A DNA stretch of 64,000 bases from Bispira polyomma (taxonomy: Eukaryota). This document shows, one piece after another, positions 1 to 64,000 of the stretch; position 1 is the stretch's first letter; each line of letters begins with the position of its first letter. A program made the position numbers and the translations under genes. The notes under the pieces were generated by a model. It was not told the DNA's origin, made no database searches, and saw nothing but the letters and a program-made list of their open reading frames with translations. The DNA is taken from assembly GCA_965649765.1 (NCBI GenBank), contig OZ287749.1, positions 41,726,001-41,790,000 of the forward strand. Direction: 5' to 3'.

Positions 1-81
1 ATTAACCATTTCCAGAAATTCATCAACTGTTTTGAAGATTATAAAGTTCTGTGTATTTCAAGGAGTACAGTTGAGAGATCA

Positions 82-219
82 TGAGGAAAAGTATTGCGTG
101 TTATTAATGACTTCATTATAAAATAGTGCTTGGATAAAGTATATGAACTCTGTTGCAAGACCCTGAGGAAAAGTATTGTATGTTAATAATGACTTTGTAT
201 AATAGTGCTTGGATAAAGT
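82..219 (+). repeat. Two ~58-bp direct repeats (82-bp period) in the L1 5' UTR
   Basis: TGAGGAAAAGTATTG...AATAGTGCTTGGATAAAGT at 82-140 and 164-219. Confidence 0.8.
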
Positions 220-260
220 GATACATTCTTAAAGACTTGTCTGATTGTTAAAGCACAAAT

Positions 261-1604
261 ATGTCTTTGGATAAAGAAGGCAATGCTGGAGCCCGAGGTG
301 GCAAAAAAGGCGGTATCCCTGAAAGTGCAAAAATTCAAAAAAGAGATTATGAGCTTGTATCTCCCACTTCACCAGAAGGAACTTTTAGCATGGCAAATAT
401 GGATAAATTATTTCAAAAGCACTTGGAACCAGTAACTACTGAACTTGATGAGTTACGTAGAGCTGTTGATTTCACGTCTGGTCAGCTAAAAGAGATCACA
501 GTCCTAACTAGCAGAATTGTAAATTTGGAACATGAAAATACAGTATTGAATGGTAAACTTCAAGAATCACAGACAAAATGTAACAAACTAGAAGAAAAGG
601 TTATATCTCTTGAACTATACTCAAGAAAGAATAACTTAAAATTTTTGGGTATCAAGAAAACATCTGGTGGTTCATCTGGTTATGACCAAGAAGACTGTGA
701 GTGCCTGATGTCAAATCTGTTCACAAAGTTGGGTCTTACTATTGCATCCAATGAAATAGAACGTGCACATCGATTGGGTCATTACAAGCTTGCTGATAGA
801 CCCATTATAGTTCGATTCTTAAACTACAAAAGTCGTCAGAAGGTTCTCCAAGAAAGAAAGAAACTCAAAGAAATCGGTGTTATAGTTACAGAGGATTTTC
901 CACAGGAAATCATGGCAAGACGTAAGATTTTTCAACCTGTTCTTCAGGCTGCCTATAAATCATCTGGCAAGTTCAAGGCACGCTTAAACACTGACAAACT
1001 GATCCCGAATGGGAAAACTTTTTCCTGTGATGATCTAGCTAAACTCCCTGAGGAACTTCAACCAAAAAATCTGTGTAACCCTGTGCGGGATGGAAAACTG
1101 GCTTTCTTTACACACCACTCAAAGCTATCAAACCACTACCAGTGCACATTCACTGAAGATGGACATTCCTTTAAATCAACTGAGCAGTACTACAACTACA
1201 TGAAGGCCAAGCATTTCCATGATGAGGAGAGTGTAACACTCATTATAAACTCAGAAACCCCAGTGACTGCTATGAACTCAGGGAAAAGAATTAAAAATTT
1301 CAACTCCCAGGGATGGAAACATGTGTGCAACAACTACATGCGACAAGGCCTTCAAGCAAAATTCTCCCAAAATGCTGATCTTTCCACTTTTCTAAAAGAA
1401 ACAGACCAGTTGATGTTGATTGAAGCCAACCCATATGATAAATACTGGAGAGTTGGCATCGCCTTAAACAAAAGTGTCGTTGGTACTTTAATTACATACA
1501 TGTTTTTTTTTGACTGTTGCTTACATTCTATTTTTATTTTTATATTTGACTTTCTACTTAACTCGCATTACAATGTGTCGCGGGAACATCAATTACACAT
1601 ATAA
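261..1604 (+). CDS. L1-type ORF1p (coiled coil + RRM + CTD) fused to a C-terminal NADAR/YbiA-like domain
   Basis: Heptad coiled coil (ELDELRRAV...LEEKVISLE), then L1 ORF1 RRM motifs SRKNNLKFLGI / IERAHRLG / RPIIVRFLNY / VTEDFPQE. From ~1098 NADAR motifs follow: FF..SKLSNHY, FKSTEQYY.YMKA, W....MRQGLQAKFSQN..L...L, LIEANPYDKYW.VG. The hydrophobic tail after ~1475 looks like read-through into the inter-ORF spacer. Confidence 0.85.
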   Translation: MSLDKEGNAGARGGKKGGIPESAKIQKRDYELVSPTSPEGTFSMANMDKLFQKHLEPVTTELDELRRAVDFTSGQLKEITVLTSRIVNLEHENTVLNGKLQESQTKCNKLEEKVISLELYSRKNNLKFLGIKKTSGGSSGYDQEDCECLMSNLFTKLGLTIASNEIERAHRLGHYKLADRPIIVRFLNYKSRQKVLQERKKLKEIGVIVTEDFPQEIMARRKIFQPVLQAAYKSSGKFKARLNTDKLIPNGKTFSCDDLAKLPEELQPKNLCNPVRDGKLAFFTHHSKLSNHYQCTFTEDGHSFKSTEQYYNYMKAKHFHDEESVTLIINSETPVTAMNSGKRIKNFNSQGWKHVCNNYMRQGLQAKFSQNADLSTFLKETDQLMLIEANPYDKYWRVGIALNKSVVGTLITYMFFFDCCLHSIFIFIFDFLLNSHYNVSREHQLHI

Positions 1605-1715
1605 TCTTCAACTGTTGGGGACATTATATTTTCATTTGATATTCAACCTTATACTCAGCTTGTATCACAATGTTTGTATAATTTTCACTTATATGTGTTG
1701 TTTACTTGATAATCA

Positions 1716-4700
1716 ATGTCTGATATCTTGAATGTATATAGCTTCAATGCTAGAGGCTTGAGGAACAAAACTAAGAGGCAATCAATTTTTCTATGGCTGA
1801 AAGCAAAATATAATAGTATATATTTTATACAAGAATCACATTCAACATCGATGTTAGAGCAAGGATGGAGACAAGAGTGGGGTGGTAGGGTAGAATTTTG
1901 TCATGGGAAATCAAACTGTAGGGGGGGTTACTACCTGTATATCAAGGGGTTTAAGTATTGACATCCTCAACATTGAACGTGACAGTACTGGTAGATTTCT
2001 GCTTATTGATTGTACTATAAGTGACATGAGCTATGTTCTTGTTAATCTCTATGCACCTACGTCTGATCATATACAAGAGCAAACTCTATTTGGCGAGTTT
2101 ATTTATCAGCATCTACAAAAATATTTTGGTCGAAACATCATAATTGGTGGAGATTTAAATATTAATCTAGACAAATTGAACCAAAATATGTCAATCAGTA
2201 ACACACCCCGGTGTAACGATTATCTAATTCAAATAATGCAGTCATTTGATTTAATTGATATCTGGAGAATACGCCATCCAAATACACAGAGATTCACCAG
2301 GAGAGAAAAAACTCGATATGGTTTTGCACAAACTAGGATAGATTTTTTCTTAATTTCCTGTCATCTCGAATATCTGATAAAATCAGCAGAAATACTGCCT
2401 AGTATAAAATCTGACCACAGCATACTTAGCATTTCATTGATTATGGAAAGAGAACAAAAACGTGGTAGAGGTCTGTGGAAACTGAATACCAGTCTTTTAC
2501 ATAATAAAGACTATATTAAACTTATAGAAGAAACAATAAGCAATGCTACTAAAGATATACACAATTTATTTGATAAAAGTATGACATGGGATTATATTAA
2601 ATGTCGAACTCGCACAGAATCAATTGGTTTTTCTATGTATAAAAATCGTAAAGATAAAAATTACCTAAATTCTTTGGTAAATAAACTGTCGGGTTTGGAG
2701 ACATTAATTTCAACCAACCCTTCATCACATCATAATGAAGAAATTGCCTTTATCAAAAGGGAAACAGAAAACATATACAATGAAAAGGCCAGAGGTTGCA
2801 TTATCAGGTCTAGGTGTCAGTTGACACAGGAATTTGAAAAGCCAACCAAATATTTTTTAAACTTAGAAAAAGCGAAACAAAGTATTATGCACATACGTTC
2901 ACTGATAGTGGGCAGTAGGAGAGTCTATCAGTCACAAGATATTTTTAAGGCCCAACAAAATTACTATACAAAACTTTATACAAGTTCTGCAACCAATGAT
3001 ATGATTAACAAATTTGATTGCGATCAATATCTGGAAAATGCCAGTATACCAACAATTTCAGACTCTACAAACCTGCTTTGTGAAAATGATATAACCTTAG
3101 AAGAGGTCAATAAAGCTGTCCTTGATCTGGCTGGTAACAAAGCACCTGGCCCTGATGGGCTTCCAGCTGAGTTTTATAAACAGTTTTGGAAACATATAGG
3201 CCATTATGTCTGTCAAAGTTTTGACCAGGCTTTTGAAAATGGCCAACTTTCTTCTAGCCAATAACAAGGCATCCTAAAATTAATTCCAAAGAAAGATAAG
3301 GATCTTACTGATCTAAAATCATGGCGTCCACTTTCTGTATTAAACACAGATTACAAAATTTTAGCTAAGGTTCTAAGTGGAAGATTGAAACATGGCCTAA
3401 AACAAATTATCAACCCTGACCAAATAGGATATATGGAAAATAGATTCTGTGGGGAAAACACAAGACTAATTGTTGATGTGATAGAATATTGCAAATTTCA
3501 TAGAAAACCATGTATTTTACTTCTAGTAGACTTTGACAAGGCTTTTGACACTGTAAGCTGGGATTTTCTGAGAAACTTTTCAAAGTATTATGGTTTTGGT
3601 AAAAAATTTCAAAGATGGATATCCATCTTGTATTGTGAAACTGAAAGTTGTGTAACTAACAATGGTTATCAGTCCGCCTATTTCAGATTGTCTAGAGGTA
3701 TCCGACAAGGCTGTCCTATCAGTGCACTTCTATTTTTGTTGGTAGCGGAAGTTATTGCGATAATTCTTTGTGAGTCTAACTCTGTTAATGGATTAATATT
3801 TTCCAAAATGCACATTAAACTATGTCAATTGGCGGATGACATGACAATGTTTTTAACTGATATGTCATCTGTTAAAAGTGTTCTTACTCTTTTTGAAGAA
3901 TTTACCGATATGCTGGCCTAAAACTGAATAAAAGCAAGACTGAAGCAATTATTATTGAGAATGACGGTACCTTAACAGAAGATCCCATTTTGGGCATATG
4001 GTGGATAAATAGTCCTTTCAAAACATTAGGAAAATGGTTTTCTGTTAACCATGAAGAAATGAGGATCTTGAATATAAATAATAAAATGGAAATAATCAAA
4101 TCTGTTCTTAATGTTTGGAAAATATGTTATCCATTTGGTATGATTTTATAACAGTGGAACCCCAAACTATAGATGACTTCTATTATGAAAATTTATTTCA
4201 CAATGATTTATTTCGAATTGATAACAAGGCTATAGCCCATGAATATACTGACTGGGCAAATAGTGACATATTGGTTGTTTCTGATATTCTACAAGTTGAT
4301 GCTACTTTTGTAAAAAAAAAACGATTTAGAAAGAAGGTATAACTTAATCATATGTGATATGAAATATAACAAAATTGTAAGCTCAGTATATTCAAGGTTC
4401 AGAAAAATTCCAAAAGCAAATACATTTGGTTCAACTTCTGGTAACAGTGTTCCTCAAAGATTCATTACTGATATCAGTAGTGTTAAGAACAGAGTTGTGT
4501 ATAATTTTTTGGTTAAATCAGTATATAAAATTCCATCAAATGAAAACAAATGGGTAGAATATTACCCCTTTTTAGAAGTCATAGATTGGAAAAATATTTA
4601 TCTACTGCCAACTAAGATTGTTCAGGACACATATTTAGTAACCTTTCAGTTCATAATATTACATAGAATTTTTACATGTAACTACAAGTTATTTTTGTGG

Positions 4701-5093
4701 AATATTAGAGATTCGCCAACATGCAGCTATTGTAAACATGTAGATAACCTAGAACATTTTTTCTTCTATTGTCATGACACAAATTATTTTTGGAAGCAGG
4801 TTGAGAGATGGTTGCTTGTAAATTTGTCAGTATCTGTAAACTTTTCTGTTTTAGAAGTCTTATTTGAATTAATTCACTTTAATCCAAAATATTACTACAT
4901 TGTTAATTATATACTGCTCATAGGAAAATATTACATTAAACAATGTAAAAAGAATGAGTCGAAAGTTTCCTTTTATGGTTTTCCGCATATAGTTAAGGAT
5001 AAATTGAAGATAGAGGAACTAGTTTTTCTCAAAAAATGTAAGGGTGAGGTTTTTGTAAATCATTTTGGCGAGTTAATGCTAGCCTTACAGTAA
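1716..5093 (+). pseudogene. L1/Tx1 ORF2 (APE endonuclease, reverse transcriptase, C-terminal CCHC zinc knuckle), disrupted
   Basis: EN motifs SFNARGL, FIQESH, NLYAP, GGDLN, RIDFFL, SDHS. RT motifs KAPGPDG, WRPLSVLNTDYK, DFDKAFD, GIRQGCPIS, QLADD. C-terminal CSYCKHVDNLEHFFFYC. Lesions: +1 frameshift in the G7 run (1921-1927), in-frame TAA at 3262-3264, frameshift ~3903, apparent internal deletion ~4115, frameshift in the A run ~4311-4321. Confidence 0.92.
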
Positions 5094-6932
5094 TTTTGGT
5101 TTGGATGTTATAATGTTATACGTACCAGTATTGTTTTTGTGCTAGGGACTTCTGTATCATGTACAAAAAAGAACAATAAAATTTTTTAAAAAAACCTAAT
5201 TTATAGGAGTGGATGTTACCTTTACAAGACAGGCAAATTATAGCTGATAAAAAGCATGACCTATTTTCTAGTGTGTACAAAGCATAAACAACTCAAGCCC
5301 GTGTTATATGAATACATTATGACTTCAAATGTCACACAAAGTAAATGATTACAATGTATTTACTAAACAAATCTGCCTCTAATTTTCACTCTTTGTAAAG
5401 ATCAATTGTAAAAATAAGGGATAATAAACTCATGTAAACAATTGAATAAATAGAAAAAAGTGTTAAAACTAAATGTTCTGTGATCTATATATGTAAGCAT
5501 GTTTTAAAACCCAAGGAAATCCCAACTTTATTTTTTTTTAAATTTATAACTTTCCTATTTCTGTACATACAAATCCTAATTTACATGTATGTTTACATTA
5601 GCCATAACATATATAGATATATAGTTACATATATAATACATATACAACAATCTACAAATACAAACAATTAGTTATTTTAAATACTAGAAAGATGTTAAAA
5701 ATCTAGAAAGATGTTAGAAATCCCAACGTTGTTGCCTCTGCCTTATTTGATCAATACACACTTAGACATGGATTGAAGATGTTTCACAATATTGCACACA
5801 AAATAATTGTGGGTAGGAAAAGTGGGCTAAAGGGAGATGCAGGTAATACTTGATTAATGGATAATTTTAATTTAAGGTATTTCTTTTAGATGTTTTAACC
5901 AATGACATTATATTGTGGAAAATTAATTCCACTTAAACATTTGTATAATTCTGATTTTTAAAAAAACTTGTAATATTTAAAACATTACTAATAAGCAATG
6001 GTAGCCTTGTTAAATTATATGCCTATCTGTCTTAATAATGAGTGCAAAAGTGATTTCACATGGTTACTCATTCAATTATTCATATTCATGATTCATCACT
6101 TCATATGTACTAAAGTACAGTTTTAATACTTGAACAGACTCGTCTAAAAAGTCTATATAAATATATATAAAGTTTATTTAAACACAGACTTAAAAAAGGT
6201 TGAAAAGAAATAGCAAAATTTAACCGTGCTTGTTAAATAAGCCCTTGAGTCAGTGATAGATACTCTTAATCACCGTTTGGTTCCTTGACATCTGAACGCT
6301 AACTGTATAATAAACTATCCCAAAACTTTTACCCATGTTTTTTGTAATGTAAAAGTTCAGAATGAAACAAATGAATTCGGTAAATATCTTTACAATATCT
6401 TTACATATCTAAAGGCTTGGTCTTATTCAGATTTTCGTTCATGACTCTTCGTAGCGGGCGGTTGCACCACGTATCTAGTGTTACATGACGAACACTACAA
6501 CCCCCCCCCCCCCCCACCCCCACCCCCCATTATCTCCCAAATTACCCTTCCCAGACGAAGCTAGGGCGAGTTTGAAACAAAACTGTGACGACCGTGCCCC
6601 AGAAATGAAACATACCTTCACTGTCACAATCTACAACAAAACTAGATGGACCTGCCGCAAAAGTGACACATACCCTGCGCCCCCTTTACCCCACAAAACC
6701 CCTTACGAACGCACATTTAGCATCTGAGCATTTCAAAACTTTTGGAGCAGCGCTACTAAAATGCTCACAGATATCAACAAAAACTTCCGAAGTGCTCCTA
6801 ATGTAGACCAAATTGAAACAAAGTTGAAACCTACTGTGACTGATTGCTACAAAGATGTCCGTGGTGCATGCATGACGGGTTTCCATGAAAATGAAACAAC
6901 AAAATTAAGAACAATACTCTGTTGGATATTTG

Positions 6933-7314
6933 GTCTTTAAATTACAAAAACAAATAAAAGGTCCACTAAAATACTCAACTGTTAGATTCGTGGCAGATTC
7001 GGATCAGTGTTTACAATTATTATATTCTTTTTCAATATTTATAATGACATATCTGTTAATTTCCTCATTTTCATGTTTTATTAAAATACCAGTCAATTAA
7101 TTGTTAATTTAATTAACTGTTAATTTCCTCATTTTCATGTTTTATTAAAATACCAGTCTTTAAATTACAAAAACAAATAAAAGGTCCACTGAAATACTCA
7201 ACTGTTAGATTCGTGGCAGATTCGGATCAGTGTTTACAATTATTATATTCTTTTTCAATATTTATAATGACATATCTGTTAATTTCCTCATTTTCATGTT
7301 TTATTAAAATACCA
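6933..7314. repeat. Near-perfect local duplication of ~159 bp with a partial third copy between
   Basis: GTCTTTAAATTACAAAAAC...TTATTAAAATACCA at 6933-7091 and ~7156-7314. Confidence 0.85.
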
Positions 7315-8542
7315 AAATGTATTTTTTTAAAAGGCTAATTATTGCTACCAAATATGGCCTAGCTGTTAAAATGGTTTGCTTTACAGTCACTGGCTCTAAC
7401 TGCCAACCAGATTAGCTTGAATTTGAATGCCATATTACCTTGAGTTTCTATAAATGTTCAAGTTTTAAGTGTAACTGACAATCAATAGTCAAGTGAGAAG
7501 TCAAAGTTTGAAATACAACACTTGGTGACCCTTGGTCACAAAGGTCAAGTGATCACCTTGGCTTGGGATCAGTGTTCAAGTTTAAAGTGTAACTGACAAC
7601 CAAGAGTCAAATATAAAGTCAAAGCTAAAATTTTTTAAATACCTAATCTAATCTAACGAAACTTTTATATCGCTTAATCACCATTGGGGTGGATTTTAAG
7701 GCACTTATTACATGATGATATTCAAGTATTGTAACGACTGGTAATAATTTTCAAAGGCCATTTGTGTCCAGCTGGGACTTAGATTGTGTGTCAACAACTC
7801 TTTGGACTAATTTGGAGATGAAACTTGGAGAGAAGCAACCGACTCTCCATGTTGCCTAAAACATATTTGGAGCACGTTTACACAATTTATTCTTATACGA
7901 GAGAAGTAAATAATTTTTTAATGTACATTTGTATTTTCACATATTTAGAGCATCTTTACACAATTTATCCTTATACGAGTAAAGTTAATATTTTTTTAAT
8001 AATTTCCATAATTATAACTAAGGAAATTGTTTTATTATGCAAATTAAAGACTTTACCAACTTTGGAATTAACAATGATCTTAGATTTTGTTTCCAGATTT
8101 TGTGTTATCTATAAGTAATACTGGTTTAGTTAGTCTAGAAATACTAAACACAGCATATGGACCATGTTGTTAGGGTTATGTCACTCACTGAGCAGATAAT
8201 TGTGATCGCCATTAAAGGCCGCCGCACCCTCTGTTTATGTTGTGACATCATTACAGTATGGACAAATATGGTCAATATTCTTCGAGTCAGAGCCAACAGC
8301 TACCGTAATTGTATGGTATAAAGGCCACCATACATATTAACTACCCTATTTGGTCTGAAAGGAGCCATTTGGTTTTTGTTACATTAGCAAGTGCACTTCT
8401 GAATTTAAACTTCTTAATTTACTAGGCTCAACATATATTTATCCACACACAGTGAACATATACAAACAACGAACAGCAGCTAATGCGATTGTAATTATTA
8501 ACAATGCTATTATGTCATTATTAACAATTAACAATGAACAAT

Positions 8543-8795
8543 AGCTTTGCCCATGATGCTCTAACACTGTAGAATAAATTACCTGCCGAAATTTGTTGTG
8601 CAACCTCACTCAAATCCTTTAGAAAAAACTTAAAACCTATCTATTCGACAAGGGTTTTCCATCATAGCCCTAAATTCACCCGGCGTCTCTATGGTGCTGA
8701 CTGCTTGTCTAAAGGAAATGCGAATTAAATAAGGATACTGTCCGCGCCTTAGAATCCCCTAAGAAGGAGAGATTAAGCGCTATAAAAATTAGATT
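8543..8795 (+). mobile_element. 5'-truncated L2-type LINE 3' end, related to the 48716-52402 element
   Basis: Translates (with a stop and slippage) SFAHDALTL*NKLPAEI...SLKSFRK..KTYLFDKGFP, matching the ORF C-terminus SFAFDAPIVWNGLP...KTHLYTKAYPP. Same GCGCCTTAG...GATTAAGCGC tail. Confidence 0.75.
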
Positions 8796-11445
8796 TTCTT
8801 GACTAAAGACAGTCATTGAATGGCCAGTTGTCAGTTTCCACAAGTTACCCATGTTCTATCTGTCAAACGTGATTGCTAAATTACAAAAAAAAAAAAACAA
8901 AAAAAACACCTTAAAGCAACAACAAATAATAACTAACATATTTTTGTAGCATCTTAGGTGCTAATTATTAGTATTTGCTAAAAACAAAGAAAACTGAAAT
9001 AGTTTGACAGTATGAGGATTCTAGTAAATGCTTACAATGGTTAGCTGTTTATAGGTAAAATATGGTCAACTTTCTCCATTGTGTCATCACCAAATATGGC
9101 CATGACAGAGAACTTGAAATTGTGGTTGTGTGACATCAGACACTTCTCAAAACACATTAGTCAAAACCAGTGAAATGGACGATATAGATTTAATTGTACT
9201 TGACAAAAGACGTACAGTTAAAGCATAGATCTCTGTATATAATGAGTCTTACTGATGATATGTATTTAATGGCTGTTCTGTCACATTTTGGCTGCAATGT
9301 TGTGATAAGTTTTGGACTGATCAATATTGTACTTCTAATGTTATGGTTCTGAATTTACTTGACTTCAATTAGCCATTCCAAAGTGCACATAAAAAACCAG
9401 CCAAGACCAGCTAATGTTATTGTCTCTTAACTGAAGACAGCCATTGAATATCCATTTAAAAGTTTCACATAAATAGATCTATGCTGACTCTTTGATCAAA
9501 AGTCCATGTGATAGACTGTTACTTCAGGTTGTTAGGGTTAATACTTTAAATCTTAGGCAGTTTTAGTTTAAATATTTAATTTGGGTATTAAAGTCACTTT
9601 TAACAGGTCAAGTATCATATGATGATAGGCAGTTCACGGGTGGAGTAAATCAGAGTAGGGTAGTTGGTCAAAGTTTTCTGGTTTTCAAACCAACGGCCTT
9701 CAGCAAGTCAACATTCTGACATATGTGTCAGGCTGAGATTCGAACCCAGGACTGCATTGGTGGGAGACCAGTGTGTTACAACTATACACTGTCGAGGCCC
9801 CCAGGTTAATCTGAGCAGGCACATAAGTTTTCTGTGACCAAGGAGATTGCTGGATCACATCAAAAGAGCTTTTTTGTAGTAAAATGATAATAAATACTTG
9901 TATTTGTTGTTGTTGATTGTATCACATGTGTTTACTTTAAATATTTGCTAAACACAGCCAAATGAAATAGTTGAAATTTGATCTCGTGAAGATTACTAAC
10001 CCCCCAAAATAATAGGCTGTAATGCTCTAAAATGGTGGGCTATTTAATGTGTAGAATACGGTATATTGGCTGTCGTTGTGTTATTTCCATATATGGACAT
10101 GACATAAACCTTAATACGTGGTTGTATGACTTCAAGTCACTCACGTGACTATAAAAACGCTGAAAAAGTGGCAATAAACTACCTGACAGAGGTATGTGAT
10201 ACTGAAAATTCATATATCTTCTATAAGGAGCCTCACTGATAATGTGTAATCATTCACTCTCCTGCATCACTGCCAAGTTTTGAGAGTGGACAGATAGAAA
10301 CCATATTCTCGAACAAAAAAACACTGCAAGCTCAACTAAGATTAGAGCTCAGTTCTACCGATCTCTGGGTGGAGGGTAGACATACATAAAAATTGACTGC
10401 ATATTTGACATTAGGGTTGAAAGTTCTATACAAATGAATGGTCACAAGTATAGATTATGTCCACCGGCATGAGTTTTACCCAGCCCTTAACTTGAGCTGA
10501 GTTTGAGTTTCTTGGTGGAATAATAGGCTTTACTTTTTACTTTAAACGTCAATATTTTTATTTTCATTGCAGAAAACACAAGTAGTTTAGGTATGTTGGT
10601 AAGGAAGATATCTTTCCTAAAAGAGTTACAAAATATCAAATATCTAGTGTCATTATTGACCATATGCTTTATTATTATTATACCATGACCCTTGTCTTCT
10701 TTTCTTCAATCACAACGTGTCACCTATGAAATAAAAAGGCTTCTATTCTATTACATGATTTATTTACCAATAACACTATGTTTACACCTGGGGATAGCAC
10801 TACCATTATGACGCATAGCCATGTGTCCACTTAAGTTCCCTTTCGCAATACTTGCTAGGTGCCTCTGTAACCCCCCCCCCCCCCACCCCCTCCTCCCCCT
10901 AAGAAGTCTGTGTGAAAGTTACCCAGTTTTTTTGTATATTTATAAAGAGCACACATATAGAGTGAAATAGATCTCAGCCAAAAAAATATCAAAGGTATTC
11001 GATAATTTATGAATCATATTTCTGGATCATTCTTAGAAGAGCAAAAAGTAGTATCTCAGTTGGGGGTTATTTTCTAGCTTCTTAGGATTCCTGAAGTGTG
11101 AATACAGTAGTTGTAATAATGGATTTATAAGGTAAAAAGGTGCTCAAGAGACGCAAACTACTATCTTGTAGCCTTGGACAAAGCTCCCTTTTCCATTGCA
11201 GTTATTAAATTATCTATTTATCTCAACAAAGTTGTCTTTTTGTCAGTTAGTACAGCCCTATCAATAAGCCCTAATTTAGCTTATTCCCACACAAGATAGT
11301 ATTTTCAAATGTAATTATTACACTAGTTTAATAGAGCAAATTTTCGAGCATAAACATAAATTGCAGTATTATATTTTTTTAAAAGTCAAACCCTCAAGTT
11401 GTGTTTATATGCATTTCACAGTGATATATACAACTCTAAGTCCTG

Positions 11446-11678
11446 GAACCGTATTCACAAAAGGCCTTAGTCTTAACTCAGTCTTGAGCTTAAAATTTTA
11501 GTCTTTGATTTTGGCCAACAAAATTTAAAATTTGGTCTTAGTCCCAGTCGCCTTAGGAAAAGATCCTTGCTTGAGTGTTTACTTTGTACATAACACTAAA
11601 ACTAACAGTATAGGTGGTCTTCAATATTTTTGACATAAATGTTAAGCTTAAGACTAAGACCTATTGTGAATACGACCC
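11446..11678. mobile_element. Harbinger-type MITE
   Basis: TIRs GAACCGTATTCACAA...TTAGTCTTAA / TTAAGACTAA...TTGTGAATACGACCC share the CGTATTCACAA terminal motif of the 14298-15335 element. Confidence 0.7.
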
Positions 11679-11947
11679 CATGGACTTAAAAAAATACTAT
11701 TGTTTCAATTAATTAAGTGTTGATTAAAAAGTAAATATATCTCACTGTAATGAGTTAATAACAGTTAAAAAACCAAACACCTTATAATACTTGTAAAATA
11801 CCGACTTGATTGGAACGTCAGTCAACATTGTGTTTTGTGCAAATAAGGTTTTAGAAAAAGACAAAGGAATGTGAGCTTTAAGGAAGGTTAATTAAACCTA
11901 TGCTAATGACACTGATATCTATTGGCCTTCATTGGTCAAACAAAATA

Positions 11948-11976
11948 TGACTCAAACAGGCTAGCTATATGAGTCA
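11948..11976. promoter_or_regulatory. Pair of AP-1 (TRE) sites upstream of the bZIP gene
   Basis: TGACTCA at 11948-11954 and TGAGTCA at 11970-11976. Confidence 0.4.
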
Positions 11977-12588
11977 TTTGTGACCCAGTTCCACACTGGT
12001 AACTCCAGCGTTGTGTGTATTAATTTATGAAAATATATGTCTGTTTTACTACTGCCTGAACTCAATCATAGTTTACATTTAACAACTAACTAAACAGCTG
12101 GAAAAGGATGCATAGTTTTATTGGTAAATTGAATCCCAAAGATAGAATAACAACAATATTAAACTACAACAAACTGTAAACAACATCTATAGCTTTTACA
12201 CCTACAGAACAGAGCTTATTATAATACCTACAGTATTTTCTGCTATTGATCAATGAAGTACTGTGTACTTGAGAGGCTCACTTTGAAAACGAGGCGATGA
12301 CAACGTTGCTATTTTTAGCTCCATACTGATAAAACTCTGTAAAGCCGACGTTGCAAAATCACATGAAATTCTAACGACAAATGGCCAACAACATGATGTC
12401 AAGACTTTAATTTGATATTTCTACAAAATATTAATGTGTTCTGTAATTTTGCATGGTTAAAAACAAAAAAATCCACCGTTAATACAAAAATATACAAGCA
12501 TTTGCAAGGAATATTCAGCACTGAGCGAAAATAGAATCTGTCGGTAAGTGTTCGTTTGGTTACTTTGCAAAGAGGCCCATTTGGGGAG

Positions 12589-12830
12589 TGACGTGTCTTT
12601 AGAAAATACTACAGATTTCGTTGAGAGAATTTGCAATTAAAATATCTGTTTTAATAATAAGTACATGATGATATTTTATATATTAAATATTTTGCATTAC
12701 ATACATGTATATTTAGTGCTTGCATACTTGTAGAATGTTCTAGCCGTTTGTTGCATCAACTTTTTAGGGTCGCTGTTGCATCAGATTTCCCTCAGTCTCC
12801 GTTCTAGTTGAAAGTGACCTTCCACGTAAG
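12589..12830 (+). promoter_or_regulatory. Candidate proximal promoter of the ATF3-like gene
   Basis: TGACGTGT (12589-12596), HSE-like AGAATGTTCTAG (12732-12743), two C/EBP-ATF composite sites GTTGCATCA (12750-12758, 12775-12783) and CCACGT (~12823), all 230-480 bp upstream of the predicted ATG. Confidence 0.5.
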
Positions 12831-13065
12831 GCTTAATAGAAATACACGTTACAGTGTGGTATTGGGTCATTCTCTGTGTTTGCTACACACTTGGCAGACA
12901 TCATCTTCTGATTTTAAACATTATAGTAAAGGCAGGTGGAGATTACTTTTGCAGAAGAAGTATAATATATTTGGCTTAATATATATCAATAAGATAATTA
13001 GTTACATTCACAATATAAAGAGGAGATAGTGATAATATTTACTTAGTTCACAAACCATATCTATC

Positions 13066-13186
13066 ATGTTTGCTGCCTTGAGAACTGGCTGGGCCTTTGG
13101 GCCTGTGTATGTTAAGAGCCTGGGCTGTCTAACTGTACCAGGTTTTCAGGTTGTCAATCAGGGAAGTGGTGACAGTGACAAAAATG
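13066..13186 (+). CDS. ATF3: ATF3-like bZIP gene, predicted coding exon 1 (MFAALRTGW...SDKN, phase-1 end)
   Basis: Open frame from ATG 13066 to a consensus donor G|GTAAGT at 13186/13187. The phase matches the acceptor at 15656/15657. Confidence 0.6.
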
Positions 13187-14297
13187 GTAAGTTTTTATAG
13201 AATTACAGGTAAAATATATAAACAGATCATCATGCATGCAGTTATTTTGACAATTAGATATACATAATTGCTTTTGATGATTTGGTAATTGATTATATTA
13301 GGACATAATAATGATGCAGTGATAGTCTAGTGTAATTTGCTGCTGTTTTTATGCATAATTATGTAGTTTTCACCATGTATGTATTCACATTGACAGTGAA
13401 ATTAGTATTGTTGTCTAATTATCAGCAAATCTTCCACAGGTGGTTGTTATTGAGTGTTGCAACATAGATCTAGTGTGGCAGACAATAGAGTTGTTCAGCT
13501 TTAGTTTATTCATGAATAGTTAACTTTAAGTTTTCAAGAATTTTGCTTTGCTGCTTTAAACATGCATTTTTTTTCCATTAAGAATATGATACTAATTAGC
13601 CAGTGTGGTTCTTGTGGTAAGAGAGTCCATCAAAAAGGGTTTGCAGAGTTCTCAATATTAACATGTTGTTGCAGGTTATTGGACTCCGTAAACATATTTG
13701 CCCACATGCCTTTGAGCTGCATGTGGGATTAATTTGACTTTCGCATTAACCTTTTAAATATTACAAATAGGTTATATTAAAATAAAGATCAATAAACAGG
13801 GGTAACCTGAAAAATAACAATTTTATAACTTTAATTTACATTTTGTATGTGTTTTCGCTATTGAAGATGTACTAAATTCTAAACAGCCTCATTAGAACGT
13901 TACAGCACATGTTCATATGCTAATTTAAAGTGGTACAAATAAAAGGTTTCTCTTTTTATAATGCATGCAAAAGCTGTCCATTTCATCAAATAAATTTTAC
14001 AATGCTCAGCTTATTGTTACCGTAAAAGTGATTTAAAAACAATAAAAATACACCAAAAGCACTTGTTCTTGTAGCTCCAGGTGCATGGTAATAATGGACA
14101 CTAGCAGTAAAAATATTGCAAATTTTCGCCCAAGTTTTCCACACATACCTATATAGTGAAGTATAGTATGTATAGTACACTTTACATCAGTTACATGCTT
14201 AGTATACTGTAAGGTCAGTGGTTTTTGTGTCAGTTAATAAAGTCACTGGTATATCGTCGTGGGTCTGTGTCCCCATGCGTGTCAACCTATTCTTCAG

Positions 14298-15335
14298 GAC
14301 CCGTATTATTCACAAAAGAGGCCGAGACTGAATTTTGTCTCAAGTCTCAAGTTTTGGTCTCAACTTTGAGACCAAAAACAGTCTCAGACTGGGTAGGTAT
14401 TCACAAAAGAGTTGAGACCAAATTTAGTCTCAGATTTGGTCTCAAAGTTAAGACATGTTGGGAGGTGTCTCAGAGTGGTCTCAACTTCAAATATGGCAGG
14501 TCATACAAGACATTTTGAGGAGTTATTTGGAGATATATCTCTGAGAAGGCAGAGAGTATTTAGGGACAGATTAAATCCGCTGGATTACTTGAGTGATGTG
14601 GAAATTGTGGAGAAGTACCGCATTTCAAGGGAGGGGATATTTTTTATTTGTGATCTGTTGCAAGCTAGCCTTCAGCACCCAACACGTCGATCCCAAGCTA
14701 TACTGGTCCACCTGCAGGTGTTGACAGCCCTGTATTATGTAGCCTCGGGGTCATTTCAAAGAGTAATATCGGACTGCCATGATTTAGGAATCTCTCAGCC
14801 TTCTGTCAGCAGAATTGTGAAGAAATTTGTTCTAAAACTAAACCGCAATATTGACCATTTCATTAAATATCCAACTGGCAGAAACCAAATTTTAGAAAAC
14901 CAACAAAATTTCTATCAGCAGTTCAGGATACCCAATGTTATTGGTTTAGTAGATGGCACCCATGTACAGATACTAGCCCCAACTCAAAACGAAGATGTGT
15001 TTGTCAATAGAAACAACTATTACTCAATAAATGTTCAAATTATATGTGATCAAAACAGTCATATAATCAACATAGTTGTTGAATGGCCCGGGTCAGTACA
15101 TGACTCTAGTATTTTGAGAGAGTCCCCAGCTTGGCAATATTTTAATACTCCGAGGCCACAGGGTTCACCACAGGCTGGGCTTTTGTTAAGGGTTTCAGGG
15201 TATCCTTGCCTCAATTGGCTGATAACACCATACCCATACCTACCCAGTCTGAGGCTGTTTTGGGTCTCAAAGTTGAGACCAAATCTTGAGACTTGAGACA
15301 AAATTCAGTCTCAGCCTTTTTTGTGAATACGGGCC
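14298..15335 (+). mobile_element. PIF/Harbinger DNA transposon, internally deleted non-autonomous copy, in intron 1
   Basis: ~100-bp near-perfect TIRs (GACCCGTATT..CACAAAA...CAGACTGGGTA / TACCCAGTCTG...TTGTGAATACGGGCC), 3-bp TSD CAG (14295-14297 and 15336-15338), and an internal HARBI1-like ORF. Confidence 0.9.
14493..15296 (+). pseudogene. Truncated Harbinger (HARBI1-like DDE) transposase
   Basis: RVFRDR.NPL, LQVLTALYYVASGSFQ, GISQPSVSR, IGLVDGTHV, FVNR..YYSINVQIICD, WPGSVHDS. The GDSGY motif is altered to RVSGY, and the protein runs into the right TIR after LITPY, so the final catalytic Glu region is missing. Confidence 0.88.
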
Positions 15336-15386
15336 CAGGTATACTTCCAGATTATTTTTTACAGGTACCTTTGGGCCGTAGTTGGT

Positions 15387-15698
15387 TACAGATCAGACAC
15401 CCATGTGTGATGTTCCCTATTTCTGTGTACTTTCAGACACCACCAAACCTCCCGCTATGATGTTTACCTGTCCTCCTGGTCCCTTTGATCTTAAAACTAA
15501 GATCAGAGACTCATGTGTCATCTTCCCTATATCTATGTACTTTCAGACCCCACCAGACCTCCCCCTGTGCTGTTTACCTGTCCTCCTGGTCCCTTTGATC
15601 TTAAAACTAAGATCAGAGACCCATGTGTCATGTTCCCTATGTCTTTGTACTTTCAGACACCACCAGACCTCCCCCTGTGTTGTTTACCTGTCCTCCAG
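15387..15698 (+). repeat. 110-bp tandem triplication containing the exon-2 splice acceptor
   Basis: TACTTTCAG|AC(A/C)CCACCA with AG at 15435-36, 15545-46 and 15655-56; the period is exactly 110 bp. Confidence 0.9.
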
Positions 15699-16513
15699 CT
15701 CCCCCTACTGTTATTGAACAATCAGCATCATCAGCAACAGCCACAATGATCCCTAAAGACATCCTCATAGCCTCTTCAACCCCTAGCATGTCAGTACAGA
15801 CCAGGTCACAGCTACCACAGGTCACAGGTGAGGTCACACCAGTCACTAGGGGCCTCTACTACACTCTCACCAGCATCAATGGCGTCCTTGACCTCAGTTC
15901 ACCCATGTCCTGTCCAGCTGAACCTCATCCCACCCTGGGTAAGTCTGTGGCAGAGGCTACCACCTGTAGTGATCAGGTGCCAACAACAACCACTGCCACA
16001 GTAACAGAACTAGTCATACCTCCTGCAGAATTCAGCACAACTGCTGCTATACCCATCACAGTGGAGAACAGCTATGTCCTCCCACAAACTGAAGCCTTAC
16101 CAGTATTCGAAATACAGAAAGGCAACATTGTCATGTCATCACCTTCAGCATCATGTTATACATCATCATTATCATCATCCATGATGTTTGGTTCACCATC
16201 ATCTTCAGCTGACACCATTCCAGCTTCACCCATACTCCAGGTGGTACCCACTGACCTCAGTGGCACATCAGATCCCACAGAATCTCACCAGGTCACCTCG
16301 CCAATCCCTTCTTTAGCCTCATCCATGATCAGTGAGGCTTTGGAGGACGAGGACCTACCCCCTAATCTGGCCCAGGCTGTCCGGACTGTCACAGAGACCG
16401 GATCCCTCACCCCTCTGATAAAGGAAGAACTCAAGTACACCATCCAGAACAAGAGACTCTTGAAAGGAGAATCAGAGCTAGTGCTGGAACCTCACAAAGA
16501 GTCTGCATCAAAG
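15657..16513 (+). CDS. ATF3: ATF3-like bZIP gene, exon 2 (long S/T/P-rich region ending in the ATF3 motif LTPLIKEELKYTIQNKRL)
   Basis: GC-richer open frame with acceptor tgtactttcag| and donor AAG|GTAACT. The motif parallels vertebrate ATF3 LTPFVKEELRFAIQNKHL. An alternative same-phase acceptor is possible at 15698/15699. Confidence 0.8.
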
Positions 16514-16520
16514 GTAACTA

Positions 16521-16685
16521 CAGTTAAACCCCCTTGATAAGTAGTAATTACTTGTTGTGTAGATGTGAATTTAAAGTCCCGTTGCTATATTTGTAATCAA
16601 AATTTACTCTATTAAGTAGAATTTCTGTTAAGTAGAACAAGTTTGTTATTGTCCCTTCAGATTCGATTTTAACAAGGTTCCACTG
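16521..16685. mobile_element. Tc1/mariner(pogo)-type MITE
   Basis: TA|CAGTTAAACC...GGTTCCACTG|TA, with TA target duplication. Confidence 0.6.
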
Positions 16686-17695
16686 TATAGGGCTTACACT
16701 GGTGTATGTATCACAGTACAAACTCATATTTAGAACAAACTTCTATCTGATTTTCTTCTTGGACATACTCTGATCAGAGATGTCCAAGGAAAATTAGAGA
16801 ATTCTACTAGAAAAAATTCTGATTGGAGTTTGTACTGGGATAGACTCATTCTTATTTAATATAATAAAAATATCAGTTTCTTACAGTAGAATCTCCTTTT
16901 ATCCACGGACCAACTCTGATCTGAGTTTGTCCTGGGACAATTTCTGATTGTCCCGAATATTGCATTTTATACTGTGACACATGTATAGTTTGTCTTCTAG
17001 GGCTCAGGAGTACCACGTATGGATGTATGATTAAAGAAATATATACATGTATATTAACACTATGTTAATATCAAAGCTGTATACACATACATGCTTATAA
17101 CAGCATACTGTACTATTTAATATCTAGTATATTTCAAGTTCATGGGTGATTCAGATGTATTGCACATTATCCATTGTTATCAGTGAATAATGTCATACCA
17201 TTTTGAGTTAGTCATCTTATTCTCGTTAAATCAACAATAATCATACAATTATATATTAAAGGATAAAATGCTAGATATTATGTAAATGTATCATAGCTTG
17301 TGTACCAATATCGAGGCTAGTTAGGGTCCCAAGAGATGGTGGTATTTATAAATTACCTCCTTATATTGCAATAACAATGCAATACATATACAGAGATGCC
17401 TCCTCAGAGATTTACTGAGATGTACTACTTCAAGAGAAATATCACAACGAGGCCTTGTATTTATTAAATTGAGACAATATATTAAGTTGTTTTTTTTCTC
17501 TCCAAAATTATTTGCAAAATAACCAGAGGTCTATGTCAGTATATCTGACCTGATCATGAATTTGCATTGGAAACGGACTACGATTTTAACATCTTTGTCA
17601 ATAATGTTGCGCTTTAGAAGATGCCTGGCATCAATTAGACATATTAACAATCTATCATATCATATGATTTGTCCTTGTACTACACAATATTTCTA

Positions 17696-17884
17696 CAGTA
17701 AAACCTCTATTGAGTGAACCTCTATTATCTGGAAATTAGAATGTTAATAAAAAATAGAAGCGGGATTTCTGTATAAAATTAATAGGAACCCCTAAATTTT
17801 GGGGGAAAGTGAACATCAGTCCTTAATAAAATTCAATATATATAGATGTGGATAATAGAAGTTCAGATAATAGAGGTTCTACTG
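17696..17884. mobile_element. Tc1/mariner(pogo)-type MITE; related copies at ~18839-19050 and ~23285-23447
   Basis: TA|CAGTAAAACCTCTATT...AATAGAGGTTCTACTG; internal ATTATCTG / CAGATAAT inverted motifs. Confidence 0.65.
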
Positions 17885-18641
17885 TTTAGTGACCTTGAGA
17901 CTGCAGACACCAACTGTTTCATCATAGGTACACATGTATGTCTCATTAAAGGGGCTTTTATGTTTTATGTGTATGTAATTTGTAGACAAAACATTTTAGG
18001 CTATTGGCCAATAATAAGAACAGAGACATGATATTTGACCTCCTTAAATCAGTGTGAGTCATTGTGTTATTTTTGAATATGTTCCAAATAAAAGCGTTAT
18101 ACGAGTACATTATAGTTTACTGGACAAAGTCACAGAGTCCACTATAAGTAGGACACTTACAAATGATTTGGGTGATGCATCATTAGAAATAGGTAGTATT
18201 ATACCTCATCAGCTTAGTTAAAAAAGACTTTTGAAATCATCTATGACTAATATTGGTATGAAAAATACAGTATATTTTTAATTTCATCATCTTTAATAGT
18301 ACTTTGGGTGACAAGGAAGGTCATTTCCACCATATTCAAAGATTTTTAATGCAAAATATCAATTTTGACCAAAAAAAACTTTTTGCAAGATAAAGGGACC
18401 TTTTAAAACTTTAAATTTGTGTGTTTCCCTGAGGCCCAGACATGTTCAGGTACACACAATAATCTTTATATATGGACAGATTAAAATTTAAGTCACATGT
18501 TCACTAAATCTGGCATTGCGTAATATTGGACTAGATGATTCACCGTTAGTCATTGCAAAATATATATTGAGCAAGTGTGAAAAAAAAAAATCATATTTGT
18601 TCATGTTGACACCTCACTTGATTATTTGATAAAGACAAAGG

Positions 18642-18812
18642 GTTGAAATAAAAAATAAAACTTTTAATGAAAACCAGTCAAACTTTTAAAAAAGCTTAAA
18701 TCAAAACCAGTCAAACATTAAAAAACTGTTGAAATAAAAAAATAAAAGTTCAAACGAAAACCAATCAAACTTTAAAAGAAGCTTAAATCGAAACCAGTCA
18801 AACTTTAAAAAA
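18642..18812. repeat. ~87-bp tandem duplication
   Basis: GTTGAAATAAAAAATAAAA...AAACCAGTCAAAC occurs twice. Confidence 0.7.
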
Positions 18813-19061
18813 CAACCAAAACAAACAGATTACATGTGCAGTAAAAGCTCTATTATCTGAACATGTAGAGAGAGCACCATTCTATTCAGATAACAGAGGG
18901 TTCATAAAAATGGAAGAGGCAATTTAGTATCAAAACAATATAGGAAAACGTCAATTTGGGACAGTAAAACTTTGTTGATCAAAATTGAATATTGTTATAA
19001 ATATCCCCTGTATTTAGATAACCAGAAGTTCATATATAGCAGAGGTTCTATTATATACTAA

Positions 19062-19200
19062 GGGCCTCGGTGGCCTCGTGGTTATAAGCGTCTGCTTTAA
19101 AATCACTGGCCTCTCACCTCTGGGGATTGAATCTCACAGATTCCTACTTCATGCGAGAAAGTTTGTCGGCTTTTGAAAGCGACGTGAAAAAACACAAATA
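19062..19200 (+). mobile_element. tRNA-derived SINE, family C (related copies ~9590-9800 minus, ~24388-24575, 46703-46955, ~54480-54650)
   Basis: A-box-like GGTGGCCTCGTGGTT, AATCACTGG(C/T)CTCTCACC core, B-box-like GGATTGAATC, and TTGAAAGCGACGT tail. Confidence 0.6.
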
Positions 19201-19243
19201 AATTTATAAATTCTATTTTATACTCGTTTGTTTTTGTCTTTAG

Positions 19244-19351
19244 CTGAGCCCTGAGGAAAAGGAGAAAAGAGAAAAAAGACGAGAGAGAAACAAGTTAGCC
19301 GCCCAGAAATGTCGAGGCAAGCGCCGCATGAAGATGGAGTCTTTGGAAGAG
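19244..19351 (+). CDS. ATF3: ATF3-like bZIP gene, exon 3 (basic region LSPEEKEKREKRRERNKLAAQKCRGKRRMKMESLEE)
   Basis: 108-bp phase 0-0 exon with acceptor tttgtctttag| and donor GAG|GTGGGT. Size and boundaries match the basic-region exon of Fos/ATF3-family genes; N-x7-R (NKLAAQKCR) present. Confidence 0.92.
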
Positions 19352-20149
19352 GTGGGTGATCTGCTGCGTTGTTTGGTAACTGTTAGCCAGGACCAAGGCT
19401 CTAATTAAAGATAAAATATCTGAGCTCTATGTGTGATAAAAGCAAAGGGTGTTATTATAGACAAACCGTGGTATACGCAGAATTTTTCCATAATTCAAGG
19501 TTTAGGCCTAAGAAGGCGAAGCCATGGTTTTGAGTGTTTATAAGAGGTCGTTGATCTGCTGCTTTATTTGGTAACTCTTAGCCTGGACCAAGGCTTTAAT
19601 TTAAGATAAAAAAGGTTAGCTTGGACCAATGATCTAATTAAAAAAAATTAGCTGAGCCCTATGTGTAATAAAGCATAGGCTGCCATATAGCAAGCTTTCC
19701 GAAGGGGCGTTGAATTAGGCTGAGAAAGACAGTATAGCTGATAGAGGAAGGCAAGCTTTATATAAGATTGTAAGTATTTAAGACTTTAAACAGAATGTAA
19801 GATGTATCAGGAATATATAGTTCTATTTACCAATATAAGTAAAGATTTAAAGAGATTATGAATTGCTTTAGACTTGCTAGAATACAATAAAGTAGAATGT
19901 ATATATTAATGTCAGTAAAAACATATTGGTTAAGCATTTCAAAGTAGCTGCATCCAATCAAACAAAAAATCCTTGTTAATTATGAAGAACCCAATTTCCC
20001 TCTTCTATGTGGAGAAGAATCTGTTATCCCACAAATGTCTTTTTCTTTTAACATCTACCCTGTTAAGTGGAACTCCTACCTATGTAGCGATATCTATCAA
20101 TGCGAGATAAACAAAGAGAACCTTCTATTTTGTTGTGTTTTTTTCACAG

Positions 20150-20503
20150 GAAACTCACCGACTAGAAAACCTCAATGCCTCACTTAGAAAACAGATGAAA
20201 ACTCTGCATCTGGAGAAGGACAAGCTGAGGTTACTGTTACAATGTCACGATACGAGCCTGGACATGTGTCCAGCGAACAAGAAGCTCAGCACGTCCGAAG
20301 AAGATACATTTGTCCCTACTCTCGTGTCAGAGCCCAGTAGGAGATCTTGGAGTGCTAGTAGCGCTGCCACCAATGAAGTGTTTGTGGAGAGTAGTGACAC
20401 GGACACGTGTAGTGATGACATCATCAGTTTGGAGGGACAGGAAGGGGAGGATATGGAAGCCATGAACATGATGGTAGTGGATGGGGAAGTAGTCATAGAG
20501 TAG
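20150..20503 (+). CDS. ATF3: ATF3-like bZIP gene, exon 4 (leucine zipper and acidic tail)
   Basis: Acceptor ttttcacag|; ETHRLENLNASLRKQMKTLHLEKDKLRLLLQCH with heptad Leu ending in His; stop TAG at 20501-20503. Confidence 0.92.
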   Translation, partial: ETHRLENLNASLRKQMKTLHLEKDKLRLLLQCHDTSLDMCPANKKLSTSEEDTFVPTLVSEPSRRSWSASSAATNEVFVESSDTDTCSDDIISLEGQEGEDMEAMNMMVVDGEVVIE

Positions 20504-22101
20504 TGATAAAAATAGACTGTGATCAAAAGTTCTCCCCATCTATGGCTGGAGTGAAGTTAAGTAAAATATTACTGCAGATTTAAGTTCAGCGCTGAACGCT
20601 CTTCTAGAACGAATGGTTACAAATCATAGGCTTCATTGAGTTTGAGTTGAGTTTGAATTTCTATGGAGAATGCGAGCACGGATATGACTCCCTGGGAAAT
20701 GACAAGAAAGTCCCTTTAAGTGGAACCCTGTTTCATTTCATGTGGAGCAAAACGTCCCACACAAGTTTTTTCTTTTGAAATATACCCTGTTAAGTGTAAC
20801 TTTTGCTTTGGACAAGGTAGTGTTGTGAATGAATTTTTTTATATGGCGAGACGTAAACAATTTTTACCAGAAGCGTACATAATTCTAAACACGATATGGA
20901 TCTTTGCAAACATTTTTGATATTTTAAATATAGATTGAATTAACCCATAATAATATTGTCATACTGAAGATATGGTGAAATGAGAAGGATTTTGAAGTTG
21001 TATGCAATAAATTGTGCATAATATTGCTGCTAAATTATATATTTTTCGGTCAACTGGTTTTTTCTTTTGATTCCTAGTAGACTGTTTTAGAATCTGAAAC
21101 GATTGGAGTATTGGTACATAGTTTGGCTAAAAGGGGTTCAACTATAAAGGTAAAAAGAGATTGAACTACCATTAAGGGTTTTACATCAGTTTGTGAGTAT
21201 TGTAGCAGACGGTATCCAGGTGAGTGGCTTCTACCCACGGAAGTCCAAGTCCCAGTGAATGAGTGTCATATCAGACAATAATGGCATTGATTGTTATCTA
21301 ATCATACACTATTCTAGCCAGTAATCGTCATCATTTAATGTTTCATCATTGACACAAAAATGTGTATAATATTCGCGAATGATCTAACCGATTTCACATT
21401 TCTGTTTGTTATTGTTGGCTATATAGGATTTTAGAATTTTACAGTGGTTAATGTTTTGGAGTTTTGAAGGGGTTTCTTTCTCTGTAATGTTAGTTGTTCT
21501 GTGGACATGGTGAATGTTGTAAGTTATATCTAGAATGCATTTATGTGGTGATGATAGAATATTTATTGGTACCTCAGTACTCAAAGAGTGTTTGAAATTT
21601 CAAGAATAAAAGAGATTTGATTTGTGGTATTGGATAAATGTAATATTATTTATAACTGAATGAATGCAGACACACACATAGGTTTTGTTATAGTTAGCTT
21701 TACTTTCCAGGTAATCCAATGTCTAGTCTGTATTTGTAGTGATATTGTGGGGTGTCAATTTATGTGTACAACATTACCGTATTGACTTAAGACAGCTATT
21801 TCTGTCTGTGAAAAAAACCCAACCAATTTTGGTTGTCTAGCTATAAATATAGAGCTTTGTGTGTCCAAATCTGTAACTGAATTACCCGGTGCACCTTGGT
21901 TGCAATTGAAGTGCCCTGTATTTTCAAAGAATAGATGCTGATTTATGCTGTTTAAACAACCATCAAAGGATCTAGGTATAGGATATAAGACATACACAAG
22001 TATAACTGCTGATAAAGAACATATATCGTTGAACTGTTTAAGGTTGTTATTTAAAGTAGGTTAAGATACAAGTTAGTCTTCTGTCTTTTAAAATAGAGTT
22101 A

Positions 22102-22189
22102 AGTTACTCAGTACAGTTACGCAGTACAGTAACTCAGTACAGATACTTAGTACAGTTACTCAGTACAGTAACTCAGTACAGTTACTCAG
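22102..22189. repeat. 13-bp tandem repeat (AGTTACTCAGTAC) x ~7, in the putative 3' UTR
   Basis: Directly visible. Confidence 0.85.
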
Positions 22190-23737
22190 CCCTGTATGGA
22201 CTTGTATAACTGTACTCTATATTCAAAGAGAGAAGACCAATGTGAACCTGAACCTATACAGAGTTCATCCAAATGACACAGTGTAAACACACTGTATATT
22301 AGTAGGGGTGGGACGGCCACCAAATAACTAACCAAATCCAGTACCCGCGAATTTAGTGTGAACCAATCCCAGAAATCAATATAAAGGCTGATGCAGACAA
22401 AATTTGTCTAACAAAAATGGCTAATATTGGAAATTATGAGGAAAACGTATATTGAAATGAAGAAAACATATTATAAACAGGTGGTGTAGTTATTACATTT
22501 CATGAATGGTTCAAATACTCCAATGTAACACAATATACCACCACATGCTGATCACTGCTTATCTGTTCACAGCCCTAGTGTATATTTGCTATGTTTCAGG
22601 TCTACTGTGACATGTGTCATTGTGTCAGGTAACGATATATTATGTGTGTGTGTAGACTAAGATTTTGACAGCTGTGATTTTCTACAATATATAGAAATGT
22701 ATATATGTTTGGAAGACCATTTCTAGAAAACATAACAATAACTCTTTGCAGTTAGCCTAGTAACATTAGTTTGATTTAATTTAGTGTCCCTGAATGATGG
22801 TAGAAATGTAAAAAAAAAATTAGCTCAATGCAGTATATTTTTTATTAACACAACAGTTGCAGTAGGATTCTAGACAGTTTAAACAAAGAGGGACTCGGTC
22901 AATTGAAAAAAGTCGGTTTTATTTCCTGGTAAAAATTTGTATAAAATGCGGTCTTTTTGTAAATGTAGATTTGATACCTGTAACCTAGATTGTAGTACTT
23001 TTTTTTATTTAAGTGATATAATTCTTCTTTGTTTTTTTCTAGCTTTTAGTTTCACATGGAGCAATAAATTCAATAGAAGCTTTAATTTTTGACCTTGATA
23101 AGGAGTATTTGCTTTTTACATTACATAGGCCATATAAACAATTAATACAGTTACTGGTCATTGTGTATTGACCACAAAGCTTGAAGGAGCATATAACACA
23201 ATGACATATCTGTATGTAGTTGACTGATACAACTGCTGTGTATTGTGTGTGATAACTAAAACAGTACATAACCTCATCTTAGTACAGTAATATCTGTAAC
23301 CTAAAAAGTGGTCTGTATTGACAAGTGGTCTTTATATATATAGGTTGAATATCATTTAAACATTGGTCTTGTGTTAAATGACATAGTGGTCTTTATAAAG
23401 AGATGGTCTCTCTTAATAGAGGTGGTCTCTCAACCAGGTTTTACTGTACATGTGAATATATATACAGTGTCCTCTGTCTTGTCACTGAACACTCAGGCTT
23501 TAACTAATATATATATATATAATATGTCATGGTAGAAAGTTCTATTTTTGTAGCATTTGAAATTCTTCCAAATTCTATTAAATTGGACTTCCTGCCAAGA
23601 CACATAACACACATACATATATACCTATATATAGACCCACACATTTAACACATCTATTTCCTCTGTTATACTACTTCTGTTGTACTTAATTGTTGTTATG
23701 GAGTTCACATACATTGTAGGAGATACATTTGTGTAGC

Positions 23738-23743
23738 AATAAA
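23738..23743 (+). terminator. Candidate distal poly(A) signal of the ATF3-like gene
   Basis: AATAAA followed ~25-40 nt later by a T/GT-rich tract. Earlier AATAAA hexamers (~21006, ~21605, ~23063) are alternatives. Confidence 0.3.
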
Positions 23744-25199
23744 ATATATTCTAATATGATATTCAGATGGTTTTTTCTTCTTTGAATTTTACTTAAGTTC
23801 AGTCGTCCGAATAATTACTTGTGTTAAAAGCTTCTGGACTTATAGCTTGTATATCAGTGGTGATATTGCCCGATTTCCCATATTTGTCGTTTGGGCTAAA
23901 CTTCTGAATTTCACTGGAGAGACGCCATTTTAAATGATGAAACTACTACCGGATAAGTACAGAAAAAGGTTCCCAATTATACCATGTTTTATTCTCATTT
24001 GATATTACTTCACCCAAGATGGTTTTTCTCCAAGGCAATTCTGGAATTTTTAGCAAACAACTCTGAATCAAGATAAAATTCACAAAAATTATTTGATACA
24101 GATTCCCATAGTAATTTGATATGTGCACAAACTAAAGCTGTTTCCTCCACTGACATCTACATCCAAGGACCATTATCAAATTCAGACATCTCTCACAATA
24201 AGTGACTCCCCAATAGTCGAGGCAGCTACGTGTACTATACTAGCTAGTCCGGTGCTATGCTGGCTGTTAATACTAGGGATATTACTGCAGCATATCCAGA
24301 GCCATGTGTCACCTGGACGTTGTTGGATTGGATCAGCATTCAAACATCTACACAACTCTTCTACTAACCCCTATAAGGTGTCACACTGACCCAATGGTTA
24401 GTAGCGTTTGCTTTGTAATCACTGGTTTCTCAGCAATTTAGGTTTGAATCCCGATCATGTCACAAAGTTTGTCAGGTACTTGCTGTAGGCTGGTGGTTTA
24501 CAGTGTTACAGCACTGGTTTCCTCCACCATTAAATCTGGCCGTTAGGATATGACCTAAGCTGTTGAAAGTGACATACTTCATTGGATCCTGTGCCTTTTC
24601 TGTTGTAGCACTTGCACTATAGAATAATTTATTAACCAATAAACCCTCTCTGGCCCTAGAAGTAACCTTCACATTCACTTTACCCTCCCCCCACCAACCC
24701 CCATAGTCCTCTTTCTCCACGAATTTGCATTAGAAACAGACTACGATTTTAACAACTTTGTCATAGATGTCACGCTTTGAAGATGCTTGGCAACAATTAG
24801 GCATCGTCAAAAATCTCTGTCATATCGTGTAGAAAATCAACTAAATTTAAACTCTACTAACTCCCTAGTTGGGCCTTTGGTGTTATCTGTTGTTTTTTTC
24901 TTATCTCTTATCTAAGTTATTTCCTAAGCCAAGGAGGTAATGTTTTTGGCCTTATCTTTTTAAAAGGTAGTTCTGGTTCATCAAATGATTCACTCAAAGG
25001 GGACATCAAAATTTAACCATAAAAATTCAGGATCATTGTAAATTTTGAAGTTCAGGTGGCAGCACATCTAACTTGTTGAAGTTTATAAAATTTATTTTCA
25101 GGAACCACAAACACCTTTCCTCTCTTATACATGTAATTATTTGTGTCAATATATAAATACTATGTAGCTACTTTATCAGAAAATGTTTCATTAATATAT

Positions 25200-25950
25200 A
25201 CTGGTCAAAATAAAATGGGACTCCGGCATATAAATGTTTAAAATTTCAAACATGTCGAGAATTTTAATTATTTTGACATATTTTTATTAACATATCCATT
25301 TTCCATATACTAAGCTATTGTTCCTCCCAATTTTTTTTCCCTTGAAACATTACACAGAAAATCATGTGATGGGCGAATAATCTAAATTCACAAGCACACA
25401 GAATTTCAGATGTCAAGAAATTGTTGTTTTTAACATGGCAATTTATTGAAAATACTACCTTTTTCTACTCTCATTCAGGTTTATACACTCTATACAACAT
25501 CTATGAATAGTTACTACAGTGTTCTGGATCACTTGCTTATCCAGGTTGTCCCACTTACTTCTGTGGGCCTGGATGAGCATGTCCCCATTGGAACAGGTGG
25601 ATTATGATCTAAAACACTGTTGTGACTATGCGAAGACATAGTACTGAGTGTATTAACCTGAATGGGGCTACAACCTACTATTAACAGTTATTTTTTCAAT
25701 AAATTGGCAAGTGAAAGACAACTTTCATTTTCTTGACATCTGTTTCCTGTGCTTGTGAATTTGGATTTCTCGCCCATCACATTCTTTGCTTGTTAATTCC
25801 TTAAAGAATTTTTTTGGGAAGCAACAATAGCTTGAAAAAAAGAAGAAAATAGATATGTTAATACAAATACATATTAAAATAATAAAAATTCTTCACACTT
25901 TTAAAATTACCAACATTTATATGTCGGAGTCCTATTTTATTTTGACCAGT
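25200..25950. mobile_element. Long, near-palindromic MITE (foldback-like)
   Basis: ACTGGTCAAAATAAAATGGGACTCCGGCATATAAATGTT / AACATTTATATGTCGGAGTCCTATTTTATTTTGACCAGT. Inverted similarity continues ~330 bp inward (e.g. TGTGATGGGCGA / TCGCCCATCACA). Confidence 0.8.
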
Positions 25951-26659
25951 TTACATGTATATTGTATTGTATTTGGGAATTTTAACTCGCCTTGCGAGGC
26001 ATCTTTTAAATTGCAACAACAGAATTACTTAACCTATAGAGAAGTCCAGAAAACATAGCCACGGTCGTAAGGAAAGATATGGGGGTGTACAAGGAGGTAA
26101 CTAAGAGGGGTAAGCGAGTTTGGAGAGGGTTTAAGCTTTTTCCTAAAACCAGAACTGTCAAGTGATCTAAGCTCAACAGGGAGACTATTCCATACCATAG
26201 GGGCAGCAATAGAGAAAGCTCTAGATCCAGCCCTGTTGGTAGGTTTAACAGATGAAACAGGAAGTATAGATTTAGTTTTGAAAATTTACCCCTGTAATAT
26301 ATGTGTGCATTATTAATTAACTTAATATCTAATAACAAGAAAATTACTTTATCAGCCATTATTATACGGTAATGTATCACAAATTTTAGAACAGACGTGA
26401 TTCATGTTGTACATGATGACACTTCATTTACATTTGCCAAAGTATTTAACTTTATTGAGTGCATAATGATTTTGATATATTTTGTTTTGTTATGTATAAT
26501 TTTATACATACCACTGCTGCAAATAAAAAAGGATTATAGAATCATACTGCACTCATACATTACAACGAACATGGAAAAGTACTATTTTATGTTGCGTATA
26601 TAAAGTCATAGTGTCCTCTTATATTACACACCACACAAAAACTGAGCAAATATATACAC

Positions 26660-27850
26660 TTTATTATTCATAAACAATATTTTTTATTGGAACAAAACAA
26701 TTAGGCAAAATCAAAAAGATTATTATAAAGCCTTCTCGCAGGAAGATATATATATATATATACAAAAGAAACAAAATAGAAAAATAACATAGAATGATGA
26801 ATGAAAAGATGAGATGGTGTGTTGGCACTGTAGCAATTAAAAACTATGAAACCGGTTTGTTTCCCTTAAAAATTCTTGAACTGTTCGAAATATTGTCTGG
26901 TTTTGTTCAAATGTCAAGTCAAGGCTACCAAATAATAGAGTTTCAGTTGTAACAGCAGGAATATCATATAATTTAGCTAACATTAACTGTCTCGGTATGG
27001 CATAGTTTATACAATCTAAAAGGAAATGTGTATTATTTTCATCAGATAGGCCACAATCACAAGTGCAATTGCTCAAGACATGTAAATATTTTGTGAGGTG
27101 TTCCTTAAGAGGGCTACAGTTCATGCACATTCTAGCATGAATTGCATTCCAGTACCGTTCACCTTCAACAAACAATTTTTTACGGAATTTAACTAGTTTT
27201 TCATTACACTTAAATTGTCGTTTGCGTAATATGTATTTGAATGTAGAGAGAGTTGTTGCATATTTGAGTGAGTTGTCAAGTTCATTCCAGAGTTTTATCC
27301 CAGCTGGAATGAAAGAACTTTGGTGCATATTTATTCTACATTTTGGAACCTGAAAATCATGTCGGTTTCGAAGTTGATATGTGATGGTACTTCCAATTGC
27401 AGGAGGAATTAAGTTTTTTAGATAACTCGGAGCTAAATCATGTGTAATTTTATACATCATTATCAACACATGCTGTTCACGCCTACTGCATAAATTTTGC
27501 CAGCCTAGTTCCTCAAAGAGTGAGCGAATGTTAGATCTAAAAGGAGCACCAGACACAAGCCTCATAGCATTAACCTGAATACTATCTAGTTTGCGTAAAT
27601 CAGAGTGGCTAGCCCCAGCCCAAACAACATCACCATATTCCAAAATGGGTCTAATAAAAGCAAAGTACATTTTCTCCAGTGTAATTCTGCTAACTTGATA
27701 TTTTAACTGCTTTAGCATGTTCAATCGCTTTCCAGCTTTAGTACTGATTTCATCTATATGCATATGCCAGCCCAAGTTATCCTCAAGCCAAAGCCCTACA
27801 TGTTTATGTTTAGCCACATTAACAATTGGTGTGTTGTGTAAGTACAACCT
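26660..27850 (-). mobile_element. 5'-truncated CR1/L2-group LINE (post-RT region of ORF2 plus 3' UTR); related 3' UTR fragment at ~32257-32370
   Basis: ORF 27847-26837: KHVGLWLEDNLGW..HI, MYFAFIRPILEYGDVVW, LGWQNL..RR, SFIPAGIKLWNEL, CDCG....HFLLDC. Confidence 0.85.
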
Positions 27851-28464
27851 TGGATTTTCATTTTTGTTTATTATGTCCTTATATAGAAAAAAACTACACT
27901 ACTTTTAGCAAGTTAGTGTTATTAACCAGAAATAGACTTGCAGAGAGGAGAGTGTTTGTGATCATTGTCTGAGGTATGTAATAATGATTTATAAAACTAT
28001 TGTACATTATACTCAGTGAAAATGTCAGCCGAGGTAAATGTCAACGATTTACAGATTTTGAGCAATTCAAAAGAATTTATTTCAATATTAACCAGTTTTT
28101 TCCTTGGGAAGAATTTTTTTTTTCAATCCGAGGTCATCAGTTAAATTATTTCCTAGAGAAAACATATTTTCTAAGTTTAAAAGGCATAAATTTTGGAAAG
28201 TACAAGATAAAAAGAAATTGTTACAGGGAAGGGGAACCAAGAAAATGAGGAAACTTCTATATAAAGCTATTACATAAAAATCACCTGAAAAGGTTGTTTT
28301 AACTATAAATCATTTCCAAATATAATCTCTTGGATGCGCGAAAAAGAAAATACCTGGATGACTGTTAAACTATAAGCTTCGCCTTTCAGAAAAGTCCAAC
28401 CCGTGAACCATTGAATCGTGGAATAAGCCCCAAATCTCCCATCGGAGCCCCTTGTGCTTCTGAA

Positions 28465-28519
28465 TGACGTCAGTGCGATATGAACAAGCCTCAACAGGGA
28501 CGGCCTAATATGGTAAACA
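28465..28519. promoter_or_regulatory. Candidate CRE + CArG (SRE) enhancer module
   Basis: Perfect TGACGTCA (28465-28472), CCTAATATGG (28504-28513) and forkhead-like GTAAACA (28513-28519) in a CpG-containing patch. Confidence 0.4.
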
Positions 28520-28640
28520 TGAACTAACTCCATGCTCCGTTATCTGGTTCTGTTTAGGAGTAAATATCTCACATAGAAAATAATATACATTTTGAGCTTT
28601 TTTTTTCCATTTCGCTTGTAACCTTGTTTGTGTTAGTTTA

Positions 28641-28791
28641 NNNNNNNNNNNNNNNNNNNNNNNNNNNNNNNNNNNNNNNNNNNNNNNNNNNNNNNNNNNN
28701 NNNNNNNNNNNNNNNNNNNNNNNNNNNNNNNNNNNNNNNNNNNNNNNNNNNNNNNNNNNNNNNNNNNNNNNNNNNNNNNNNNNNNNNNNNN
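28641..28791. other. Assembly gap (151 N)
   Basis: Run of N. Confidence 1.
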
Positions 28792-28866
28792 TGTATTTGT
28801 AAGTAGTGCCTCGTAAGCCCAAGTAAAATGGGCTGGCTGCCTAGCTAATGTATTATAGTTCATGTT

Positions 28867-28930
28867 GCGCCTTAGATTTTTTTGTACGAAGATTAAGCGC
28901 TATAAAAGTACGATTAGATTAGATTAGATT
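28867..28930 (+). mobile_element. L2-type LINE 3' tail; another degenerate copy at ~56800-56862
   Basis: GCGCCTTAG...GATTAAGCGCTATAAAAG followed by (ATTAG)n. Confidence 0.65.
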
Positions 28931-30265
28931 ATGTTTATGTATATGCAAGTGGCACTATAATAAATAAATTCTCTCTATATATACACAAAGATTTTTTTTT
29001 ATTAAACATATATTTCTGCTTCCAAATTAATTTTAACTAAATGAACACACTTTAGTTGTTTTATCTATTTTACAGGACACAAAATGTAAAGTGTTTTGAA
29101 AGCCGTAGTACACGACAGCTGGTAAATATAAGGTGTCCTTAAAACCATGTTATAACCTTTTAAAACTCGTTAAGAAAACCCATGTTGGTATTGGTTTTGG
29201 TTATTAATAGTTAATTACAAGTGTAGCAGTTATGCGGCGTAGAAAAAAAGTTCTGGAAATTTGTTTTTATTTCCTCTTGTTTTTTTTCTAAATATGGCAC
29301 CCGAAACCTTGTGACAGTCACTCATTTTTCCAAAAGCCCCACTTTAAAGAAGCTAGATTTTATTTGATATAAAATTCTATGAACCTATCCAAACTCACAA
29401 CATATCTAAAATGAAAACAGTGCCAGTGAAGTTACCTTTTATCTGAAAAACTGTGATTCACCTCATTTACCCAATTTATATATACAGGTCCGCTTTTCGA
29501 TGATTTAGCAAGTTTTTTTTTTCTAAACTGGGCACTTAAAAAGGCATAATAAAAAAAGGATGACAAAATATAGAAATATGCAGTTGGTTTGAAGTTTGTT
29601 TTACAAGACTACATTAGGAATACCCCAAAAGTTTCTGCTGTGAAATGGGCTAACTTCCGTCCATACTTCCCTTCCATCTTTGACAGATCACACAATTGTA
29701 CAGATTTCAGAAAGACAGGTAAGTTTTTTTTTTTTGTTTTTTGGTTTTTTTTTCTTCCTAAATGACAGAATGTTAAGGTTATAATTGTATAAATAAAAAT
29801 AACCTGTTTAAACTTGTCCCAGGCAAGTTTTGTCAAAAGGAAATGGGTTGTTGTCGTTCCCACAAAGAAACATGCCTGGACATGTCTAAATAAAGCATTT
29901 TTCAAAAAAAAAAAAAAATATTCTGAAGAAATAAAGTTTGTGGAATATTGAGATGTTGCATAAATAGTAACAAATCAACTTGTTTGTGTAGGGGAATATG
30001 AATAAATATGTTCAGGGAATTTGCAAGGATATTAAGACGATTACCTTGAGAAAAGTAAGTAACCCACAAAAAAAAACCAAAAAAACAGTTGTTAATTGTG
30101 TTACATGTAACATATATATATATAGTTGGCTTTGTTTACCAGCTTCTGCTGTTTGAGAAAACATTTGTTTCGCCGGAATAAAATTGCAACTAATTCACAG
30201 GAATGATTTGTCAATGTGGGCCAATCTTTATAGAAGAAATGAATACATATTTATATAACCACTAA

Positions 30266-30605
30266 AAGCCAATTCAGCATTTCGAGTGAGTTTGTGCTAC
30301 GGTTCGGGATAAACAAATCACTGCAAATATTTAAAGCAGATCAAGTATTCTCATTTTGTTGAATTAATTGTTCATTATAAGGTACAAAAATTGTAAAAAA
30401 AAATGAAATTATAATAAATGAGCTCTCATTATAACCTTTCTGTAGAAACCAAGATTGCCAAAATTATTGCTTTATTTGTTTTTATTTTTTTGGAATTTGA
30501 AGTGTAAGGAAATTGGCGCTATAATGCAAGATTTGTTGCTATGCCTCACACGTGCTATATTTTATCCTGAGTTGGACATGCGCACTCGAAATACTGAATT
30601 GGCTT
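30266..30605. mobile_element. MITE with ~23-bp TIRs
   Basis: AAGCCAATTCAGCATTTCGAGTG / CACTCGAAATACTGAATTGGCTT. Confidence 0.7.
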
Positions 30606-31039
30606 AATAAATATTCATGTTTTATCTTTGTACAATTACAAAGAGTTTTCCGTGTCTTGTATTTAGTCAGTAGTCTCCTGTGTTATTATATATATATATA
30701 TACTTGTATGGTTTTGTATCTTTAGTTAGTGCTGTACCTAATGTTTATCTTTCTAATAAAATTTTAAAAATACTATATTCACTATTGATTCTTATTAGCG
30801 AAAATAAATTCCTAGTACAACTGTTCACTTTATTATTGTACATTATTTTCCTAGGGAATGTCAATATAATCTATTCTGTACTTTCATTTTCTTGTAATAA
30901 GCTGTCTTGTATAAATCCTAAGCTATTTTTCTATTAGTATTACATAATGTGATAAAGATCACTTGTAAGTTTCCACATACATAAATATAACCATATATTC
31001 ACTTAAAATTTTTTAAAAATACCAAAATGTGAGAATTTG

Positions 31040-31245
31040 AATGTGCTTCCACATGGGCACCGAGGCTTGCTGGAGGATGACAATTTATCAATGTCCCCCA
31101 AGGATCTTTAATCTGCTACTGGAGATAATTCTCAGTGACAGAAGACTGCCATTTTAAGTGGTTATCCAAGCCATTATAGGCAAACTTGTGTTCACATCTT
31201 GCCCCAGGATGTTAACCCATCAAAATGAAACTGGCGGCTAGTTTA
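31040..31245 (-). mobile_element. SINE family A (other copies ~39410-39590 minus, ~45948-46060, 46440-46700, 48545-48705 + 52403-52435 minus, ~60775-61060, ~63960-64000 minus)
   Basis: Shared GCAAGATGTGAACAC..GCCTA..GGCTTGG..CACTTAAAA..CTGTCACTG..ATAAAT.GTCATCCT core, tRNA-like head in the full copies, and L2-like ATAAGTGCGCT.TAACAAAT tail. Confidence 0.7.
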
Positions 31246-34200
31246 ATGTGGTGTGGATAAAATTGTAAAATAATTTAACATACTTTAATTTATGCCAATA
31301 TGTACCCTTTAGAGAAAGTTATATACGTGTACTTTGTGTCATTCTACAATGATCAGACATACGGCGGCCAATATCAGTTCATATTGTACTAGTATATGAC
31401 ACCTAGAGGAGTAACACGTCAATACTATATGTGTACACTGTGGTACCTGTTACATCCCTTGACGGGACATTCTTTATTTCATGATCCTTATAGTTAGTTT
31501 TGCTGTTTGACGATAGATGTCACTGTTGTTTTAATATGCTACCGTTTAATGCAAAAACTGTATAGGGAAGCAATACTACTTCATAATATCTCCTCTTTTG
31601 GTAAATTTTTGTATTGATTGTATATTTAATTAGTATCACCTTCAAATTTTTGTGGTTTATGTGACAGATGTTTTACACTTCATTATATGATTTAATTTGT
31701 ATAATAAATACATGAGGATCCAGTAGTAGGGGTTCTTTAGTATCAGCTTACACTGGTGTTAATGTGTCTTTTTTGGGTCAATACTGTTGCTATATTATCA
31801 TGTGATAAACATGTTTGATTAACAAATTAATAAGTTAATGGACATTCTTCAAAAATAAACTACTAAATTTTATACATGTTAGAAGTCTGTAGACAATGAC
31901 ACCATGGTGCATTGTGTCGACGTAGTAGTTGATGTTCTTTGTAAATGAATAGAAAACCCTCTCAGTTATCTAAATGGCAAGGTTTTGGGTGAAGGGTGTT
32001 CTCTATGAGCAACACTCTGGTGTCTGAGAGTAACTAAAAACATAGAATCTATCTGATTAAACGGACATTTCCCCTTTAGTAGATCGGTTCCTGACCCCCC
32101 CCCCCCCCCAACCCCCCTCCCAACATCCTTGCTCACGAGCTGGTATTGGACTTCTCGATGGGTTAATAGATTCTGTTGTTGTACTTTCGAAGAAGCCTTG
32201 CATCAATAAGGTAAGCTAAAAATGCAAAATAAAATACTACATTTCCATAACAGCTACTTTTTTTTCATAAACAATATTTTATAAACAATTGGGCAAAATC
32301 TACAAGCAATTGTATTACGCCCTCTTGCACGAAGAACTATTTGCAAAAGGAAGAAAAAAGATAATTACATAAAAAAAAATGAATAGGTGCTTTATTTCTC
32401 GATGGCTGCAACCAATATGTGTAATAAATAACCCTCATTGCATTATTAGTGCAAAATAATACACTCCACTTTCATCAGAATTCCTTATTATGTTGACCCC
32501 CAAATGGCAATATAATTTAATATGGTTGAGGCCTTGGAGTTGGGCTGTTGTCTGGACAGATAATTGAAGCAATGACGTCACATACCCTAATTCAGAGACA
32601 TATCAGAAGTATATACCTGGACATGTTGTCCAGATTTAGAAGTGACTAACACTCCAGGTATGTCCACCACTTCACGGACTGAAGATGACACACATGTAAC
32701 ACGACTGTGTATTCACACAATTACACTGTGACTAATGAAACTCAGACATGCACTGATTCAATTACTCCCACTGTCACAGTCACACAGACCCGAACATCTA
32801 CACACACACACCTAACCATACACAACCATACACCAAAGCTGGATCAATTCAGAAACAGTCATTGCTCCTACGACCAACTGTTGCATTCACACATTCATAC
32901 ACCCACTCAGCAACCTGGGGAATTTCACCTGTAAATTGAGTGTGTGAATGAACATTTCATCAGAGATCACCCATACTTTCAATGAGTAAACACCTGAGAT
33001 AAAGTTATCAGTGCAATGTTTGATTGTTACACTATATCATCGTCTGACTCATCATATCCCACATTCCTATTGATTGTTGAAGTATTAAAACAAAATCAGT
33101 GATAAGGAATAAGAGGATTTTTCACTTGAAACTATTAGAACATATCACGTTACAGCTTGTGTGTATCAATTACATGATCGTATATTATAAGCCCCCCTCC
33201 CCTCCTCCCCAAACATTGTGTCATTCTGTACCCTCTAATGTTGTCTGAAAGGGAAGGCGAAGTTTTGCAATCATTTCCAATAATAGCTCATCAATAAGTG
33301 ACACAGAAATTCTTTGTGGGATTAAATTTCTAAAGACTTTTCTAAAGGGCAGTTTGACAATATAACTGTATTGCAGGTAACAATAGTCATTCACCTAGTT
33401 GTCGCCGTGAATGGCGGGCCATATAATAGAAAAAGATTCTAGATATTAGACAAAAAATGCCCAACACATCATCTGATTGGCATGTTCAGAAAGGAATGTC
33501 TCAAACAGTGCTGTTATATTTCAAAGCTTTTCCACCAAAAGGATGATCACACAAGTGAAGTTTTAATACAAGAACAGTCCCAGGCTTACCTGATTGCTGT
33601 TCTGGAAAGAGAACTTTGTAATTTAATCAAAAATCACTTCATTTAAGTTACATTGTGTCTAGGGTATAAACTACATGGCAGACAACTGTCGATAATCTTT
33701 GTATTGACATTGTGGTGACAAAGAAGTGAGGCAATGGGGGGAGGGGGGGGGGGTGGGTGGGTGGGTGCTGTATCTAGAAAGGAGTCTGCAGTTACAAGAA
33801 TATTACCGTTAACAGGTTCACAAACGTATTTGATCAAATGTGGTGGCTAGATAGTTTGATACATAGTTTAAATTGCACATGAGGAATTTTCTGGCATTGA
33901 AACAAAAGTGCTCACTCAATATAATGTACAACACTTATTTAATAAAATAGCTATAAAGGAAATAAAATATAGAACAGATAACCACACGTATATAGGTGTC
34001 ATTATTATGATGTAATTTAACTAAGTAGATTAGGGTTCTAGGCCTAGGGATTGTACTATATTTGTTTAATTATAAAGTGAACACTAAGGTGGACCGTAAC
34101 CTATACTGGGTAGTGTGCATAAGTGTGTATTTAGATCACATCAGTTCCTGTATGTGTTTTTATAAGGGTCACAGTCTCACATATTTTAATGTCCAGTGGG

Positions 34201-34919
34201 TGTTATCTAATTAAGCTGAGGTCAACAGCATATAGCTTCTAGCAGTGTTTTTTTGTTACTTGTTAAAACCATGTGTATAATGAAAAAGAATCATATCATA
34301 AATGGTTAGGGGGAAATCTTGTCATCAAATGGGGACGAAAGACAGTTTAATTATGACACCAGCTTGGCGTATTTAGCCTAATTAGAGTGGTTACATGTTA
34401 CTTTGACATTTACTGCTTTTAATTGCTGATGAAAGATATGTCCAAATTAATCATCAAAGGAGCTGACATGATTTAAGCGGAATACACGTTCAGATTTTAC
34501 AACTTTTTATCCATACGAGAAGATTTTTTTCCTGATGACGTTACCATGTGATTTTGCATGATCTTAACAACATTATTGTACATTCAATGCAACAACAATA
34601 ATGCTACCAAATTTGTGGATTATAATCATGTAATTTTTTATAAGAGCTTCGAACTACTCATCTCTGTGCAATTAAGAATCATTAACAAGGTAGTCTTAAC
34701 ATTCCATTCAGGGGACGATTGACAGTTTAATCAGTAATCTGGTGACTCATGTGTTTCCATTGAAGTGGTTGTAAGGGGTTATTTTGGTGTAAATGATAAA
34801 CTAAAGAATGAATCCCCTGGATTTTAATTCAAATATATATAGCATTACACACATACACAGTTATTGGAAAACTTTGTGTTTGTTTACAAGCCGACTGCTG
34901 ACTTAGTTGTCATTCCTAG

Positions 34920-35200
34920 GATGGAAAAAATAAATCGCCATTGCCAGTCAGCTTTATACATAACTTCAGAACCCCTAATTAAATTGCTTATGAAACAAAT
35001 AATGTTAATACAGAGAACTTATGGAGACGAAAAGGGACAATTTAAAAGTAATATGTATGCTGACGACACTCCAATCTATCTATCTCCCAACCCCCAAAAC
35101 ACCCACCAAAATCTGGCTCTACTGGATTACTCTCTTTTCTCAGTACCGGCTTCGATGAATTAATCCAAATCGGAAATAAATCTTAACAAAGTGAATTTAT
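34920..35200 (+). pseudogene. Highly decayed L1/Tx1-type RT fragment
   Basis: SEPLIKLL...MYADDTPIYLS...N*SKSEI resembles L1 RT EPL...YADD...INxxKSE. Confidence 0.55.
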
Positions 35201-38200
35201 TCTCATTGGTGGTAAGAAACACACTACATACTTGAGATCATTATTTCCTAATACATTACTGGGCAAAAATATTTGTCCTATGTTCATGACCTTGGGTAGC
35301 GACTTCGGGTTGATATAAAGCAACCTATAAATCGTACTGGTCGATACACTCGTCATACTTGATTTATGGAGCGACTTTAATGATCTCCATATGCACAAGT
35401 TGCATTCTCCACTCGCCCCTAACTCGACTACAGCTTGTGGTTTGTGCGACTACTTCACTTTGTTCAGAATGGGTTAAATCGCAATGATCGGTGGGTCAAC
35501 ACATTCTCTGTATTAATAATGAGGGGTCTAACCAGTCGATTATGGCGGTGATCGATATACATGGCCAACATAACAGGTGCGCTCTGCTCAACTACTGCAT
35601 GATCCTTGCAAAGGTATTACATGGTTAACTTAACCCATGACATGACGTCTTCTGCTGCGAGAGATCTATTGCAGAAGTTTTAGTTTAATTTCAATTGTCG
35701 CCCTAGTTTGTTCCGGCTAGGTAAGTAGGGTATACCAGACAGCCACTGGACATGACCATTCAAAGCTTGATCACAGGGCGATCACCAACAATCCACATCG
35801 ATTTAGCGTCCTGTCACAGTCTCCTAAATGGAAACACAAAACAAGAGTTGTCTTTTTAAAAAAAACAGGCGCACAGTGTCAGAAATATTAATATGTCGCC
35901 CCTTAGTAGCCAGGTTGATTGCTTCCAACCAATCCATGAATGACTTGCATATTATTTCCAACCCATGGTGGCAATATAAGGTAGCGCCTAATAATACTAA
36001 GCCGACACCCCTCATGATCGGTTTGCAAGGTCGATTATTTTCAAGCCACAAAGGCCTTACATATTTCTAAGGTGGCCACGCCCTTTACAGAATGAAATCA
36101 ATATTAAGCTGTGTCTGATAATAATATACAGGAAGTGATCAAAATTGCAATCACCAACTGAAGAATCTGCTACAAGCTTGTTTTAATGCAAGACCTGGTC
36201 ATGTATAAAAACAGTTGCTGAGATTTGGTTTGTGACCAAAACAAAACAACATACTTCACTCCATCTTTCAATTCCATTGTGTACAATCAATTCACCTATA
36301 CTTTACGACTTAGTGAAGTAAATTAGTAAAGTAACATTGCATTTTGATAAAGCACTTTCTTTTAAATTGCTGTACAGTTTATACCCCAGCCTGGGTTCTT
36401 CTACTTGTCAATCAATTGTTCACTGTCAGCTGCCTCAGTGGGCACACTAGCCGTGATGTCTTATACAGCGTACAGACTAAGTAAAGTACCTTGTCCAATG
36501 GTACAACCTGCAGCAAGGACTTAACCTGAACCCTGAAATCCTTTAGATCAAAAGTCTAATACTCTAACCGCTGGGTAGAGAGAAATTATGTTTTTGGTAA
36601 TGCACTCAAATACACAGAACATGTAGCTGGAAAAAATTTTACCAAGTTGCAAGAAATTTGCTGGAAATAATATTAAAATGAGACATGACAATTCGAGCAA
36701 TACTTCCGTCCTTTAATAAGCCCATTGTGTGTCACTTCAACCCCATTTGAGAAGAGGGTGGGGGTGGGGGGGGCTGCATATAGTCTCTATGACAAAAAAA
36801 GGGTTACTTGGTTTAAGTAGATTAAAATATTTGATGTATTGAGCCGTGCCATGTGACTTGTGTTCTGCCTTTTAATAATCCATAACACCTATCAGTTGAC
36901 ATCTGATCTAATTGAGACAAACAGATGAACTGAAGTCAAAACAAATAGTTCTTTTGCTTGTAATTACAGAACCTGGATTGAATTTAACTTTTAAGGCCAC
37001 CACTAATGCACAGATTAGGTTTACATGTGTATGTTTTCATAGCACTGTTGTGTGTGGAAACTGTCTTTTATTTATTTGTTTATTTTGAAAGCATTTATAT
37101 AGCACCCAATTGATGAACTATTCCACTAGATTCTAGAAGGGATAGCCCTGTACAGCATAGAATTGGTTGCCAGCAGTGGATAATAATGATATGTTCCCAT
37201 TTGGCCCAATGATGTTGGGCCTCCAGTAATCATAATGGTGTTACGCTGGTAGTATAATTGAGGTCTGTCTGATCGTCAGAACAACTCTTAAAAGGTTCTC
37301 CCCATTGTCTCATTGATGTCTCTTCAGTTCCTGTTGGTGTCACTCTGTTGTCTTTTTTTAAAAGAGACAATGAGGCAACGATGTCATATAAAAACCACAT
37401 CAACAGCTTAGTGGTCTTAAATCACTGTCGTGCGACAAGCAAAATTCATCATTTGTCATACTGTTGTTCTATCCTTGCCTCAATACTGTCTCATGGCTGT
37501 TCGATCTGTGTCTCCAGGGTGTCGCAATACTATCTCAATGATGGCGTAGGAAGGCCTCTTTTTCACCAACTAATTACTGCAACACTGTCATGCATTTTTT
37601 TCCTTTCTGGGAAGCCGGCTCGACCATTAGGCCACAGGAGACCACTTAAAATTACTTCAACATTGCAATATTTCTGAGCTGTGTTCATGTGACGATTCTA
37701 TGACAGCTTTTATGAATGCATAGCAGAACTTGATAAAGTGTGAGTATGGTGTATTTGTTTAGCAGTAAAGTTAACTAAACCCTCCTAAGTGTATGTACAC
37801 ATGTAAGCGGCCTCCGATTTCAGATGTACCATTTCCTAATGAGATTTCTCCTCCCCTCTCCTCTCCACACACACACACACACACCTCTACTTCTATGAAA
37901 TTGAGTGGGGTATCTGCGATTATACATTCTCATCCAATTTTTTCGGTCCTGGAGCGAAAAGTTCACATTAGGGAGCCGCAAATCGTGAGTTGCAATTCGC
38001 AGTCTGACACATGTGAACAAATTAACAAAATATATGAGGACAGAAAAAAAAGCGCTTACATGTGTACATACACTTACTACTGGTGTCTATGTCTAACTAG
38101 CTATAGAAAAGATAAGTAGAACACAGGTGTTTGAAGGCCCAGTTCAAAAATTAATTAGCTGTTGCCCACATCACAGACACAAGTAAAAAAGCAAATATCA

Positions 38201-38208
38201 TTATGCAC

Positions 38209-38583
38209 CGGTCCCACCAGATCACGGTATAGATATGTAAGTCGCGCATGGGCCTATAAAATATTTGATGCAAAAGTCCACGCAAAAGTTGACACAATGT
38301 TTTGTTTACGTAAAAATACATGAAATGTAAGAATGTAGCACGGTTCAACGTAAATATTTGCATGACCGCTGCGAGAGGTGGCTTAGTCTAACATAATGAT
38401 ACGTAACTGTGCCAGACTATGCATAATACACAAATGAACCATGCTACACATTTGTGTATCGAAATTTTGAACAGTTCAAAAAGAAATTTCTTGCATAACA
38501 TCTTCAACACACGTACCATACGTCAAACACCATGCAAACGCCTACGCAAAATTATTTTTTACATGACATCCAGTGTTGGGACC
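38209..38583. mobile_element. Probable non-autonomous DNA transposon (Harbinger-like MITE)
   Basis: GGTCCCA / TGGGACC termini and an internal palindrome TTTTGAACAGTTCAAAA. Confidence 0.4.
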
Positions 38584-40719
38584 TTGGCAATACTTTAAAC
38601 ACCTAAATTATGACATTGATAAAACAGAAGTCGGGAGGGTTTTTGTCAAAAAAGATGCATATATTTGTTTACATAAAGTTAACATTTAAAAATTAATCAC
38701 ATCTTGAGTCCACGGCTTCCCTCATTAGCAAAAAACAGTGGCCTACAATGCCTTAAACCAACTTGAGTGTCAATATTATAGATACCATGGCCAATTATGG
38801 AAAGAGTTCTGTTTACTTGATTTTTCTTCCTGTGAGATAGCAATCATTTTGAATATTGCTCATCCTCTTTGTAGGACTGACCCCTACGACAAATGGATGT
38901 GAATTCTTTGTGTTTATTGATATCCGGATCAGACAAACTCAAGTACAGTCATGTGTATTTTGTTTGCTATTTATTCTTACACATATATTATTTGGCTGTG
39001 TACAAACATCTAATGTTTCCCTCTCATCAAAAATCTGAAAAACCAACACCTGGAACTTTCAGGTCCCTTTGTGGTGGTGTTTGTAATATATTGATGACGT
39101 GTCCTCCTTTGAATTTAAAACCACAGAGCTTTCATATCAACTCGCCCCCCCCTCAAACACCAACATCCAGGGTCCGATGTAGGGTGCTTTCTTTTATCGT
39201 ATATACCCAGATGACATACCCCCCCCCCCATCCCCCCCCCCCAAGATAACAGATATGAAAGTTATGGGATTTATACTGCCCTTAGTGATCATACCACCAT
39301 TAGTCATTATGGTGTCTACTACTTATTGTGTGACCAGCCTTGCCAAGGCTCACACATGAAGTATTTGTATTCATATACGCATTTATTTTAACCTTAATCA
39401 TATATAGGACCCAGTGACATAGGACCGCCATTTTAAGTGGTGATACGATCCAGTAGGCAAACAAATGTACACATCTTTGCCAAGGATATTTTCTGCTACC
39501 AATGAAACTAGCGGCCGGTAACAGGATTAGAACCAGGGACGTCCTGATCATCAGACTAACTCCCTAACCAATAGGCCACAGGGAACCACAGTTAGAGCCT
39601 CTTCATGTATATATAGCAAAATTGATTTGGAATATCTTTTGCAAACAAGACACATTAGTACTGTGGGCAAAAATACGGACCTAAAATATACAATCTATAA
39701 TATTAACACACAAGAGTGTTTTAGGGGTTGTAGGCCACTATTTGTGGTATTGATGTAAAGCTTGAGCACCAGACTTCATATTTACAAATATCAGCATTTT
39801 TTACAAAAAATCTCTATCTTTGACAACTGCTACTGTGATACGTCACAGGCAACATAATCCTCCTAATACAGTCCCTGTGGCACGGTAAATAGCTAGTATG
39901 TAATTGTTGTCGTCATTCCACTGTTACTGACTTTCTAATATTCTATATTGATATTCTACTAATATTGTATATTATTTTTGCACAAAGTTCCATGTGATTG
40001 ATTAGATTTGTTATTGTAGATTCACATAGATAAAGTTCTTACGTTTATTAATATATTGGAAACAATGAAGCCTCCGGAAGGGCTAAATGAAAATGTGAGA
40101 CATAGGAGCTGAGATTAGGGCTTGGGCAAGAGACAGAGTTGTGTGTATAATGTTTTTTTTTACACGTAGTTTATGGGTTCCCATATTACCCATTTAGCAA
40201 TCTACTAAATACTTCTGACACATGTTGAAATGTTGAGGTGTTTTTGCCACCATTAAATCTGTTTAATGACTAATCATGTCAATGACAACTTAAACATGTC
40301 CAACACGAAGATGAAATCCAATCATAAATCAAGCTGTTGATCGTTTATTCTGTATGCATTTAGTAATATGTTTCTTTAAATGGAACAAATCTGCCTTACA
40401 TTACATTAGCAGGGAAGTGCTAGGGTCATTAAAATATCTTTAATAAATAATCATTAGACCAAAGCTTCTCGTAAGCAGAGTTTATCAGAAGGTTGATGTT
40501 TGTGGCCAGTGGAATGAAACTGACTAATCTAAAAAGTTGGATGAGGCTAAAAACACAACATCAATGGGGCAGCTATTTACAAAATAAACAGGAAATGCAT
40601 TAACACAGATTACTTTTTAGATCATCTATGGAGTGTATAAAGTGCTACAATTTATATTTGAACATTGGTGAAATATAATTTCGAGCTTCAGTTTATTTGG
40701 AAGATGTAGGCTGAGTAAA

Positions 40720-41576
40720 TGATATGCCAACCAAAAGTTATTTTTAGAGGTTCTAAGCCAAGTAATAAGATATGCCAACCAAAAATTTATTTGAAGGTTC
40801 CAAGCCAAGTAATAAGATATGCCAACCAAAAGTTTATTTAAAGGTTCTAAGCCAAGTAATTAGATATGACAACCAAAAGTTTATTTAAAGGTTCTAAGCC
40901 AAGCAATAAGATATGCCAACCAAAAGTTTATTTAAAGGTTCTAAGCCAAATAATAGGATATGCCAACCAAAACTTTATTTAGAGGTTGTAAGTCAAGTGA
41001 TAAGATATACAAACCGAAAGTTTATTTATAGGTTCTAAGCCAAGTAATAAGATATGCCAGCCGAAAGTTTATTTAGAGGTTCTAAGTCAAGTAACAAGAT
41101 ATGCAAACCGAAAGTTTATTTAGAGGTTCTAAGTCAAGTAACAAGATATGCAAACTGAAAGTTTATTTATAGGTTCTAAGTCAAGTAACAAGATATGCAA
41201 ACCGAAAGTTTATTTAGAGGTTCTAAGTCAAGTAACAAGATATGCAAACTGAAAGTTCATTGAAAGGTTCTAAGCCAAATGACAAGATATAGCACCAAAG
41301 ATTTATTGAAAGGTTCTAATCCAAATAACAAGATATGCCAATCAAAAGTTTATGGAAAGGTTCTAAGCCAAGTGACAAGATATACCACAAAAGATTTATT
41401 CAAAGGTTCTAACCCAAGTAACAAAATATGCCACCGAAAAGTTTAATGAGAAGTTTTAAGCCAAGTACCAAGATTTGCCAACCAAACGTTCATTGAAAAG
41501 TTCTAAGTAAAGTAACAAGATTTGCAAACCAAATGTTTATTGAAAGATTGCAAGCCAAGTAACAAAATATGACAAC
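40720..41576. repeat. 47-bp minisatellite, ~18 copies
   Basis: Unit AGGTTCTAAGCCAAGTAA(T/C)AAGATATGCCAACCAAAAGTTTATTTA(A/G); AGG starts at 40748, 40795, 40842 and onward. Confidence 0.95.
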
Positions 41577-42124
41577 CCCTAAAAGTGTGTGTAATGTTGT
41601 TCTTGAAATAAGTTTTTTGTGAAATGACTATCTTATTTTAAAAGTCTCAGCTTTTTTTTATCAATTTGATACAAACATTGGATAAAGTTCGAATAACAAA
41701 ATTTATATACATGTATATGACTATTTCTTATTCTCTCAAATGGTTATGGTCCCCAATATATAAATGAATTAGAACCATCGACTAAGTCAGTTATTAACAT
41801 ATGCAGTACATATGCTTTGCATCAAATGTCTGTGGTTTATGCAAAATATAAATGAAAATATAAATACTTACATAGTCAGTACACAAATACAAAAGATATT
41901 ATGGTTTCATATTTTGCATAGAATTTCTTTGTTTAAAGAGACACACAGCATAGCTTTTTTCAGAAAGTTGGCACAAGCACACACCTGGTTAGAAAAAAAA
42001 AGAAGAAAAGAGTGCAAAAACACAAATATCAAACTCGATGACCAGCACTGACACATCAAAACACAATTAGGGAATTCCGCATTCACACATACACACACAA
42101 AAAAAGGAATTGGTACAGTTTTTG

Positions 42125-42350
42125 AGTGCAGAGTGGGCGATATGATGGCAATAGAGGGTTATCTCAGGACGGCGACTGGAATCATGCATCATCTGGTCAG
42201 AGAACGTAAAACGCATGTTTTTCTAGTGCGTGGCCTTTTTGTGCCGCAGTGAGTGAAATGAATGCCTATCTGGGTCAACCGGTGCAATATTGATGAAGTG
42301 TTTCTCGGCGGGCAAAGGGCATTGAGGACAAATTGACGGAAGATGAACCT
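42125..42350 (-). pseudogene. Decayed tyrosine-recombinase fragment (DIRS/Ngaro or Crypton-like)
   Basis: Minus strand from 42300 reads HFINIAPVDPDRHSFHSLRHKKATH*, then in a shifted frame AVLR*. This resembles YR motifs GLDPxxYSxHSxRxGxAT ... WxSxAxxRY. Confidence 0.45.
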
Positions 42351-42933
42351 GGTTAAAACCTGATTAAATAATTGTTTCTGTTAAAAACAAAACAAAATAA
42401 ACTCTGGACTGTGATAAAAACCCCACTTTTCTTTGTTTAGAATAATATCCCATTACACACCATTAATTATAAATAGGTTTAATATACTTTATCCAAATAT
42501 GAAAACAAAATCTCTATAATTGTTTTGTCAACACGCCAGGAATTTCATCACCCCATTTTTTTTTTTTTTTTTTGAGTTTTTGGTTAATAAACACGAAAAA
42601 CAGATTACTATATACAAATGGTGATTTGATTTGAAAGGGAATATTATGGTGAATATTCTATCTCTTGTAACAAGTTTAGTAAGATGATTACACTAGACAT
42701 TCCTTTTGTCACCACGCAGATTTCTAGTTGTTTACCAAAACATGAGGTTTAGTGGTTAGAATGTGTTTATAATGACAGATCTGTGTCATCTTGTGGTACG
42801 TACCCTATTTCCAGGACGGTGGGTACACGGAAGTCCCCCCCCCCCCCCCCCCCATATTTATCTCTCCCTTTTGCCCCAGTGATGACATAGTTTTTCCATG
42901 AACTGTTTATGACCAGATATGTAATGAGAAAGA

Positions 42934-43342
42934 GGGTACGTCTCCATGTGCACGGCATGCGGCAGCGGCTTGCGGGTGCGGCTTGCGGTAAAAAATTCGT
43001 TCCCTAGTAAAATAGAAGAACCGTCTCCATGTACGCGGCTTGCGGTTGCGGCTGCGGCAAAATTCGCTCTAGGATCGAATTTTGCCGCACCCGCAAGCTG
43101 CCGCAAGCCGGAAGTACACAAAAATACTTACTTTATCTTCAATGTTTATAATGGTATCAAATTTTTTGTGTTATTCTACTGATTAAAATGGTGAAAGAAT
43201 TTTAAAAATCGAACCACAAATAAGAAAGTTATGAATTTCGGAATAAAAATTATATATTTGGTATATTATATGCCCACAGAATATTAACGCAAGCCGCACC
43301 CGCAAGCCGCTTGCCGCAAGCCGTGCATATGGAGACGTACAC
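42934..43342. mobile_element. GC-rich MITE with ~55-bp TIRs
   Basis: GTACGTCTCCATGTGCACGGC..GCGGCTTGCGGGTGCGGCTTGCG / CGCAAGCCGCACCCGCAAGCCGC..CCGTGCATATGGAGACGTAC; internal sub-repeats at 43021-43110. Confidence 0.85.
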
Positions 43343-44743
43343 AAACACTCACTCACACACACACACTCACTCTCTCACACACACCAGTTCCTTTTCACCT
43401 CATTTGACCCTTGTGTTGTTTACATCCAACCACTAATAAAAGTCTGCTTGCACTGGTACGGTTGGACAAACACGTGTTCATGTGTGGTCAGTACATTTTA
43501 ATTAAACCATCACCAAAACAAAGATTTATTACTCACCAGTGCATTTTTCTGAATGTGTGTGTGTGTGGGGGGGTGCAGGGGTCATTGTAGTATATTTGTT
43601 ACTGTTAATACACTAAAAAACCTTGATCAAAATGACCATCTATTAAAGAAAAAAAAAATTGGGGGGGGGGGGGGAGAGTTCGGGGAGGGTCATTGTAGTA
43701 CTTTTGCTACTGTTTATGCACTTAGAAAAACACCCGATCAAACTGACCATCCATTAAAGAAAAAAAGTTCACAAATTATTACATTCCGATGTTGTTCTGG
43801 CATTCAAAGTGCTGATTTACTCTTTAAAGGCTTCACGAATGCAGCCATTCGGCACCATTAACTGTCATTCTCTTAACTAAGGACTAAGTCTTTTTTAGCC
43901 TGCCATTTGGGGATATGACTCCATGCTAAATTTGTATTGATATAGAAGTTCACACCTCCAGCCCAAGTTCGTCCACTTGTCAACCAATTGTTCAGTCTCA
44001 GCTTCCTCAGGGAGCATACTAGTCTTGCTGGCACATATGGTGCACATACCAACACCAATCATTAGCAGCCAGGTACCCATTTATGCACCTGGATAGAGGG
44101 AGGCAACTTTGTGTGAAGTACTTTGTCCAAGGGTACAATCTCCAGGCCTGCGGCGAGGATCAAACCTGGATCCCCAGATCCCAAGTCCGACACTCTAACC
44201 GTTAGACCACAGAGAACATTCGTTGTTTATGTACATTCCTAGTATATAGATTCTATGTATGTGGAGCCATAAATACCAGTACATTCTCATTATAGCAGTC
44301 TATGTTATTTTACACGTTTGGTCTGTGTGCAAATGCTATGGAAGGATTATTACAAAATAACAAACAAATATATATATAACTTGACCATGGAGTTAATTCT
44401 GTATACTTCTTGGATTTACGCGTGTGTTTACAAGGTGTAAATCTACATTCTTGTGTGACCACAGTTTGGCAAAAAACAACAACATATAATGGGCCACAGA
44501 GACTTAATGATTCTTGCAATGTTTTCAACCTATGCAGAATATTTCTACATCTATATAAAAGAGTACACACATAAAACGTCAACTCAAGGATTGACAGGAA
44601 TGGCGAGTCTTGTGAGCATAGAAAAAAAACCAAACAGAAGCATAAAAATAGCTGTTGGAGTGCCAAAGTTCTTGGTTGCACCAATAAATCATATTTTTTA
44701 TTATAATCCCACAAATAAATCCCAGTTGTGAGTATAAATGTGT

Positions 44744-44774
<31 letters not shown>

Positions 44775-46702
44775 GGGAGGAGACAAATGGCGGGTCAAAA
44801 TGTTATTGTTAGAATAATAATAATTACACTTGCTAAAGACTGAAGTGATTTGTACACTTATGACTCCGTGTATATATTATGGAGAAAAAAATAATACAGG
44901 TGCTAAAACTAGCACAAAGGTGACCATAAATTGACAAAAGTTTTGACTTTAAATATGATTGGAATTATGATTTAATGATCATACTACCTGAAGACTTTAG
45001 CTAACTTATATATTTAGTATTTACTAATCTTCCTTGGTATAAACTATAATAAATAAACAACAAGGTTTTCATACACAAATTTATGTTTATCATTTCACAG
45101 CACCCAAAAACACTTTCACTCGTTTACATCACTGGCACATTAAGTGCCTTCAGGAGATCTGTGTGTATGTCCCTTTGGTAAGACAGAGATTTGCTCATGG
45201 CACCACCGACATCAAGCAAGTGTCTTTCGGTGTAGTATTTGAGGAGCTCACACACAAAACAGATTGGGTGGTGTTTACTAGAATTATTAGCATGCAAATG
45301 TGTGCTCCTTTTTTTTTTTTGAAATTCCAAATCGGCAGAGTGATCAAGAACAATCGGTAATTGGCAGAATGGCACCAATTAAACTCCCATGAAACTTCCG
45401 TGTTTACCTTGGGTGCGTGTACTGATACGAGCACTTAATGACTGCACAAACACACACACATACACATGCTTCAATCGCCATTAATATGCCAATTGTCTTC
45501 ACATTATTGGCCTAGATCTAGCCTGGAGGCACGGGGTGGTAGTGGGGGTTGGTGCTTTAGTTTTTTAGCCATGCTTTTATGGTTTTTAATGTTGTTATTA
45601 TATGTGTATATGTGTGTACAAAACATATCTAGTAAGACAGATATGATCAGCACTTTATTAGAACAATCAGACAGTTTAATGAGGTTTTGATTTCGACATG
45701 AGTTTCCAAACAAAAGCCGTATCTCTCGACAATTTTTTTAAGAATATGGTTAGTCTTTCCCGTGGCTCACTTTTGGGGTATTTGTAAATATCCAGAAAAT
45801 ATATATGCAAACAATAATTATGCTTCATTTAGCTTTCATTTGGGAAACATTATCCATACATGCATACAAGTTCTAATGTGATGACTCCATACGTACTAAT
45901 CACCATGGCGATTCTGGCGAGACAACATTTAAGCAGGCAAACAGGTCTGGTGGTTAGGGAGTTTGTCTGATGATCAGAGGGTCCTGGGTTCGACTCCTAA
46001 TACATTCCACTACTTTCATTTAGTGGGATAAGATCCTTTGGCAAGATTTTAACGTCCCAATGTGTCTACTATATTTATGCCTTATCAATTATTTACTACA
46101 TAAACAAGTGGTCTAGTATCTGTGTGTGTGGGGGGGGGGGGGGGGCAGAACATTTATTTGAATACAGTTCCTTGTATACTATAATAGTCTCACTGTTGAG
46201 CTCAGACATCGTGTAACATTTTCTGGTTTTAGAAAAAAGCTTAAAATCTATCCCTTCAAAGTCGCCTACCCTCCCTTAGTTCCCTTTCTGTACACCCCCA
46301 CATCCTTCCTTGTAACCTTGGCTATGTTTTTGGACTTCTCTATTGGTTAACTGATTCTGTTCTTGTGCTTTAGAAGATGCCTCACATCAATAAGTTGCAT
46401 TAAAAATCCATAACACAATACAATACTATGTTGTTCTAATGTGGTCTAGTGGTTAGAGAGTTGGTCTGGTGATAAGATGGTCTTGGGTTCGACTCCCGGT
46501 ATCGACCACTAGTTTCATATGGTGGAATAACATCCATGGGTAAGATGTGAACATGTCTTTGCCTAGTGACTTGGTTGAACAATTTAAATGGTGATCCTCT
46601 GTCACTGAGATCCTCAGGGAAAATTGATAAATGGTCATCCTCAAGCCTTGGCGCCCATAGGAAAGCACATTTGAAATGACCCTGCTTTGTCGTATAAGTG
46701 TG

Positions 46703-46955
46703 GGGGGCCGCAATGGCCTAGTGGCTAGTGGGTTTCACAATCACTGGTCTCTCACCTATGGGCGGCGTGAGTTCGACTCCCGTCGATGCCTATGTGGGAA
46801 AGGTGGTAGTTCCTTACTGTGGGCCGCTGTTTTCAGTGCAGAACCTTGATCAACTGTAAGCAGTGTTTCCTCCAGCGTTTCCAACTACCTGTCCCAATAT
46901 AACCTAAACAGGTACGAGAGTAGACGTTAAGTATCCCAATTCAATTCAAAAAGTT
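46703..46955 (+). mobile_element. Intact tRNA-derived SINE (family C) nested in a family-A SINE
   Basis: GGGGCCGCAATGGCCTAGTGG A-box, GAGTTCGACTCCC B-box, AATTCAATTCAA tail; 11-bp TSD GTATAAGTGTG (46692-46702, 46956-46966). Confidence 0.8.
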
Positions 46956-48715
46956 GTATAAGTGTGCCATAACAAATATAATGTGTTCTATTATACTCAC
47001 AGAATCCCTAGTTATATTTGTTGAGGGTTTGTTTTTGCTTGCATAAGGATGGACTTTTTGTTGTTTTGTTGATGTATTAGACGCCGAACAAGGCTAGTAT
47101 TACATAGGGTTAACATTTATTGAGTACGCGTGTATGTTTGGTCACGGGAGATATAAAAACTGGTTACCAGAAATACGGATGTAATTGGTCGTTTTAGCAT
47201 ATCTCTTGGACGTATTGATGACCTTTTAGTAGACACCAGCAGACAGCTGTACCTTATAACATCCAGGGTAGCTCACTGTATGGACTACTGTAACGGTGCA
47301 GATTTTAGCTGCAAGGAAATTTCACTATTTTTTTACAGATTTTTCACAGATTGTTTAAAAAGAAATTTACTGGAATGAATATTCAACAAGTGATAGTTGA
47401 AAGATTAAAATACAAATTTAACTATTCTCTGTGAATTAATATTCATTATCGAAGCTTATTAGATAATATAGGCAAAAAATGATATTCTAGTGGAAATTTT
47501 CACTAATACAGCTACATCGCTGTACATAGGTGTCAGTGTTGTGTTTTACTGCCGATCCAGAATGACCATATATATTCTAATAGACGCCATGGGTACCATC
47601 CTACTCTGGGTGTACTACTACTTTAAAATAATGCACACATGGGGTTACAGTAAAGCAGTTTAGCTGACACCTGAACTCAGACATACCCCTCCATTTATTT
47701 TAAGACTAAGTTATACACATCTACACATGGGGCAGGCTAATTTAACATAACAACATAACTGAAGAAAAACAGTGATCTTCATATCCGTATTGATATATCT
47801 AAATTTCCCATGTATATGGTTCATTTTGACAACAAGTTTTAATATTCTCAACTACTGACTAATTTATTCTGCATGTCAGGGTTTGGACATTTCAGTCTTA
47901 AGATTGTCATAGCGAGTTGAACACCTATATGAAAAAAACGTTTCCTAGTTAAAAAAAACAAAAACACAACTGATGACTGTGTATTAAGAAAGTTTTCATA
48001 TAATGATAATACAAATGGTGAATTTGTTTATAAAATTATTTCCAATTTGTCCAATTGAGACTTCCTTCATGATATAGCGGACACATAATGCATTGACCTA
48101 AAACATCTAACGGAAAAGGACAAACGGTTTTCAACAGAATTACATAGTTTTGCCAACCAGCCCTATGGAGCTATGTTTAATGCTCAGCTCATGTCTGCTA
48201 GAAAATATCTAGTTTTGCACTAATTCCAACCATGTTTTCAGTCAATCTAGTACAGTATACTCATATGTGTAAGTAGCCGTTTTGTTCCTGGTCATTCTAC
48301 TTCCTGGCCAAAGAATCAGCTAATAGTTACTTATACGAGTCCATTAAATGAATTAAATGTATACACACTTTGAATAGTTCTGAGACAAACAAGACTTTTC
48401 GACAAAAGTGAGCTTTCAGCGAGGCGGGCCTAACACTTACATGTGTGAAATTGTGTGGGACTTTGATGATTACAGTTAATGAACAATTGGCACAGAGTCA
48501 TTTTATTTATGAAATAAAATTAAATTTGTTAATGACATTTGTTACAGCACAATAATACAACATGAAGTCATTTCAAATGCGCTTCTTCCTCATGGGCAAG
48601 CCACTATGGGCACCAAAGCTTGCTTGAGGATGACCATTTATCAACGTTGCCTAGAATGTTTAATCTGCCACTGGAGATAGTACTCAGTGACCGCCCGTTT
48701 AAGTGAGTTTAAGTG

Positions 48716-51700
48716 AGTTTGGCGGGAGTGGGCCATACTCTACTATAATATTTTGTAATAAGATCTACATCTGCACGGTTATTTGTTGGTATTTATGTTT
48801 TTTCTAACCTTTTTACATTAAATTTGAGTAGTTTCGCTGTTTTATGTTGTTAATTTAGTCTCGTTTTGCTGTTCTATATTGTAAATTTTTTTTCCAAATT
48901 CTGTACATTTATTTATTAGTATTTATGATTTTTCTATTCCCTTTATATTTACTTTTTACCTCATTTTGCTGTTCTATATTGTAAATTACATGTTGGTGTG
49001 GTTGTACTTAGCTTAAGGTCAGGCTATAGTGTGGGGTGCTAGGGTGCGAGTGAGTCGCCCACAGGACGAAGAATTGTGCGGTGAGTTGTAGGGACAAGCT
49101 TTCTGAGGCTCCCCACTGTTGAGTTCAGGTTAAGGGCTTCTTTTTTTCTACAACCTCACTAGGCATGTTTCTGCTTCGGTTTGTCCTTTTTCAGCACTTT
49201 TTGCTGTGGCTATGGCTCATAGGTATGAGTTGTTGCATCACAGTGTTGCTCATATATCAGCAACCTCATTGGCTAAAGTGGCAAAAAAATTTTCATACAC
49301 ATGTTCTTGTCGTAAATTTCCTACCACCATTAATGGAAGAGGTCTTGTCTTGTTATTTTTACTCGCCGGCGATGTGTCCCTTAACCCTGGTCCTGTCATG
49401 CTCGGGGTGTTAAATGCTAGATCCGTGAGGAACAAGGGTCCACTCCTTGCAGATATTGTGACATCGCACGACCTCGACATCCTTTGTATTACTGAGACCC
49501 ATGTTCGTCTATCTGATACGGATAGTTTCCTACGGTCTGTTACTCCTCCAGATTTTGTGTTTCCTCAAACGCCTCGTCCCTCACGGATTGGTGGCGGTGT
49601 TGGTTTCTTCATCAGATCCTCCTACAAACCACATAAAATAGATTCTCCTGTCTATCAGTCCTTTGAAAATATGGTGGTGTCAATTGGGCTTCATGGCCGC
49701 TCACTGTTGCTTGCCTGCGTCTATCGCCCCCCAGGATCATGTACCTGTAATTTTTTAGAAGAATTTATGTCTTTTGTTGGTTTCTTGTCTTCCATTAACA
49801 GTTCATATCATATCTGTGGTGACTTTAACATCCATGTTGATGCACCAGTTGGTGACGGTCATAAATTTATGACCTTTCTTGATTCATGCGATTTAAAACA
49901 GTTAGTTAGACAACCTACCCATCTGCATGGTCACATTCTGGACCTTATTTTATCTCCTTGTGATCAGGATACTATTGTGGATGTCAAAGTCTGTGATTTC
50001 ATATCGGATCATGCATTAGTCAAATGCTCAATTGCCTCTCCCCCACAGGTGGCTCATATTCCCAATACAGTGCATTATAGGAGGTACCACCGTATTAACA
50101 TGTCTGACCTCCATACTGATCTTGAGAGTACTTCCTTTATTAAGTCACCTGCCAATTCTGTAGCCAAACTTTATGAACAATACATACATGACTTGGGTGA
50201 TGTACCAGATAAGCATGCACCACTTGTATCCAGAATGTCAAAGAAAGAATCTGTGCATTGGCTTTCTGATTCTTACCGACGGGCTAAATCTCTCAGGCGC
50301 CAATATGAAAGAACTTGGCGAAGGGCCAAGAATCCATTAAATAGAAGTCGACTATGTCGCCAGATTGCTCAGTGCAATGTACTTGTTAACGAGGATAAGT
50401 CGGTGTATTACAGTAAACTTATCTCTGACAACAGTCACAACTCCAGGAAGCTGTGGCACGAACTGCGCAAGACCCTTAATATGGATCCCAATGTGGCACT
50501 CCCGTCCCATGATTCTGATAAATCACTAGCTGATAAGTTTGCTTCCTTTTTCTCGGACAAAATTAAGAGAATTAGGGATATTTTTATTGTCTCTGGAACT
50601 AAAATTGATGTTCATCTTCTTTCTGATCCCCCAGAAATTACTGCCTTTGCCAGAGTCTCTGAAGATGATGTTAGTAAAATAATAAGTAACTCGCCTACAA
50701 AATCCTGCAAGTTGGATCCATGGCCAACATCTCTTATTAAAGAATGTAGTGATATATTACTACCATCCATTACAAAACTTGTAAACTGCTCATTTACGGA
50801 GGGACATGTACCTGATGGTTTTAAAACAGCTGTGGTTACTCCTCTTATTAAGAAGGCTTCTCTTCCAGTTGATGACCTGAAGAATTATCGCCCTGTATCT
50901 GGTCTTAGTTTCATATCAAAACTGGTTGAACGCGTGGTTGCTAGGCAACTGTTAGATCACATCTTTGTCCACGACTTGGACAACCCATACCAGTCTGCGT
51001 ATAAAACTGGTCATTCGACTGAGACAGCTCTTCTGTCTATAAAAAATGAAGTTCACTTATCTTTGTCAAGAGGGGAACCTACTGCCCGTGTATTGCTCGA
51101 CCTCTCTGCTGCCTTTGACACCATTGATCATTCCACGCTTCTCAGTTGTCTTCAGACTTGGTTCGGAGTTACGGGCTCTGTTCTTAAATGGTTCACTTCC
51201 TACTTAACTGATCGTTATCAGTCGATAAAAATTGGCTCTACTCTGTCCGATCTTTGTAAACTCTTGTTTGGTGTTCCTCAAGGTTCTGTTTTGGGCCCTC
51301 TGTTGTTCTCATTATACACTGCTCCTCTCAGATTGGTTATTGGCAAATACACAGGAATAAAGTTTCATTTTTATGCAGATGATACCCAAATTTATGTGCA
51401 CCTATCCCATAAAAACACATCTACTGCCTTTGAACAGTTGAACAGGTGTCTTGATGATGTGAAAGAGTGGATGTCAACTGGTAAACTCAAACTTAATCCC
51501 GACAAGACTGAGTTCATAATCTTTGGCTCAAAACAACAGAGGGATAAGTTAAAAGCATTGTTTCCAGTTGACATCCTGGGTAGCCCTTTCAGTCCAGCTG
51601 ATTCTGTCAAGAACCTGGGTGTATGGTTTGACTCTGACTTTTCTTTCTCTAAACACGTTCAGAGTGTCTGCAAAAGCTGTTTTATGCAACTCCGTGACTT

Positions 51701-64000: not shown

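Follow-up and report, generated by a model that had tools for sequence, protein, structure and literature searches.

A YbiA-family NADAR domain fused to the ORF1 protein of an L1-type LINE family

A LINE in the genome of Bispira polyomma contains a single open reading frame (ORF) that almost certainly joins an L1-type ORF1 protein (ORF1p) to a NADAR domain of the YbiA family. This design, an ORF1p that ends in NADAR, is real, widespread and under selection, and has already been noted once, in oyster LINEs. The copy found in the window, which here means the whole 64,000-nucleotide stretch of DNA that was analysed, is itself dead: this L1/Tx1-type LINE has lost two internal segments, its ORF2 is frameshifted, and it cannot encode a complete NADAR domain. 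The LINE clade that ties NADAR to its own RNA-coating protein is very large and old and is actively selected, which makes it a concrete and cheap test system.

Layout of the element in the window

The first 525 nt of the element lie upstream of the window (blastn against family copies). Deletions were defined against L038, a family copy in the same genome that is 96% identical to the window copy and has an intact ORF1 at L038:1501-2799; L034 represents a sister lineage. The features of the window copy are as follows.

1..260, + strand: 3' portion of the 5' UTR (blastn against family copies)
261..1604, + strand: ORF1 in its present state, an ORF1p-NADAR fusion with a nonsense tail, 447 aa (ORF listing, Pfam, TIGR02464)
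387..623, + strand: coiled-coil segment of ORF1p, residues 43-121 (AF2 helix of L038; alignment with the coiled coil of human L1 ORF1p)
624..896, + strand: L1-type RRM of ORF1p, with motifs SRKNNLKF.GI, ERAHRLG and RPIIVRF (profile matches to 2ykp/2yko and 2ldy; Foldseek)
897..1046, + strand: C-terminal domain (CTD) of ORF1p (profile, AF2 and Foldseek matches)
1047-1085, + strand: conserved linker KLPxELxPxNL after the CTD (same evidence as the CTD)
1086..1475, + strand: NADAR (YbiA-family) domain with the last ~28 residues gone (Pfam PF08719, TIGR02464)
1475..1476, + strand: junction of the 1.2 kb internal deletion, corresponding to L038 2725/3926 (blastn of the window against L038)
1476..1715, + strand: remnant of the ORF1-ORF2 spacer, of which 1476-1604 is read through as a junk ORF1 tail (blastn against L038)
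1716..5093, + strand: ORF2 remnants in several frames, with APE at ~1716-2424, RT at ~3385-3921 and zf-RVT at ~4509-4793 (Pfam; tblastn with L034 ORF2)
4120..4122, + strand: second internal deletion, ~390 bp (L038 6527-6914), within ORF2 (blastn against L038)
5094..5193, + strand: 3' UTR and A-rich tail (sequence; the family alignment ends at 5203)
5194..5402, + strand: 3' copy of a ~209-bp target-site duplication (blastn)

The two copies of the target-site duplication are identical at 213 of 220 positions, with the 5' copy lying upstream of the window (L001:480-688; blastn). The element between them is a genuine insertion. A duplication of ~209 bp is of unusual length for L1. Within the 5' UTR, a unit of ~80 nt occurs in tandem duplicate (~83-140 and ~165-220), with self-similarity at window positions 70-143 (blastn). 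The 3' tail is A-rich but not a clean poly(A), which corrects the term polyadenylated in the preliminary description, made before this analysis.

The first of the two deletions, at 1475/1476, took ~28 C-terminal residues of NADAR together with most of the spacer between ORF1 and ORF2 (blastn against L038), and residues 406-447 of the ORF are a read-through of the former spacer rather than part of NADAR. The NADAR domain previously described at this position is therefore present but incomplete. The placement of ORF1 directly next to ORF2, also described previously, is likewise correct as to order, but the adjacency is a product of the deletion, since the spacer measures 0.7-1.4 kb in intact copies. 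This spacer contains no ORF or notable tandem repeats and is not conserved from one lineage to another. As for ORF2, the APE and RT domains previously reported were recovered along with zf-RVT, but as remnants split over several frames instead of one reading frame. Contigs from other samples, which are short, derive from a collapsed high-copy repeat and have no bearing on transcription, run on at 1476 with sequence encoding LWDQNKWQG, i.e., an intact C-terminus, and have loose ends at 4120/4122, the site of the second deletion. No RNA sequencing runs containing the stretch were found.

Identity of the fusion protein

The ORF at 261..1604 is unbroken, and its upstream half matched human L1 ORF1p in a PDB profile search (2ykp/2yko, E 7e-8; 2ldy, E 5.7e-3). 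In an AF2 model of the L038 protein, the RRM and CTD folds resembled chains of the human L1 ORF1p trimer (Foldseek TM 0.64-0.68), and residues 44-121 formed a single helix of ~78 residues (pLDDT 75-91, single chain). The Pfam model for L1 ORF1, Transposase_22, gave no match at E<=0.1 in the window. That model is probably built mainly on vertebrate L1, and because both profile and fold match L1 ORF1p, the miss is best explained by divergence and not by a different fold. An intact ORF1p of the family begins with a disordered N-terminus that leads into a long coiled coil; the L1-type RRM and CTD follow, and then a short conserved linker and a complete NADAR.

Pfam identified Exo_endo_phos (APE), RVT_1 and zf-RVT in ORF2. 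The ORF2 of the sister lineage L034 aligned from end to end with human L1 ORF2p (residues 2-890, E 4e-87), whereas the match to R2 (1e-25) covered the RT only. By these alignments the element is classed as an L1 superfamily LINE closest to L1 ORF2p, and the label "Tx1" is borrowed from the oyster elements of PMC12477816.

The downstream half of the ORF matched Pfam NADAR (PF08719) at residues 285-402 with an E-value of 5.1e-28 and 98.8 bits, compared to a cut-off of 35.1, and TIGR02464 (riboflavin biosynthesis intermediates N-glycosidase) with 95.6 bits against a cut-off of 73.7. In the window copy the PF08719 match spans profile positions 9-135 of 163 and stops early, while intact relatives cover positions 9-162 of 163 with 125-148 bits. 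The motifs LSNHY, STEQYY.YMKAK, KFSQN and LIEANPYDKYW.VG all occur in the window ORF in the order first described. Profile matches in the PDB included the NADAR of P. nicotianae (8bau, 1.3e-27) and E. coli YbiA (2b3w, 2.7e-22), and Foldseek with the L038 ORF1 model (pLDDT 78) recovered the same two structures (8bau, E 4e-9, TM 0.62; 2b3w, TM 0.63). The YbiA fold, a helical core between two small sheets, is complete in L038 but not in the truncated window copy. Profile and structure thus agree with the initial reading of the ORF as an L1 ORF1p joined to NADAR.

Residues E43, K50, W89, E125, D130 and W133 of 8bau, whose catalytic and ADP-ribose-contacting roles are taken from PMC11543638, correspond to E311, K318, W355, E391, D396 and W399 of L038, and all are found in the window ORF. 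The last strand carries the Glu typical of YbiA and not Asp or His. The equivalent of 8bau R93, a phosphate-contacting residue, is variable in LINE NADARs.

Spread and conservation of the fusion

The search of the genome yielded 96 scored matches out of 2188 candidates, representing at least 11 lineages with 40-96% identity, many of them with intact ORFs of 425-443 aa. Among public proteins, 3409 matched at E<=1e-30, and of the 158 top-scoring representatives of clusters at 50% identity, 133 were full ORF1p-NADAR fusions. These comparisons show the architecture to be family-wide and to extend through many deeply diverged lineages, which answers the question raised in the preliminary description, whether the fusion recurs upstream of ORF2 or was a single event. 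Short matches without a NADAR annotation were considered as possible NADAR-less sister ORF1s and were rejected as broken copies (e.g., P0011, where NADAR lies in another gene call). A word-indexed search for close relatives of the NADAR domain that stand alone gave no match, a result that is uninformative. Matches to the pPolB profile are also present in this genome.

The proposed ligand-binding and catalytic positions are highly conserved in the 133 fusion representatives (8bau numbering: E43 in 132, K50 in 122, W89 in 131, E125 in 132, D130 in 127 and W133 in 119). Mean identity over 11 lineages was 0.49 for NADAR, compared to 0.44 for the RRM, 0.53 for the CTD and 0.31 for the coiled coil. 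Between lineages, pS was 0.76-0.83 and thus saturated, versus a pN of 0.23-0.29 for NADAR. Within families, pairs of copies differ at few sites and gave noisy ratios (0.1-2.4), as expected from neutral decay after insertion, and among 34 intact ORFs no pairs of intermediate divergence were available for an unsaturated dN/dS; therefore, only the saturated contrast between lineages is informative. On that contrast, and on the residue counts, the NADAR domain is shown to be under purifying selection with its ADP-ribose-binding and catalytic residues retained, in line with the constraint that the preliminary description had called for.

Possible functions of the LINE NADAR

NADARs of all families tested so far hydrolyse ADP-ribose linked to guanine (G-ADPr) and cytosine (C-ADPr) on both DNA and RNA, and their activity is raised by nucleic-acid binding (PMC11125620, PMC11833690, PMC12945103). 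The biochemical premise put forward initially, which concerned guanine, is accordingly a published one that also covers cytosine. E. coli YbiA removes G-ADPr from DNA and RNA (PMC11125620, PMC11833690). The function of animal NADARs is stated to be an open question (PMC11125620, PMC12945103). Judging from its sequence, the domain of intact family members is probably an active N-glycosidase.

Since ORF1p would coat the element RNA in cis, it would bring many NADAR copies onto the ribonucleoprotein particle (RNP). Bound there, NADAR could strip ADP-ribose off the guanine or cytosine of the LINE RNA, of the nascent cDNA or of exposed single strands at the target site, and this removal would keep reverse transcription unblocked. 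We give a probability of roughly 45% to this reading, in which a tethered NADAR clears base-linked ADP-ribose from the nucleic acids of the element so that reverse transcription may proceed. Counting against this role, intermediates of the riboflavin pathway are a further substrate of E. coli YbiA, and sequence cannot tell the two substrates apart.

A counter-ADP-ribosylation role for the LINE NADAR is plausible. T4-like phages counter DarTG1 with an orphan NADAR (PMC11825919). It is unlikely, though not negligibly so, that NADAR is a counter-defence, with the ADP-ribose added by a transferase of the host (CARP-1-like) or of a microbe. CARP-1 homologues are found mainly in Bivalvia (PMC12945103), and the link from this genome to bivalve CARP-1 is indirect. 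Of similarly low probability is the broader idea that bivalves, and perhaps also annelids and gastropods, as lophotrochozoan hosts, restrict retroelements by CARP-1-type or related base ADP-ribosylation, from which an ancient, large LINE clade would escape via an ORF1p-tethered NADAR coating its RNA and cDNA. If the counter-defence were true, the conflict logic of bacterial DarT and NADAR would reach animal genomes and their transposons, and the LINE would provide the first ADP-ribosylation-based pair of defence and counter-defence between an animal genome and transposons, in parallel to DarTG1 versus phage NADAR. If it were false, the fusion would still point to an as yet undescribed RNA-processing step of retrotransposition.

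Such a step is the subject of the strongest alternative, which is unlikely but far from negligible: NADAR may have been taken from a host gene and may serve RNA processing or housekeeping, acting during RNP maturation on an N-glycosidic adduct that occurs naturally on RNA, for example a physiological, reversible modification of a base or a moiety derived from NAD, with no counter-defence involved. RNA-intermediate processing has been proposed for LINE NADAR domains (PMC12477816). In addition, outside LINEs the closest relatives with a name are mollusc proteins that carry 3-7 NADARs in tandem, and their resemblance in architecture to SNA-3 of C. elegans, which PMC11125620 links to trans-splicing, hints at an origin in RNA processing. 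However, these proteins are only 30-33% identical to the LINE domains and are therefore not established as donors, animals are not known to have such an endogenous substrate, and every tested NADAR works on base-linked ADP-ribose. An exon-by-exon search of this genome with four profiles for host transferases (Enterotoxin_a PF01375, DarT PF14487, ADPrib_exo_Tox PF03496 and Scabin-like PF22596) found no match, which would favour this alternative, but the control genomes were equally silent and the null result is thus uninformative.

The remaining alternatives are improbable. The variation of the R93-equivalent ligand contact could mean that catalysis has been lost and that NADAR persists as a structural, nucleic-acid-binding or ADP-ribose-reading module of ORF1p; yet the near-invariance of both catalytic Glu residues, together with the retention of Lys and D130, is a pattern typical of active enzymes. 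Slightly less probable again is a small-molecule N-glycosidase with no nucleic-acid substrate, whose targets would be those proposed for E. coli YbiA, namely riboflavin-pathway intermediates or NAD/ADP-ribose metabolites. While the TIGR02464 score and the YbiA-type Glu of the last strand would suit such an enzyme, the gain for a LINE is hard to see, in 133 diverged clusters NADAR is covalently joined to a protein that binds RNA and forms RNPs, and YbiA itself strips G-ADPr from nucleic acids. Finally, the deletion and junk tail of the window copy might suggest that the fusion was captured only once or is an artefact of chimeric assembly or read-through, but this is ruled out by the same in-frame fusion in dozens of intact copies from the lineages of this genome, as well as by the public cluster representatives and by the intact C-terminus in contigs from other samples.

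Comparison with known systems

Accessory domains in LINE ORF1s reportedly include esterase (CR1/L2-type) and PHD domains, as surveyed by Khazina and Weichenrieder in 2009 and by Metcalfe and Casane in 2014; NADAR is not known to figure in either survey. Those ORF1s likewise carry a modular extra domain but differ in LINE clade and in chemistry. The metazoan multi-NADAR proteins (SNA-3; Haliotis rufescens LOC124138828 and LOC124129589) share the subtype and length of the LINE domain, with an ungapped identity that includes the C-terminal W..W.G.N.LG; however, they are host genes with tandem NADARs and have no ORF1 RRM or CTD.

The suggestion in the preliminary description that NADAR in an L1-type ORF1 might be new does not stand, as PMC12477816 (Genome Biol 2025) noted a YbiA-family NADAR in ORF1 of Crassostrea gigas Tx1 LINEs from Repbase in one sentence and a supplementary alignment, which do not go into selection, catalytic residues, how abundant the fusions are or how widely they occur. 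The oyster elements are of the same type (L1/Tx1) and carry the same domain family in the same protein, although in a different host genome, and, judging by the published description, they very probably belong to the same clade as the window family. Gypsy LTR retrotransposons of Ectocarpus likewise gained a YbiA-family NADAR, independently; in contrast to the LINEs, these are LTR elements with NADAR at the N-terminus of Pol rather than in an RNA-coating protein, and the domain is reported to be closest to bacterial sequences (PMC12477816). The T4-type phage protein gp30.3 (PMC11825919, PMC11125620) differs in that it stands alone, carries His where the LINE domain has its last-strand Glu, and has a known cognate DarT1, but it offers the same arrangement as that proposed for the LINE, namely a mobile-element NADAR that clears guanine ADP-ribosylation from the element's own nucleic acid.

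Anatomy and damage of the window copy

An uninterrupted ORF1 was found in the window, and its residues 285-402 matched the Pfam NADAR profile PF08719 (E 5.1e-28; 98.8 bits, cut-off 35.1) over profile positions 9-135 of 163 only. The same protein exceeded the cut-off of TIGR02464 (95.6 versus 73.7 bits), the NCBIfam model of the YbiA-type "riboflavin biosynthesis intermediates N-glycosidase". Downstream, Pfam and tblastn recovered pieces of ORF2 in different frames. Because the ORF, the NADAR profiles and the ORF2 pieces are all present, the ORF1-NADAR fusion of the preliminary description is borne out at its reported position.

Coding features of the window
261..1604, + strand: uninterrupted ORF1, 447 aa (ORF listing)
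1716-~2424, + strand: APE endonuclease piece of ORF2
~3385-3921, + strand: reverse transcriptase (RT) piece of ORF2
~4509-4793, + strand: zf-RVT motif of ORF2
14412-15296, + strand: DDE_Tnp_4 (Harbinger/PIF-type) transposase ORF
49206-51863, + strand: unrelated LINE ORF2, 885 aa, APE and RT; no ORF1-NADAR nearby

Matches to Polinton-type protein-primed DNA polymerase B were also seen in the same genome (contigs G000:C1:9973255-9974955 and C6:48955639-48956094, and further places).

In a blastn comparison with L038, a 96%-identical copy from another place in the genome with an intact ORF1, window 1475|1476 joins L038 positions 2725 and 3926. An internal deletion of 1.2 kb at this junction took the last ~25 codons of ORF1, which in the intact copy complete the NADAR C-terminus (...NNSDLWDQNKWQGQNELGKLLLEIRETL), together with the greater part of the spacer between ORF1 and ORF2. 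The window ORF therefore runs on into former spacer sequence, which supplies its residues 406-447, and the placement of ORF1 directly upstream of ORF2, as first described, is a product of that deletion. At 1476, contigs of other sequenced samples go on to encode LWDQNKWQG; the family in its main form is thus intact. A further ~390 bp have been deleted at 4120-4122, ORF2 is frameshifted, and the window copy is dead.

The 5' end of the element lies 525 nt before the first base of the window, and its A-rich tail finishes at ~5193. A ~209-bp target-site duplication flanks the insertion (positions 480-688 of L001, a piece reaching upstream of the window, correspond to window 5194-5402, with 213/220 positions identical by blastn), and 22 consecutive G plus 14 unmatched filler bases sit at the 5' junction. 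The element ends and the duplication thus mark a real, moderately old retrotransposition event. L1 target-site duplications usually measure 7-20 bp, a length far exceeded here. An ~80-nt 5' UTR unit is present in tandem duplicate (window 83-140 and 165-220), and some family copies start at different ~80-nt units, a pattern that recalls L1 promoter monomers.

Identity of the two halves

Family comparisons were made on natural copies only. A profile built from 17 aligned fusion proteins (11 lineages of the genome plus public homologues) matched the P. nicotianae NADAR (8bau, E 1.3e-27) and E. coli YbiA (2b3w, E 2.7e-22) in a PDB profile search, while its upstream half matched human LINE-1 ORF1p (2ykp/2yko, E 7e-8) and the L1 ORF1p RRM-CTD solution structure (2ldy, E 5.7e-3). 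An AlphaFold2 model of an intact relative (pLDDT 78) predicts a disordered N-terminus, a 78-residue helix (44-121), an RRM and a CTD, with the NADAR domain starting ~15 residues past the CTD. The only strong Foldseek matches of this model in the PDB were 8bau (TM 0.62), YbiA (TM 0.63) and human L1 ORF1p trimer chains (TM 0.64-0.68), in agreement with the proposed canonical ORF1p upstream of a NADAR. The Pfam L1 ORF1 model Transposase_22 found no match in the window ORF1, which is read as divergence. A 425-aa mollusc cluster of the ESM Atlas, with Impact_N (PF01205) in 78% of its members, follows the ORF1p model in structural alignment (TM 0.46); it may represent a LINE ORF1 whose C-terminal accessory domain is of another type.

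Distribution and conservation of the fusion

The fusion runs through the whole family and is old. When the complete genome (1.04 Gb, 14 chromosome-size contigs) was searched in six frames, 2188 first-look candidates yielded 96 scored matches, at identities from 96% down to 40% and nearly all spanning query residues ~1-405. Many copies keep intact frames of 425-443 aa, and intact relatives hold a complete NADAR (profile positions 9-162/163, 125-148 bits). Beyond the genome, 1.84 billion cluster representatives were searched exhaustively by profile, and 3409 proteins reached E<=1e-30. Of 158 public homologues sorted (150 from that search, the rest from another), 133 were full fusions (median 429 aa; a single match from the RRM or earlier through the NADAR end), 17 were fragments and eight matched in NADAR only. 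In the ESM Atlas, clusters 415-489 aa long and with 100% NADAR come from eukaryotes, with Annelida the sole phylum recorded among very few records.

Six of the eight NADAR-only proteins (P0015, P0023, P0024, P0033, P0078 and P0081) consist of NADAR domains in tandem, three to seven per protein, and lack the parts of ORF1; a species is recorded for two of them, P0015 and P0024, both from the mollusc Haliotis rufescens (LOC124129589 and LOC124138828). Identity of these proteins to the LINE NADAR is 30-33%, and they may be its donor lineage or a domesticated derivative.

Between lineages, synonymous differences are saturated (pS 0.76-0.83) versus a NADAR pN of 0.23-0.29. Mean identities across 11 lineages (NADAR 0.49, RRM 0.44, CTD 0.53, coiled coil 0.31) thus show NADAR conserved like the RRM and CTD, and above the coiled coil. 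The ADP-ribose-binding or catalytic residues of the P. nicotianae NADAR, E43, K50, W89, E125, D130 and W133 (PMC11543638), correspond by profile alignment to E311, K318, W355, E391, D396 and W399, kept in 132, 122, 131, 132, 127 and 119, respectively, of 133 fusion representatives that are diverged from one another. In the last strand the residue is Glu, the hallmark of the YbiA family (PMC11125620). Within the family dN/dS is noisy and near neutral, a pattern to be expected of dead copies.

Element class and spacer

The 901-aa ORF2 of L034, a sister lineage, matches human L1 ORF2p across residues 2-890 (E 4e-87), while R2 proteins match it in the RT only (E 1e-25); zf-RVT is also present (Pfam). 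By ORF2 sequence, the LINE is assigned to the L1 superfamily; the label "Tx1" is taken from literature on oyster elements. A long AT-rich spacer (GC 26-30%) separates ORF1 and ORF2 in every lineage (L038:2802-4165; L031, L033, L034, L036, L039-L041 and L078), with a length of 0.7-1.4 kb in lineages of the genome and of about 2 kb in L078. The spacer contains no ORF and is not conserved from one lineage to another; it might act as an internal ribosome entry site or as a promoter of ORF2.

Potential function

L1 ORF1p coats the element RNA in cis, and the fusion would place many hydrolase copies on the element RNP, where NADAR could clear base-linked ADP-ribose from LINE RNA, from cDNA as it is made or from target strands that lie exposed. 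Removal of ADP-ribose from guanine in DNA has been seen for each NADAR family tested (PMC11543638, PMC11125620), an activity that extends to RNA (PMC11833690), and cytosine is likewise cleared by enzymes of the NADAR and YbiA types (PMC12945103); phosphate-end ADP-ribosylation is left untouched, and the higher activity of one NADAR has been ascribed to its nucleic-acid binding (PMC11833690). This published activity, together with the coating of RNA by ORF1p, makes RNP clearing the preferred reading, at a probability of roughly 45%.

One rival reading is a role in RNA processing that came with the domain from NADAR genes of the host; the mollusc multi-NADAR proteins and PMC12477816 point that way. 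A small-molecule glycosidase and a non-catalytic module of ORF1p are further rival readings.

Within RNP clearing, the narrower idea that base ADP-ribosylation is a host defense countered by the LINE NADAR is unlikely. It gains some support in that the homologues of CARP-1, guanine-N2 DNA ADP-ribosyltransferases, occur mainly in Bivalvia (PMC12945103), where such LINEs were first noted. Enterotoxin_a, DarT, ADPrib_exo_Tox and Scabin-like profiles had no match in the genome, and control genomes were equally silent.

Comparison with known systems

An orphan NADAR lets T4-like phages overcome DarTG1 (PMC11825919). The fusion itself is not new, since NADAR in ORF1 of oyster Tx1 LINEs has been reported (PMC12477816); no other paper joining the two was found in the literature searched, and it goes unmentioned in a bivalve TE survey. 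Such fusions are a kind already known but barely described. The current study adds the anatomy of the window copy (deletions and long target-site duplication), the end-to-end ORF2 match to L1 ORF2p, a count of 133 diverged fusion clusters from public data in which the catalytic residues hardly vary, the domain-by-domain contrast under saturated dS and the mollusc multi-NADAR relatives.
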